Below, piece after piece: positions 1-64,000 of a stretch of DNA of 64,000 bases. Under the pieces are notes generated by a model that had not been told where the DNA came from, ran no database searches, and saw only the letters and a list, made by a program, of their open reading frames with translations. This stretch comes from Rubrivivax sp. (GTDB taxonomy: Bacteria; Pseudomonadota; Gammaproteobacteria; Burkholderiales; Burkholderiaceae_C). A program made the translations under genes and the position numbers. Numbering within the stretch: the stretch's first letter is position 1; every line of letters starts with the position of its first letter. The stretch spans positions 73 to 64,072 of the forward strand of contig JBKCUM010000192.1 in the NCBI GenBank assembly GCA_046318395.1, written 5' to 3'.

Positions 1-759
1 TACCTGTACGACCGCGGCAACCGCCGCCGGCGCGAGCAGCACCTCATCAACCGCCTGCTGCTGTGGCGCACCGACCTGGCCGTGACCATCAGCGACTACG
101 TGGCCCGCGACCTGCAGCAGCACTTCGGTTTTCGCAAACCCATCGTGCGCATCTACAACGGCGCGCGCAACAGCTGCGGCGAGGCGCAGGAAGCCGTACC
201 CGGCCTGGTGCCGGGCCAGTACCTGTTCCACCTGAGCCGCATGGCGGCCACCAAGAACCCGCGCGCGCTGCTGAACCTGGCCGCGGTCTGGCCCGAGCAA
301 GCCTTTCTGCTGGCCGGGCCTGCCAGCTTCGACAGCGAGACTTTGCGCGCGGAAATCACCCAGCGTGGGCTGCACAACGTCAGCATCCTCAACGACGTGT
401 CGGACGCCCAGAAAGCCTGGTTGTTCGCCCACTGCAAGGGCTTTCTGCTGCCCTCGCTGACCGAAGGTTTCGGCCTGCCGCTGATCGAGGCCATGCACCA
501 CGGCGTGCCGGTGTTTGCGTCCGACCGCACCTGCCTGCCGGAGATTGGCGGCGACTGTGTCTTTTACTGGCCCAGCTTCGAGCCCGCCGCCATGAAACAG
601 GTGGTGCAGGACGGCCTGGCCGCGGCCCAGCAGCCGGGTTTTGCGCAGCGGCTGAAGGCCCGCGCCGCCAGCTTCAACTGGCCCGACTGCGCCCAGCAGT
701 ACCTGCAGCTGTACCTGCAGCAGGCCGGTGTGGCGGGCGCGCTGGCCCACGCCGGATAA
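1..759 (+). CDS. glycosyltransferase family 1 (GT4-like), 5' end outside window
   Basis: Frame 1 is open from nt 1 (YLYDRGNRRR...) and continuous with track ORF 82..759. GT1 C-terminal signature SLTEGFGLPLIEAMHHGVPVFASD..LPEIGG. TAA stop 757-759. Confidence 0.8.
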   Translation, partial: YLYDRGNRRRREQHLINRLLLWRTDLAVTISDYVARDLQQHFGFRKPIVRIYNGARNSCGEAQEAVPGLVPGQYLFHLSRMAATKNPRALLNLAAVWPEQAFLLAGPASFDSETLRAEITQRGLHNVSILNDVSDAQKAWLFAHCKGFLLPSLTEGFGLPLIEAMHHGVPVFASDRTCLPEIGGDCVFYWPSFEPAAMKQVVQDGLAAAQQPGFAQRLKARAASFNWPDCAQQYLQLYLQQAGVAGALAHAG

Positions 760-768
760 TCCCGGCCC

Positions 769-1734
769 ATGCAGGTACACCGTGGTTTTTTCGGCCCCCA
801 GGGGCGCCCTTTGCTGCCCGACGGCTGTGCGCTGACCATCGGCAACTTCGACGGTGTGCACCGCGGCCACCAGGCCATGCTGGCGCTGTTGATCAGCGAA
901 GCACGCCACCGCGGCCTGCCCAGCTGTGTGCTGACCTTCGAGCCGCACCCGCGCGACTTCTTCGCCGCGCGCAGCGGCCGGCCTGAACTGGCGCCGGCGC
1001 GCATCGCCACGCTGCGCGACAAGCTGGCCGAACTGCAACGCTGCGGTGTGGACCACGTGGTGGTGGCGCGCTTCGACGAACGGTTTGCCGCGCAGCCGCC
1101 GCAGGCCTTCATCGACGACCTGCTGCAACGCGGCCTGAACGCGCGCTACGTGCTGGTGGGCGACGATTTCCGATTCGGAGCCCAGCGCGCCGGCACCTAC
1201 GCACTGCTGGACGAGGCCGGCGCGGCCCAGGGTTTCGACGTGGCGCGCATGAACAGCTACGAGGTGCATGGCCTGCGTGTCAGCAGCTCGGCCGTGCGCC
1301 AGGCCCTGGCCGCGGGCGACATGAAACAGGCCGCGCAGCTGCTGGGCCGGCCCTACAGCATCAGCGGCCACGTGGTGCACGGCGCCAAGCTGGGCCGCAC
1401 GCTGGGTTTTCGCACGCTGAACCTGCGCTTTGCGCACGCCAAACCGGCGGCCATGGGCATCTTCGTGGTGCAGGTGCATGGGCTGACGCCGCAGCCCCTG
1501 CCCGGCGTGGCCAGCCTGGGCGTGCGCCCGACGGTGGAAGACGCCGGGCGCGTGCTGCTGGAAACCCACTGCCTGCAATGGCCGCTGGCCACCGACGCCG
1601 GTTACGGCCAGCTGCTGCGGGTGGACCTGCTGCACAAGCTGCACGACGAACGCAAGTACGCCGGCCTGGCCGAACTGACGGCCGGCATCGCGCAAGACGA
1701 GGCCGACGCGCGCGCCTGGTTCGCCGCACGGTGA
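769..1734 (+). CDS. ribF: bifunctional riboflavin kinase / FAD synthetase
   Basis: ATG 769. Nucleotidyltransferase motif GNFDGVHRGHQ near the N-terminus; riboflavin-kinase half (LGRTLGFRTLNL, LLRVDLLHKLHDERKY). Conserved position upstream of ileS. Confidence 0.9.
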   Translation: MQVHRGFFGPQGRPLLPDGCALTIGNFDGVHRGHQAMLALLISEARHRGLPSCVLTFEPHPRDFFAARSGRPELAPARIATLRDKLAELQRCGVDHVVVARFDERFAAQPPQAFIDDLLQRGLNARYVLVGDDFRFGAQRAGTYALLDEAGAAQGFDVARMNSYEVHGLRVSSSAVRQALAAGDMKQAAQLLGRPYSISGHVVHGAKLGRTLGFRTLNLRFAHAKPAAMGIFVVQVHGLTPQPLPGVASLGVRPTVEDAGRVLLETHCLQWPLATDAGYGQLLRVDLLHKLHDERKYAGLAELTAGIAQDEADARAWFAAR

Positions 1735-2095
1735 AGGGGTGTGTTGAAGGGTCGCGGTGAGGGGTCGCGTTCAGGCGGCACGATCTGGCACCCGCCCAGG
1801 CCACTCGTCGACCGACCGCGCGCCCAGGGGCGCCCGGTAGAATCGGCCCCATGCGACCGTCCTTGGCCCCCCGCACCCCCGCCTGCGCCCGCGCAGGCCG
1901 TGGCGGCAGTTCACCCTGCCAGGCCACCCGCCGCCAAACCACGCGCGACCGAATTTGACGCGGTGCGGCGACGGCGCCTGCGTGCGCTGCCGCCGCGCCG
2001 CGCCACCGTCCGCTCGCTGCGGCCGCCCTGCCTGAGCACTTGGCGCCCGCCCCACGCACCCTTTGCACGCGCACCGGCCCCGGTGTGCCACGGCC

Positions 2096-4969
2096 ATGAA
2101 CGACACCACCCGCCCTGAAGCCCCCCAGACCAGCAGCGCCCCGGCCGCGCCGGACTACCGCGCCACGCTGAACCTGCCCGACACGCCCTTCCCCATGCGC
2201 GGCGACCTGCCCAAGCGCGAGCCGGGCTGGGTGAAGCAGTGGCAAGAAGAGGGCCGCTACCAGCGCCTGCGCGACGCCCGCCACGGCGCGCCGCTGTTCG
2301 TGCTGCACGACGGCCCGCCTTATGCCAACGGCCAGATCCACATGGGCCACGCCGTCAACAAGGTGCTGAAGGACATGATCGTCAAGGCCCGCCAGCTGGC
2401 CGGCTACGACGCACGCTACGTGCCGGGCTGGGACTGCCACGGCCTGCCCATCGAAAACGCCATCGAAAAACAGTTCGGCCGCAACCTCAGCCGCGACGAC
2501 ATGCAGGCCAAGGGCCGCGCCTACGCCACAGCGCAGATCGCCCAGCAGATGGGCGACTTCCAGCGTCTGGGCGTGCTGGGCGACTGGGAACACCGCTACG
2601 CCACCATGGACCCGGTCAGCGAGGCCGACCAGATCCGCGCCTTCAAGCGTGTGATCGAACGTGGTTTTGTCTACCGCGGCCTGAAGCCCGTGTACTGGTG
2701 CTTCGACTGCGGCTCCAGCCTGGCCGAGTTCGAGATCGAATACGCCGACAAGAAGAGCACCACGCTGGACGTGGCCTTCCTGTGCGCCGAACCCGAGAAG
2801 CTGGCCGCGGCTTTCGGCCTGGGACGGCTGGAGAAGGACGCCTTCGCCGTCATCTGGACGACGACGGCCTGGACCATCCCCGCCAACCAGGCGCTGAACC
2901 TGAAACCGGCGCTGTAATACGCGCTGGTGGACACGGAGCGCGGCCTGCTGGTTCTGGCAGCGTCGTTGGTCGAGCAGTGCATGGAACGTTATGGCCTGCA
3001 GGGCACCGTGCTGGCCACCACGCTGGGTGAAAAGCTGGGCGGCCTGAACTTCCGCCACCCCTTGGCCCACGTGGACGCAGGCTACGACCGCCTGAGCCCC
3101 GTCTACCTGGCCGACTACGCCACGGCCGACGACGGCACCGGCCTCGTGCACAGCAGCCCGGCCTATGGCCTGGAAGACTTCAACTCGTGCGTGCAGCACG
3201 GCATGAAGTACGACGAGATCCTGAACCCGGTGCAGGGCAACGGCACCTACGCCGCCGACTTCCCGCTGTTCGGCGGCCTGCACATCTGGAAGGCCGTGCC
3301 CGTCATCATCGAAGCGCTGCGCAACGCCGGGCGCTTGATGACCACCAAGGACATCACGCACAGCTACCCGCACTGCTGGCGCCACAAGACGCCGGTGATC
3401 TACCGCGCCGCTGCGCAGTGGTTCATCCGCATGGACGAGGGCGAAGGCGTGTTCACCGTGGACAAGGCGCCCAAGACGCTGCGCCAGCTGGCGCTGGACG
3501 CCATCGACCAGACCGGTTTCTTCCCCGAAAACGGCCGCGCCCGCCTGCGCGACATGATTGCCAACCGGCCCGACTGGTGCATCAGCCGCCAGCGCAGCTG
3601 GGGCGTGCCCGTGCCCTTCTTCCTGCACAAGGACAGCGGCGAACTGCACCCGCGCACCATGGCCATCCTGGACCAGGCCGCCGACATCGTGCAGGCCGGT
3701 GGCATCGAGGCCTGGAGCCGTGTCAGCGTGGAAGACATGCTGGGCGCCGAAGACGCACCGCACTACACCAAGAGCAGCGACATCCTGGAGGTGTGGTTCG
3801 ACAGCGGCGGCACCTTCTGGCACGTGCTGCGTGGCCAGCACCCCGGCGGCTTCCACGAAGACGGCCCCGAGGCCGACCTGTACCTGGAAGGCCACGACCA
3901 GCACCGCGGCTGGTTCCACAGCTCGCTGCTGCTGGCCTGTGCGCTGTTCGACCGCGCGCCCTACCGCGGCCTGCTGACCCACGGCTTCACCGTGGACAGC
4001 CAGGGCCGCAAGATGAGCAAGAGCCTGGGCAACGGCATCGACCCGCAGCAGGTCAGCCAGAAGCTGGGCGCCGAGATCATCCGCCTGTGGGTGGCGGCGT
4101 CCGACTACTCGGGCGACATCGCCGGTGACGACAAGATCCTGGCGCGGGTGGTGGACAGCTACCGCCGCATCCGCAACACGCTGCGTTTCCTGCTGGCCAA
4201 CGTCAGCGACTTCGACGTGCAGACCGACAGCGTCGGGCCCGACGAGCTGTTGGAGATCGACCGCTACGCGCTGTCGCGCGCGGCCGAGCTGCAGGCGGAG
4301 ATCCTGGGCCACTTCGAGGTGTATGAGTTCCACCCGGTGGTGGCCAAGCTGCAGGTCTACTGCAGCGAGGACCTGGGCGCCTTCTACCTGGACGTGCTGA
4401 AAGACCGCCTGTACACCACCGCTCCCAAGAGCGTGGCGCGGCGCAGTGCGCAAACGGCGCTGTGGCACATCACCCAGGCCATGCTGCGCTGGATGGCGCC
4501 TTTCCTGAGCTTCACCGCCGAAGAAGCCTGGGGCGTGTTCGCCCCCGGCCGCGACAGCATCTTCGTGGAGACCTACTGGCCGCTGGCCACGCCCGACGAG
4601 GCCCTGCTGGCCAAGTGGGCCGCCATCCGCGAAGTGCGCGAGGCCGTCAACAAGGCCATCGAGGCCGTGCGTGCCGAAGGCGGTGTGGGTTCGTCGCTGC
4701 AGGCCAACGTCACCGTCACCGCGCCGGCCGACACCCACGCGCTGCTGGCCAGCCTGGGGGAAGACCTGAAGTTCGTGCTGATCACGTCGGCCGTCACGCT
4801 GCAAGCGGGTGAAGCCTTGGCCGTGCAGGTCACGCCCAGCACCGCGACCAAGTGCGAACGCTGCTGGCACTGGCGCGACGACGTGGGCCACGACGCGGCC
4901 CACCCTGGCCTGTGCGGCCGCTGCACCAGCAACCTGCACGGCGAAGGTGAGGCGCGCCTGGCGGCCTGA
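2096..4969 (+). pseudogene. ileS: isoleucine--tRNA ligase interrupted by a single in-frame TAA at 2915-2917
   Basis: Track ORFs 2063..2917 and 2927..4969 are in the same frame and read through as ...[20 protein letters not shown].... Class I signatures HMGH (HIGH) and KMSKS; C-terminal Zn knuckle CERCWHW..CGRC. Likely start ATG 2096 (MNDTTRPE). Confidence 0.85.
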
Positions 4970-4997
4970 CCGCGCCCGCCCGGCCACCCCCGCCCCA

Positions 4998-5025
4998 GCC
5001 GCCGGCACCCCCGGCGGCTTTTTTT
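4998..5025 (+). terminator. Rho-independent terminator after ileS
   Basis: Perfect 8-bp GC stem GCCGCCGG/CCGGCGGC (4998-5005 / 5011-5018), 5-nt loop, then TTTTTTT (5019-5025). About 30 nt after the ileS stop. Confidence 0.75.
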
Positions 5026-5130
5026 CGCCCCGCCACAACCCTGAGGTGCGAGCCGGCCAGCGCGTGTTAAAAATGCGCGACAGCCCCGCAGCGCGCCATT
5101 GGCTGGCGCGACGGCAGCCAGACACCGCCC

Positions 5131-9504
<4,374 letters not shown>

Positions 9505-9618
9505 CAGCCGGCGTGGCTGAACCGGCCGAGCGCGACAACCCGCCCGCGGCCGGCCCTCTCGGCCAGCGGCTACAGTAGCGCCCCCGACCCGCGCCTTGCC
9601 GCGCCCCAGCCGCCCGCC

Positions 9619-10140
9619 ATGCCTTCCAAGTCCAAGTCTTCCCCGCGTTCACCCCTGTTGCTCTGGCTGGCCCTGGCCCTGCTGGTGGTGCTGGCCGACC
9701 AGTTCACCAAGACGCTGATCCTGGGCTGGTTCCAGCTGGGTGACAGCCGACCGGTGACCGACTTCTTCAACCTGGTCCGGGTGCACAACCACGGCGCGGC
9801 CTTCAGCTTTCTGGCCGGCGCCTCGGGCTGGCAACGCTGGTTCTTCATCGGCCTGGGCACGGTGGCCTCGGGCTTCATCGTCTGGATGCTGACGCGCCAT
9901 GCCGCGCAGAAGCTGTTCGCCTTCGCCATCACCATGATCCTGGGCGGTGCCGTGGGCAACGTGCTGGACCGCGTGCTGCATGGCTACGTGGTCGACTTCC
10001 TGCAGTTCCGCTTCAGCCTGCTGGAAGGCCTGTTCAGCGGCGGCTACTTCCCCAGCTTCAACCTCGCCGACGCGGCCATCACGCTGGGCGCGGCTTGTTT
10101 GATCCTGGACGAGGTGCTGCGCGTGCGCCGCGGCGGCTGA
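9619..10140 (+). CDS. lspA: lipoprotein signal peptidase (signal peptidase II)
   Basis: 173 aa, four hydrophobic segments. LspA motifs [11 protein letters not shown] and FNLADAAI. Normally the gene immediately after ileS. Confidence 0.9.
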
Positions 10141-10235
10141 AAACCGGCCCTGGCTTGACGCGCATCAAGCAGCCACCCCTTCGCCCCGGGCTGCCCCGGG
10201 TGGACGGCCGCCCAGCCGCGGCCTAGTCTGCCGCC

Positions 10236-11045
10236 ATGCAGCCCGAAGCCCCCACCGCCGTCAGCCCCACCGCCGCGCCCGCGGACCCCGCGGCCTCGGA
10301 GCCGGTCAGCCCGGCCTTGGTGCTGCGCGAGCTGGGCTACGCCGACCCGCTGCGCTGGCTGGCGCTGGGCTGGCGCGACTTCCGCCGCTGCCCGGGCATC
10401 GGCCTGTTCTACGGCGCTTGTTTTGTGCTGATGGGCTGGTTGCTGATGAAGGTGTACGAACACGCACCGGCCTACACGCTGGCGCTGTCGGCCGGCTTCC
10501 TGCTGATGGGGCCTTTCCTGTGCCTGGGCCTGTACCGCGCCAGCCAGCAGCTGGAGGCCGGCGAAGCGCCGGACTTCGGCGACGCGCTGATGGCCTGGGA
10601 CACCCGCACCGCGCAGCTGGGCATCTTCGGCTTCGTGCTGCTGGTGCTGGAGATGCTGTGGGGCCGCGCCACCCTGGTCATCTTCGCCGTCAGCTTCGAC
10701 GGCATGCCCGACCTCAAGGGCTCACTGCTGGCCCTGCTGGACCCTGAGAACATCGGCTTCATCACCGCCTGGCTGGCCGTGGGCGCAGTGTTCGCCGGGC
10801 TGATCTTCTCGGTCAGCGTGGTGGCCATGCCGATGATCCTGCACCGCCAGACCGACGCCATCACCGCTGGCCTGACCAGCCTGCGCCTGGTGCTCACGCA
10901 GACCGGCGTGATGCTGTGGTGGGGCGCCCTGCTGGCCGGCAGCGTGCTGCTGGCCCTGTTGCCGTGGTTCCTGGGCCTGCTGGTGGTGGGCCCGGTGCTG
11001 GGCCACGCCTCGTGGCACGCCTACCGGGCGGCGGTGCAGGACTGA
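10236..11045 (+). CDS. DUF2189-family integral membrane protein
   Basis: 269 aa, multiple TM segments. N-terminal LRWLALGWRDFRRCPGIGLFYG pattern is typical of DUF2189 (recognised from memory). Confidence 0.65.
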   Translation: MQPEAPTAVSPTAAPADPAASEPVSPALVLRELGYADPLRWLALGWRDFRRCPGIGLFYGACFVLMGWLLMKVYEHAPAYTLALSAGFLLMGPFLCLGLYRASQQLEAGEAPDFGDALMAWDTRTAQLGIFGFVLLVLEMLWGRATLVIFAVSFDGMPDLKGSLLALLDPENIGFITAWLAVGAVFAGLIFSVSVVAMPMILHRQTDAITAGLTSLRLVLTQTGVMLWWGALLAGSVLLALLPWFLGLLVVGPVLGHASWHAYRAAVQD

Positions 11046-11090
11046 AACCACGCGGGCAGGCCGGGCGCGCCAGCGCCTGGCCACCCGCCC

Positions 11091-12074
11091 TCAGGGCATC
11101 AACACCGTGCAGCCGGTGGTCTTGCGCGCTTCCAGGTCGCGGTGGGCCTGGGCCACCTCGGCCAGCGGGTAACGCTGGTCGATGCGGATCGTCACCGCGC
11201 CGCTCTGCACCACGGCGAACAGGTCATCGGCCATGGCCTGGGTGGCCTCGCGCGTGGCGATGTGGGTGAACAGCGTCTGGCGCGTCAGGTACAGCGAACC
11301 CTTGGGCCCCAGGATGCCGGGCGACACCGGCGCCACCGGGCCACTGGCGTTGCCGAAGCTGGCCATCAGGCCGAAGGGGCGCAGGCAGTCCAGGCTCTTC
11401 TCGAAGGTGTCCTTGCCGATGCTGTCGTACACCACCTTCACGCCGCGGCCGCCGGTGATGTCCTTCACCCGCGCCACAAAGTCTTCGCGCGTGTAGTCGA
11501 TGGCGTGCGCCGCGCCGTGCTCCAGCGCCAGCTGGCATTTGGCCGCACCACCGGCCGTGCCGATGAGCCGCAGGCCCAGGGCTTTGGCCCATTGGCAAGC
11601 GATCAGCCCCACACCACCGGCGGCGGCGTGGAACAGCACGAAGTCGCCGCGCTCCAGGCCTTCCACGGGCCGCGTGCGCTTCAGCAGGTACTGCGCCGTC
11701 AGGCCCTTCAGCATCATGGCCGCGCCGGTGTCGAAAGCGATGCCATCGGGCAGCTTGCACACGTTCTTGGCCGGCATCACGCGCAGCTCGCAGTAGCTGC
11801 CGGGCGGGTTGCTGGCGTAGGCGGCGCGGTCGCCCACCTGCAGGTGCGTCACGCCGGCGCCCACGGCCTCCACCACGCCCGCGCCTTCCATGCCCAGCGT
11901 CAGCGGCAGCGGGTTGGCGTACAGGCCGGTGCGCTGGTAGACGTCGATGAAGTTCAGCCCACAGGCGTGGTGGCGGATGCGCACCTCGCCCGGGCCGGGC
12001 TCGCCGACCGGCAGGTCAACCAACTGCATCTGTTCGGGGCCGCCAAAGGCGGTGATCTGGATGGCACGGGGCAT
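11091..12074 (-). CDS. NADPH:quinone oxidoreductase (zeta-crystallin/MDR family)
   Basis: Inner ATG 12074 (MPRAIQITAFGGPEQ...) preceded by AGGAGA; 327 aa. MDR motifs GLNFIDVY, GMEGAGVVEAVG, AAGGVG. The 5' extension of the track ORF is Arg/Gly-rich junk. Confidence 0.85.
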   Translation of the reverse strand: MPRAIQITAFGGPEQMQLVDLPVGEPGPGEVRIRHHACGLNFIDVYQRTGLYANPLPLTLGMEGAGVVEAVGAGVTHLQVGDRAAYASNPPGSYCELRVMPAKNVCKLPDGIAFDTGAAMMLKGLTAQYLLKRTRPVEGLERGDFVLFHAAAGGVGLIACQWAKALGLRLIGTAGGAAKCQLALEHGAAHAIDYTREDFVARVKDITGGRGVKVVYDSIGKDTFEKSLDCLRPFGLMASFGNASGPVAPVSPGILGPKGSLYLTRQTLFTHIATREATQAMADDLFAVVQSGAVTIRIDQRYPLAEVAQAHRDLEARKTTGCTVLMP

Positions 12075-12221
12075 GGGGTCTCCTGTGGGTGGTGGGTGCG
12101 GCGGGCCGAGGCCGGCGCTGCGGCCGATGATGCCCAGCCGCGCCGGGCGCCGGCCTGCACAAATGCAGAGGGCCGGCTGCAAGCCTAAGCCAAGCCGTGC
12201 GCGCGCGTGCGGCGTGGCAAC

Positions 12222-13199
12222 ATGGCCCGCATGTCCATGACCACTTCCGCAACGGCACCACCGGGCGCCGCTGCCGGCCTGACGCCCCGTGTCGCGGCCT
12301 TGCTGATGCTGCCGCCCCTGCTGTGGGCCGGCAACGCCCTGACCGGCCGGCTGCTGGCCGACACCGTGCCCCCGCTGATGCTGAACGCGCTGCGCTGGTG
12401 GTTGGCCGGCTTGCTGCTGTTGCCGCTGGGCTGGCGCGTGCTGTCGCAGGCCCACCGCCGCGCCGAGTTGCGCGAACGCTGGCCTTCGCTGCTGCTGCTG
12501 GGCGGCTTGGGCATTGGCGCCTACAACGCCCTGCAGTACCAGGCGCTGCAAACCAGCACTCCGCTGAACGTGACGCTGATCGCCGCCAGCACACCGATGT
12601 GGATGATGCTGATCGGCCGCCTGTTCTACGGCGAACACCCCACCGCGCGCCAAGGCCTGGCGGCCCTGCTGTCACTGGCCGGCGTGCTGACGGTGTTGGC
12701 GCGTGGCGAATGGCAGCGCTTGGCGCAGATCGAGCTGGTGGGCGGTGACCTGTGGATGCTGCTGGCCGCCATCAGCTGGGCTTTCTACAGCTGGCAGCTG
12801 GCCCGCCCGCCGGCCAGCCTGCGCGGCGCGCAGCGGCCCGACTGGACCTGGGCCGAGTTCCTGCTGGCCCAGGTGCTGTTCGGCCTGCTGTGGGCCAGCA
12901 CGGCAGCGGGGGCCGAGGCCACGCTGTCCAGTGCCTACCACCTGCCGTCCTGGCCGTGGAGTGTGGGCTTGGTGGCGGCCCTGCTGTTCCTGGCGGCGGG
13001 GCCTTCGGTGCTGGCCTACCGCTGCTGGGGCCTGGGCGTGGCCGCCGCCGGGCCGGCCGTGGCCGGCTTCTTCGCCAACCTGACACCGCTGTTTGCTGCG
13101 GTGCTGTCGGCCTGGTGGTTGGGCCAGTGGCCGCAGCCTTACCACGGGCTGGCCTTTGCGCTCATCGTGGGCGGCATCGTCGTGTCCAGCCGACGCTAG
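12222..13199 (+). CDS. EamA/DMT-family transporter
   Basis: About 10 hydrophobic segments in two EamA-like halves. Start ambiguous (GTG 12207, ATG 12222/12231/12237). Confidence 0.75.
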   Translation: MARMSMTTSATAPPGAAAGLTPRVAALLMLPPLLWAGNALTGRLLADTVPPLMLNALRWWLAGLLLLPLGWRVLSQAHRRAELRERWPSLLLLGGLGIGAYNALQYQALQTSTPLNVTLIAASTPMWMMLIGRLFYGEHPTARQGLAALLSLAGVLTVLARGEWQRLAQIELVGGDLWMLLAAISWAFYSWQLARPPASLRGAQRPDWTWAEFLLAQVLFGLLWASTAAGAEATLSSAYHLPSWPWSVGLVAALLFLAAGPSVLAYRCWGLGVAAAGPAVAGFFANLTPLFAAVLSAWWLGQWPQPYHGLAFALIVGGIVVSSRR

Positions 13200-13232
13200 C
13201 CCGCCTGGGCCGACACAGCGGCCCGACGCCAG

Positions 13233-13895
13233 TCAGGCGCTTCGGTCGCGCCGACGCTGGGCCGCCAACAGGCCCAAGGCGGCGCCGGCCAGCAGCAGGC
13301 TGGTGGGTTCGGGCACGTCCACCGGCGGCGTGGCCGCGGTCAGCGTGATGTTGTCGAAGAACGCGCCGTTCACACCGGTGGCGCCCTTGCCCAAGGTGAC
13401 GCCCACCTGCAGCGTGTGGGTGCCAGCACCCAGGCCGCTGAGGGCCTGCGACACATTCAGCCAAGTGGCGTCCAGGTCGCCGCTGGCGATGCTGACGCTG
13501 TCGAACTGCACGTCGAAGCTGCAGCCGTTGCACTGGTTGCTGGCCGTCCACAGCGAGAGCACGTAGTCACCGGCCGTGGCCAGGCTGATGTCGATGCTGG
13601 CCCAGACCGATTCACCACCGAAGTTGTCACCGTCGTTGCCTGGACCGATGAAGGTGTGCAGCGCACCCTGACCCTGGTAGACATAGGCCGAGCTGACCAC
13701 GGCGTCGTAGGGCTTGGTGGTGCTGCCAGCCGTCCAGCCCGAGAGCGGGCTTTCGAAGTCCTGCGAGAACACCACGCTGGCCTGTGCCGTGCCGGCGCCC
13801 CAAACCGCACAGGCGGCCAGCACCCAAGGCGTGGCCAGGCGCCCCGCGCGGTTCAAGGCCAGAGCGGCGCGTGGGAAAGCGGCGGTGGTCGACAT
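13233..13895 (-). CDS. PEP-CTERM sorting-domain secreted protein
   Basis: ATG 13895 preceded by AGGAGG. Signal peptide (..AACAVWGAGTAQA). C-terminal VPEPTSLLLAGAALGLLAAQRRR, which is the PEP motif plus TM plus basic tail. Confidence 0.75.
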   Translation of the reverse strand: MSTTAAFPRAALALNRAGRLATPWVLAACAVWGAGTAQASVVFSQDFESPLSGWTAGSTTKPYDAVVSSAYVYQGQGALHTFIGPGNDGDNFGGESVWASIDISLATAGDYVLSLWTASNQCNGCSFDVQFDSVSIASGDLDATWLNVSQALSGLGAGTHTLQVGVTLGKGATGVNGAFFDNITLTAATPPVDVPEPTSLLLAGAALGLLAAQRRRDRSA

Positions 13896-14107
13896 GGACG
13901 TCCTCCTGGAATCCGGTGGTGGTGAACCACTGTAGACCGCCGCCCCCCGGCCATGCACGGCCGGCGGCGGGCACCATGTGTCAAGGCGTAACGGCAATAC
14001 CTGCAAGGAAACCGCGCGGCACGCGTGCTCTTCAGGTGAACCTGGTTTACCGGGCACCTTCATCCCAAGCGGGGGGCGGGCTGCGCCCAGCCCGGCCCTG
14101 GGGGCGC

Positions 14108-14905
14108 TCAGAAGGTGCCGGGGTAGGCGCCGCCGTCCATCAGCAGGTTCTGGCCGGTCACATAACCCGCATGTTGGCTGCACAAGAAGGCGCAGAAGGC
14201 ACCGAACTCCTGGGCCGTGCCAAAGCGCTGGGCGGGGTTCAGCTGGCGGCGTGCATCGAGCACGGCCTCCACGCTCTGTCCGCTTTTCTGCGCCGCCCCC
14301 ACGGCCGTGCCACGCAAGCGGTCGGTGTCGAAAGGCCCGGGCAGCAGGCCGTTGATGGTGACGTTGCGGCCCACCAGGCGCGGCTGGCGCGCCAGGCCGG
14401 CCACGAAGCCGGTGAGGCCGCTGCGCGCGCCGTTGCTCAGGCCCAGGATGTCGATGGGCGCTTTCACCGCGGCCGAGGTGATGTTGACCACACGGCCGAA
14501 ACCACGCTCGGCCATGCCGTCCACCGTGGCCTTGATGAGCTCGATGGGCGTCAGCATGTTGGCGTCCAGCGCCTTCAGCCAGGCTTCGCGGTCCCAGTCG
14601 CGGAAATCACCCGGCGGCGGGCCACCGGCGTTGTTCACCAGGATGTCTACCTGCCCCGGCACCGGAAACGCCGCGAGCGCCGCGGCGCGGCCTTCGGGCG
14701 TGGTGATGTCGCCCACCACGGCCAACACCTGCACCGCCGGGTTCAGTGCGCGCAGCTCGGCCGCGGTGGCCTGCAACGCGGCTTCACCGCGTGCGGTGAT
14801 GACCACGTTCACCCCCTCGCCCACCAGCGCCTGTGCGCAGCCCTTGCCCAAGCCTTTGCTGGCGGCACACACCAGCGCCCATTTGCCTTGAATACCCAGG
14901 TCCAT
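14108..14905 (-). CDS. SDR-family oxidoreductase
   Basis: ATG 14905 preceded by AAGGAG; 265 aa. Cofactor motif ASKGLGKG; NNAG motif. Confidence 0.85.
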   Translation of the reverse strand: MDLGIQGKWALVCAASKGLGKGCAQALVGEGVNVVITARGEAALQATAAELRALNPAVQVLAVVGDITTPEGRAAALAAFPVPGQVDILVNNAGGPPPGDFRDWDREAWLKALDANMLTPIELIKATVDGMAERGFGRVVNITSAAVKAPIDILGLSNGARSGLTGFVAGLARQPRLVGRNVTINGLLPGPFDTDRLRGTAVGAAQKSGQSVEAVLDARRQLNPAQRFGTAQEFGAFCAFLCSQHAGYVTGQNLLMDGGAYPGTF

Positions 14906-14949
14906 CTTGGAACTCCTTGTGGTTCGAATTGAAATCGGCGCGCGGCCGT

Positions 14950-15855
14950 TCAGCGCGCGCGCGCCAGCAGCGTGATGCCCAGCAACACCATCGCCGTGCC
15001 GGCCAGCACCCAGGCGTTGAAAGGCTCGCCCAGCAGCCACACGCCCATGAAGATGGTGGACAACGGGCCCACCATGCCGGTCTGCGCCGTCAACGTGGCG
15101 CCCAGGCGTTCGATGGCCAGCATCACCATCACCACCGGCGCCACCGTGCAGGCCGTGGCGTTCAGCAGCGACAGCCACAGCACGGGCTCGGGCACCCAGG
15201 CCGTTTCCAACGGCCGCAGCACCAGGAACTGCAGGATGCAGAACACGCAGGCCACGCTGCTGGCCCAGCCCGTCAGGCGCAGCGCGCCCAGGCGCTTCAC
15301 CTCGGCACCGCTGTACACCAGGTACAGCGCGTAGCTGATGGCACTGCCAAAGACCAAGGCCGCGCCCAGCGCGGTCTGCGCGCCCATGAACTGCAGTTCA
15401 TGGCCGAAGACCAGCAGCACCCCGGCGTAGCTGCAGGCCAGGGCCACCAGCTGGCGGCCGGTGACGCGGTGCTTGAACAACAGCACGCTCAAGGCCAGCA
15501 CCAAGGTGGGGTTGAGGTAGAGGATCAGCCGCTCCAGGCTGGCGCTGATGAGCTGCAGGCCCAGGAAGTCCAGCGTGCTGGCCAGGTAGTAGCCCGAAAA
15601 ACCCAGGCCCAGCACCACGGCCAAGTCGCGCCGCGTCAAACGCGGCTGGCCGCGGCCGGCCCACCAGGCCAGCAGCACGAACAGCGGCAGCGCCAGCAGC
15701 ATGCGCCACATGATCACGGTGATGGCGTCCACCCCATGGCGGTAGGCCAGCTTCACGATGATGGCCTTGCCAGAAAAACCGATGGCGCCGGCCACAGCCA
15801 TCGCCAGGCCCATGCCGTAAGACAGGCGGTGCACGCCCGCAGGGGAAGACTGCAT
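14950..15855 (-). CDS. EamA/DMT-family transporter
   Basis: 301 aa, ATG start, 10 hydrophobic segments, duplicated EamA-like halves. Confidence 0.8.
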   Translation of the reverse strand: MQSSPAGVHRLSYGMGLAMAVAGAIGFSGKAIIVKLAYRHGVDAITVIMWRMLLALPLFVLLAWWAGRGQPRLTRRDLAVVLGLGFSGYYLASTLDFLGLQLISASLERLILYLNPTLVLALSVLLFKHRVTGRQLVALACSYAGVLLVFGHELQFMGAQTALGAALVFGSAISYALYLVYSGAEVKRLGALRLTGWASSVACVFCILQFLVLRPLETAWVPEPVLWLSLLNATACTVAPVVMVMLAIERLGATLTAQTGMVGPLSTIFMGVWLLGEPFNAWVLAGTAMVLLGITLLARAR

Positions 15856-15891
15856 GGGGTGGATTGTGCGGCGCTGCTGGCGGGCTGCGGT

Positions 15892-17484
15892 TCACACCGG
15901 CGCCGCGCCACCCTGCGTTTCTGCGACGTAGCGGCGCAGCAGGGGCGGCTCGCTGCCCAGGTGGAAGGCCATGCGCTGCGTGCGCAGTTCGGCGTCGGCG
16001 GCGGTGAAACGTTCCAGCCTGCGCAAGTGCTCGACCCAGGTTTCGTCGACGAAGTACTCGACATAACGCCCAGGTTCTGCGGTGTCGCGGAACAGGCCCC
16101 AGGACAGCGCGCCCTGGCGCAGCCGCGCGGCCTTGGTCAGCTGCATCACGGCGTTGAACTCGGCGGCGCGGGCGGGGTCGATGCGGTACTCCAGCGTCAC
16201 CATCACCGGGCCCTGGTCGGCTTCGATGTCGATGGCCACCTCGGGGCCGTTGCGCGGTGTGGCCGGGCTGAAGTCCACCTCTTCACCTTCCACGGAAAAG
16301 CGCTGCGTGGCCAACAGCAGCACCGGGCCCAGCACCGCGGCCACCAGGATGGCCGTGGGCACCGAGCTGAAGCTGGCCACCTTGCCGAACAGCAGCGCGC
16401 CGAAGGCCGTGCCGCCCATCAAGGCCATCTGGTAGATGCTCATGCCACGCGCGCGCACCCAGTTGGGCAAGGCCAGCTGTGCCGACATGGCCAGCGTGTT
16501 GGCCGTGCTGATCCAGGCCATGCCGGCCAGGAACACCGCCGGCACCGCCACCCAGGCCTGCGGCACCAGGGCCACCACGGCGGTGGCCGCGGCGTGCACC
16601 AGGGTGCCGTACAGCACAAACTCGTCGCGGTTGAAACGCTGGCGCCAGCGCGGGAACCACAGCGCAGCCAAGATGGCACCGCCGCCCAGGCAGGCCATCA
16701 GCAACGTGAACATGCCCGGCCCGCCGCCATGCAGGCCACGCGCCACCAGCGGCAGCAGCGACAACAAGGCGCTGGCCTGGAGGAAGAACAGGAACACGCG
16801 GATGACCACGGCCCGCATGCGTGGCGACTGGCGAACATGCTGCAGCCCCACGCGCATGGCGCCCACAAAACGTTCACCGGGCAAGGCGCTGGGCTTGGGC
16901 GCCGACTTCCAGCGCAAGATCAGCACAAAGGCCACGGCCGCCAGCAGCGCGTTCAGCACGAACACCCAGGCCGGGCTGGCCGCGGCCAGCAGCGCGCCGG
17001 CCACCATGGGGCCCACCACGCGCGACAGGTTCATCGAGATGCCGTTCAGCGCCAGCGCCGAAGGCAGCTGCTGGCGCGTGACGACGTCGGGCACGATGGC
17101 CGAGAACACCGGCCAGCGCATGGCCAGACCGATGCCGTTCAGAAAGGTCAGCAACAACAGCGTGGCCGGTGTCAGCACCCCGGCCAGCGCACAACCGGCG
17201 ATGACCAGGGCCACCAGCGACACCCACAGCTGCGTGCCGGCGTAATACCGCCGCCGGTCCACGATGTCGGCCAGTGCCCCGCTGGGCAGGCCCAGCAGGA
17301 ACACCGGCAGCGTGCTGGCCGTCTGCACCAGGGCCACCATCACCGGGCTGGTGGTCAACGTGGTCATCAGCCAGGCGGCCGCCACGTCGTTCATCCACAT
17401 GGTCATGTTGGCCGCCAGCCAGGTGAACCACAGGCCACGGAAGACCGGGCCTTCCAGGGGCAGCAAGGCGGCGGGCAGGCGCAT
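15892..17484 (-). CDS. MFS transporter with C-terminal soluble extension
   Basis: Inner ATG 17484 (MRLPAALLPLEGPVFRGLWFTWLAANMT..). About 12 TM segments followed by a ~139-aa hydrophilic tail (VMVTLEYRIDPARAAEFNAV...). Confidence 0.8.
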   Translation of the reverse strand: MRLPAALLPLEGPVFRGLWFTWLAANMTMWMNDVAAAWLMTTLTTSPVMVALVQTASTLPVFLLGLPSGALADIVDRRRYYAGTQLWVSLVALVIAGCALAGVLTPATLLLLTFLNGIGLAMRWPVFSAIVPDVVTRQQLPSALALNGISMNLSRVVGPMVAGALLAAASPAWVFVLNALLAAVAFVLILRWKSAPKPSALPGERFVGAMRVGLQHVRQSPRMRAVVIRVFLFFLQASALLSLLPLVARGLHGGGPGMFTLLMACLGGGAILAALWFPRWRQRFNRDEFVLYGTLVHAAATAVVALVPQAWVAVPAVFLAGMAWISTANTLAMSAQLALPNWVRARGMSIYQMALMGGTAFGALLFGKVASFSSVPTAILVAAVLGPVLLLATQRFSVEGEEVDFSPATPRNGPEVAIDIEADQGPVMVTLEYRIDPARAAEFNAVMQLTKAARLRQGALSWGLFRDTAEPGRYVEYFVDETWVEHLRRLERFTAADAELRTQRMAFHLGSEPPLLRRYVAETQGGAAPV

Positions 17485-17542
17485 GGGTGTCAGGCTTCTT
17501 CGGGTGAACGTGGACGGGCGGACATCATGCCGTGCGGGCAAG

Positions 17543-17563
17543 AAAAACGGCCCCGTGGGGCCG
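17543..17563 (-). terminator. Rho-independent-type terminator (minus strand)
   Basis: 7-bp GC stem CGGCCCC/GGGGCCG (17548-17554 / 17557-17563) with AAAAA at 17543-17547, which is a U-run on the minus-strand transcript. Downstream of tctA. Confidence 0.5.
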
Positions 17564-17634
17564 TTCAGCGTGACGAGCGCGCGACCCGCCAAGTAGACGG
17601 GCCGCAGGGCCGATCAATCTGCCTTGCAGGCCGC

Positions 17635-17710
17635 GTTCGGCATGCAAGACATGCCGAACCCAGACTGAGGCACGCGCCAGTCCACCGGACTGGCGCATGT
17701 CCTCAGTCTG
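17635..17710 (-). repeat. two adjacent perfect inverted repeats (REP-like / 3' hairpins) overlapping the tctA stop
   Basis: First: GTTCGGCATG-caaga-CATGCCGAAC (17635-17659). Second is nested: CAGACTGAGG..GCGCCAGTCC-acc-GGACTGGCGC..CCTCAGTCTG (17661-17710). The tctA stop is at 17703-17705. Confidence 0.6.
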
Positions 17711-19217
17711 CGTCTTGGAACGCTTCTTCCCGTTTGTTTTTGATCGACGGCAGCATCACCACCACGATCATCAGCACCGAGGCCACCAGCAGCGTGGCCG
17801 ACAGCGGGCGGGTCATGAAGGTGGTCCAGTCGCCGCGGCTCAGCAGCAGGGCGCGGCGCAGGTTCTCTTCCATCATCGGGCCCAGGATGAAGCCCAGCAG
17901 CAGCGGCGCAGGTTCGCAGCCCAGCTTGTAGAACAGGTAACCCACCACCGCAAAACCGGCGCCCATGTAGACGTCGAAGTTGTTGTTGTTCAGCGTGTAC
18001 AGGCCGATGCAGCAGAACGACATGATGGCCGGGAACAGGAAGCGGTAAGGCACCGTCAGCAGCTTGATCCAGATGCCGATCAGCGGCAGGTTCAGGATGA
18101 CCAGCATCAGGTTGCCCACCCACATGCTGGCGATCAGGCCCCAGAACAGGTCGGGGTTGCTGGTCATCACCTGTGGGCCCGGCTGGATGCCCTTGATGGT
18201 CATCGCGCCCACCATCAGCGCCATCACCGGGTTGGGCGGGATGCCCAGCGTCAGCATGGGGATGAAGCTGGTCTGCGCACCGGCGTTGTTGGCGCTCTCG
18301 GGGCCGGCCACACCGCGGATGTTGCCCTGGCCGAAGGTGACTTCACCTTCGCGCATCTTCATCTTCTTCTCGACCGAGTAGGCCGCGAAACCCGCCAGCA
18401 GCGCGCCACCACCGGGCAGCACGCCCAGGATGGAGCCCAACGACGTGCCGCGCATCACCGCAGGCCAGGCGTTGCGGAAGTCTTCCTTGGTGGGCCACAG
18501 GCCCGTCACCGACTTGGTGAAGACCTCGCGCTTCTCCGCCGGCTGGCCCAGGTTGGCGATGATTTCACCGAAGCCGAACACGCCCATGGCGATGGCCACG
18601 AAGCCGATGCCGTCGGTCAGCTCGGGGATGTCGAAGCTGTAGCGCGGCACGCCAGAGATGACGTCGGTGTTGATCTGGCCCAGCAGCAGGCCCAGGATGA
18701 TCATCGCGATGGCCTTGACCAGCGAACCCGAGGCCAGCACCACGGCGCCGATCAGGCCCAGCACCATCAGGCTGAAGTACTCGGCCGGGCCGAACTTGAA
18801 GGCCAGCTCCGTCAGCGGCGGCGCGAAGGCCGCGATGATCAGCGTGCCCACGGTGCCGGCGAAGAAGCTGCCCAGACCGGCGGCGGCCAGTGCGGCACCA
18901 GCGCGGCCTTTGCGCGCCATTTGGTAGCCGTCGATGGCCGTGACCACCGAGCTGGATTCACCCGGCACGTTGATCAGGATGGCGGTGGTGGAACCGCCGT
19001 ACTGCGCGCCGTAGTAGATGCCGGCCAGCATGATCAGCGCCGGTGTGGCGTCCAGCGCGTAGATGCTGGGCAGCAGCATCGCGATGGTGGCCACCGGGCC
19101 CAAGCCGGGCAGCACGCCGATGAGGGTGCCCAGCACAGCGCCGCCGAAGGCGTAGGCCAGGTTGACCCAGGTGAAGGCGACGCCGAAGCCGAGCGCCAGG
19201 TTGTTCAGCAAGTCCAT
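17703..19217 (-). CDS. tctA: tripartite tricarboxylate transporter, large permease
   Basis: 504 aa, ATG start, highly hydrophobic. TctA-family sequence throughout (GVLPGLGP.., GALLAGFAAY..). Confidence 0.9.
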   Translation of the reverse strand: MDLLNNLALGFGVAFTWVNLAYAFGGAVLGTLIGVLPGLGPVATIAMLLPSIYALDATPALIMLAGIYYGAQYGGSTTAILINVPGESSSVVTAIDGYQMARKGRAGAALAAAGLGSFFAGTVGTLIIAAFAPPLTELAFKFGPAEYFSLMVLGLIGAVVLASGSLVKAIAMIILGLLLGQINTDVISGVPRYSFDIPELTDGIGFVAIAMGVFGFGEIIANLGQPAEKREVFTKSVTGLWPTKEDFRNAWPAVMRGTSLGSILGVLPGGGALLAGFAAYSVEKKMKMREGEVTFGQGNIRGVAGPESANNAGAQTSFIPMLTLGIPPNPVMALMVGAMTIKGIQPGPQVMTSNPDLFWGLIASMWVGNLMLVILNLPLIGIWIKLLTVPYRFLFPAIMSFCCIGLYTLNNNNFDVYMGAGFAVVGYLFYKLGCEPAPLLLGFILGPMMEENLRRALLLSRGDWTTFMTRPLSATLLVASVLMIVVVMLPSIKNKREEAFQDAD

Positions 19218-19236
19218 GGTGTCAGTGCTTCTCGGT

Positions 19237-19701
19237 TCAAGACGCCAGGAAGGCGGGCCACAGCGGGATGGTCAGGCTCAGGCCCTTGATGAAGATGAGC
19301 CAGCTGCCCAGCGTCATCACGAAGGCGTTGATCAGCGCATCTTTCCAATGGAATTCGTCGCTGGCCGTGGCCGCCACCACCACCAGCAGCGGCAGCGAGA
19401 TGATCATGCCGAGCTTGGGCAGGATGAAACCGAAACCGGCCACCGAGATGACCACGATGAACAGCGGCTTCAAGGCCCAGTGGCCGATCTTGTCGCCGCC
19501 CTCCACTTCGATGGTCAGCGACTTGAACAGCACCACGGCGCCCAGGATGGCCAGCAGCACACCCAGGCCGAACGGGAAGTAGGCCGGGCCCGGGCGCGCC
19601 GAGGAGCCGAAGCTGTAGTTCAGCGCACCCACGGCGAAGGCAGCACCGACCGCGATGAACATCAGGCCGGACCAGAAGTCCTTCTGACTTTTGATGAGCA
19701 A
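19237..19701 (-). CDS. tctB: tripartite tricarboxylate transporter, small subunit
   Basis: 154 aa with 4 TM segments, directly upstream of tctA (19-nt gap). TTG start preceded by GGAGA. Confidence 0.75.
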   Translation of the reverse strand: MLIKSQKDFWSGLMFIAVGAAFAVGALNYSFGSSARPGPAYFPFGLGVLLAILGAVVLFKSLTIEVEGGDKIGHWALKPLFIVVISVAGFGFILPKLGMIISLPLLVVVAATASDEFHWKDALINAFVMTLGSWLIFIKGLSLTIPLWPAFLAS

Positions 19702-19751
19702 GGGAGTCTCCTCGGAGAACGTTGTTTGCCGAAGATTCTAGGCATGGCCTT

Positions 19752-19799
19752 GGACAGGCCCATGTGGATTCCACGTAAGCCAGGACAGGCCCTGGACAC
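19752..19799 (-). promoter_or_regulatory. candidate operator upstream of tctBA
   Basis: Perfect 11-nt palindrome GTGGATTCCAC (19764-19774), flanked by the 10-nt direct repeat GGACAGGCCC (19752-19761 and 19783-19792). Another TGGACA at 19794-19799. Lies in a locally AT-richer stretch. Confidence 0.3.
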
Positions 19800-19865
19800 C
19801 GGGTTCACACCAGGGTCACCGGGCCCTGCACCGCGCCGGTGCAGCGCGCGCACCGGCGCGCAGCA

Positions 19866-21719
19866 TCAGCCCAGGTCGGGCGTGCAGCGCAGCACTTCTT
19901 CCAGCGTGGTCAGGCCTTCGGCCACTTTCATGGCCCCGGCCAGGCGCAGCGGACGCAGACCTTCCTTGATGCCCGATCGGCGCAGCGCCGTGGCGTCCAG
20001 CTGCGGGTGGATGGCCGTGCGCGCGGCCTCGCTGACCAGCAGCAGTTCGTACAGACCGGCCCGGCCACGGTAGCCGGTGTGGCGGCACTCCAAGCAGCCC
20101 ACGGGTTTGTACACCCGCACGCCACCCGACAGCCGCCAGGGCTTCACGGCGTCTTCCAGGGCCTCGCGCGAGGTGCTGTCGTCGCGCTGCTTGCAGGCCG
20201 GGCACAGCGTGCGCGCCAGGCGCTGGGCCAGCACGCCGATGACGGTGGCGCTGATCAGGTAGGGCGGCACGCCCAGGTCGGCCAGGCGCGTGATGGCGCC
20301 CGCGGCGTCGTTGGTGTGCAGGGTGCTGAACACCAGGTGGCCGGTCAGCGCGGCCTGTATGGCCATCTCGGCCGTGGCCAGGTCGCGGATCTCGCCGACC
20401 ATGATGATGTCCGGGTCCTGCCGCATCAGCGCGCGCAGGCCCTCGGCAAAACCCAGGTCCAGGCCGGGCTGCACCTGGGTCTGGTTGAAGGCCGGCTCGA
20501 TCATCTCGATGGGGTCTTCGATGGTGCAGACGTTGACCTCTTCGCTGGCCAGCGCCTTCAGCGTGGAATACAGCGTGGTGGTCTTGCCACTGCCCGTGGG
20601 GCCGGTGACCAGGATGATGCCGTGCGGCTTGGTGATGAGTTGCTGCCAGCGCTGCGACTCGTGCGCGCCAAAGCCCAGGGCCTCCACGCTCTTCAACACG
20701 GTCTCGGGGTCGAAGATGCGCATCACCATCTTCTCGCCAAAGGCCGTGGGCAGCGTGCTGATGCGCATCTCCACCTCGGCGCCGGGGCCGGTGTGTTCGG
20801 GGCGCACGGTCTTGATGCGGCCGTCCAGCGGGCGGCGGCGTTCCACCACGTCCATGCGGCCCAGCAGCTTGATGCGCGCCACCATGGCGTTCATCACCGT
20901 CAGCGGCACCTGGTAGACGGTGTGCAACACACCGTCGATGCGGAAGCGGATGGCGCCCATGTCGCGCCGTGGTTCCAGGTGGATGTCGCTGGCGCGCTGC
21001 TCGAAGGCGTAGCCCCACAGCCAATCGACCACCTGCACCACGCCCTGGTCGTTGGCGTCCAGCTGTTTGTTGCTGCGACCCAGTTCCACCAGCTGCTCGA
21101 AGCTGGCGCTGGCCGAGGCCTCGCCACTCTTCTGCGCGTTGCGCACGCTCTTGGCCAGCGCGTAGAACTCGGTGGTGTAACGCCGCACATCCTCGGGGTT
21201 GGCCACCACCAGCTTCACGCTGCGGCGCGTGTGGGCCTCGATCTCGCTGACCCAGGCCACGTCGAAAGGCTCGGCGGTGGCGATGGTCACCTCGGTGGCG
21301 CCGAAGGCCAGCGGCAGCGCGCGGCGGTTCTCGGCGTACTTCACGCTCATCACGTCGGCCACGCGACCCACGTCGGCGCGCAGCGGGTCGATGCGCGCAT
21401 AACCCAGGCCGGCGCGGCCGGCCAGCCATTCCGTCAGCGCTTCGGTGTCCAGCCGCGCACCCGTGCCCAGGCGCTGCAGGCCGGCGCCGCCCAGGCGCAC
21501 CAGGGCGTGCAGGCTGGACGCGCCAGCGCCGAAACGCTGCTTCACGCGTTCGGCGTCTTCGGCGGCCACCAGGCCGTCTTGCTGCAACCAGTCCAGCAGC
21601 TGCGGCCAGTCCAGCGGGCCCACGGCGCGGCGTGGCGCGGGGGCACCCGCGCTGGCGGGGCGGGCGCTGGCCTTGTTCACACCTTCTCCGGCTGGTAAGG
21701 CCGCACCATGCGCAACCAT
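19866..21719 (-). CDS. GspE/PulE-family secretion/pilus-type ATPase
   Basis: Walker A GPTGSGKTTT, Walker B DPDIIMVGEIRD, His box TGHLVFSTLHTNDA, tetra-Cys CPACK..CLECRHTGYRGR. Start is ATG 21719 or GTG 21680; the latter overlaps the upstream stop as GTGA. Confidence 0.85.
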   Translation of the reverse strand: MVAHGAALPAGEGVNKASARPASAGAPAPRRAVGPLDWPQLLDWLQQDGLVAAEDAERVKQRFGAGASSLHALVRLGGAGLQRLGTGARLDTEALTEWLAGRAGLGYARIDPLRADVGRVADVMSVKYAENRRALPLAFGATEVTIATAEPFDVAWVSEIEAHTRRSVKLVVANPEDVRRYTTEFYALAKSVRNAQKSGEASASASFEQLVELGRSNKQLDANDQGVVQVVDWLWGYAFEQRASDIHLEPRRDMGAIRFRIDGVLHTVYQVPLTVMNAMVARIKLLGRMDVVERRRPLDGRIKTVRPEHTGPGAEVEMRISTLPTAFGEKMVMRIFDPETVLKSVEALGFGAHESQRWQQLITKPHGIILVTGPTGSGKTTTLYSTLKALASEEVNVCTIEDPIEMIEPAFNQTQVQPGLDLGFAEGLRALMRQDPDIIMVGEIRDLATAEMAIQAALTGHLVFSTLHTNDAAGAITRLADLGVPPYLISATVIGVLAQRLARTLCPACKQRDDSTSREALEDAVKPWRLSGGVRVYKPVGCLECRHTGYRGRAGLYELLLVSEAARTAIHPQLDATALRRSGIKEGLRPLRLAGAMKVAEGLTTLEEVLRCTPDLG

Positions 21720-22621
21720 TTACGGGCCAGCAGGCCCAGCGGGCCCCAGTGTTGTTCGATGTGCTGGGCGCGTGCCGTCAGCGTGGCGGCGTCGGGCACC
21801 ACCACCCCACGGCCGGCCACCACCACGGTGTTGCCTTCGCGCGTGGGGCGCAGGCTCCACACCTGGTCGCTGCCGAAAGCCGCGGCGATGCGCGCGATGC
21901 TGGCGCTGAAGCTGGAAGCCCGGCCGAACAGGTTGACGGCCATCACACCGCCTTCGGCCAGCACACGGCGGCAGTCGGCGTAGAAGGCCTCGTCGTCCAG
22001 CACCGGGGCTGCGGCGTCGTGGTCGTACAGGTCCACGTGCAACAAGTGCACGCTGGCGGGGGCAGCCTGCGTGCGCAGCCAGGCGCCGGCATCGGCCTGC
22101 ACCACCGTGGTGTCCGCCGGCAGGTGGAACCACACGCGGTTGGCGGCCACCACGTCGGGGTTGATCTCCACCACCGTGGTCGGCCAGCCCAGGGCTTTCT
22201 GCGTGAAGCGTGTGATGGCGCCCGCCCCCAGGCCCAGCTGCAGCGCGCGGTGGCCGGCCTCGGGCGCCAGGGCTTCGGTGGGCAGCCACAGCAGGCTGGC
22301 CAGCATGCGGCGGATGTAGTCCAGCTCGATGGCCTGCGGCTTGCGGATGCGCATGGCGCCCTGCACCCAGATGCTGCCCAGGTGCAGGTAGCGCACGCCG
22401 TCGAGTTCGCTCAGCGTGGCCTCGGGCAGGTCCAGGGTGGCGCTGGGGGCGCGCGTTTCGGTGTCGTTCAGGCTCAAGGCAGGGGCGCGCGGGGGCGTGG
22501 TGGACAAAACAAGTTCAAGGGGGGAGACGGCACAACACCACCGGCGGGGCGGCCCGCCGCAGCGGCTGCGCCGATCTTGCCCGTTCAGACCAGATCGTAA
22601 GCGGCGAACACCGCCCGCCAT
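21677..22621 (-). CDS. spermidine-synthase-like class I methyltransferase-fold protein
   Basis: SAM-fold motif LQLGLGAGAITRF, then VVEINPDV. Start uncertain: ATG 22621 overlaps the upstream gene by 37 nt; TTG 22507 is possible. Confidence 0.65.
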   Translation of the reverse strand: MAGGVRRLRSGLNGQDRRSRCGGPPRRWCCAVSPLELVLSTTPPRAPALSLNDTETRAPSATLDLPEATLSELDGVRYLHLGSIWVQGAMRIRKPQAIELDYIRRMLASLLWLPTEALAPEAGHRALQLGLGAGAITRFTQKALGWPTTVVEINPDVVAANRVWFHLPADTTVVQADAGAWLRTQAAPASVHLLHVDLYDHDAAAPVLDDEAFYADCRRVLAEGGVMAVNLFGRASSFSASIARIAAAFGSDQVWSLRPTREGNTVVVAGRGVVVPDAATLTARAQHIEQHWGPLGLLARKWLRMVRPYQPEKV

Positions 22622-23094
22622 TCGGCCAGTTTGCGCTGGAAAGACCAGCTGGCGTTGGCAGGGCTGCTGGACGGCAGGCGGTGCACCACCAGGCCCAGGG
22701 CTTCCAGGTGGCGGCGCGCCTTGGCCGATTCACCACCGTTGTGCGCGGCGGCCACCAGGCCGGGCGCCAGCCGGCGCAGCGCGGGGAAGTCGTTGAACTG
22801 CGCGTCTTCGATGGCGCTGTCCAGGCTGCCCTCGCGGCGGCAGGCGGCGTACACGTCCCACAGCGCCACGCGCCGGGCCTGCAGGCGTTGCAGGCGCTGG
22901 GCATAGGGCAAGGCCACCAGGTCTTCGCCCCACACGGCCGACAGCAGCGGCCAGAACTGGTTGCGTGGGTGGCCGTAGTACTGCTGGGCCTGCAGCGAGG
23001 CCACGCCGGGGAAGCTGCCCAACAGCACCAGGCGCGCGTCTGGCGCCACCACGGGGGCCAGGCCATGCAGGCGCGGGCTGTCGGGGTCGCTCAT
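22585..23094 (-). CDS. DNA-deoxyinosine (hypoxanthine) glycosylase, UDG superfamily
   Basis: Inner ATG 23094 (MSDPDSPRL..). Motif LLGSFPGVASLQAQQYYGHPRNQFWPLL. ATGA overlap with the TatD stop (23091-23094). Confidence 0.8.
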   Translation of the reverse strand: MSDPDSPRLHGLAPVVAPDARLVLLGSFPGVASLQAQQYYGHPRNQFWPLLSAVWGEDLVALPYAQRLQRLQARRVALWDVYAACRREGSLDSAIEDAQFNDFPALRRLAPGLVAAAHNGGESAKARRHLEALGLVVHRLPSSSPANASWSFQRKLAEWRAVFAAYDLV

Positions 23095-23936
23095 GCCACC
23101 TGCACCGGGTCGGTGCCAGCAGCCCACAGCGCGGCCAGCCGCGGCAGCGCCGCGCAGGCGTTGGCGCTGGTGTGCTGCGCGGTTTCGGCCAGCGTCCAGC
23201 CCCGCAGCTGCGCCAAGGTTTCGGCGATGCGCGGCAGCTGCGCCGGTTCGTTGCGGCCCATGGCCTGGCCGGCCGCGCGCTGCTGCGCGGTGGCGTACAG
23301 CCAGGGCGGTGGGATGTCGGGTGCGTCGGTCTCCAGCACCAGGCTGTGGGCCGGGGCGGTGGCCGCCAGGTGCCGGATCTGCAGCGCACGTTCAAACACC
23401 ATGGCCCCGCCGAAGCCCAGGCGGAAGCCGCGTTCGGTGAACTGCTGGCACTGCGCGTCGCTGGCGTTGAAGGCGTGGGCGATGCCACCCGGCACCTCGA
23501 AACGCCGCAGACCCTGCAGCAGCCCGTCGGCGCTGCGCCGCACGTGCAAGATGACCGGCAGGCCATGCGCCCGCGCCAGCTTCAGCTGCGCGAAGTAAAA
23601 ACGCTGCTGGCGCTGCGGGTCCAGCCCCGGCACGAAGTGGTCCAGGCCGATCTCGCCCACGGCCACCAAGCGCGGGTCGCTGCGGTGGGTGCGCAAAGCC
23701 TGGTCCAGCGCGTCCAGGTCTTCGTCCTGCGCCTGCGGCGTGTACAGCGGGTGGATGCCCAGCGCATAGGCACAGCCCTGGTCGTGCGCCAGTTCGCGCA
23801 CGGTGTCGAAGTTCTGGCGCATCACCGCCGGCAGCACCTGCAGCCGCACCCCGGCGGCGCGTGCGCGTTCGGCCACGGCGGCGCGGTCGACGTCGAACTC
23901 GGGGGCGTCCAGGTGGCAATGGGTGTCTATCCACAT
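23091..23936 (-). CDS. TatD-family metal-dependent hydrolase/DNase
   Basis: Inner ATG 23936 (MWIDTHCHLDAPEF). TatD motifs GEIGLDHF, ILHVRRS, HAF. Confidence 0.85.
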   Translation of the reverse strand: MWIDTHCHLDAPEFDVDRAAVAERARAAGVRLQVLPAVMRQNFDTVRELAHDQGCAYALGIHPLYTPQAQDEDLDALDQALRTHRSDPRLVAVGEIGLDHFVPGLDPQRQQRFYFAQLKLARAHGLPVILHVRRSADGLLQGLRRFEVPGGIAHAFNASDAQCQQFTERGFRLGFGGAMVFERALQIRHLAATAPAHSLVLETDAPDIPPPWLYATAQQRAAGQAMGRNEPAQLPRIAETLAQLRGWTLAETAQHTSANACAALPRLAALWAAGTDPVQVA

Positions 23937-24058
23937 GCCGCGATGATGGCCGATGCGCCCACCCGCGGCGGGCCACCCCGCGAACCGCCCCGTGGCATGC
24001 AAGGCCGCGGCCCGCGTGTTACTGTGGCCACACCTGTTCGCCGACGACATGCCCGACG

Positions 24059-25063
24059 ATGAAAAAGGTCCCGCTGATCAGCCGCGCCGCGCCACCGGGC
24101 CCGCCCCCGGGCACCCCACCCGTGGCGCCGCCGGCCGCGCCGCGCGCCAGCGCCGGGGCCTCTGACCCGCCGTCAACGCCTGGCACCCCCCTGCCCCGCA
24201 CCCGCCGCCAGCGTCTGTCCACCTGGGCCCAGCGCCGCGCCGCGCCGTTGTGGGGCCTGGGCGGTGCGGCCCTGGCCCTGGCCGTGGTGGCGGCTTTGGG
24301 CGGCCTGCGCCCGCACGCCGCGCCCATCACACAAGACGACATCGACGCCGCGGTGCGCGAGTCGCTGACCAAGGAACCCCTGCCTTCGGCGGCCGCCGCG
24401 GCCTACGAGGCCATCGCGCCCTCGGTGGTGCGTGTGGTGGGGCTGGGCGAAGGCGACGAAGACGACGCCGACGCGCTGGACGAACACGGTGAAAAAGCCG
24501 AACAACGCGCCCTGGGCCGCAGCCTGGGCACGGGCGTGGTCATCGTGGACAACGGCACCATCCTGACCAACCTGCACGTGGTGGCCGGCGCCCGCAAGGT
24601 CAAAGTGCGTTTTGCCAACGGCCACGAAAGCGAAGCCACCGTGGTGGGCGTGCAAGCCGCCGACGACCTGGCCGTGCTGAAGGCCAGCAGCCTGCCCGAC
24701 GACCTGCAGGCTGCCACGCTGCGCAGCACGGCCGACCTGCGGCCCGGCGACCAGGTCATCGCCGTGGGCCACCCTTTTGGCATCGGGCCTTCGGTCAGCG
24801 CTGGGGTGGTCTCGGGCCTGCGGCGCGAGTTCCGCACCGAAGGCGAAACACCCGGCCAGACCCGCACCATGGGCAACCTCATCCAGTTCGACGCCGCCGC
24901 CAACCCCGGCAACAGCGGCGGCCCGCTGGTCACCATGGACGGCCACGTCGTGGGCATCGTCACCGCCATCCTGAACCCCTCGGAGCAGCGTACCTTCATC
25001 GGCATCGGTTTCGCCGTGCCGATTGAAAACGCCGTCAGCGCCGTCGGCATGCCGCCTTTCTGA
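24059..25063 (+). CDS. trypsin-like serine protease (S1C/HtrA-like catalytic domain, no obvious PDZ)
   Basis: Inner ATG 24059 (MKKVPLIS..). N-terminal Pro-rich region and a TM/signal segment. Catalytic-triad contexts TNLHVV, DLAVLK, GNSGGPL. Confidence 0.8.
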   Translation: MKKVPLISRAAPPGPPPGTPPVAPPAAPRASAGASDPPSTPGTPLPRTRRQRLSTWAQRRAAPLWGLGGAALALAVVAALGGLRPHAAPITQDDIDAAVRESLTKEPLPSAAAAAYEAIAPSVVRVVGLGEGDEDDADALDEHGEKAEQRALGRSLGTGVVIVDNGTILTNLHVVAGARKVKVRFANGHESEATVVGVQAADDLAVLKASSLPDDLQAATLRSTADLRPGDQVIAVGHPFGIGPSVSAGVVSGLRREFRTEGETPGQTRTMGNLIQFDAAANPGNSGGPLVTMDGHVVGIVTAILNPSEQRTFIGIGFAVPIENAVSAVGMPPF

Positions 25064-25088
25064 AGCCCTGAACACCCCCACGCCCACC

Positions 25089-26102
<1,014 letters not shown>

Positions 26103-27180
26103 AGCCGCCCAGGCCAGCCCACCACCGGCGCCGCCCCCGGGCGCGGGCGCGGAAGCGCTGCTGCAGCACCTGGAATGGACGGTGCTGAAACGCCTGGACG
26201 GCCTGCTGCAGGGCGACTGGCGCAGCGCCTTCCGCGGCCGCGGTGTGGACCTGGCCGACCTGCGCGAGTACCAGCTGCACGACGACGTGCGCCACATCGA
26301 CTGGAACGTCACCGCCCGCCTGCAGGTGCCGCACGTGCGCCAGTACAACGAAGACCGCGAGCTCTGCGCCTGGTTCCTGCTGGACCGTTCGGCCAGCATG
26401 CACTTCGGCTCCGGCGCGCTGCGCAAGCTGGACCAGGCCGCGGCCTTCACCGGCGCACTCGCCCGCCTGTTCACCCAGCACGGCAACCGCGTGGGCGCTG
26501 TGCTGTACGGCCGCGCGGTCGACGCCGTGCTGCCGCCCGGCGCCAGCCGCCGCCATGTGCTGAACCTGCTGCAGCGCCTGCAACAACCGCTGCCCCTCAC
26601 ACCGCCCGGCCAACCCAGCACCACCGGCACCGCGCTGGCCGACCTGCTGCAGGCCGCCGACGGGGTGCTGAAGCGGCGTTCGCTGGTGTTCGTGGTATCG
26701 GACTTCATCAGCCAACCCGGCTGGGCCGCGCCGCTGGCGCGCTTGGCGCGCCGCCACGACGTGCTGGCCGTGCGCCTGGTGGACCCGGTGGAACAGCGCC
26801 TGCCGGCCATGGGCCTGCTGACCGTGCAAGACGCAGAAACCGGCGAACAGCTGTTCCTGGACACCAGCGACCCGGGCCTGCAGGCCCGCCACGCCGCCCT
26901 GGTGCAGGCGCAGGACGAGGCCCTGCTGCAAGGTTTGACCACCGCCGGCTGCGACCTGCTGGAAGTGGCCACCGACCAGCCCCTGCTGCCGGCCCTGCTG
27001 CGTTTTGCCGACCTGCGGCGCCAGCGTGCGCGCCAGCCTTCGCCGATGCGTTTCCCGACCGCGCTGCGGCGTGCGGCGCCGGCCAACGCCTGAAACGACG
27101 CCAGCACGCCAAGCCCCGTTCGCCCGCCCCGTCGCCACCATGCAACCCAACCCGTCCCACCCCCGCTGGAGCCCTGCGCC

Positions 27181-28224
27181 ATGAGCTTCCTCTGGCCACA
27201 ACTGCTGTGGGCCCTGGTGACCCTGCCGCTGCTGGTGCTGGCCTATTGGTGGCTGCTGCGGCGGCGCAAGCGCACGGTGGTGGCGCTGGCCAGCATCGCC
27301 TTGCTGCGCCAGGCCGTGGGCCCGGGCCAGACCTGGCGCCGCCACGTGCCACCGCTGTTGCTGCTGGCCGCACTGGGCGCGCTGCTGCTGTCCCTGGCCC
27401 GGCCCGTGGCCACGCTGACCTTGCCGCTGGCCGACCGCACCATCCTGCTGGCCATGGACGTGTCCGGCAGCATGCGCGCCGAAGACGTCAAACCCAACCG
27501 CCTGGTGGCCAGCCAGGAAGCCGCCAAGGCCTTCGTGGCGGGGCTGCCGCGCGAGGTGCGCGTGGGCGTCGTGTCCTTCGCCGGCACGGCCGCCGTGGTG
27601 CAGGCGCCCACCACCAGCCGCGACGACGTGCTGGCCGCCATCGACCGCTTCCAGCTGCAGCGGGGCACGGCCATCGGCAGCGGCCTGGTACTGAGCCTGG
27701 CCACCTTGTTCCCCGACGCCGGCATCGACCTGCAGGCCATCACCGGCCAGCGCACCATGCCGCGCATGCTGGGCGACAAGAGTGAACGCGAACGCAAGGC
27801 CGCCGAGTTCAAACCCGTGCCGGCCGGCAGCTACAACAGCGCCGCCATCATCTTGCTGACCGACGGCCAGCGCACCACCGGCCCCGACCCCATCGACGCC
27901 GCCAAGATGGCCGCCGACCGCGGCGTGCGCGTCTACACCGTGGGCATGGGCACCACGCAAGGCGAGGTCATCGGCTTCGAAGGCTGGAGCATGCGCGTGC
28001 GCCTGGACGAGGCCACGCTGAAGAACATCTCGGTGCTGACCCAGGGCGAGTACTTCTACGCCGGCAGCGCCGAAGACCTGAAAAAGGTCTACGAAAGGCT
28101 GAGCGCGCGCATGGTGGTGGAGCGCAAAGAAACCGAGGTGACGGCCTTGCTGGCCGCGCTTGGCGCCCTGCTGGTGGTGGCCGCCGCAGGGCTGAGCCTG
28201 TGGTGGACCGGACGGGTGGTGTGA
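27181..28224 (+). CDS. VWA-domain membrane protein (BatA-like)
   Basis: N-terminal TM plus basic stretch (WWLLRRRKR). MIDAS motif ILLAMDVSGSM. C-terminal TM. Confidence 0.85.
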   Translation: MSFLWPQLLWALVTLPLLVLAYWWLLRRRKRTVVALASIALLRQAVGPGQTWRRHVPPLLLLAALGALLLSLARPVATLTLPLADRTILLAMDVSGSMRAEDVKPNRLVASQEAAKAFVAGLPREVRVGVVSFAGTAAVVQAPTTSRDDVLAAIDRFQLQRGTAIGSGLVLSLATLFPDAGIDLQAITGQRTMPRMLGDKSERERKAAEFKPVPAGSYNSAAIILLTDGQRTTGPDPIDAAKMAADRGVRVYTVGMGTTQGEVIGFEGWSMRVRLDEATLKNISVLTQGEYFYAGSAEDLKKVYERLSARMVVERKETEVTALLAALGALLVVAAAGLSLWWTGRVV

Positions 28225-28225
28225 G

Positions 28226-28248
28226 GCTAGCTGAATTAATCAGCGAGC
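28226..28248. terminator. hairpin at left island junction (possible bidirectional terminator)
   Basis: GCTaGCTGA-attaa-TCAGCgAGC: 8 of 9 paired positions with an AT loop and no U-tract. Lies between the VWA stop (28224) and the AIPR stop (28311). Confidence 0.3.
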
Positions 28249-28310
28249 ACCTCCGGCGGGCCTTCCCTTGGCTGCCAGTTGCGGGGAGGTCGCCAGAAGG
28301 CTGACTTGGC

Positions 28311-30005
28311 TCATCGCGTTGCGGCCAGCGGCAAGGCAAGCAGCTTTTGAATCAAATCTCCTCGCCGGAACGTCGCTGAGAGTTGGAGTGTGGAAACCGC
28401 CTTCTCTCCATACAAATCTTTAAGTGCGGCCTCAACGTCCAACGTCGAATCTCGGAAATAGCGCTCGCCCTTCTCGTCGACCAACTTCTTGGCGGCGTCG
28501 AAGGTCTGGTGGTTCAGCGCTTCCAGAGGCTTGCCCAACTCGTGCAACAAGCGCTGTCCCATTCGCATGGCGATGAAGCAAGAAGCGTAGCGCACCAGGG
28601 TCGGATCTGCCTCGGCTGGGCGCCGCCTGTGGTTCTCGGCAATCCGGTAGAGCAGCACAGCCAGCACCACCTGCGCACCGTTGACCTCTTTCGGAAAAAC
28701 CACGGTATACAGCTTGCCGAAGTGCTCACGCAACAAGAACTTGGCTTGATGCGGTGCACGGCGCCAAACCGCTAGCAAGGCTTCGGCAGCGGCGCTGGCT
28801 GTAACGTCAAGCGGTTTCGGCGGCGTGTCCATGCGCTTGCGTCGGTACTGGTAACCCAGTGATTCGACGCTGGCTTCCAACTGACGCTGGATCTCGTCGT
28901 TCGAGCGCAGATCCTTTAAGTCCACCGGGTTCTGGCTATTGGTGGCGTGAGTGATTTGCAGCACCACGTCTTCTTTGCCTTTGGGCAGTTCATATAGACG
29001 CACTAGCACGCTGGCATCCACCGGTAGGGCTTCACCGCGTTGACCCATCTCGGTCAGCGTTTTGTAGATAGTCATACAGGTCTGCGCACCGTTGACGATC
29101 TGAATGTTGTCGGCCTGAACCTGGTAATTGGCGCCCTGAAGGGCGTTGTATTTGAAGTGGTCGCAGATCAACGTCAGGCCGTTGTTGAAGAAATAGAAGT
29201 TCTCCGGCTGATCGGAACGCAGGGTTTCACGAATACCTTCGTTCACCCGGTTGCCATGCAGACCCAAGTAGCGCCGGATGTTGCGTTCCAGCAGGCGGTC
29301 GCCATGGGCGCGCATGAGCGCGGCCACTTCCGTGACAGGCATGCGGCCAATACACACCCGGCTGAAGTTCATGTCCTCGATGTTGGCCTTGCCCACCAAG
29401 CGCAAGCTGTCGTCCACCTGCTTGGCACGCTGCAAGATCCCGATCAAGACGTCGTGGTTGACATGCTCCCAGCTCACCTGCCCACCAAAATCAGCTCGAT
29501 CGATGGCGGACTGCGCTTGCCCTGCCCACTTGATACCGTTGTTGCAAGCGATAGCGCGAACGCGAGGGATAAAGCCGTCGCGCACCATGGCGCGGGCCTC
29601 TTCCACTTTAACCTTCAGCCGTTCGTTGATGGCACCGAGGTCCGCCGTCGGGTCAAAAATGTGGCGAATGGCATTGACTAGCGAGTGGATGCCGTCTTCA
29701 GGAAAGTTTGAATCGGCGTCCAGCTTGGTTTTGTACTTGGCCTGGAACAGCGTGACGTTGAACTCGCCGTCCACCTCTTCAGTGACCTGCATGGCGTCCA
29801 CGCCGAAATCACCACCACCATCGGTGACGCAGTCAAATGCTTCTTGGGCGTCCAGGTCCAGCATGGTCTTGACGCACAGGTAGACAAACGACAGCGGCTT
29901 GAGCCGATCGGGCGCGGTGATGTTCAGCTCGTGCTGGGCCCAGTGCACGATCTCGGACTGCACGCCAGTCAGGCGTTGGTCAATGATGGATGCGTTCAAG
30001 TTCAC
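28311..30005 (-). CDS. AIPR-family abortive-infection (phage resistance) protein
   Basis: 564 aa. GTG 30005 with GAGG six nt upstream. N-terminal PD-(D/E)xK-like DGGGDFGVDA...LFQAKY. AIPR core RRYLGLHGNRVNEGIRETL, FYFFNNGLTLICD, IQIVNGAQT (family recognised from memory of Pfam PF10592). About 50% GC. Confidence 0.8.
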   Translation of the reverse strand: MNLNASIIDQRLTGVQSEIVHWAQHELNITAPDRLKPLSFVYLCVKTMLDLDAQEAFDCVTDGGGDFGVDAMQVTEEVDGEFNVTLFQAKYKTKLDADSNFPEDGIHSLVNAIRHIFDPTADLGAINERLKVKVEEARAMVRDGFIPRVRAIACNNGIKWAGQAQSAIDRADFGGQVSWEHVNHDVLIGILQRAKQVDDSLRLVGKANIEDMNFSRVCIGRMPVTEVAALMRAHGDRLLERNIRRYLGLHGNRVNEGIRETLRSDQPENFYFFNNGLTLICDHFKYNALQGANYQVQADNIQIVNGAQTCMTIYKTLTEMGQRGEALPVDASVLVRLYELPKGKEDVVLQITHATNSQNPVDLKDLRSNDEIQRQLEASVESLGYQYRRKRMDTPPKPLDVTASAAAEALLAVWRRAPHQAKFLLREHFGKLYTVVFPKEVNGAQVVLAVLLYRIAENHRRRPAEADPTLVRYASCFIAMRMGQRLLHELGKPLEALNHQTFDAAKKLVDEKGERYFRDSTLDVEAALKDLYGEKAVSTLQLSATFRRGDLIQKLLALPLAATR

Positions 30006-30018
30006 TTCAAGCCTCGCT

Positions 30019-30330
30019 CTATTTCCGTGCCGACATTTTCTCTGCCACCCTCACATGATGCCCGTTGATGCGGTCACCGCCGAAGGTCTTGACCCATGTC
30101 GCGCGCTCCACGTCCTTGCCTAGGCCCTTGCCACAAGTGACGTTGTACTTTTGCAGCTTGCTGTGGCACAGCACACCGGCAGTCAAAAAGAAACAGATTC
30201 TCAAGCACACACCTTTGGTGAGGCAGGGGTTCCAGCAGATGGGGCACTTGGTCAGCAGAATAGGGAGGCCGACACGGAATCCCCGCTGGGCCGGGAGGGC
30301 GTAGCGGTGCCCAGTCAAGCTGTACGACAT
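30019..30330 (-). CDS. small Cys-rich protein, unknown function (degenerate Vsr-like?)
   Basis: ATG 30330 to TAG 30019; G/C-biased third codon positions. 7 Cys within about 40 residues (KCPICWNPC..C..C..LCH..C). Stops 13 nt before the AIPR start. Local echoes of Vsr motifs (see findings). Confidence 0.55.
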   Translation of the reverse strand: MSYSLTGHRYALPAQRGFRVGLPILLTKCPICWNPCLTKGVCLRICFFLTAGVLCHSKLQKYNVTCGKGLGKDVERATWVKTFGGDRINGHHVRVAEKMSARK

Positions 30331-30528
30331 CGCACGATCGTGTTGGACAGCACTTCTTCAGGGACGCCCTCGACCAGATGACCTTGGGCGCGAAAGTAGG
30401 CTGTCACCACCACGTCCACCATGTTCGCGAGACTGCGCAGTTCGCGCTCGGCAGCCGACTGCAAAGCCAACTTGATGCTGGGCGAGCGCTACGCGAAGAC
30501 TGACAACTTGGGACGTTGCTGCGACCAC
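30315..30528 (-). pseudogene. ribbon-helix-helix (CopG/Arc-like) reading frame with an apparent +1 frameshift
   Basis: Manual translation. Frame b from GTG 30528 reads VAATSQVVSLRV. After a TAG (30491-30489), frame c reads RSPSIKLALQSAAERELRSLANMVDVVVTAYFRAQGHLVEGVPEEVLSNTIVRCRTA*, with TGA at 30317-30315. Its 3' end overlaps the ATG of the Cys-rich ORF. The span is 214 nt, not a multiple of 3. Confidence 0.3.
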
Positions 30529-30550
30529 TTGCGACGCCTGCAAGGAAAAC

Positions 30551-30607
30551 CCTACTGGCGCACTAAGGTTACAGGTTGTCGGGCCCAGGTCGGCCTTACG
30601 GCGCACT
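30551..30607 (-). promoter_or_regulatory. direct repeats upstream of the cassette (candidate operator)
   Basis: CCTACTGGCGCACT (30551-30564) and CCTTACGGCGCACT (30594-30607), 43 nt apart. Located in the only non-coding stretch upstream of the RHH-like frame. Confidence 0.25.
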
Positions 30608-30637
30608 CAGTCAGTGGGCAGCATTGTCTTTGGCCAG

Positions 30638-31771
30638 TCAGGGCGTCACACGCAGCAACTGCCCGTCTGCACCGTCGGTCAGCAGGTAGATGAAACCATC
30701 GGGGCCCTGGCGCACGTCGCGGATGCGGCGTTTCAGCTCGGGCAGCACACGCTCTTCACCCACCACCTGGCGGCCGTTCAGCGTCAGTTTCACCACGGCC
30801 TGGCCACGCAGCGCGCCCACCAGCATCTGGCCTTGCCAGGCCGGGTAACGCGGGCTGGTCACGAAGGCCATGCCGCTGGGTGCGATGGACGGCACCCACA
30901 CCTTCAGCGGTTGTTCGAAACCGGGCTTGGGGCCTTCTTCGCCAATGCGCGTGCCCAGGCCGTAGTTACGGCCGAAGGTCAGCAGCGGCCAGCCGTAGTT
31001 TTTGCCGGCCTGCGGTTGGTTGATCTCGTCGCCGCCCTGCGGGCCGTGTTCCACCGTCCACAGCTCACCCGTGGCCGGGTGCAGGGCCGCGCCCTGGATG
31101 TTGCGGTGGCCCAGGCTCCACAGCTCAGGCGCCGCGGGGTTGAGCTTGGGGTTGTCGGCCGGCGCGCGGCCATCGCGGTCGAAGCGCACCACCTTGCCGA
31201 TGTGGTTGGCCGGGTTCTGCGCGTCATCCTTCAGGCGGCCGCGGTCGCCCAGGCCCAGGAACAGCGTGCCGTCGCGGCCAAAGACCAGGCGCGAGCCGCA
31301 GTGCAGGTCGCTGTCCACCTTCGGCAACTGGCGGAAGATGGTGCGCACCTCGGTCAATTGTTCGCCCACCAGCTTGGCGCGTGCCACGGCCACGCCGTTG
31401 GTCTTGTGGTCCCCGGGTTCAGCGAAGGTCCAGAAAACGAGCTGGTTCTTCGCGAACTCCGGGTCCAGCACCACGTCCAGCAGGCCGCATTGGCCGCGTG
31501 CCACCACGGGCGGCAGGCCGGTCAGCGGCGCGCCCAGGCGGCCATCGGCACCGGCGATGCGCAAACGGCCCGGCTTTTCGGTGATGAGGTAGCGGCCGTC
31601 CGGCAAGAAGGCCACAGCCCAGGGGTTGTCCAGGCCTTGCACCACGGGCGTGGTGGTCTGGGCCTGCACAGCGCCGGCCACGGCCAGCAGGCCCAGGGCG
31701 GCCACCGCCAAGCGCAGGGGTTGGGCGGCAGAAGAAGACAGGGGGTGGGGGGCTTTCAACATGGCGCGCAT
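30638..31771 (-). CDS. PQQ-dependent sugar (glucose/sorbosone) dehydrogenase, soluble beta-propeller type
   Basis: Inner ATG 31771 (or 31762). Signal peptide ..AVAGAVQAQ. Motifs GLDNPWAVAFLPDGR, GLLDVVLDP, HCGSRLVF, GHRNIQG, GPQGGDEIN. Confidence 0.85.
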   Translation of the reverse strand: MRAMLKAPHPLSSSAAQPLRLAVAALGLLAVAGAVQAQTTTPVVQGLDNPWAVAFLPDGRYLITEKPGRLRIAGADGRLGAPLTGLPPVVARGQCGLLDVVLDPEFAKNQLVFWTFAEPGDHKTNGVAVARAKLVGEQLTEVRTIFRQLPKVDSDLHCGSRLVFGRDGTLFLGLGDRGRLKDDAQNPANHIGKVVRFDRDGRAPADNPKLNPAAPELWSLGHRNIQGAALHPATGELWTVEHGPQGGDEINQPQAGKNYGWPLLTFGRNYGLGTRIGEEGPKPGFEQPLKVWVPSIAPSGMAFVTSPRYPAWQGQMLVGALRGQAVVKLTLNGRQVVGEERVLPELKRRIRDVRQGPDGFIYLLTDGADGQLLRVTP

Positions 31772-31912
31772 GGTGCCGCAAGCCGCGCCCGCCCGCCAAC
31801 GCCGCGGGCGTTGCCCTGCGCCCCGCACGGCCTTGACCTGGCGCAAGCCCAGCACCGCCGCGCTGCGCTTTGATGGCCTGGGCGCCGACTTGCGCGCCGG
31901 CTGGTTGAGGAG

Positions 31913-32683
31913 ATGAACATGCTCAAACAACGTGTGGCCCTGGTGACGGGGGCGGGCTCGGGCATCGGCCGGGCCGTGGCGCTGGCCTATGGCCGGGTGG
32001 GTGCCAAGGTGGTGGTGTCCGACGTGGACGTGGCCGGTGGCCAGGCCACCGTGGCCCTGCTGGCCGCGGCCGACTGCGAGGCCAGCTTCTTCGCCTGCGA
32101 CGTGGCCGACCCCGCGGCCTGCGAGGCCCTGGCCGGCCACGCCGTGCAACGCTTCGGCCGGCTGGACGTGGCCTGCAACAACGCCGGCATCGCCGGCCCG
32201 CTGGCCCCCACGGCCGACTACCCGCTGGACGCCTGGAACCAGGTGCTGGCGGTGAACCTGTCGGGTGTCTTCCACTGCATGAAGGCGCAGATCCCGCGCA
32301 TGTTGGCCAGCGGTGGGGGCAGCGGCGGCGGTGGCGCCATCGTCAACATGGCCAGCATCCTGGGTGCCGTGGGTTTTGCCAACGCGCCGGCCTACACGGC
32401 CGCCAAACACGGTGTGCTGGGGCTGACCAAGGCCGCGGCGCAGGAATACGGCGCGCAAGGCCTGCGCATCAACGCCGTGGGCCCGGCCTTCATCCACACG
32501 CCGATGATCGCCGCCATGGAAGCCGACCCCACCACGCAGGCCGGCCTGGTGGCGCTGCACCCCATCGGCCGCCTGGGCCAACCCGAAGAAGTGGCCGAAC
32601 TGGTGCTGTGGCTCAGCTCGCCGGCCGCGTCCTTCGTGACCGGGGCCTACTACCCGGTGGACGGCGGCTACCTCACACGTTGA
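31913..32683 (+). CDS. SDR-family oxidoreductase
   Basis: TGAGSGIGRA cofactor motif, NNAGI, catalytic YTAAKHG; 256 aa. Confidence 0.85.
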   Translation: MNMLKQRVALVTGAGSGIGRAVALAYGRVGAKVVVSDVDVAGGQATVALLAAADCEASFFACDVADPAACEALAGHAVQRFGRLDVACNNAGIAGPLAPTADYPLDAWNQVLAVNLSGVFHCMKAQIPRMLASGGGSGGGGAIVNMASILGAVGFANAPAYTAAKHGVLGLTKAAAQEYGAQGLRINAVGPAFIHTPMIAAMEADPTTQAGLVALHPIGRLGQPEEVAELVLWLSSPAASFVTGAYYPVDGGYLTR

Positions 32684-32692
32684 GGCGCAGCG

Positions 32693-32717
32693 CCGCGGGG
32701 CCCGCGTGGCCCCGCGG
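32693..32717. terminator. hairpin between convergent SDR and recJ genes
   Basis: Perfect 10-bp stem CCGCGGGGCC/GGCCCCGCGG with 5-nt loop. No U-tract. Confidence 0.45.
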
Positions 32718-32722
32718 TGGCT

Positions 32723-34441
32723 TCACACCGCGGCGTCCACCACCATCTGCACCCGCTGCTGGCCGTTCCACTCGTCCAGGCTCAGGCGGTAGGCCAGCTT
32801 CACCTGTTCGGGCAGCGGTTCGTCGTGGCCGAACCAGATGGCGTCGCGCTGGGTGTTGCCGTGTTTCAGCCGCAGCTTCAGGTGTTTTTCACCCACCAGG
32901 CGCTGGTGGATGACCTGCACCGTGTCGCAGAACACCGGCGCTTCGAAGCCCTGGCCCCACACCTGGGCATCCAGCATCGCCACGGTTTCCGGGTTGAAGT
33001 GCTCCACCGCCAGCGGGCCGTCGGTGCGCAGCGTGCGCTGCAGCGTGGCGGCGTCCAGCCATTCGCTGGCCACTTGGCGCAGCGCGGCCTCGAAGGCTTC
33101 AAATCCACCTTCGGCCAGCGTGCAACCGGCGGCCATGGCGTGGCCACCAAAGCGCAGCAGCAGGCCGGGATGGCGCTTGGCCACCAGGTCCAGCGCGTCG
33201 CGCAGGTGGAAACCGGCGATGCTGCGACCGCTGCCTTTCAGCTGCCCGTCGGCCCCGCGCGCAAAAGCGAAGGTGGGGCGGTGCAGGCGGTCTTTCATGC
33301 GGCCGGCCACGATGCCCACCACGCCCTCGTGAAAACTGTCGTCGAACAGCGCCACGGCCGGCGGCACCTCGCCCACCGGCCAGGCTTCCACCACGGCTTC
33401 GGCGCGTTCGCGCATGCCGGCTTCCACCTCGCGGCGTTCGCGGTTGATGGCGTCCAGCTGTGCGGCCAGTTCGGTGGCACGGGTGGCATCGTCGGTGCTC
33501 AGGCACTCGATGCCCAGCGTCATGTCGCTCAGCCGGCCGGCGGCGTTGATGCGCGGGCCCAGGGCGAAGCCGAAGTCGAAGGCCGCGGCCTTGCGGGGGT
33601 CGCGTTTGGCCACGGCGAACAGCGCCGCCACACCCGGCTGCAGTTGGCCACGGCGGATGCGCTTCAGGCCCTGCGCCACCAGGCGGCGGTTGTTGGCGTC
33701 CAGCTTCACCACGTCGGCCACGGTGCCCAGGGCCACCAGGTCCAGCAGCGCGTCCAGCCGCGGCTGTGCCGCTGCGTCGAACAGGCCACGGGCACGCTGC
33801 TCAGCCCGGGTGGCCAGCAGCACATAAAACATCACGCCCACACCGGCCAGCGCCTTGCTCTCGAAGGGGCAGCCGGGCTGGCTGGGGTTGACGATGACGT
33901 CGGCCGCCGGCAGCACCACCTCGCCACCTTCGGCCAGCGCCGGCAGGTGGTGGTCGGTCACCAGCACCTGCAGGCCCTGGGCCTGGGCGTGGGCCACGCC
34001 GGCCAGGCTGGCGATGCCGTTGTCCACCGTCACCAGCAGCTGCGGGCGCGGTTGCAGCTGCAAGGCCAGGTCCACGATGGTGGGGGTCAGGCCATAGCCG
34101 TGCACGGCGCGGTCGGGCACCACGTAGCGCACGGTGCCGGGTAATGCGCCCAGCAGGGCCAGGCCGCGCAGGGCCACGGCACAGGCGGTGGCGCCGTCGC
34201 AGTCGTAGTCGGCCACCACGCAGATCTGGCGGCCCTGGGCGATGCTGTCGGCCAGCAGGCGGCCAGCTTCCAGCGCACCTTTCAGCGTGGCCGGTGGCAG
34301 CAGCTTGGGCAGGCCGTCGTCCAGTTCATCGGCGCTTTTCACACCACGGGCGGCCAGCAGGCGGGCCAGCAGCGGGTGCACACCGGCCTGCTCCAGCGCA
34401 AAGCTGGCGCGCGGCGGCACGTCGCGGGTTTGCAGCTGCAT
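32723..34441 (-). CDS. recJ: single-stranded-DNA-specific exonuclease RecJ
   Basis: Inner ATG 34441 (MQLQTRDVPP..). DHH-family motifs VVADYDCDGATA, VTDHHLP, GGHAMAAG. Its ATG shares one nt with the upstream TGA (TGATG). Confidence 0.9.
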   Translation of the reverse strand: MQLQTRDVPPRASFALEQAGVHPLLARLLAARGVKSADELDDGLPKLLPPATLKGALEAGRLLADSIAQGRQICVVADYDCDGATACAVALRGLALLGALPGTVRYVVPDRAVHGYGLTPTIVDLALQLQPRPQLLVTVDNGIASLAGVAHAQAQGLQVLVTDHHLPALAEGGEVVLPAADVIVNPSQPGCPFESKALAGVGVMFYVLLATRAEQRARGLFDAAAQPRLDALLDLVALGTVADVVKLDANNRRLVAQGLKRIRRGQLQPGVAALFAVAKRDPRKAAAFDFGFALGPRINAAGRLSDMTLGIECLSTDDATRATELAAQLDAINRERREVEAGMRERAEAVVEAWPVGEVPPAVALFDDSFHEGVVGIVAGRMKDRLHRPTFAFARGADGQLKGSGRSIAGFHLRDALDLVAKRHPGLLLRFGGHAMAAGCTLAEGGFEAFEAALRQVASEWLDAATLQRTLRTDGPLAVEHFNPETVAMLDAQVWGQGFEAPVFCDTVQVIHQRLVGEKHLKLRLKHGNTQRDAIWFGHDEPLPEQVKLAYRLSLDEWNGQQRVQMVVDAAV

Positions 34442-35406
34442 CACAGGCCCTCCAGCAGCCGCGCGGGTGTGGGCGCGCTCAGGCGGCCGCGCAGGCCGGC
34501 CCACCAGCCGGTGGCCGGCGCCAGCGTGACGGCGCTGCGCTCGCCGCACAACGTCAGGCGGTCGGCGGGGTCCCCTCGCTGCAGCAGTTCGGCCAGCGGG
34601 CCTTCGTCCAGCGTGGTCCAGGCGCGGGCCCAGCCGGCCAGGTCGTCGGCCAGGGCCGGGCCGCGCAGGCGGTGGTCGAGCTGCAGTGCCTGGTTCTGCG
34701 CCTGGGGCTGGGCCACACCACAACCGCTGAGCCAGAACGAGTTCACCGGCAACAGGCCACGTTCGGCCCGAGCGTCGTTCAGCGGGTGCGTGTACAGCAG
34801 CATCTGCACCTCGCCTTGCAGGCGGCGCAGCCAGCGCTGTGCAGCCTGTGATGCGGCGTCGGCCACGTTGCCATCGCCGCCCAACCAGCGGTCCACGTTG
34901 CGGCCCACCACGCGGTCCAGCGAAGCGCAGCGCAGGCCGGCCAGCTTCTCGTGGGCCAGGTACCAGCGCTCGCGGCTGCCCCAGTGCAGCACGCAGCCTT
35001 CGCTGGTGAACAGTTCGGCCACGGCGTCGAAGTAGGCGCGGCTTTCGGTGTCAGAGAGCATCAGCGCCGCCGGGTCCAGCAGGCTGACCTGGTCGGTGCC
35101 CACGTGCCAGTGCACGGGCGACAGCAGGCCCCAGGCCAGGTCGCCAGGCGGCGCAGCGTTGGCAGCCGCGGGTTCCTGCGCCAGCCAGGCGGCGGCAAAC
35201 GGCAGTTGGCCATCGCCCCCGGCCCAGCCCCAGGCGCGCGCCAGGGCGCGTTCGTGCGGCGGGCTGTAGGACCATTCGTCGCCGTCGTCGCGCGCCACCA
35301 CCGTCCAGCGCTTCAGCAGTTGCTGCAGCGTGGGCAGCGCCAGGCCGCCGAGGGCCGCTGCGCCAGCCCCGGAGGGCGGGCCGGCAAAAGGAACAATGCA
35401 GTGCAT
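34441..35406 (-). CDS. conserved hypothetical protein (RpfE-type, recJ-linked)
   Basis: Inner ATG 35406 (MHCIVPFAGPP..); 321 aa. Translationally coupled to recJ. A family of this kind is annotated RpfE-type next to recJ in other proteobacteria (from memory). Confidence 0.55.
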   Translation of the reverse strand: MHCIVPFAGPPSGAGAAALGGLALPTLQQLLKRWTVVARDDGDEWSYSPPHERALARAWGWAGGDGQLPFAAAWLAQEPAAANAAPPGDLAWGLLSPVHWHVGTDQVSLLDPAALMLSDTESRAYFDAVAELFTSEGCVLHWGSRERWYLAHEKLAGLRCASLDRVVGRNVDRWLGGDGNVADAASQAAQRWLRRLQGEVQMLLYTHPLNDARAERGLLPVNSFWLSGCGVAQPQAQNQALQLDHRLRGPALADDLAGWARAWTTLDEGPLAELLQRGDPADRLTLCGERSAVTLAPATGWWAGLRGRLSAPTPARLLEGL

Positions 35407-35543
35407 GGCGGGATTATCCGGCGCGCCCTGCCGGCCGCCGCCCCGCGGGCACCGGGGCCGGGGCTTTGCCGGCTCCGTTAGCATCGCCCACCCAGTTCGG
35501 GCTTCGTTTCACCCTTTCAGCCCCACCCCCTTTCCGGCTCGGC

Positions 35544-36800
35544 ATGAACCTTCCTTTTGAATGGCAGATCGGCTGGCGCTACACGCGCGCAGGCCGCGCC
35601 GGGCGCCGCAACGGCTTCATCAGTTTCATCAGCGGTGTCTCGATGCTGGGCATTGGCCTGGGCGTGGCGGCCTTGATCATCGTGCTCAGCGTGATGAACG
35701 GCTTCCAGAAAGAAGTGCGCGACCGCATGCTCAGCGTGGTGGCCCACGTGGAGCTGTACGAGTCCAGCGGCCAGCCCCTGCCCGACTGGCGTGCCACGGC
35801 CACCCAAGCGAAACAAAACCCGGCCGTCGTGGGTGCCGCCCCTTTTGTGGTGGCGCAGACCCTGGTGGGCCGCGGTGAAGAGCTGCGTGGTGTGGTGGTG
35901 CGCGGCATCGAACCCGCCGAAGAAGCCCAGGTGACCGACCTGGCCCGCAAGGAACGCGACACCACGCTGGCCACGCTGAAGGCCGGCGAGTGGAACATCG
36001 TCATCGGCCGCGAACTGGCCCGCCTGCTGGGCGTGCGTGTGGGCGACAAGGTGACGGTGGCCGCGCCCGGCGGCCAGGTGACCCCGGCCGGCGTGGTGCC
36101 GCGCCTGAAGCAGTTCACCGTGAGCGGCCTGTTCGAGGTGGGCCACTACGAATACGACAGCGCCCTGGCCCTGGTGGCCCTGGGCGACGCGGCCACGCTG
36201 TTCCGCAGCGGTGGGCCCACCGGTGTGCAGCTGCGCCTGGCCGATGTGCACCAGGCGCGTGTGGTGGGCGACCAGCTGGCCCAGCAGATGGGCCCGGGTT
36301 TCATCGTGCGCGACTGGACGCGCACCAACCGCAGCTGGTACGAAGCCGTGCAGGTGGAAAAGCGCATGCTGTTCATCATCCTCACGCTCATCGTGGCCGT
36401 GGCGGCCTTCAACCTGGTGAGCACCCTGGTGATGACGGTGACCGACAAACGCGCGGACATCGCCATCCTGCGCACGCTGGGCGCCAGCCCACGCAGCATC
36501 ATGGGCGTGTTCATCGTGCAAGGCGCCACCTCGGGTGTGATGGGCACGCTGGGCGGTGTGGCCCTGGGCCTGGCCGTGGCCTTCAACATCGACGTCATCG
36601 TGCCGGCCATCGAGCGCCTGCTGGGCGTGGCCTTCCTGCCGGGCAGCATCTACGTCATCAGCCGCATGCCCAGCGAGCCGCTGGCCAGCGACATCGTGCC
36701 GGTGGTCGTCATCTCCCTGGTGTTGGCCTTGTTGGCCACGCTGTACCCCAGCTGGCGCGCCAGCCGCGTGAACCCGGCCGAGGCCCTGCGTTATGAATGA
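35544..36800 (+). CDS. lolC: lipoprotein-releasing ABC transporter permease
   Basis: Inner ATG 35544 ([13 protein letters not shown]..). MacB-like periplasmic domain plus FtsX-type C-terminal TMs. Overlaps lolD by 8 nt. Confidence 0.9.
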
Positions 36801-37470
36801 CAGCCTGCACCCCGGCCCGGTGCTGAAAGCCGAAGGCCTGCACAAACGTTTTGTCGACGGTGTGCTGGACGTGACCGTGCTGCAAGGCCTGAGTCTGGAA
36901 GTGGCACGCGGCGAAACCTTGGCCATCGTGGGCGCCTCGGGCTCGGGCAAAAGCACGCTGCTGCACCTGCTGGGCGGGCTGGAGACGCCCAGCGCCGGCC
37001 ACGTGGCGCTGATGGGCCGGCGTTTCGACACCCTGAACGCGGCGGAACAAGGCCATTGGCGCAACCTGCACCTGGGTTTTGTCTACCAGTTCCACCACCT
37101 GCTGCCCGAATTCAGCGCGCTGGACAACGTGGCCATGCCACTGCGCATCCGCCGCATGCCGGTGGCCCAGGCGCGCGAACAGGCCGCCGCGGTGCTGGCC
37201 CAGGTGGGCCTGGGCGACCGGCTGCAGCACCACCCGGCGCAGTTGTCGGGCGGTGAACGCCAGCGGGTGGCCATCGCCCGCGCCCTGGTGACGCGCCCGG
37301 CCTGCGTGCTGGCCGACGAGCCCACCGGCAACCTGGACCGGGGCACGGCCGACGGCGTCTTCGACATGATGACGCGCCTGGCGCGCGACCAAGGCACGGC
37401 CTTTGTGCTGGTGACCCACGACCACAGCCTGGCTGCGCGCTGCGGCCGCAGCCTGACGCTGCAGCGCTGA
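36793..37470 (+). CDS. lolD: lipoprotein-releasing ABC transporter ATP-binding protein
   Basis: Walker [10 protein letters not shown], signature [15 protein letters not shown], Walker [12 protein letters not shown]. Confidence 0.9.
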
Positions 37471-37639
37471 CACCGGGCGCTGCGTGGGGCAAACCTGCGG
37501 AAGGTGTGAGCAGCTGAGAACGCAGCACGCACGCCCGCTCGTGGCGCCAGGACGCGACCGGTTCATTCACAGCTTCTAAGGCCTTGGGCGGGCCCGTCAG
37601 CGGCCGGCACCGCGGCCGCGCACACTGCGGCGCTTGGCC

Positions 37640-38080
37640 ATGTTGCCCGCCCGCTGTGCTTTCACCGCCGTGAACCAGACCGCCCACCCCGGCGAAGCCG
37701 CGCCACCGACCGGCCCTTCTGCCCTGCCCTGTGTGTACTACGACGGCGCCTGCCCGCTGTGCAGCCGCGAGATCGCCACCTACCGCCGCGCCCGCGGCGG
37801 CGACCATCTGCAGTGGGTGGACGCCCAAGCCGCCGCCGCGCAAGACCTGGGGCCCGCCCTGGCGCGCGAAGACGCGCTGCGCCGTTTGCACGTGCGCCTG
37901 CCCGACGGTCGTTTGGTCAGCGGTGCGGCGGCCTTTGTCACCATCTGGCAGCGCCTGCCGGCCTTCCGCGCGCTGGCCGTGCTGGCCCGGGTGCCGGGCA
38001 TGCTGGCGCTGATGGAAGCGCTGTACCGCGTTTTCTTGCGCGTGCGTCCGCTGTGGCGGCCCCGGTCTGGCCCACCCTGA
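37640..38080 (+). CDS. thiol-disulfide oxidoreductase, DCC family (DUF393)
   Basis: VYYDGACPLCSREI motif. ATG 37640 (TTG 37634 in the track). Confidence 0.75.
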   Translation: MLPARCAFTAVNQTAHPGEAAPPTGPSALPCVYYDGACPLCSREIATYRRARGGDHLQWVDAQAAAAQDLGPALAREDALRRLHVRLPDGRLVSGAAAFVTIWQRLPAFRALAVLARVPGMLALMEALYRVFLRVRPLWRPRSGPP

Positions 38081-38147
38081 ACCCCACGCCCGGCGCCACG
38101 CCCCGGCTTTTGCGGCAGCGCAGCAAAGAACCGCCCGTCTCTCTAGA

Positions 38148-39035
38148 ATGCCCGGGGTGCACCTGATCAACGCCGACCTGCATTCGCATTCCAACGTCTC
38201 CGACGGCACGCTGACGCCCGAAGCCGTGGCGGCGCGGGCCCAGGCCCACGGGGTGGAACTGTGGGCGCTGACCGACCACGATGAATTGGGCGGCCAGGCC
38301 CGCGCCCGGGAAGCCGCGTTGGACCTGGGCCTGGGCTGGCTGAGCGGCACAGAAATCAGCGTCAGCTTCGCCGGCGAAACCGTGCACATCGTGGGCCTGG
38401 GTTTCGACATCGACCACCCCGGCCTGGTGGACGGCCTGGCCGCCGTGCGGGGCGGGCGCCTGCAGCGCGCGCGGCTCATGGCCGAAGGCCTGGCGAAGGT
38501 GGGCATCCCGGGCGCTTTTGAAGGCGCGCTCCGGTACGTGGGCAACCCGGACCTGATCTCCCGCACCCACTTCGGCCGCTTTCTGGTGGACAGCGGTGTC
38601 TGCGCCGACCAGCACGAGGTCTTCCGCAAGTACCTGACCACCGGCAAACCCGGCTACGTGCCCCACCAGTGGGCGCGCTTGGGCGACGCCGTACGCTGGG
38701 TGCGCGGGGCCGGGGGCATCGCCGTCATCGCCCACCCGGCGCGTTACCGCTTCACGCCCACCGTGGAGTACGCGTTGATCACCGAATTCATCGCCCACGG
38801 CGGCCGTGGCTTGGAAGTGATGACGGGCAGCCACAGCGCGCCAGAGCAGGTTCAATACGCCGACACGGCCGTGGAGTTCGACCTGCTGGCCAGCCGCGGC
38901 AGCGACTTCCACGCGCCCGGCGAGAGCCGTGTGGAACCCGGCACCCTGCCCGACCTGCCGGGCCAGCTGAACCCGGTGTGGGTGGCGTTGCAAGACCGCA
39001 TCCACTGGCCCGCGGGCCGGGCACCGGCGCGCTGA
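38148..39035 (+). CDS. PHP-domain phosphoesterase (TrpH/YciV-like)
   Basis: ADLHSHSNVSDG, ALTDHD, and later His/Asp motifs of the PHP fold. Confidence 0.85.
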   Translation: MPGVHLINADLHSHSNVSDGTLTPEAVAARAQAHGVELWALTDHDELGGQARAREAALDLGLGWLSGTEISVSFAGETVHIVGLGFDIDHPGLVDGLAAVRGGRLQRARLMAEGLAKVGIPGAFEGALRYVGNPDLISRTHFGRFLVDSGVCADQHEVFRKYLTTGKPGYVPHQWARLGDAVRWVRGAGGIAVIAHPARYRFTPTVEYALITEFIAHGGRGLEVMTGSHSAPEQVQYADTAVEFDLLASRGSDFHAPGESRVEPGTLPDLPGQLNPVWVALQDRIHWPAGRAPAR

Positions 39036-39179
39036 GCGCCGTGGCGGGGCGTCCACGGCCGGCCTGGGCCAGGCGCCGGCCCCGCCGCAGGCCGCGGGGG
39101 GCGTGTCCATCCCGCCGCGGCCGGGCTTCGTCGCACCAGGGCCCGCGCACCCCCGGATGGCCTTAGCCTTCCGAGCAAG

Positions 39180-40580
39180 ATGCCTGCCGCACCCGCCAAC
39201 GCCCCCCACCCCACGCTGCCGCCACCGCTGGACGCGCCCTTGCCTGTGGAACTGGCGGGCCGCCACCACGGCTGGTTCACCGACTACCGCCGCTACCCCG
39301 TGTTCAGCCGGCCCTGGCTGCGTGGCCGTTTGCTGCGCCTGCTGGGCCTGCACGCGGCGCTGATCCTGCTGGCGGCCCTGGCCATCGCCTTCATGCCGGC
39401 CACCGAAACGCGGCCCTGGGCCGGCCTGGCCGAAGTGCTGGTGAACTGGCTCTGGCTGTTGCTGCTGGGGCCGGCCTTGGCGGGCGCCGTGCGCCGGCGC
39501 CACTGGCCGGCGCAGCGCGAGTGGTGGGCCTTGTGCGCCGTGGTGGCGGCCATGGTGTTGGCCGACCAGGCCTTCAACCGCTGGGCCGCTGAACCGCTGA
39601 AGCAGGCCGTGTCGGAAGCGCTGGGCCAGGTGGGGCCCGATGGCAAGCGCAAGCGGGTGGTGGTGATGGTGGGCGTGACGCTGGGCGCGCACGACGAAGA
39701 CCACAACCGCCCGAACGGCCGGCCCGGCCTGCCCAGCGATGCGGCCGCTTCAGGACCAACGGGCGCACCGTCCATGGCGGGTGGGGCCGACCGCCCACAG
39801 CCCGACGCGCTGCAGGTGTCCAACCTGCTGACCCGCGCGGCCATCGCCTTTGTGCTGTCGGGCGGCCTGGGGCTGATGGCCTGGCGGCGTGAACGCGCCG
39901 GCCTGCAAGCGCTGGCCGCCGAACGCGCGCTGGCCGAAGCCCAGGCCATGCGGCGCGAGGCCGAGCTGCGCCTGTCGGTGCTGGCCGCGCAGGTGGAACC
40001 GCACTTCCTGTTCAACACCCTGGCCGGTGTGCGCAGCGCCATCAACAGCGACCCCGCACGCGCCAGCGTGATGATCGACCACCTGGTGGAGTACCTGCGC
40101 GCGGCCATCCCACGCCTGCGCAGCGACGGCACGGCCCAGGCCACGGTGGGGGCGCAGTTCGACACCTTGCGCGCCTACCTGGGCCTGATGGCCGCGCGCA
40201 TGCCCCGGCTGAGCTGGCAGGTCGAGGCGTCCGACGCCTTGCTGGCCGCGCAGTGCCCGCCGTTGATGCTGATCTCGCTGGTGGAAAACGCCGTCAAGCA
40301 CGGCGTGGAACCCAAACGCGGCCCAGCCCACATCCGCGTGACCGCCACACGCACGGAAGACGGCCGACTGGCTTTGACCGTGGAAGACGACGGCGTGGGC
40401 TTCGGCCACAGCGCCGCCGGCACCGGCCTGGGCCTGGCCAACGTGCGCGAGCGCCTGGCGCAGTTGCACGGTGCACAAGGCAGCCTGACACTGCGGGCGC
40501 GCCCAGAGGGCGGTGTGTCGGCCACGCTGACGGTGCCGCTTGAATTCGCCGGCCCGGAGGCCAGCGCCGCCCCCCGCTGA
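39180..40580 (+). CDS. sensor histidine kinase, LytS/YehU-type (His_kinase + HATPase)
   Basis: N-terminal TM region. Coiled linker, then VEPHFLFNTLAGVRS (LytS-type H-box). ATPase boxes LVENAVKHG, DDGVGF, GTGLGLANVRERL. Confidence 0.8.
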   Translation: MPAAPANAPHPTLPPPLDAPLPVELAGRHHGWFTDYRRYPVFSRPWLRGRLLRLLGLHAALILLAALAIAFMPATETRPWAGLAEVLVNWLWLLLLGPALAGAVRRRHWPAQREWWALCAVVAAMVLADQAFNRWAAEPLKQAVSEALGQVGPDGKRKRVVVMVGVTLGAHDEDHNRPNGRPGLPSDAAASGPTGAPSMAGGADRPQPDALQVSNLLTRAAIAFVLSGGLGLMAWRRERAGLQALAAERALAEAQAMRREAELRLSVLAAQVEPHFLFNTLAGVRSAINSDPARASVMIDHLVEYLRAAIPRLRSDGTAQATVGAQFDTLRAYLGLMAARMPRLSWQVEASDALLAAQCPPLMLISLVENAVKHGVEPKRGPAHIRVTATRTEDGRLALTVEDDGVGFGHSAAGTGLGLANVRERLAQLHGAQGSLTLRARPEGGVSATLTVPLEFAGPEASAAPR

Positions 40581-40621
40581 ACAGCCCCCCACCAACACGC
40601 CTTTTTCCGCCGTCCACCACC

Positions 40622-41446
40622 GTGCCGCATACGAACCCGCCCACCGCCCTGATCGCCGACGACGAAGACCTGCCACGCGCCGAACTGCGCCGCATGCTGG
40701 CCCAAGCCTGGCCAGAACTGCGGGTGGTGGCCGAGTGCGAAGACGGTGTCGGCGCCATCGAGGCGCTGGAGCAGCACCGGCCCGACGTGGCCTTTCTGGA
40801 CATCCGCATGCCCGGCCGCAGCGGGCTGGACGTGGCGCGGGCGGCCAGCGGCCGCTGCCACACGGTGTTCACCACGGCCTACGACAGCCACGCCGTGGAA
40901 GCCTTCGAGGCTGGCGCCGTGGACTACCTGCTCAAGCCGGTGCTGGCCCAGCGCCTGGCCGACACGGTGGCGCGGCTGCGCGAACGGCTGGCCTCGCCCG
41001 CACCGGCGCCGCTGCTCGACGACCTGCTGCAGCGCCTGGGCCAGCAGTGGCCGCCCGGCCGCGGGGCGGGTGGCGGTGGTGCGGGTCCTGGTGCTGGCGC
41101 TGGTGCTGGTGCCACCCCGGCGCCGCTGCGCTGGATCAGCGCCAGCGTGGGCGACGTGATCAAGATGTTCGGCATCGACGAGGTGCTGTTCTTCCAGAGC
41201 GACGAAAAGTACACCCGGGTGGCCACCGCCCACGACGAAGCCCACATCCGCAAGGCGCTGAAGGACATCGCCGAAAGCCTGGACCCCGAGGTCTTCTGGC
41301 AGGTGCACCGCGGCACCATCGTGCGGGCGTCGGCCATCGCGCGCGCGCAGCGCGACGAACTGGGCCGCATCACGCTGCACCTGAAGGGCCACGAAGAAAA
41401 GCTGGCGGTCAGCCAGGCCTACGCCTGGCGGTTCAAGCCCATGTGA
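40622..41446 (+). CDS. LytTR-family response regulator
   Basis: REC domain (ALIADDEDL..DVAFLDIRMPG). Gly/Ala-rich linker. LytTR domain (VLFFQSDEKYTRV..). GTG start. Confidence 0.85.
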   Translation: MPHTNPPTALIADDEDLPRAELRRMLAQAWPELRVVAECEDGVGAIEALEQHRPDVAFLDIRMPGRSGLDVARAASGRCHTVFTTAYDSHAVEAFEAGAVDYLLKPVLAQRLADTVARLRERLASPAPAPLLDDLLQRLGQQWPPGRGAGGGGAGPGAGAGAGATPAPLRWISASVGDVIKMFGIDEVLFFQSDEKYTRVATAHDEAHIRKALKDIAESLDPEVFWQVHRGTIVRASAIARAQRDELGRITLHLKGHEEKLAVSQAYAWRFKPM

Positions 41447-41563
41447 GGCCGGCCAACGGCGGGGCTTGTACACAAACGTGGGTTTGACGGCACCGACGCC
41501 GGCGCGCAGGCTGTGTCCGGTGGCACTGCGCTCCGTGGTGCCCGCCCACCGGAGTTGACCACC

Positions 41564-42352
41564 ATGTGCATCACCCGAACCGTTGGCCGCTACGGCCGCA
41601 ACGACAACGCCGATGTGCGCATCGTGCAGTTGCTGTTCAACATGAACCGGCCCCGGTTCGCCGCCGGCGCCCCCGAGGCGCTGAAGGCCGACGGGCAGAT
41701 CGGCCCCAAGACCATCGCGGCCATCGAGTACGTGGAAAACGTGTGGCTGGGCGGCCAGGGCAGCGACGGCCTGGTGGCCCCGGGCGACGCCACGGTGCGT
41801 GCGCTGCTGGCGGCCCTGCCGGCCGGGCCCTCGGAAGACAAGTTGTCGCTGGTGCTGCCGCGGGCCATGCCCCAGCGCATCAGCCTCTTCTACCCGGGCC
41901 TGCTCGACGCCATGCAGCGCTACGGCATCACCAGCCCGCTGCAGATCGCCCACTTCATCGCGCAGCTGGGGCACGAATCGGCATCGTTCCTGTACACCGA
42001 AGAACTCGCCGACGGCCGCGCTTACGAGGGCCGCAAAGACCTGGGCAACGTGGTCGACGGCGACGGGCCGCGCTACAAGGGCCGCGGGCTTATCCAGCTG
42101 ACCGGGCGCGCCAACTACGCGGCCTATGGCGCCTATTGCGACAAGGACTACCTGTCGCACCCCGAGGTGCTGGCCCAAGACCCCGCCGTGGCCGTGGACG
42201 TGGCCTGCTGGTTCTGGAAGACCCGCGGCCTGGGCCCCCTGGCCGACGCCGACGACGCCAAGGCCGTGACGCGCCGCATCAACGGCGGCTACAACGGCCT
42301 GGACGACCGGCTGGAGTACCTGGGGCGCGCCAAGGCCTTGCTGGGGCTGTAG
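41564..42352 (+). CDS. glycoside hydrolase family 19 (lysozyme/chitinase-like) with N-terminal peptidoglycan-binding-like domain
   Basis: Inner ATG 41564 with GGAG upstream. N-terminal DGQIGPKTIAAI (PG-binding-like). GH19 core IAHFIAQLGHESASFLYTEEL, YKGRGLIQLTGRANY, INGGYNGLDDR. No signal peptide evident. Confidence 0.8.
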   Translation: MCITRTVGRYGRNDNADVRIVQLLFNMNRPRFAAGAPEALKADGQIGPKTIAAIEYVENVWLGGQGSDGLVAPGDATVRALLAALPAGPSEDKLSLVLPRAMPQRISLFYPGLLDAMQRYGITSPLQIAHFIAQLGHESASFLYTEELADGRAYEGRKDLGNVVDGDGPRYKGRGLIQLTGRANYAAYGAYCDKDYLSHPEVLAQDPAVAVDVACWFWKTRGLGPLADADDAKAVTRRINGGYNGLDDRLEYLGRAKALLGL

Positions 42353-42423
42353 GCCCCCCCGTGTGGGTGGCGGCAGCGTCGGCCAAGCCTCAAGGTCGGC
42401 GCCGCCAGGCCGATAGACCGTCG

Positions 42424-44541
42424 ATGAACCGTCTTTCGCCCACCCACCGCCCCCGGCCGGCCCGCTGGCGCTGGGGCGCCTTGGGGCTGGCCGCACAGCT
42501 GGCCTGCTGGCCGGGCCAGGCGCAGACCCCGCCCAACGCCTCCACCGGGCCGGCGGCCCAGCGCAACCTGCAGGTGGCCAGCACGCAGAAACCGCCCAGC
42601 AGCCTGCGTCGGGTGGCCCTGGTCATCGGCAACAACCGCTACCGCGACGCGCCGTTGGCCAACCCGGTGAACGACGCACGCGCCATGGCGCGCACGCTGG
42701 AAGCCCAAGGCTTCGAGGTGCTGCTGCACGTGGACGCCACGCAGCGCGACATGCTGGCCGCGCTGCGCGAGTTCGGCAACCGGCTCAAGGGCAGCGGCTC
42801 TGGCCTGTTCTACTTCGCCGGCCACGGCATGCAGATCAAGGGGCGCAACTTCCTGATCCCCGTGGGCGCCGACATCGAACGTGAAGACGAGGTGGCCTAC
42901 CAGGCGCTGGACGCCCAGGCCGTGCTGGACAAGATGGAAAGCGCCGGCAACGGCACCAACCTGATGATCCTGGACGCCTGCCGCAACAACCCCTTCCTGC
43001 GCAGCTTCCGCAGCACACAACAGGGCCTGGCGCAGATGGACGCCCCGGTGGGCACCATGGTGGCCTTTTCCACCGCCCCGGGCTCGGTGGCCAGCGATGG
43101 CCAGGGCAGCAACGGCCTGTACACCCACCACCTGCTGGCCACGCTGCAGCAACCGGGGCTGAAGGTGGAAGAGGTGTTCAAGCAGGTGCGCGCCGCCGTG
43201 CGCCGGGAATCCCAGGGCAAGCAGGTGCCTTGGGAAAGCACCTCGCTGGAGGGCGACTTCTACTTCGTGCCGCCGCAGGCCGCCGCGCCGCCGCCCGACC
43301 CGCTGGCCACGCTGGACCAGGCCCTGTGGGCCGCCGTGCAGGCCAGCCAGCAGCCGGCGGAACTGCAGGCCTACCTGCTGCGCTTTCCACAGGGCCAACA
43401 CGCCGAGGCGGCCCGTGGTCGCCTGGCCAGCTTGAACGCGCAGGCGGCGCAAGCTGCTCAGGCAGCGCAGGCTGCCTTGGCCGAACAAGCGGCCAGGAAC
43501 GCGGCGGCAGCGGCTGCAGCCCAGGCCGCGCCCGCCACGTCGCAGTTGCGGCTGGACGTGGCGGCCGTGACCACCGCCCCCGCGCCACTGGCCGTGGCCA
43601 GCGGCGGAGCCGCCGCCGTGGCCCCCAACGCCCCGGTGCTGGCCGTCGCCCTGCCCGCCTTGGCCGCACTGCCCACGCTGGCGGTACCGCGGCCCAGCAC
43701 AGTGCCTGTGGCGGTCGCACCGGCGGTGGCCGAAGCGATACCGGCCACGCCGGCCGCCACGCCCCCCGCCCCACCCGTGGATGTGATGGCCGCCCTGGTG
43801 CCCACCCCGGTGGAAGGCGGCAGCAGCCGCGACGAGCGGGCCATCGCCGAGTCCAACCGCCGCATCGCGGAGATCGTGCGCTGGGGCGACGAAGACACCG
43901 ACCGCCGGCCGCCCCAACCCCGCCGCAATGCGCACGGCTTCACCGAAGGCGACCGCTACCGCTGGGCCGTGCTGGACCGCATGCGCAACGAGTACGTGGG
44001 CGTGCTGTTCCAGCGCATCGAAGCGCTGCAGGCCGACGGCCGCTTGGTGGTCAACGAAGGCGCCATCGAGCTCGACGGCCAAGGCCACCTGCTGACCAGC
44101 AACGACGCCGCCCGCGGCACCTGGGAACGCTGGGAACCCGCGCTCACGCCCTGGGGCCTGGCCAACGGCCGCCCCGGCGACAGCCTGCCGCTGCGCGGCC
44201 AGCGCACCTGGCGCGACGCCAACGGCCAAACCCGCCGCGCCGACTACCGCGGCAGCGCGCGCCACGCCGGCAGCGAGGCCGTCGCCGTGCAGGCCGGCCG
44301 CTTCCAGGCGGTGAAGCTGGAGGTCAGCGTCACCGCCGACCTGCCGCGCGACGACGGCGGCCGCGGCCAGCAAAGCTGGCGCCTGACCTACTGGCTGGCC
44401 CCCGGCCTGGGCCTGCCCGTGGCCTGGGAACTGGACGAACGCGTGGACGGCCGGCTGGAAAAACGCAGCCGCCACGAACTGACGGCCTACGACGTGGCCG
44501 CCAGCCCCACGCGCATGGCGGCCATCACCACGGGTCGTTGA
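42424..44541 (+). CDS. secreted caspase-family (peptidase C14) protein with Ala-rich linker and uncharacterised C-terminal domain
   Basis: Inner ATG 42424 (MNRLSPTHRP..) plus signal peptide. Catalytic His in FYFAGHGMQ and Cys in LMILDACRNNP. (QAA)n / poly-Ala region, then a ~230-aa C-terminal domain. Confidence 0.8.
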   Translation: MNRLSPTHRPRPARWRWGALGLAAQLACWPGQAQTPPNASTGPAAQRNLQVASTQKPPSSLRRVALVIGNNRYRDAPLANPVNDARAMARTLEAQGFEVLLHVDATQRDMLAALREFGNRLKGSGSGLFYFAGHGMQIKGRNFLIPVGADIEREDEVAYQALDAQAVLDKMESAGNGTNLMILDACRNNPFLRSFRSTQQGLAQMDAPVGTMVAFSTAPGSVASDGQGSNGLYTHHLLATLQQPGLKVEEVFKQVRAAVRRESQGKQVPWESTSLEGDFYFVPPQAAAPPPDPLATLDQALWAAVQASQQPAELQAYLLRFPQGQHAEAARGRLASLNAQAAQAAQAAQAALAEQAARNAAAAAAAQAAPATSQLRLDVAAVTTAPAPLAVASGGAAAVAPNAPVLAVALPALAALPTLAVPRPSTVPVAVAPAVAEAIPATPAATPPAPPVDVMAALVPTPVEGGSSRDERAIAESNRRIAEIVRWGDEDTDRRPPQPRRNAHGFTEGDRYRWAVLDRMRNEYVGVLFQRIEALQADGRLVVNEGAIELDGQGHLLTSNDAARGTWERWEPALTPWGLANGRPGDSLPLRGQRTWRDANGQTRRADYRGSARHAGSEAVAVQAGRFQAVKLEVSVTADLPRDDGGRGQQSWRLTYWLAPGLGLPVAWELDERVDGRLEKRSRHELTAYDVAASPTRMAAITTGR

Positions 44542-46387
44542 AGGCGCGGCGCGGTGGCAGCACCGCGCCAGGACGCGCCGCGCTGCAGGCCAGGGCGCGC
44601 AGCAGCCAGGCCCGGGTGTCGGCGGGGTCGATCACGTCGTCGATCTCCAGGTGGCTGGCCATGTTCAGCGCCTGGCCACGTTCGATGGCCGCGGCCAGCA
44701 GGCGGTCGAACAGCGCCTGCCGTTCAGCTTCGGGCGCGGCCGCCAGTTCCTTGCTGAAGCCCAGGCGCACCGCCCCTTCCAGGCCCATGGGGCCGAACTC
44801 GGCGTCGGGCCAGGCGCAGATGGCCACTGGCGCGTGGAAGTGCCCGGCCGTCAGCGCCATGGCGCCCAAGCCGAAGCCGCGGCGCAGCACCACGCTGAAC
44901 ACCGGCACGCGCAGCGCCGCCGCGGTGACGAACAGCCGCGCGGCGTGGCGCACCATGGCGGTCTTCTCGCTGTCCGGGCCCACCATGAAGCCGGGCGTGT
45001 CGACGAAGCTGACCAGGGGCAGGCCGTGCGCGTCGGCCAGTTGCATGAAGCGCGCGAACTTGTCGCAGGCGGGGGCGTCCAGCGCACCCGCCAGGTGGCC
45101 CACCTGGCTGGCCACCACGGCCACGGCGCGCCCGCCCAGGCGGGCCAGCGCGGTGACGATGCCGGTGCCGAAACCCGCGCGCAGTTCCAGCAGGCTGCCG
45201 GCGTCCAGCACGGTGTCCAGCACCGGCCGCACGTCGTAGGCCGTGTTGCGCTTGGGCGGCAACGCCGTGCGCAAGGCCAGCGGGTCGCCGCCAGGCGCAC
45301 CCGCCGCAGCCTGCGGCTGTCCGGTCAGCCCCAGGTAGGCGCGGGCAGCGGCCACGGCGGCGGCTTCGTCGGGCACGCGCAGGTCCACCACGCCGTTGGC
45401 GGCCTGCACCGCCACCGGGCCCACGTCTTCGGCGGCCACACGGCCCAGGCCGCCACCTTCGATCATGGCCGGGCCCCCCAGGCCGATGTTGGCGCCTTCC
45501 ACGGCGATCACCAGGTCGCAGCAGCCCAGCAGCGCCGCGTTGCCGGCGAAACAACGCCCGGCCACGATGCCCACCAGCGGCACCTGGCCCGACAAACGCG
45601 CCAGCGCCGCAAAGCTGCCACAGTCCAGCCCGGCCACGCCCAACCAGTCCACATCGCCCGGCCGGCCGCCGCCACCTTCGGCAAACAGCACCACGGGCAG
45701 GCGCTGGGCCAGCGCCAGGGCCAGCAGGCGGTCGGTCTTGGCATGGTTGAACACACCCTGCGTGCCAGCCAGCACGGTGTAGTCGTAGGCCAGCACCGCC
45801 ACGGCCTGGCCGTCCACGGTGCCGGTGCCGGTCACCAAGCCATCGGCGGGCGTCTGCCGCTGCAGTTCTTCCAGCGGCCGGCGGCTGCGCTGCGCGGCCA
45901 CGGCCAGGCCACCGTATTCGGTGAAGCTGCCCGGGTCCAGCAGGTCGGCCAGGTTCTCGCGGGCGCTGCGCAGGCCGCTGGCATGGCGCTTGGCCATCGC
46001 CTCGGGCCGGGCCGCGTCCTGCAGCAGGGCCTGGCGCGCCAGCACGCGGGCCAGCGCCGGGCGCGGCAGGCCGGGGTCTTCGGCGGCAGCGGAAGCCGGG
46101 GCCGGGCCAGGGCCTCCGGCCGCACCGGTCGACGGGGCGGTGGTGGTGCCGCCGGGGTCGGCCGTGTCCAGTTCCACCAGCAAAGCGCCTTCTCCGACCA
46201 CCTCGCCCACCGCCGCGTGCACCGCGCGCACGCGCCCTGCGGCGGGGGCCTGCAGCGGCACCTCCATCTTCATCGCCTCTTGCAGCAGCAGGGTCTGGCC
46301 GGCCCCCACACGCTGGCCGGCTTGCACATGCAGTTCCACCACGGCGCCATGCACGGCGGCCAGCAGGCGCAAAGAAGGGGTCGTCAT
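44525..46387 (-). CDS. biotinyl-domain / acyl-CoA carboxyltransferase fusion protein
   Basis: Inner ATG 46387 preceded by AGGAGA. N-terminal biotin attachment EAMKMEV. Remainder is carboxyltransferase-like (AYDYTVLAGTQG, GGGGRPGD, GPAMIEGGGLG). Confidence 0.8.
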   Translation of the reverse strand: MTTPSLRLLAAVHGAVVELHVQAGQRVGAGQTLLLQEAMKMEVPLQAPAAGRVRAVHAAVGEVVGEGALLVELDTADPGGTTTAPSTGAAGGPGPAPASAAAEDPGLPRPALARVLARQALLQDAARPEAMAKRHASGLRSARENLADLLDPGSFTEYGGLAVAAQRSRRPLEELQRQTPADGLVTGTGTVDGQAVAVLAYDYTVLAGTQGVFNHAKTDRLLALALAQRLPVVLFAEGGGGRPGDVDWLGVAGLDCGSFAALARLSGQVPLVGIVAGRCFAGNAALLGCCDLVIAVEGANIGLGGPAMIEGGGLGRVAAEDVGPVAVQAANGVVDLRVPDEAAAVAAARAYLGLTGQPQAAAGAPGGDPLALRTALPPKRNTAYDVRPVLDTVLDAGSLLELRAGFGTGIVTALARLGGRAVAVVASQVGHLAGALDAPACDKFARFMQLADAHGLPLVSFVDTPGFMVGPDSEKTAMVRHAARLFVTAAALRVPVFSVVLRRGFGLGAMALTAGHFHAPVAICAWPDAEFGPMGLEGAVRLGFSKELAAAPEAERQALFDRLLAAAIERGQALNMASHLEIDDVIDPADTRAWLLRALACSAARPGAVLPPRRAFNDPW

Positions 46388-46505
46388 CGGGTTCTCCTGG
46401 GCCCGGCGATTGTGCGTGGCCGCCACACGGCCCCGCGTCGCCTGCGCGACGCGGGCATACTCGGCACGCCTGCCCTCCCCACCCCTGCCCTGTCGCACGC
46501 GCCCG

Positions 46506-49500
46506 ATGAGCCCGCCCGGCCAAACCGACGCCCACAACGCCCCACAGTGGCTGGAGTTGGCGCCCACCTGCCTGCTGGCCGTGGACGCCCAGGCGCGGCT
46601 GCTGTGGGCCAACCACCTGGCCCGGCAAACCTTGCCGCTGCCGGCGCCTGGCCTGGCCCTGGGCCCCAGCTGGGGCCTGGACCTGGCCTGCAGCGCACAG
46701 CTCGAACACGCGCTGGCCGAGGGCCAACCCACCCTGCTGCACTGCCGTGCGCCCTGGCCCGGCGCGGCGGCAGCGGCCCCGCCCACCAACGCGGTGCCGG
46801 CGGCCACGCCGCTGCAGGTGGCCGTCAACCGGCTGCCCGACGGCACCCGGCTGCTGCACGTGCAAGACGCCAGCGCCCTGCAGGCCGCCCAGGCCGAAGC
46901 CACCAAGCTGAACGAACTGCTGGACGTGGCACGCACCATGGGCCGCATCGGCGTGTGGGAGCGCGACCCCGTCACCGGCCGCGGGCGCTGGGACCGCCAG
47001 GTGTTCCGCATGCGCGGCATGGAAGGCGAAGGCGATGCGCCGCCGCTGGACCAGGCCATGCAGCACGTCGTCGACGCCGACCGCGACGACCTGCAGCGCG
47101 TCTACCACGCCTCGCTGCACCACCCGGGCATGTACGCGCACCGCTTCCGGGTGCAGGGCTTGGACGGGCAGCTTCGGCAGCTGCAATCCAACTGGCTGGT
47201 CAAGCGCGCAGCCCCCGGCCAGCACAGCGCGGTGCTGGGGCTGATCATGGACGACACCCAGGCCTGGAACCTGGCGCGTTCTTTCGACGAAACCGCGCAA
47301 CAGCTGGCCATGGTGGTGGACGTGGCCGGCATCGTGGTCTGGCGGCACGACCTGGCCACCGACCACCTGCACTACAACGCCCAGGGCTACCGCCTGCTGG
47401 GCCTGCCACCGCGCCCCGAGGGCGTGCCGCTGGAAGAAGCCCGGCGCCTGGTGCACCCCGACGACCTGCCCCAGCTGAAAGCGCACACCGCCAAAGCGCG
47501 GCAGGGCCTGGGCCTGGCCGTCACAGAGGCACGCTACCGCGACGCCAGCGGCCAGTACCGCACCCTGCTGATGCGCCGCGGCCTGCTGCGCGACCCCGAC
47601 GGCCAACCCTCCACCCTGATCGGCGTGGCCCTGGACGTGACCGAAGCGCAGGACGCGCGCCGCCTCGCACTGGAACTGGGTCGGCGCTTTGAACTGGCCA
47701 CGCGTGCAGCGGGCATCGGCTATTGGAGCGTGGAGGGCAACACCCAAGCGCCACGCTGGAGCGACCAGATGCGCGCCATCCACGGCCTGGGCCCCGACGA
47801 CCCCACGCCCAGCCTGCGCACCTGGCTGGGCCAGTGTGTGCACCCCGAGGACCGCACGGCGGTGCGGCGCCGATTTGTGGACTGGGCACGCGGGCGCCGC
47901 AGCACGCTGGAAGCCAGCTTCAGGCTGGTGACGCGGCAGGGTCTGGTGCGCCACGTGGTCAGCCACGCGCGCGTCGAAGACAGCGACAAGCGGCTGTTGT
48001 TCGGCCTGCTGATCGACGTCACCGGACAACGCAACGCCGAGGCCGCCCTGCGCGAGGCCAGCGAACGCGCCTCGCTGGCCGCACGCGGTGCCGGCATCGC
48101 CACCTGGGAAGCCGACCTCGAGCACAACACCGCCATTTGGGACGACCAGATGTGGCGCCTGCGTGGCCAGGCGCCGCGCGCCGAAGTGCCGCCGGTGCCC
48201 GAACGCCTGCTGTTCGTGCACCCGGAAGACCGCCCCGCCATGGAGAACGTCAACGAAGCCACCGCCAGTGCCAGCTACCAGTTCCGCGTGGTGTGGCCCG
48301 ACGGCACGGTGCGGTGGTTGGCCTCTCGCTCCACCGGCGTGCGCGATGCCACCGGCCGCGTGGTGCGCCGCATCGGCGTGAACTGGGACGTGACCGACAG
48401 CCGCACCGCCGACGCGGCGCGGCAGGCGCACGAGATCGCCCAGCGCGAGAACCTGGCCAAGAGCCAGTTCCTGGCCCGCATGAGCCACGAACTGCGCACG
48501 CCGCTGAACGCCGTGCTGGGCTTTGCGCAGCTGCTGGCCACAGAAGAACGTGGCCACAACGAAGCCGCGCAGATGCGCCGCCGCCGGGTGCAACACATCC
48601 AGTCCGCCGGGCGCCACCTGCTGGACCTGATTAACGACGTGCTGGACCTCTCCAGCCTGGAAAGTGGCGAGGTGCGCATCGCGTTGCAACCGGTGCCGCT
48701 GTCGTGCGCGCTGACGCAAACCCTGCCGCTGGTGGAACCGCTGATGGCCGAACACGGCGTCACCCTGCACGTGGGCGACACCGCGTGCACGGTGCTGGCC
48801 GACGCCACCCGGCTGCGCCAGGTGCTGGTGAACCTGCTCAGCAACGCCGCCAAGTACAACCGGCCCGGCGGGCAGGTGCAGGTGCACGCCCACGCCGACA
48901 CCGTCGACGGCCAACGCCAGGTGTTGATCGAGGTGGCCGACACCGGCCTGGGCATGGCGCCGCAGCAACTGGCCCACCTGTTCGAACCCTTCAACCGCCT
49001 GGGCGCTGAACGCGACGGCGTGGAGGGCACGGGCATCGGCCTGGCCATCGTGAAGGCGCTGGTGGAACGCATGGGCGGCCGCGTCAGCGTCAGCAGCCAA
49101 CCCGGCGAGGGCAGTGTGTTCCAGGTGTGGCTGGCCGATGGCACCGACACACCGTTGCCCGCGGCCACGCCCAGCCCCAGCAGCCGCCCGGTGGACCTGC
49201 CGACCGGGCCAGCCACCAGCGCCGCGCCGCGCGGCACCCTGCTCTACATCGAAGACAACCCGGTCAACGCGCTGATCATCGCCGAGCTCATCGGCCGCCG
49301 CTCAGACCTGCAACTGCACCTGGCGGCCGACGGCGAAGGCGGTGTGCAGGAAGCGCTGGCGGTGAAGCCCGACCTCATCCTGCTGGACATGCAGCTGCCC
49401 GACATCGACGGCCACGAGGTGCTGCGCCGCCTGCGTGCGCACCCGCCCACGGCCCACATCCCCGTCATCGCCTTGTCGGCCAACGCCATGCCCGAGGACA

Positions 49501-49607
49501 TCGAGCGGGCGCTGCAGGCCGGCATGAGCGACTACTGGACCAAGCCGCTGGACTTCCGCGCCTTCATGGCCAGCATCGAAGGCCTGTTCGGGCCCGCACC
49601 GGCGTGA
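46506..49607 (+). CDS. PAS-repeat hybrid sensor histidine kinase (PAS x ~4, HisKA, HATPase, REC)
   Basis: Inner ATG 46506. Repeated PAS/PAC blocks. H-box FLARMSHELRTPLNAV; ATPase DTGLGM / GTGIGLAIVK. Receiver LLYIEDNPVN..ILLDMQLPDIDG. Confidence 0.85.
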   Translation: MSPPGQTDAHNAPQWLELAPTCLLAVDAQARLLWANHLARQTLPLPAPGLALGPSWGLDLACSAQLEHALAEGQPTLLHCRAPWPGAAAAAPPTNAVPAATPLQVAVNRLPDGTRLLHVQDASALQAAQAEATKLNELLDVARTMGRIGVWERDPVTGRGRWDRQVFRMRGMEGEGDAPPLDQAMQHVVDADRDDLQRVYHASLHHPGMYAHRFRVQGLDGQLRQLQSNWLVKRAAPGQHSAVLGLIMDDTQAWNLARSFDETAQQLAMVVDVAGIVVWRHDLATDHLHYNAQGYRLLGLPPRPEGVPLEEARRLVHPDDLPQLKAHTAKARQGLGLAVTEARYRDASGQYRTLLMRRGLLRDPDGQPSTLIGVALDVTEAQDARRLALELGRRFELATRAAGIGYWSVEGNTQAPRWSDQMRAIHGLGPDDPTPSLRTWLGQCVHPEDRTAVRRRFVDWARGRRSTLEASFRLVTRQGLVRHVVSHARVEDSDKRLLFGLLIDVTGQRNAEAALREASERASLAARGAGIATWEADLEHNTAIWDDQMWRLRGQAPRAEVPPVPERLLFVHPEDRPAMENVNEATASASYQFRVVWPDGTVRWLASRSTGVRDATGRVVRRIGVNWDVTDSRTADAARQAHEIAQRENLAKSQFLARMSHELRTPLNAVLGFAQLLATEERGHNEAAQMRRRRVQHIQSAGRHLLDLINDVLDLSSLESGEVRIALQPVPLSCALTQTLPLVEPLMAEHGVTLHVGDTACTVLADATRLRQVLVNLLSNAAKYNRPGGQVQVHAHADTVDGQRQVLIEVADTGLGMAPQQLAHLFEPFNRLGAERDGVEGTGIGLAIVKALVERMGGRVSVSSQPGEGSVFQVWLADGTDTPLPAATPSPSSRPVDLPTGPATSAAPRGTLLYIEDNPVNALIIAELIGRRSDLQLHLAADGEGGVQEALAVKPDLILLDMQLPDIDGHEVLRRLRAHPPTAHIPVIALSANAMPEDIERALQAGMSDYWTKPLDFRAFMASIEGLFGPAPA

Positions 49608-49646
49608 CGCCGTAGCGCCAGGTGGTGAAGCGCCAGGCGGTGCAGC

Positions 49647-49669
49647 GGCCGCGCCCACCGGGCGCGGCC
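49647..49669. terminator. hairpin between convergent kinase and dcp genes
   Basis: Perfect 10-bp stem GGCCGCGCCC/GGGCGCGGCC with 3-nt loop. No U-tract. Confidence 0.4.
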
Positions 49670-49674
49670 CGCGG

Positions 49675-51735
49675 TCAGGCCGCGGCCTCTTCCAACAGCC
49701 CGCGCTTCTTCAGCAGCGGTGTCACCGTGGGCGCACGGCCGCGGAAGGCCGCGAAGGCCGCGCCGGGTTCCACGCTGTTGCCGGCCGCGTAGATGCAGCG
49801 GCGCAGCGCCTGGGCCACGGCGGGGTCGAAGGGGCTGCCGGCTTCCTTGAAGGCGTCGTAGCCGTCGGCGTCCAGCACCTCGGCCCACAGGTACACGTAG
49901 TAGCCGGCGGCGTACCCGCTGCTGCTGAACAGGTGCTGGAAGTGCACCAGGCGGTGGTTCAGGCCCACCGCGGCCGGCAGGCCCTGGGCCTGCAGCAGCT
50001 CGCGCTCGAAGGCGCACAGGTCGGCCGGCGGCTCGGCGTCGGTCAGCGCGTGCACGGCCATGTCGGCGATGGCGCTGGCGCAGTAGCGCACGGTCTCGTA
50101 ACCCTGGTTGAAGCGGCGCGCGGCGTGCAGCCGGTCCACCAGGGCCTGCGGGATGGGTTCACCGGTCTGGAAGTGGCGGGCGTGGCGCTGCAGCACCTCG
50201 GGTTCGGTGATCCAGTGTTCGAAGATCTGCGAGGGCAGCTCCACGAAATCACGCAGCACCTGCGTGCCCGACAGGCGCTCGTACGTCACCTGCGACAGCA
50301 GGCCGTGCAGGCCGTGGCCGAACTCGTGGAACAGCGTGCGCGCGTCGTCCAGGCTCAACAACGTGGGCGCCCCGGGCGCGCCCTTGGCGAAGTTGTTGTT
50401 GTTCAGGATGATGGGCGTTTGCACCTCGCCGTTGGCCGACTGCCAGCGCAGCGAGCTCATCCAGGCCCCGCTGCGCTTGCTGGCGCGGGCGAAGTTGTCC
50501 TGCAGGAACACGCCCACCAACGAACCGTCGGCGTTGTGCACCTCGTAGGCCTTCACGTCGGGGTGGTAGACCGGCAGGTCGGCGCGGTGCGTGAAACGCA
50601 GGCCGAACAGGCGGCCGGCGCAGTCGAACGCGGCCTGCACCATGTTCTCCAGCGGGAAGTAGGGCTTGATTTCGGCGTCGTCCAGCGCATACCGCTGCTG
50701 GCGCACCTTCTCGGCCCAATAGCGCCAGTCCCAGGCCTCGATGGGCCCGGCTTCGCCGCCGGCGGCGTCGCGCACGGCCTGCAGGGCTTCGCGCTCGCGC
50801 TCCACCGCGGCCAGCGCACGCGGCCACACCTCGCCCAGCAACTGCTGCACCGCGCTGTGGCGGCCGGCCATGGTGTCGGTCAGCGCGTAGTCGGCGTAGC
50901 TGTGGTGGCCGTGCAGACGAGCTTGTTCGTTGCGCAGGCGGAGGATGTCGCGCGCCACTTCGCGGTTGTCGTGCTCGCCGGCGTGTTCACCACGGCTGGT
51001 CCAGGCGCGCCAGGCTTGCTCGCGCAGGTCGCGGCGGGTGCTGAAGGTGAGGAAGGGCACGACCAGCGAGCGCGACAGCGTCACCACATGGCCGTCCACG
51101 CCACGCTCGGCGGCGGCTTGGCGGGCGGCGTCGCGCACGAAAGCGGGCAGGCCGGCCAGGTCGACCTCGCCGTTCAGCACCAGCTGCCAGCTGCTTTCGT
51201 CGTGCAGCACGTTCTGCGCGAAGCGGGTGGTCAGGCGGGCCAGTTCCTGCATCACCTGGGCGTAGCGGGCCTGCTGCTCGCCCTGCAGGCGGGCGCCGGC
51301 GCGCACGAAGTCCAGGTGCACGCGTTCCAGCATGCGCAGCTGTTCGGGCGACAGGCCCAGGCTGTGGCGCTGCGCATGCAGCGTGTCCACGCGCTGGAAC
51401 AGGGCCGCGTCCATGTAGACGGCGCTGCTGTGCGCGGCCAGCGGGCCGGCCATCTCACGCTGCACGGCCTGCAAGGCCGGGTTGGTCTCGCTGGCGGTCA
51501 GGTTGTAGAACACCGAGGCGATGCGGTCCAGCACACGGCCGCAGCGGTCGAAGGCGGCGACGGTGTTGTCGAAACTGGGCGCCTCGGTTTGCTGGCCGAT
51601 GGCGCGCAGTTCTTCGAGGTTGCGCTGCATGGCCGCCTCGAACGCGGGCTTGAAGTGCGCGGGCTCGAGGGCGTCGAAGGGCGGCAGGCCGTGTGGCGCC
51701 GTCCAGGGCTGCAGCAGCGGGTTGGTGGTGGTCAT
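49675..51735 (-). CDS. dcp: M3-family metallopeptidase (peptidyl-dipeptidase Dcp / oligopeptidase A-like)
   Basis: Inner ATG 51735 (MTTTNPLLQPW..). Zinc motif HEFGHGLH; 686 aa. Confidence 0.88.
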   Translation of the reverse strand: MTTTNPLLQPWTAPHGLPPFDALEPAHFKPAFEAAMQRNLEELRAIGQQTEAPSFDNTVAAFDRCGRVLDRIASVFYNLTASETNPALQAVQREMAGPLAAHSSAVYMDAALFQRVDTLHAQRHSLGLSPEQLRMLERVHLDFVRAGARLQGEQQARYAQVMQELARLTTRFAQNVLHDESSWQLVLNGEVDLAGLPAFVRDAARQAAAERGVDGHVVTLSRSLVVPFLTFSTRRDLREQAWRAWTSRGEHAGEHDNREVARDILRLRNEQARLHGHHSYADYALTDTMAGRHSAVQQLLGEVWPRALAAVEREREALQAVRDAAGGEAGPIEAWDWRYWAEKVRQQRYALDDAEIKPYFPLENMVQAAFDCAGRLFGLRFTHRADLPVYHPDVKAYEVHNADGSLVGVFLQDNFARASKRSGAWMSSLRWQSANGEVQTPIILNNNNFAKGAPGAPTLLSLDDARTLFHEFGHGLHGLLSQVTYERLSGTQVLRDFVELPSQIFEHWITEPEVLQRHARHFQTGEPIPQALVDRLHAARRFNQGYETVRYCASAIADMAVHALTDAEPPADLCAFERELLQAQGLPAAVGLNHRLVHFQHLFSSSGYAAGYYVYLWAEVLDADGYDAFKEAGSPFDPAVAQALRRCIYAAGNSVEPGAAFAAFRGRAPTVTPLLKKRGLLEEAAA

Positions 51736-51745
51736 GGACACCCCT

Positions 51746-52522
51746 TCACTGGCCACGCTTGATGGCGATTTCGTCTTCTTCGCGGTAGCGGCGGTCGGCG
51801 CAGTCGGTCAACCAGACCTCGCGCTCGTTGTTCACCGTGCGCACGCGGGCGGTCAGCGCTTCGTTGCGCTGGTTCCAGGCCGTGGCGCGGGCTTCCAGGG
51901 CCTTGGCGCGGGCGTTGAAGCTGTTGAACACCTCGGTGGTGTTGGGCATGGCCGCGCGCGCGGCTTCCAGGTCGGCCTGCGACTTCTGCAGGTCGTTGCG
52001 CTCGTTGGCCAGGCGCTTGAGCTCGCGTTCGGCCTGCATGCCCGTCATCTCTTTGACGGCTTCGGTGCGCTCGTTGTACAGGGCCACGCGGTCGGCGTGG
52101 GCCTTGTAGCGCTCGTTCATCTCGGTCACGGCCTTGCGCGCCGCGTCCACCTTGGCCATGTCGGCCTTGTGGGCTTCCTGCTCGGCCAACAAGGTGGCCT
52201 TTTCGGCTTCCACGGCGTTGCGCTCGGCTTCGGTCTCGTCGCGGTCCTTGCCCAGCTGTGTCTGCTGCTTCAGGCAGGTCCGCAGTTCATCGCGCGTCAT
52301 CAGCGGCCGGCCACGGCCCCCGGTGCCACCGCCCAGGGTGCGCCCCTCGCTGGCGGCAGGCAGGGCCGCAGCACCGGGTGCGGCAGGCGCTGACTTGGTG
52401 GCGGGCGGCTTGGCGGTGGTCTTGGCGGGCGGGGTCTGGGCTTGGACGGCCGGGGTGGCGGCGATCACCAGGCCCGACAGCAGCAGGGCCGGGGTACGGC
52501 ACAGCGCGTGAAAGCGGATCAT
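51746..52522 (-). CDS. secreted coiled-coil protein, unknown function
   Basis: Inner ATG 52522 preceded by GAGGA. Signal peptide ..ATPAVQAQ, Pro/Ala/Lys-rich spacer, then long heptad-like charged region. Stops 8 nt before dcp. Confidence 0.6.
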   Translation of the reverse strand: MIRFHALCRTPALLLSGLVIAATPAVQAQTPPAKTTAKPPATKSAPAAPGAAALPAASEGRTLGGGTGGRGRPLMTRDELRTCLKQQTQLGKDRDETEAERNAVEAEKATLLAEQEAHKADMAKVDAARKAVTEMNERYKAHADRVALYNERTEAVKEMTGMQAERELKRLANERNDLQKSQADLEAARAAMPNTTEVFNSFNARAKALEARATAWNQRNEALTARVRTVNNEREVWLTDCADRRYREEDEIAIKRGQ

Positions 52523-52695
52523 CGAAAGTCCTCGGTTGGACGGGGTTGGAAGAAAACAGCGCGCCGCAGCGCAGGCAAGTTCGGGGCCACGCCGGCCCGA
52601 CGAAAGGGCGCCATCATGCCACCGGCCCACCGGCGGCGCAGCGGGAGTGCTCCCCACCCGCTGGGGGGTTCTGTCGGGCCCCCCGCGTGGGGGTG

Positions 52696-52754
52696 GGCAC
52701 CCGGCCGCGCTGTGGCACAGTGCGCGCGCGGCACCCGGCCGCGCTTTTCCACAG
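52696..52754 (+). repeat. 16-nt perfect direct repeat upstream of yaeQ
   Basis: GGCACCCGGCCGCGCT at 52696-52711 and 52730-52745. Each copy is followed by NNNNCACAG (GTGGCACAG / TTTCCACAG). Ends 25 nt before the yaeQ ATG. Confidence 0.35.
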
Positions 52755-52779
52755 CTTCTTTGCCGCACCGCGGCTGCCC

Positions 52780-53337
52780 ATGGCGCTCAAATCCACCGTT
52801 TACAAGGCTTCGCTGCAGATCGCGGACATGGACCGCAACCTGTACGCCAGCCACCAGCTCACGCTGGCCTTGCACCCCTCTGAAACCGAAGAGCGCCTGA
52901 TGGTGCGCCTGCTGGCCTTTGCGCTGCAGGTGGAAGCCGACGACGAACAAGGCCAGCTGCAGTTCGCCCGCGGCCTGTCCGACACCGACGAACCCGACCT
53001 CTGGCTGCACGACCTGACCGGCCAGCTGAAACACTGGGTGGACGTGGGCCAAGTCGACGACCGCCGACTCATCAAGGCCAGCGGCCGCGCCGACCGCGTC
53101 ACGCTGTATTGCTACGCCTCGTCGGTGCCGGTGTGGTGGGCGGCGCTGCACAACAAGCTGACGCGCTTGCGCAACCTGGAGGTCTGGCAACTGCCCGCGG
53201 CCGAGAGCCAGGCCCTGGCCGCGCTGGCCGACCGCAGCATGCAGCTGCAAGTGACGGTGCAGGACGGCCAGGTGATGGTGATCAGCGGCGACCGCACGGT
53301 CGAACTGGCACCGCAGCGCCTGTTCCCAGCGCCCTGA
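52780..53337 (+). CDS. yaeQ: YaeQ-family protein
   Basis: Inner ATG 52780. MALKSTVYKASLQIADMDRNLY is a typical YaeQ N-terminus; 185 aa. Confidence 0.85.
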   Translation: MALKSTVYKASLQIADMDRNLYASHQLTLALHPSETEERLMVRLLAFALQVEADDEQGQLQFARGLSDTDEPDLWLHDLTGQLKHWVDVGQVDDRRLIKASGRADRVTLYCYASSVPVWWAALHNKLTRLRNLEVWQLPAAESQALAALADRSMQLQVTVQDGQVMVISGDRTVELAPQRLFPAP

Positions 53338-53452
53338 CCAGCCGCCCCCTGAAGCCTGCGGACGCCCACCGACGCCATCTGCCGCCAACGCACCACCGCG
53401 CCGAACCCGGGCCTTCGTTCACCGCCCCAACACCCCTGCCCCCGTCCGCCCC

Positions 53453-55618
53453 ATGCGACTGCCCTTCAAGCCCACCTTGTTCGCCGCGCTGCTGAGCAGC
53501 CTGGCCCTGCCCGCCATGACCCAGAACGCCACCCCGCCCAACGCCGCCACCTCGCCTGCCGCCGCTGCCGCCACCACCACCGACCCCTACCTGTGGCTGG
53601 AAGACGTCACCGGCGAACGCGCGCTGGCCTGGGTGCGTGAACGCAACGCCGAAACCCGCCAGGTGCTGGAGGCCGAAGCCGGCTTCAAGCCCACGCGCGA
53701 CGGCATACGCGCCATCCTGGATTCCAAAGACAAGATCCCCGCCGTCAGCCGCCGCGGCGCCCACCTGTACAACCTGTGGCAAGACGCGCAGCACCCGCGC
53801 GGCCTGTGGCGCCGCACCACGCTGGCCGAATACGCCAAGCCGCAACCGGCCTGGGAAACCGTGCTGGACCTGGACGCCCTGGGCAAGGCCGAAGGCGAAA
53901 ACTGGGTCTGGGGCGGCGCCACCTGCCTGGCGCCTGAGAACCGGCTGTGCCTGCTGGAACTGTCGCGTGGCGGCGCCGACGCCACCGTGGTGCGCGAGTT
54001 CGACACCGTGGCCAAGCAGTTCGTCAAAGACGGTTTCACGCTGCCCGAAGCCAAGAGCAGCGTGTCCTGGGGTGAGGACGCCAACACCGTCTACGTGGGC
54101 ACCGACACCGGCGCCGGGTCCATGACCGACAGCGGCTACCCGCGCCAGGTGCGCCGCTGGCAGCGGGGCCAGCCGCTGGCCAGCGCGCCCGTGGTCTACG
54201 AAGGCCAGAAAACCGACGTCAGCGCCTGGGTCAGCCTGGACAAGACCCCCGGCTTCCAGCGCCTGACGGCTGGCCGCAGCATCGACTTCTACCGCAGCGA
54301 ACAGTTCCTGCGCCAGGGCGACCGTTGGGTGAAGCTGAACAAACCCGACGACGCCCAGGTCAGCTTCTGGCGCGAACACGCCCTGGTGGAACTGCGCAGC
54401 GACTGGACCGACCCCGCGGGCCGCAGCTGGCCGCGCGGCAGCCTGCTGGTCGGCCCGGCCGACGCCTACCTGGCTGGCAAGCCGCAGTTCCAGGCCCTGT
54501 TCACGCCCACGGCCACGCGTTCGCTGGCCGGCATGACGGCCACCGCCACGCGCGTGGTGGTCAACGTGCTGGACAACGTGGCCAGCCGCCTGGAGGAATG
54601 GCTGCCCACGCCACAAGGCTGGCAGCAGCGCCTGGTGAAGGCGCCGCACCCCGGCAGCCTGGGCGTGCAGGCCCTGCACGACCCGCAGGTGAAGAACGAC
54701 CCCATGGCCGAACTGCTGTTGGTGAACTACACCGACTTCCTGACGCCCGACTCGCTGCGACTGGCCACCGCCGGCCAAGACGGCCTGCAGCCGCTGAAGG
54801 CCCGGCCGCAGTTCTTCAACAGCACCGGTATGCGCGTGGAGCAGCGTTTTGCCACCAGCCGCGACGGCACCCGCGTGCCCTACTTCGTGGTGTGGCCCAA
54901 AGACGCCAAGGCCGACGGCAAGAACCCCACGCTGCTGTACGGCTACGGCGGCTTCGAGGTGTCCATGCAGCCCTACTACTCGGGCAGCGTGGGCCAAAGC
55001 TGGCTGACCAAGGGCGGCGTCTACGTGCTGGCCAACATCCGCGGTGGTGGTGAATTCGGCCCGGCCTGGCACCAGGCCGCGGTGAAGCACCAGAAGCAGA
55101 AGAGCTACGACGACTTCGCCGCCGTGGCCGAAGACCTGATCAAGGCCGGCATCACCAGCCCCGCCCACCTGGGCATCGAGGGCGGCAGCAACGGCGGCCT
55201 GCTGGTCGGCGCCGTGATGCTGCAGCGGCCCGAGCTGTTCGGCGCCGTGGTCTGCCAGGTGCCGCTGCTGGACATGCAGCGCTACCACCAACTGCTGGCC
55301 GGCGCCTCGTGGATGGCCGAATACGGCAACCCCGACCTGCCCGAAGACTGGGCCGTGCTGAAGACCTACAGCCCTTACCAGAACGTGAAGCCGGGCGTGA
55401 AACTGCCGGCGCTGCTGCTGATCACCAGCACGCGCGACGACCGTGTGCACCCGGGCCACGCGCGCAAGATGGCGGCGCGGCTGCGCGAGTTCGGCCACAG
55501 CCCGATGTACTACGAAAACATCGAAGGTGGCCACGGCGGTGCGGCCGACAACGCCCAGCGCGCCGACATGAGCGCACTGGAGTACACCTTCCTCTGGAAG
55601 CACCTGGCGCGCCGCTGA
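53453..55618 (+). CDS. prolyl oligopeptidase-family serine peptidase (S9)
   Basis: Signal peptide, beta-propeller region. Catalytic GGSNGGLL Ser; downstream Asp/His contexts (TSTRDDRVHPGHARK). Confidence 0.9.
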   Translation: MRLPFKPTLFAALLSSLALPAMTQNATPPNAATSPAAAAATTTDPYLWLEDVTGERALAWVRERNAETRQVLEAEAGFKPTRDGIRAILDSKDKIPAVSRRGAHLYNLWQDAQHPRGLWRRTTLAEYAKPQPAWETVLDLDALGKAEGENWVWGGATCLAPENRLCLLELSRGGADATVVREFDTVAKQFVKDGFTLPEAKSSVSWGEDANTVYVGTDTGAGSMTDSGYPRQVRRWQRGQPLASAPVVYEGQKTDVSAWVSLDKTPGFQRLTAGRSIDFYRSEQFLRQGDRWVKLNKPDDAQVSFWREHALVELRSDWTDPAGRSWPRGSLLVGPADAYLAGKPQFQALFTPTATRSLAGMTATATRVVVNVLDNVASRLEEWLPTPQGWQQRLVKAPHPGSLGVQALHDPQVKNDPMAELLLVNYTDFLTPDSLRLATAGQDGLQPLKARPQFFNSTGMRVEQRFATSRDGTRVPYFVVWPKDAKADGKNPTLLYGYGGFEVSMQPYYSGSVGQSWLTKGGVYVLANIRGGGEFGPAWHQAAVKHQKQKSYDDFAAVAEDLIKAGITSPAHLGIEGGSNGGLLVGAVMLQRPELFGAVVCQVPLLDMQRYHQLLAGASWMAEYGNPDLPEDWAVLKTYSPYQNVKPGVKLPALLLITSTRDDRVHPGHARKMAARLREFGHSPMYYENIEGGHGGAADNAQRADMSALEYTFLWKHLARR

Positions 55619-55653
55619 GCCGCGCTGAACGCCCCCACTCGGCCACGGCCACC

Positions 55654-56439
55654 ATGCTGCACTGGATCGACGACAGCAGCCCGCTGCCGCCCGCCGCCGC
55701 GGCGCTGGGGCCGGACAGCGACGCACCGGGCCTGGTGGCCGCCGGTGGCCATGTGCACCCGGGGCGGCTGGAAGAGGCCTACCGGCTGGGCATCTTCCCC
55801 TGGTACAGCCCCGGCCAACCGGTGCTGTGGTGGAGCCTGGACCCGCGCATGGTGCTGCCGGTGGCCGAGTTCAAGCTGGCGCCTTCGCTGAAGAAGACAC
55901 TGCGGCGGTTCCTGCGCACCCCGGGCTGCGCGCTGCGGGTGGACAGCGCTTTTGCGGCCGTGATGCAGGCCTGCGCCAGCACGCCGCGTGAAGGCCAGAA
56001 CGGCACCTGGATCGTGCCCGAGATGCTGGCCGCCTACACCGCCTGGCACCACCAGCGCCGCGTGCACAGCTTCGAGACCTGGGTGGACGGCGTGCTGGTG
56101 GGCGGCCTGTACGGTGTGTGCATCGGCCGCATGTTTTATGGCGAGTCGATGTTCTCGCACCGCACCGACGCGTCCAAGATCGCGCTGGCCGGCCTGGTGG
56201 CCTTCTGCCGGCAGCACGGCATCACGCTGATCGACTGCCAGCAGGCCACCGGCCACCTGGCCAGCCTGGGCGGGCGCGAGGTGCCGCGCGCCGACTTCGT
56301 GGCCCACGTGGCCCAGGCCGTGCAACAGGCCGACATCGCCGATTGGACTTACGATGCCGCCTGGTGGCAGCACCTGCTGCCCGCGCCAGACGCTCCGCCG
56401 AACCACCCGCCCTCCAGCCCTGCCCTGCCCCGCGCGTGA
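55654..56439 (+). CDS. aat: leucyl/phenylalanyl-tRNA--protein transferase
   Basis: Inner ATG 55654. Motifs [22 protein letters not shown]. Confidence 0.9.
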
Positions 56440-57215
56440 CGCACCCCAAAGAACTCCCGCTGGCCCAGTTGCAGTTCTATGCCACGGCGCCCTACCCCTG
56501 CAGCTACCTGCCCGACCAGCAGGCGCGCTCGCAGGTGGCCACGCCCAGCCACCTGATCCACGCCGACGCCTACTCGGCCCTGGTGGCCAACGGTTTCCGG
56601 CGCAGCGGCCTGTTCACCTACCGCCCCTACTGCGACGGCTGCCGCGCCTGCGTGCCGCTGCGCGTGCCGGTGCAGCGCTTCGAAGCCACCCGCAGCCAGC
56701 GCCGTGCCTGGAAGGCCCACGCCGGGCTGAAGTCGCGCGTGTTGCGCCTGGGTTTTTCGCAAGAGCATTACCAGCTCTACCTGCGCTACCAGGCCGGCCG
56801 CCACAGCGGCGGTGGCATGGACCACGACAGCGTGGACCAGTACACGCAGTTCCTGCTGCAAAGCCGCGTCAACTCACGCCTGGTGGAGTTCCGTGAAGCC
56901 ACGGCCGATGGCCAGCCCGGCGCGTTGAAGATGGTGTCCATCCTGGACGTGCTGAGCGACGGCCTGTCGGCCGTCTACACCTTCTACGAACCCGACGAGG
57001 TGGCCAGCTACGGCACCTACGGCGTGCTGTGGCAGGTGGAACAGGCGCGACAGCTGAACCTGCCCTACCTGTACCTGGGCTACTGGATAGGCCGCAGCCC
57101 CAAGATGGCCTACAAGCGCCAGTTCGTCCCGCACCAGCTGCTGGTGGATGGCCGCTGGCAAGACGCCGAAAACCTGCCGCCGGAAAGCCTGCAAGACCCC
57201 GCCGGCGGGGTGTGA
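56436..57215 (+). CDS. bpt: arginyltransferase-family (Bpt) aminoacyl-tRNA--protein transferase
   Basis: GTG 56436 overlaps the aat stop (GTGA). Motifs [29 protein letters not shown]-terminal ATE domain. Confidence 0.85.
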
Positions 57216-57272
57216 CGCGGCAGCGGCCGGCGCCCGGTCAAGGCGCCAGCCAGCCGGCTCCCACAAGCGCCC

Positions 57273-58943
57273 TCAAACCAGCGCCCAGGCCGTGCCCTCG
57301 GTGCGCGCAGCACCGTCGTGCTGCAGCTTCAACAGGTGCGCCAGCAGCGAACGCCGCGCCACCGGGTGCAGGGCCGCGGGCACGTCGTCGTAGACACGGG
57401 CCACCAGCTCGCCCAGGTCGGCCGGCTGCGGGCCCAGGGCCTGCAGCACCTTGGCCTCGCGCTTCAGGCGGTGGGCGATGAGCCCACGCACCACGGCGTG
57501 CGGCTGCGCCACCAGGAAACCGTGGCCCGGGGCCAGCAGTTGCAGGTCTTCACCCAACAAGCGTTCCAGCGCCTGCAGGTAGACCACCATGTCGCCGTCG
57601 GGCGGGTTGATGACCACGGTGCTGCCTTGCATCACATGGTCGCCGGTGAACAGCCAACGCGCGCCTTCCAGCAGGAAACACAGGTGGTTGCTGGCGTGGC
57701 CCGGTGTGTGCAGTGCGCGCAGCACCACGCCGCCGCCCAAGGCCAGGGTGTCGCCTTCCACCGGTTCGTAGACCGGCTGGAAGTGCGGGTCCTGCCCAGC
57801 GGGGTGTGCTGGACGGCGACCCCACACCTGCGCGCCCGTGGCCGCGGCCAGGGCCGCCGCGCCGGGCGAATGGTCCATGTGGGTATGGGTGGCCAGCACG
57901 TGGGTGATGCGCCCGGGCGCCGCGGCCAACAAGGCCTGCAGGTGGCCGTCGTCCACCGGGCCCGGGTCGATGACGGCCCAGCTTCCGGCCTCGCCTTCAC
58001 CGCCACCCACCAGGTAGGTGTTGGTGCCGGGGCCGGTCATCATGCCGGGGTTGGGCGCCGTCACGCGGATGACCTGCGGCGACAAACGCACGGCACGGCC
58101 CGGTACCAGGTCGGTCGGGTGGTCGCAGCGGCCCAGCGGGTCCACGTGGGCCAGTTCGGCGTACGCGAACTCATCGGGCAGCACGATGGTGCGCTGCCCA
58201 CGCGCGTTCACCCCGGCGCGCGGCATCACGAGCTGGATGTCACGCGGCGCCTGCGCTTCAGCCAGCGCCGCCGCCACGCTGCGGTGGCGTGCCAACTGCT
58301 GGAGTGTGCGGCGTGTCACCGGCAGCAGCTTCAGGCCCTGGGCCGGGCTCAGCGCCACCTCGGGCCGCAGCCACATCAGCTCCAGCGCTTCACCGCCATC
58401 GGCCACGGCCACCTGGCCCAGCGGTGCAGCGGCCATGAAGAAGCGGGTGTCGAAACGTTTGGGCACGCCCGGCGGCGTGAGCCAGTGGCTCCAGTAGTGC
58501 AGGCCGCGCAGGTCCCAGCGCCGGCCCAGGGCATGGGCAATGTCGGCAGCGCCGCAGCCGCCTTGCTGCAGGCGGTCGCGCCAGGGTGCGGCGTCGGCCT
58601 CGGCCACCGGGCCGTCCAGCACCAGCAAGCCCACCTCTTCGAAGGTTTCGCGCACGGCGGCCAGGGCGTAGTCCAGTGCCCCCTCGGCCAGGCCGAAACG
58701 GGCGCTGAGCGCGGCGTCGTCGCCGCCCACCTGGTGGGCGTGGGCCGCGCGGTCGCGGGCGTCGAGCACACCGCCGGGGAACACGGCGGCACCGCTGCGC
58801 AGGTCGCCGTCGCGTTCGGCGCGGCGCAGCATCAGCACCTCGATGTCGGGGGTGCCGTCGGTGGGGTGGGTGGCGTCGCGCAGCAGGATCAACGACGCCG
58901 CGGGCCGTGCGTCGGCCGGCAGCGTGTAGAACGGCGCGCTCAC
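57273..58943 (-). CDS. Nudix-like / MBL-fold metallo-hydrolase fusion protein
   Basis: GTG 58943 overlaps the upstream stop (GTGA). N-terminal Nudix-box-like ..GGV..AAVRETFEEVGLL. C-terminal MBL motif ATHTHMDHSPG. Confidence 0.75.
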   Translation of the reverse strand: MSAPFYTLPADARPAASLILLRDATHPTDGTPDIEVLMLRRAERDGDLRSGAAVFPGGVLDARDRAAHAHQVGGDDAALSARFGLAEGALDYALAAVRETFEEVGLLVLDGPVAEADAAPWRDRLQQGGCGAADIAHALGRRWDLRGLHYWSHWLTPPGVPKRFDTRFFMAAAPLGQVAVADGGEALELMWLRPEVALSPAQGLKLLPVTRRTLQQLARHRSVAAALAEAQAPRDIQLVMPRAGVNARGQRTIVLPDEFAYAELAHVDPLGRCDHPTDLVPGRAVRLSPQVIRVTAPNPGMMTGPGTNTYLVGGGEGEAGSWAVIDPGPVDDGHLQALLAAAPGRITHVLATHTHMDHSPGAAALAAATGAQVWGRRPAHPAGQDPHFQPVYEPVEGDTLALGGGVVLRALHTPGHASNHLCFLLEGARWLFTGDHVMQGSTVVINPPDGDMVVYLQALERLLGEDLQLLAPGHGFLVAQPHAVVRGLIAHRLKREAKVLQALGPQPADLGELVARVYDDVPAALHPVARRSLLAHLLKLQHDGAARTEGTAWALV

Positions 58944-60085
58944 CGCAGCACCCCGGCGGCGCGCAGCGCGGCGATCTCGGCCTCGCCCAAGCCGGCTTCG
59001 GCCAGCACTTCCGCGCTGTGCTGCCCCAGGCGGGGTGCAGAGCGTGGTGCCCCAGGCGGTGTGCGGTCGAACCGCGGTGCGGGGGCGGGCTGCACCACGC
59101 CGTCCAGCGTCACGAAGCCCTGGCGCGCCTGTGCATGGGCGTGCAGCGGCGCTTCGGCCATGGACAACACCGGGGCGAAACAAGCGTCCGTGCCTTCCAG
59201 CTGCGCACACCAGGCGTCGCGGGTCTGCGCCTTCACGGCAGTGGCGATGGCCGCGCGCATCTCGGGCCACAGGCGGCGGTCGTACTGGCGGAGCACAAAG
59301 CGTTCTTCCAGGCCCAGCGCGCGGGCCAGCACGGCAAAGAACTTGGGTTCCAGCGGGGCCAGCGCGATGTGGCGGCCGTCGGCGGTCTCGTAGGTGTCGT
59401 AGAACGGCGCACCGCCGTCCAGCAGGTTCTGGCCCCGCGGTTCGCCCCAGGCACCAGCGGCTTGCAGGCCGTAGAACAAACCCATCAGCGAGGCCGCGCC
59501 GTCCACCATGGCGGCGTCCACCACCTGGCCCTGGCCCGAGCGCTGGCGTTCGAACAACGCCGCCAGCACGCCCATGGCCAGGTAGAGCGCGCCGCCGCCG
59601 TAGTCGCCCACCAGGTTCAGCGGCGGCACGGGCTTGCCCTGGGCCGGGCCGATGCCGTGCAGCGCCCCGGTCAGCGCGATGTAGTTCAGGTCGTGGCCGG
59701 CGGCCTGGGCCAGCGGGCCCTGCTGGCCAAAGCCCGTCATGCGGCCATAGACCAGGCGCGGCTGGCGCGCTCGGCAGACCTCGGGCCCCAGGCCCAGGCG
59801 CTCGGCCACGCCGGGGCGCCAGCCTTCGATCATCACGTCGGCACCGTCCACCAGGCGCAGCGTGGCTTCCACCCCGGCGGGTTGTTTCAGGTCCAGCGCC
59901 ACGGAACGGCGGCTGCGGGCGTTGACGTCGTGTTCAGGCGCCATGGGCAGGCCCAGGCCGCTGGCCTCCAGGCGGTCCACACGCACCACGTCGGCGCCCA
60001 GGTCGGCCAGCAACATGGCGCACATGGGGCCGGGGCCGATGCTGGCGAGTTCGATGACTTTCAGGCCTTGAAGGGGTCCGGGCAT
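58940..60085 (-). CDS. CaiB/BaiF family III CoA-transferase
   Basis: Inner ATG 60085 (MPGPLQGLKVIELASIGPGPMC..). Family III N-terminal signature; 381 aa. Confidence 0.85.
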   Translation of the reverse strand: MPGPLQGLKVIELASIGPGPMCAMLLADLGADVVRVDRLEASGLGLPMAPEHDVNARSRRSVALDLKQPAGVEATLRLVDGADVMIEGWRPGVAERLGLGPEVCRARQPRLVYGRMTGFGQQGPLAQAAGHDLNYIALTGALHGIGPAQGKPVPPLNLVGDYGGGALYLAMGVLAALFERQRSGQGQVVDAAMVDGAASLMGLFYGLQAAGAWGEPRGQNLLDGGAPFYDTYETADGRHIALAPLEPKFFAVLARALGLEERFVLRQYDRRLWPEMRAAIATAVKAQTRDAWCAQLEGTDACFAPVLSMAEAPLHAHAQARQGFVTLDGVVQPAPAPRFDRTPPGAPRSAPRLGQHSAEVLAEAGLGEAEIAALRAAGVLR

Positions 60086-60189
60086 GGGGCAAGGGTGCAG
60101 GCCGCGCTGCACCCATGTGCAACCGGCCTGAAAGGTGGCTTCAACAGCGGAGGAGTTTGCCGCAGCCCGGCGCGCCTAGACTGGCCACC

Positions 60190-61962
60190 ATGCTGCTGAT
60201 CAACCCTGAGTCCACCGCCGCACCGGTCGTGCAACGCCTGACACGCACGGCCCGCCTGCTGACCCTGGCCGCCGCCCTGCAGGGCACCGCCCACGCCGCC
60301 TCGGTGGCGCCCGTGGCCGCGCCGCACGGCATGGTGGTGACGGCCCAGCACCTGGCCACGCAGGTGGGTGTGGACGTGCTGAAAGCCGGCGGCAACGCCA
60401 CCGACGCCGCCGTGGCCGTGGCCTATGCGCTGTCGGTGGTCTACCCCTCGGCCGGCGGGCTGATGGGCGGTGGTTTCATGCTGCTGCACAGCGCCCAAGG
60501 CGACACACGTTTCATCGACTTCCGCGAAACCGCCCCACAAGCCGCGCAGCGCGACATGTTCCTGGGCGCCGACGGCCAGCCGGTGAAAGGCCGCAGCACG
60601 CGCAGCCCGCTGGCCGTGGCCGTGCCGGGCCTGGTGGCCGGGTTGGAGCTGGCCTTGCAGACCCAGGGCAGCCGGCCGCGCGCGGCGCTGCTGGCCCCGG
60701 CCATCCGCTTGGCCGAACAAGGCTTTGCGCTGACCGAAGGCGACGCGGCCATGTTGGCCATCGCCGCGCCCGATCTGCAGAAAGACCCGCCTTCGGCCGC
60801 CCTGTTCGCACCCGGCGGCCGCCCGCTGCAGGCCGGCCAGCGCTTAGTGCAACGCGACCTGGCCCAGGTGCTGCGCCGCGTGGCACGCCAAGGCGCAGCC
60901 GGCTTCTACAGCGGCCCCACGGCCCAGGCCATCGCGCGCCACCAGGCCGCCACGGGCGGCCTGCTCAGCACGGCCGACTTGGCCGGCTACCGCGCGCTAC
61001 AGCGCGAGCCCGTGCGCTGCGCCTACCGCGGCCTGCAGGTGGTGACGGCCGCCCCGCCCAGCGGCGGTGGTGTGGCCTTGTGCCAGATGCTGCAGGTGCT
61101 GGAGCCCTACCCGCTGAAGGACTGGGGCTGGCGCAGCGCCCAAGGTGTGCACGTGCAGATCGAGGCCATGCGCCACGCTTTCGTGGACCGCAACCACCTG
61201 CTCGGCGACCCGGCCTTCGTGGCCAACCCGGTGGCGCGCCTCACCTCGCCGGCCTACGCCGCCGAAGTGCGCGCGGCCATCGCACCCGGCCGCGCCGGCA
61301 CGCCCGAGACCGTGCGCCCGGGCGTGGCCCCGCACGCCACCTGGCAGGAAGGCCCCAACACCACGCACTTCAGCGTGGTGGACCGCTGGGGCAACGCGGC
61401 CTCGGTGACCACCACGCTGAACGACTGGTACGGCGCGCGCCTGACCGTGCCCGGCACCGGCCTGGTGCTGAACAACGGCATGGACGACTTCAGCGCCAAA
61501 CCCGGCGCGCCCAACCTCTACGGCCTGGCCCAGGGCGAGGCCAACGCCATCGCGCCGGGCAAACGCCCGCTGTCGTCGATGACGCCCACGGTGGTGCTGA
61601 AAGACGGCCAGGTGTGGATGGTGCTGGGCACACCGGGTGGCAGCCGCATCATCACCTCGGTGCTGCACACCTTGCTGAACGTGGTGGACCACGGCATGGA
61701 CATCCAGGAAGCCGTGGACGCGCCGCGCTTCCACCAGCAGTGGCTGCCGGCGGCCACCAACCTGGAACCCTTTGCGCTGAGCCCCGACACACAGGCCCTG
61801 CTGCGCGGCTGGGGCCACAGCTTCAGCGACGCCCAACCCGCCAACCACCTGGCGGCCATTCTGGTGGGCGCGCCCAAACTGAACGGCCCGGCGGTGCCCG
61901 GCCAGCGGCTGTTCGGCGCCAACGACCCACGCCGCCGCACCGGCCTGGCCGCAGGGCATTGA
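60190..61962 (+). CDS. ggt: gamma-glutamyltransferase
   Basis: Inner ATG 60190 plus signal peptide. Autoprocessing site GPNTTHFSVVD; GGSRII motif. Confidence 0.9.
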   Translation: MLLINPESTAAPVVQRLTRTARLLTLAAALQGTAHAASVAPVAAPHGMVVTAQHLATQVGVDVLKAGGNATDAAVAVAYALSVVYPSAGGLMGGGFMLLHSAQGDTRFIDFRETAPQAAQRDMFLGADGQPVKGRSTRSPLAVAVPGLVAGLELALQTQGSRPRAALLAPAIRLAEQGFALTEGDAAMLAIAAPDLQKDPPSAALFAPGGRPLQAGQRLVQRDLAQVLRRVARQGAAGFYSGPTAQAIARHQAATGGLLSTADLAGYRALQREPVRCAYRGLQVVTAAPPSGGGVALCQMLQVLEPYPLKDWGWRSAQGVHVQIEAMRHAFVDRNHLLGDPAFVANPVARLTSPAYAAEVRAAIAPGRAGTPETVRPGVAPHATWQEGPNTTHFSVVDRWGNAASVTTTLNDWYGARLTVPGTGLVLNNGMDDFSAKPGAPNLYGLAQGEANAIAPGKRPLSSMTPTVVLKDGQVWMVLGTPGGSRIITSVLHTLLNVVDHGMDIQEAVDAPRFHQQWLPAATNLEPFALSPDTQALLRGWGHSFSDAQPANHLAAILVGAPKLNGPAVPGQRLFGANDPRRRTGLAAGH

Positions 61963-61985
61963 GCCGGCGGCACAGCGCCGCCGGC
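61963..61985 (+). terminator. hairpin immediately after ggt
   Basis: Perfect 9-bp stem GCCGGCGGC/GCCGCCGGC with 5-nt loop, starting 1 nt after the stop. No U-tract. Confidence 0.4.
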
Positions 61986-62050
61986 CCTGTGCCGGTCGGT
62001 GAAAACCCTGGCGGGCTAAAATCGCCGGTCCCCCCGACCTTTGAGCCGAG

Positions 62051-62824
62051 ATGAGTGCCTTCAACGAAGAGCGCGTGCTGAGCGTGCACCACTGGACCGA
62101 CCGCCTGTTTTCGTTCACCACCACGCGCGACCCCTCGCTGCGTTTTTCGAACGGGCACTTCACGATGATCGGCCTGAAGGTCAACGGCAAGCCGCTGTTG
62201 CGCGCCTACAGCATCGTCAGCGCCAACTACGAAGAGCACCTCGAGTTCCTGAGCATCAAGGTGCCCGACGGCCCGCTGACCAGCCGCCTGCAGCACATCC
62301 AGGTGGGCGACAGCATCGTGGTGGGCCGCAAGCCCACGGGCACGCTGCTGATCGACTACCTGCTGCCCGCCAAGCGCCTGTACCTGCTGGGCACCGGCAC
62401 CGGTGTGGCGCCGTTCCTGAGCATCATCCGCGACCCCGAAACCTACGAGAAGTTCGAGGAAGTGGTGCTGGTGCACGGCGTGCGCGAGGTCAAGGAACTG
62501 GCCTACCACGACTACCTCACGCAGGAACTGCCCCAGCACGAGCTGCTGGGCGAGATGGTCAGCGCACAGCTGAAGTACTACCCCACCGTCACGCGCGAAC
62601 CCTTCCGCAACCAGGGCCGCATGACCGACCTGATGGAAAGCGGCAAGCTGTTCAGCGACCTGGGCGTGCCCCCGCTGAACCCGGCCGAAGACCGCGTGAT
62701 GATCTGCGGCAGCCCCGAAATGCTGCGCGACCTGAAACGCATGATGGAAGAGCGCCAGTTCAAGGAGGGCAACACCTCCACACCGGGCGACTTCGTCATC
62801 GAACGCGCTTTCGTCGAACAGTAA
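62051..62824 (+). CDS. fpr: ferredoxin--NADP(+) reductase
   Basis: RAYSIVS (FAD binding), LLGTGTGVAPF (NADP binding); 257 aa, ATG start. Confidence 0.9.
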   Translation: MSAFNEERVLSVHHWTDRLFSFTTTRDPSLRFSNGHFTMIGLKVNGKPLLRAYSIVSANYEEHLEFLSIKVPDGPLTSRLQHIQVGDSIVVGRKPTGTLLIDYLLPAKRLYLLGTGTGVAPFLSIIRDPETYEKFEEVVLVHGVREVKELAYHDYLTQELPQHELLGEMVSAQLKYYPTVTREPFRNQGRMTDLMESGKLFSDLGVPPLNPAEDRVMICGSPEMLRDLKRMMEERQFKEGNTSTPGDFVIERAFVEQ

Positions 62825-62894
62825 AAACACACGGCCCGAACTCGGCAGCGGGCCCTGGCGCCCGCGCACGGGGCGGGCACCAGGGAGGGTTGTC

Positions 62895-63617
62895 ATGTTG
62901 AAGTGGGTTCACCGCGGCGCACTGCGCGCCGCCGCGCTGTCCGGGGTTCTGGCCTCGGCCGCTTTGTTCAGTGCCTGCACCAGCGCACCGCCAGCCACCG
63001 ACACCGGCGATGGCCCCGTGGTCACCCGCACCGCCGCCAACACCGTGTGGGCGACGCCGGAGGCCGTCGCTGCCGCGCAGGAAGCCGCACGCAGCGCCGC
63101 CGCTGAACGCGACGCCCGCGTGCGCGCCGAAGCCGCCGCCCGCCGCAGCCCACCCGCGGCGGCCGCGGACAAGCCCCAGGCCAGCACCACGGCGCCCGCC
63201 GGGACCGCGGGCGCAACGGCCGAGGTTTCGCCCTCGGCACCCGGCACCGGCGGGCAGGCGATCGGCCCCGGCACCATGGCCGTCGAACCGCTGCAGCGTG
63301 TGGTCTATTTCGACTACGACAGCTTCGCCCTGCGTGCCGAAGCGCAACCCATGGTGGAACGCCGCGCCCGCGCCCTGCTGAACCAGCCGCAAGCCCGGCT
63401 GCTGCTGGAGGGCCACGCCGACGAACGCGGTGGCAGCGAATACAACCTGGCCCTGGGCCAAAAGCGCGCCGAGGCCGTGCTGCGCGCGCTGGTCGTGGTG
63501 GGCGTGCCCGAAGCGCGGCTGGAAGCCACCAGCTTCGGCAGCACCCGCCCGGCGGTGGAAGGCCGCGACGAAAACGCCTGGTCGCAGAACCGGCGCGTCG
63601 AGATCAAGGAACGCTGA
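62895..63617 (+). CDS. OmpA-family peptidoglycan-associated lipoprotein (Pal-like)
   Basis: AGGGAGG upstream. Lipobox LFSAC. Ala/Pro-rich linker. OmpA C-terminal domain (VYFDYDS.., GHADERGGSEYNLALGQKRA, NRRVEI). Confidence 0.8.
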   Translation: MLKWVHRGALRAAALSGVLASAALFSACTSAPPATDTGDGPVVTRTAANTVWATPEAVAAAQEAARSAAAERDARVRAEAAARRSPPAAAADKPQASTTAPAGTAGATAEVSPSAPGTGGQAIGPGTMAVEPLQRVVYFDYDSFALRAEAQPMVERRARALLNQPQARLLLEGHADERGGSEYNLALGQKRAEAVLRALVVVGVPEARLEATSFGSTRPAVEGRDENAWSQNRRVEIKER

Positions 63618-63673
63618 AACCCTGGCGCCTGGCACCTGCCACCGCACGCCACCGCCCAGCCACGGCCACCCCC

Positions 63674-64000
63674 ATGCTGCAGCCCACCCCGCTGATCGAC
63701 AGCGACCACCCCGCCGTGGTGGCCTTCGCGCGGCAGCACGCCGTGGGCGACAGCGACCGCGCACAGGCCGTGGCGCTGTACCTGGCCGTGCGCGATGGCT
63801 TCCGCTACGACCCCTACCGCATCGACCTCAGCCCCGCGGGCATGAAGGCCAGCGCCGTGCTGACCGCCGGCCACGGCTGGTGCGTGCCCAAGGCCGCGCT
63901 GCTGGCCGCCGCCGCCCGCGCCGCGGGCATCCCGGCGCGTGTGGGCTTTGCCGACGTGCGCAACCACCTCAGCACCGAACGCATGCGGCAGACCATGCAG
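63674..64000 (+). CDS. transglutaminase-like cysteine peptidase family protein, 3' end outside window
   Basis: Not in the track because there is no stop in the window. Manual translation from ATG 63674: MLQPTPLIDSDHPAVVAFARQH...GHGWCVPKAALLAAAARAAGIPARVGFADV. Open to nt 64000. Confidence 0.7.
   Translation, partial: MLQPTPLIDSDHPAVVAFARQHAVGDSDRAQAVALYLAVRDGFRYDPYRIDLSPAGMKASAVLTAGHGWCVPKAALLAAAARAAGIPARVGFADVRNHLSTERMRQTMQ

Follow-up and report, generated by a model that had tools for sequence, protein, structure and literature searches.

A type 1 BREX system is recognised by the joint presence of brxA, brxB, brxC, pglX, pglZ and brxL, and auxiliary nucleases embedded in BREX core loci have become a published theme (PMC12839542); AIPR is not among the embedded effectors named in the text and accessible supplements of that BREX survey (PMC12839542). 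Lactococcal AbiU proteins (AbiUi/AbiU1) are single large proteins of ~560-590 aa, and PADLOC treats AbiU as a single-protein system. AbiUi alone confers resistance (PMC13064643), the protection given by AbiU is only 10- to 100-fold with a delay in phage transcription (PMC13064643), and a published AF2 model of AbiU has been superimposed on 1FOK (PMC13064643), whereas earlier publications had predicted HEPN or ParB-like domains. An AIPR core is also found in MzaE of the MZA (MutL-Z1-AIPR) system.

The locus described here belongs to a 64,000-nt stretch of Rubrivivax sp. DNA, hereafter the window, in which positions 28225-30637 form a 2,413-nt spacer between the convergent VWA (ORF end 28224) and GSDH/PQQ-dehydrogenase (ORF end 30638) genes (Table 1). 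We consider it very likely that this insert is the deletion remnant of a type 1 BREX operon, in which the pglX and pglZ stubs are debris and AIPR is an intact, constrained gene that most likely works alone.

Table 1. Features of the insert and of the two genes that flank it. Positions are those of the window; an empty cell means that no value was given.
Feature	Position	Strand	Remarks
BatA/VWA-domain protein, 347 aa	27181..28224	+	Core flank, native high GC; Pfam VWA_2, VWA, BatA
Junction DNA, 40 nt, next to the VWA stop	28225..28264	.	Not covered by the blastn alignments with BREX loci
pglZ 5' remnant	28240..28314	-	ATG and AIPR stop share ATGA, an overlap also seen in intact operons; ~16 homologous codons (28265-28314), then divergence up to the stop
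AIPR/AbiU-family gene, 564 aa, GTG start	28311..30005	-	Only intact gene in the insert
pglX 3' pseudogene fragment, ~last 83 codons	30007..30255	-	Homologous core of the 103-aa ORF (30019-30330); native TGA stop at 30007-30009, premature TAG at 30019-30021
Possible, more decayed pglX continuation	30256..30384	-	Same frame, crosses a TGA stop, gaps needed; contains the fortuitous ATG of the 103-aa ORF
51-aa "RHH-like" ORF	30315-30470	-	Unsupported as a gene
82-aa ORF	30358-30606		Unsupported as a gene
Spacer without assigned origin, GC 61%	30385..30637	.	Immediately follows the GSDH stop; most of the 51-aa and 82-aa ORFs fall within it
PQQ-dependent glucose/sorbosone dehydrogenase (GSDH), 377 aa	30638..31771	-	Core flank; Pfam GSDH on an identical gene

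The GC content of the spacer (58.5%, versus a window mean of 70.5%, SD 2.7) is the lowest among same-sized stretches of the window, among which its tetranucleotide profile also deviates most (L1 distance 0.49 versus a median of 0.18), and GC3 is 0.93 in the VWA gene versus 0.73 in AIPR. VWA orthologues are present in 80 related Burkholderiales genomes and GSDH orthologues adjoin VWA in relatives. In nine related genomes the site is empty, with 15-76 nt in place of the insert, and neither AIPR nor BREX was found at the VWA/GSDH junction in any of the 80 related loci. The composition of the segment and the empty sites in relatives thus indicate that it was horizontally acquired, in agreement with the earlier note, which had described a low-GC, foreign insert between convergent core genes and had proposed the search for an empty site. 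The absence of an integrase, transposase or tRNA, also put forward there, was confirmed near the insert by ORF inspection and a tRNA scan, and a repeat search at the insert boundaries found no att-like flanking repeats. At least four other samples yielded independent assemblies with the same arrangement, and the insert is therefore not a chimera. A role of the VWA/GSDH junction as a recurrent hotspot for islands was considered and rejected, as the larger spacers in relatives have native GC.

Alignment with BREX loci accounts for most of this DNA. In a blastn comparison, window positions 30243-28265 matched positions 6275-8256 of the BREX locus L007 with 85% identity, a match covering the 3' end of pglX, AIPR and the 5' end of pglZ. 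Collinear alignments extended over 1,984 nt at 85% identity to L007, L008 and L009, and over 1,920 nt at 80% to L001-L006, the span of homology corresponding to the final ~84 pglX codons, the whole of AIPR and the initial ~16 pglZ codons. All nine sampled chromosomal or metagenomic AIPR homologues (70-94% identical) were located within complete type 1 BREX operons, between pglX and pglZ in seven loci (P0002, P0003, P0005, P0009, P0010, P0011 and P0056) and between brxC and pglX in the two others (P0105 and P0109). From pglX through AIPR to pglZ, the insert follows intact operons collinearly, at 80-85% nucleotide identity, and both boundaries of AIPR are preserved: a single nucleotide separates the native pglX TGA from the GTG of AIPR, and the stop codon of AIPR overlaps the pglZ start as ATGA. 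Homology to L007 reaches window position 28265, 49 nt into pglZ, where the translation MSQVSLLATSPQLAAKG... aligns with L007 PglZ MRLISFLAASLQASAKG....

However, five of the six core genes are missing and the sixth, pglX, is a stub of ~250-380 nt: a tblastn search with the six BREX core genes against the 64-kb window detected only the pglX tail at 30013-30384, to which alignment adds the ~16 pglZ codons. The insert is thus a remnant and not a system, and is incapable of BREX-type methylation or phage exclusion. The earlier view that it matches no described defence-system architecture has to be abandoned, because the 103-aa ORF is the PglX tail and ~16 pglZ codons follow the AIPR stop, as would be left by a type 1 BREX operon that had carried AIPR within it and was then mostly deleted.

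The ORFs of the minus strand lie where the earlier note had placed them, the 51-aa ORF overlapping the ATG of the 103-aa ORF, which in turn ends 13 nt upstream of the GTG that starts the 564-aa ORF. The 103-aa ORF had been described as a Cys-rich Vsr-like miniprotein, but no Vsr, Pfam or NCBIfam match was found, nor any family of similarly sized proteins. It matched positions 1033-1120 of the 1125 of the PADLOC PglX model (E 6e-10) and, by BLASTP, residues 1054-1131 of the 1135 of L007 PglX with 59% identity, and the alignments with ~30 diverse PglX sequences all started at 30255 or 30243. An exhaustive phmmer search of 1.84 billion representatives gave 84 matches which, the identical remnant excepted, ran from ORF residue 26 onward to the C-termini of their targets; residues 1-25 had no homologue apart from this identical remnant. 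A word-indexed homologue search retrieved two sister remnants only. The survey of homologues that had been recommended thus led to the C-terminal ends of PglX and not to a family of small partners, and the statement that the insert contains no methyltransferase is wrong in the sense that matters, a fragment of a methyltransferase gene being present.

The sister copies of the pglX fragment differ from one another by an in-frame 18-nt deletion in L010 and by the absence of the premature TAG from L011, and through this deletion and nonsense change the length of the ORF varies among them (97, 103 and 107 aa). Nonsynonymous codon differences outnumber synonymous ones, with 35 versus 14 in the fragment against L007, 13 versus 3 against L011, and 15 versus 2 over the whole 103-aa ORF. 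The cysteines of the ORF replace R, W or D at sites where intact PglX is conserved. The premature stop, the deletion in a sister copy and the mostly nonsynonymous changes indicate neutral evolution, and the 103-aa ORF is, judging from these alignments, a chance frame through the C-terminal tail of PglX (last ~78 residues). The sequence 30256..30384 may represent further pglX sequence, as the homology was extended to 30384 by gapped tblastn with the L001, L004 and L005 PglX proteins only, over a region where ungapped nucleotide identity is near random. A tblastx assignment of the left spacer to the N-terminal part of pglX was rejected, tblastn with ~30 PglX sequences having given no such match.

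The identification of the 564-aa protein as AIPR was upheld. It scored 165.4 bits with Pfam PF10592 (cut-off 25; residues 239-489, model positions 1-273 of 308) and E 5.3e-45 with the PADLOC AbiU model (positions 28-479 of 537), in matches that span most of the model and exceed the curated threshold. A GAGG Shine-Dalgarno sequence is located 6 nt upstream of the GTG. The protein is 90-94% identical to BREX-embedded homologues, has the same start and stop as homologues of 560-564 aa, and is intact and full-length; it also retains all invariant columns of a 38-sequence alignment. Like the lactococcal AbiU proteins, it is a single large protein matched by both the AbiU and AIPR models, and fold comparison points to FokI for both (PMC13064643), but it represents a Gram-negative, BREX-derived subfamily and has no abiU2-like HEPN neighbour. 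Its resemblance to MzaE lies in the AIPR core (NCBIfam MzaE positions 231-383; PADLOC MzaE E 3e-18), the only part that aligns, and MutL/Z1 neighbours are absent; an assignment to MzaE itself (NCBIfam NF041935) was rejected, at 69.5 bits versus an equivalog cut-off of 1050.

Codon comparisons gave 154 synonymous and 41 nonsynonymous differences between AIPR and its L007 homologue, and seven synonymous and no nonsynonymous differences relative to the remnant copy L011, the latter count covering the first 159 AIPR codons and seven substitutions only. The contrast with the pglX fragment was significant in Fisher tests against L007 (p = 6e-11) and against L011 (p = 5e-4). AIPR is thus, as far as codon changes tell, under purifying selection among the remnant-bearing copies. 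The same subfamily also stands alone on Aeromonas and Picosynechococcus plasmids. Because the gene is intact, appears to be under purifying selection, and belongs to a subfamily found alone on plasmids, AIPR is probably a working single-gene, AbiU-like nuclease defence.

The earlier note had also proposed a PD-(D/E)xK-like N-terminus, of which the resemblance at the motif level stands. The motif GGGDFGVDA-x17-LFQAKY resembles GDGGIDGV-x13-VQAKRW of Mrr, its residues are invariant in 38 homologues, and the predicted strand-strand-helix-strand order of the N-terminus is compatible with a Mrr/FokI-type PD-(D/E)xK domain. The best fold match of the full-length AF2 model, itself of moderate quality (pLDDT 73, pTM 0.42), was FokI (2fok_A), with a Foldseek probability of 0.89 and a non-significant E of 0.29, and a model of the N-terminus only (pLDDT 54) gave no fold matches. 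Alignment of the N-terminus with E. coli Mrr by hhalign reached 0.8% probability, Pfam searches of the isolated N-terminus returned no nuclease family and only a sub-threshold AlkA_N, and a PDB sequence search with AIPR found nothing. The comparison with Mrr/FokI PD-(D/E)xK domains thus gave no statistically significant sequence-profile or structural match, and this part of the proposal did not gain statistical support from the Pfam, hhalign and fold searches.

These data are best accommodated by the following scenario. The insert would go back to a horizontally acquired type 1 BREX operon in which AIPR was embedded (order brxA-brxB-brxC-pglX-AIPR-pglZ-brxL). Of this operon, the Rubrivivax lineage would have retained only AIPR in full, together with ~250 nt (possibly ~380 nt) from the 3' end of pglX and ~50 nt from the 5' end of pglZ. 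Both stubs are pseudogene debris, and AIPR would most likely act as a lone AbiU-like abortive-infection nuclease combining a Mrr/FokI-like N-terminal domain with an AIPR core. Phage infection would trigger the protein, which would attack nucleic acid and thereby delay phage gene expression. AIPR is probably transcribed by read-through from GSDH, which lies upstream in the same direction. No terminator-like element was found between the GSDH stop and AIPR, and no promoter-like site was detected for AIPR by a sigma-70 consensus scan, in a genome of 70% GC. More speculatively, the retained pglX tail might supply a promoter for AIPR.

Other histories have to be weighed against this one. Because nothing in the present-day locus distinguishes in-situ decay from the capture of a ~2-kb BREX piece centred on AIPR by illegitimate recombination between the convergent genes, the full BREX system may never have been at this site, a possibility that we regard as rather unlikely while giving it real weight. 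It is in line with the 80 loci, among which no relative carries BREX at the junction, with the absence of att-like repeats, integrase and tRNA, and with the position of the relatives' intact BREX+AIPR islands, which lie at another site, between a SpoU-methylase gene and carA; however, the insert also contains ~290 nt that are neither BREX-derived nor native, ~250 nt on the GSDH side and 40 nt on the VWA side, which match nothing searched and fit the leftovers of a larger island. No BREX-bearing ancestor is seen at the exact VWA/GSDH site, and in-situ decay and arrival in a pre-truncated form both fit. It is less probable still, and in our opinion unlikely, that the whole segment is a dead relic in which AIPR is not expressed or depends on BREX and remains intact only because the deletion is recent. 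The lack of a detected promoter-like site would agree with this, as would the broken state of some solo Aeromonas plasmid copies (hits H6 and H9) and the embedding in BREX of all close chromosomal homologues, which suggests functional dependence. However, since the split from L011 the pglX fragment has diverged by ~7%, with a nonsense codon and an 18-nt deletion among the copies, whereas AIPR has diverged by 1.5%, all synonymous; the full-length AIPR ORF retains every family-invariant residue, intact solo copies exist on plasmids in two distant phyla, and the interval from the upstream GSDH to AIPR contains no terminator. A BREX-embedded AIPR might nevertheless need BREX partners to work.

Highly improbable, and largely refuted already, is a genuine minimal defence cassette in which the 103-aa and perhaps the 51-aa protein would be functional partners of AIPR (regulator, antitoxin or sensor). 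The ORFs are co-directional and tightly packed, several independent assemblies carry a gene call for the 103-aa ORF, and the 51-aa ORF, previously presented as RHH-like, has a faint match to Pfam RHH_5 (E 0.051). This match, at 13.8 bits, is well below the cut-off of 26, and the 51-aa ORF differs between the window and L011 by four nonsynonymous and no synonymous changes; without a significant family match or a sign of selection, the frame appears to be noise. For the 103-aa ORF, the PglX origin of residues 26-103, the lack of homologues for residues 1-25 beyond the identical remnant, the variable length in sister copies, the nonsynonymous excess, and the derived cysteines without a Vsr or Pfam match all speak against a partner role. 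Of the earlier interpretation, the horizontally acquired gene of abortive-infection type without its usual partners is thus retained, but not the novel cassette with miniprotein and RHH partners.

The favoured reading, a BREX deletion remnant with a probably functional AIPR gene, means that a known gene family has been left behind by ordinary gene loss and decay, and that this is not a new defence system. Its main value is one of correction: the candidate "novel defence cassette" consists of the debris of a known system and one known gene, and therefore has no priority for discovery work. The comparison also brings out a well-conserved AIPR/AbiU clade that is consistently found inside type 1 BREX across Beta- and Gammaproteobacteria, adding a named family to the recently described embedded back-up effectors. 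Its members could, and we suggest this only tentatively, be dedicated autonomous second-line BREX effectors that are recurrently placed at pglX/pglZ or brxC/pglX, and kept here under selection after BREX was discarded. If so, the Rubrivivax lineage would be a natural experiment in the loss of BREX and the retention of its embedded effector as a stand-alone defence. Purifying selection on this clade after the loss of BREX argues for autonomous action, and an autonomous clade would be a convenient single-gene target for AIPR biochemistry.

The spacer 30385..30637 had no protein homologue, no plasmid DNA match, no exact match in two metagenome scans and no Rfam family. A search for protein homologues of the 82-aa ORF found none, and its changes between the window and L011 are five synonymous and eight nonsynonymous. 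At the other end of the insert, the 40 nt that follow the VWA stop include a small hairpin (GCTGA-ATTAA-TCAGC).

The interval between the VWA and GSDH genes comprises 2,413 nt and is compositionally foreign: its GC content of 58.5% is the lowest in the 64 kb (mean over stretches of that size in the window 70.5%, SD 2.7), it is the strongest tetranucleotide outlier of the window, and GC3 is 0.73 for the 564-aa ORF versus 0.93 for the adjoining VWA gene. The foreign composition, the coordinates and the ORFs match the description in the earlier note, whose observation was largely right. The identical arrangement was found in independent assemblies of at least four other samples, and is thus not an assembly chimera.

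Features of the insert and of the genes that border it.
Feature	Position	Strand	Remark
BatA/VWA gene	ends 28224	plus	flanks insert
564-aa ORF (AIPR)	28311-30005	minus	
103-aa ORF	30019-30330	minus	
51-aa ORF	30315-30470	minus	
PQQ-dependent glucose/sorbosone dehydrogenase (GSDH) gene	ends 30638	minus	flanks insert

As expected from the earlier note, the 564-aa protein matched Pfam AIPR (PF10592) with 165 bits (cut-off 25). It also matched the PADLOC AbiU model (E 5e-45, model positions 28-479 of 537), whereas with MzaE the common core alone aligned, at 69.5 bits, far below the cut-off of 1050. The ORF is full length and retains all residues invariant in a 38-sequence alignment, and its exact sequence is on record as 'AIPR family protein [Rubrivivax sp.]'. 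The clade to which it belongs is large and closely conserved, with members of 560-564 aa; among the matches listed, more than 120 clusters from Burkholderiales, Thauera, Stenotrophomonas and Pseudomonas are at least 69% identical to it.

All nine homologues whose genomic context was looked up sit within complete type 1 BREX operons, arranged as brxA-brxB-brxC-pglX-AIPR-pglZ-brxL (P0002, P0003, P0005, P0009, P0010 and P0011, 90-94% identical, and P0056, 76%) or as brxR-brxE-brxA-brxB-brxC-AIPR-pglX-pglZ-brxL (P0105 and P0109, 70-71%). At the DNA level, 30243-28265 (minus strand) aligned with positions 6275-8256 of a complete type 1 BREX locus, L007, at 85%, and with six further BREX loci at 80%. 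This stretch takes in the entire AIPR gene, preceded by ~240 nt from the 3' end of pglX and followed by 49 nt of pglZ. Details of the operon junctions are preserved: a single nucleotide separates the TGA that natively ends pglX (30007-30009) from the AIPR GTG, with the same spacing in L007, and an ATG overlapping the AIPR stop (ATGA) opens the frame MSQVSLLATSPQLAAKG, of which about 16 codons agree with the PglZ N-terminus before divergence and a stop. No other BREX gene was found across the whole 64-kb window. The insert is thus an AIPR/AbiU family member amid the debris of a type 1 BREX, both known, and not a novel cassette with uncharacterised partners as had been proposed; nor does it lack a methyltransferase sequence, since a fragment of pglX, the BREX methyltransferase gene, is present.

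The 103-aa ORF had been viewed as a Vsr-like Cys-rich miniprotein, but Pfam returned neither Vsr nor any other family for it, and residues 26-103 are the C-terminus of PglX (PADLOC PglX model positions 1033-1120 of 1125, E 6e-10; BLASTP to residues 1054-1131 of the 1135-aa L007 PglX, 59% identity). HMMER, run exhaustively on 1.84 billion representative proteins, gave 84 relatives. Apart from an identical remnant, all of these align from ORF residues 25-26 onward only, and always at the very C-terminal end of the target (1048-1124 of 1131 in one case, 1354-1424 of 1433 in another). For about 30 diverse PglX sequences, the alignment to the window begins at 30255 or 30243 in all; a weak, gapped extension that crosses a stop suggests that the homology may reach 30384. 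No homologue of the ATG and first 25 residues of the ORF was found.

The pglX fragment is decaying. Relative to L007, 35 of its codons differ nonsynonymously and 14 synonymously, with the differences evenly spread over codon positions (22/18/28); the figures for AIPR are 41 and 154 (36/17/162; Fisher p = 6e-11). Its cysteines stand where intact PglX has conserved R, W and D. A TAG four codons ahead of the native stop explains the 13-nt gap previously noted between this ORF and AIPR; of two sister remnant copies, L011 is without this premature TAG, and L010 has lost the conserved KTFGGD motif through an 18-nt deletion.

The RHH-like character attributed to the 51-aa ORF was not upheld, RHH_5 scoring below the cut-off (E 0.051, 13.8 versus 26 bits) and the changes relative to L011 being 0 synonymous and 4 nonsynonymous. 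No homologue was found for an 82-aa ORF further upstream in the pglX frame. The leftmost ~250 nt (30385-30637) and rightmost 40 nt (28225-28264) matched nothing in the plasmid collection or two metagenome scans, and searches for RNA families, tRNAs and boundary repeats of the insert found none. These end segments could be what is left of a larger island. A hairpin (GCTGA-ATTAA-TCAGC, 28229-28243), with no T-run after it, lies 5 nt past the VWA stop, within the 40-nt junction DNA and just beyond the end of the pglZ stub.

The insertion site was surveyed in 80 related Burkholderiales loci bearing a VWA orthologue. The two genes are only 15-76 nt apart in nine of them, including the locus with the GSDH closest to that of the window (L016, 80%), in agreement with the horizontal insertion proposed earlier. 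Because the genes nearly abut in these nine loci, none of the 80 carries AIPR, PglX or PglZ at the site, and where other relatives have a bigger spacer its GC is native, the insert is lineage-specific. Across the surveyed loci the spacer is anywhere between 15 nt and about 8 kb long, and in many GSDH is absent from the ~10 kb fetched downstream; a recurrent island hotspot was considered and rejected, since the native GC of the larger spacers indicates ordinary synteny variation. Intact BREX islands with AIPR in several Burkholderiales and Thauera (L001, L004, L005, L108) share one common site, between rnhB/SpoU-methylase genes and carA, which differs from the VWA/GSDH site. A complete BREX may formerly have stood at the VWA/GSDH site, or an already truncated piece may have been captured there.

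Constraint on the orphan gene was analyzed against L011, which holds a copy of this remnant at the corresponding site. Over the first 159 AIPR codons, 1.5% of sites differ (7 synonymous, 0 nonsynonymous changes), versus 7.1% in the adjoining pglX stub (3 and 13; Fisher p = 5e-4) and 6.3% in the left spacer. AIPR is preceded by a GAGG Shine-Dalgarno sequence 6 nt ahead of its GTG and has the same direction as the upstream GSDH gene, with no terminator-like element between them. A scan for sigma-70-like promoters detected none, although such scans give little guidance in a betaproteobacterium of 70% GC. AIPR would thus be expressed by read-through from GSDH or from a cryptic promoter within the tail of pglX.

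No biochemistry of AIPR proteins is reported in the papers found. AbiU1/AIPR are often linked to restriction-modification systems (PMC3506569, PMC2292703), and predictions are inconsistent, a HEPN domain (PMC3506569) and a ParB-like nuclease domain both having been proposed. In a 2026 review (PMC13064643), lactococcal AbiU is regarded as a single-protein system in which AbiUi suffices; protection is 10- to 100-fold, phage transcription is delayed, and the AlphaFold model of AbiU can be superimposed on FokI (PDB 1FOK). For our protein (model pLDDT 73, pTM 0.42), the best PDB match was also FokI (2fok_A; probability 0.89, but E 0.29). The N-terminal GGGDFGVDA...LFQAKY, invariant across the clade, is similar to the catalytic motif of E. 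coli Mrr, GDGGIDGV...VQAKRW, when the two sequences are compared by eye; an hhalign comparison with Mrr returned a probability of 0.8%. Pfam detected no nuclease family, a PDB sequence search returned nothing, and a model of the N-terminal domain only (pLDDT 54) had no structural matches; a PD-(D/E)xK nuclease there is about an even prospect. The string RYLGLH (R245-H250, 29256-29273), within the invariant RRYLGLHGNRVNEG block of the core, is of the Rx4H type and recalls the predicted HEPN motif (PMC3506569), and lies in a low-confidence loop (pLDDT below 50). An AlkA_N match at residues 76-133 (29607-29780), obtained when the N-terminal 225 residues were scanned alone, is below the cut-off (E 8e-5, 23.3 versus 26 bits) and probably spurious. 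The preferred reading is that AIPR acts on its own as an AbiU-type nuclease triggered by phage, and was a second-line effector within BREX originally; it is somewhat more likely than not that the orphan is functional alone.

Solo intact genes of the clade occur with no BREX nearby on plasmids of Aeromonas salmonicida (68% identical, adjoining recombinases) and Picosynechococcus (60%, amid toxin-antitoxin genes). The clade seems autonomous, and would allow the biochemistry of AIPR to be studied in a tractable single-gene system. On some A. salmonicida plasmids (H6, NZ_CP022171.1; H9, NZ_CP017144.1) the gene is in two pieces or unannotated, and therefore probably disrupted; in pS44-2 an ISAs4 transposase lies just downstream (L102 4629-5546). 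On a Picosynechococcus plasmid (L103), a 47-aa hypothetical ORF (11855-11998) ends 2 nt ahead of AIPR. Local tblastn detected no resemblance of this ORF to PglX, BrxC or PglZ, so that, in contrast to the window, it is no evident BREX stub.

[quoted passage not shown] At the same gene boundaries, other BREX operons hold different inserts, namely an Abi_2 gene (L004 5780-6589) or a MazE+PIN pair (L108 5866-6569) between brxC and pglX, and a ResIII/DEAD helicase with a DprA-like/LDcluster4 gene between AIPR and pglZ (L098 3596-7027); junctions in BREX act as slots that receive accessory genes for defence or of the toxin-antitoxin type. For BREX loci of Stenotrophomonas and Pseudomonas (L099-L101 11687-15507, L110 11687-17112), pglX is called as a run of two or three ORFs (630 aa with Eco57I, plus 470-643 aa), and may be split, frameshifted or accompanied by a separate specificity subunit.
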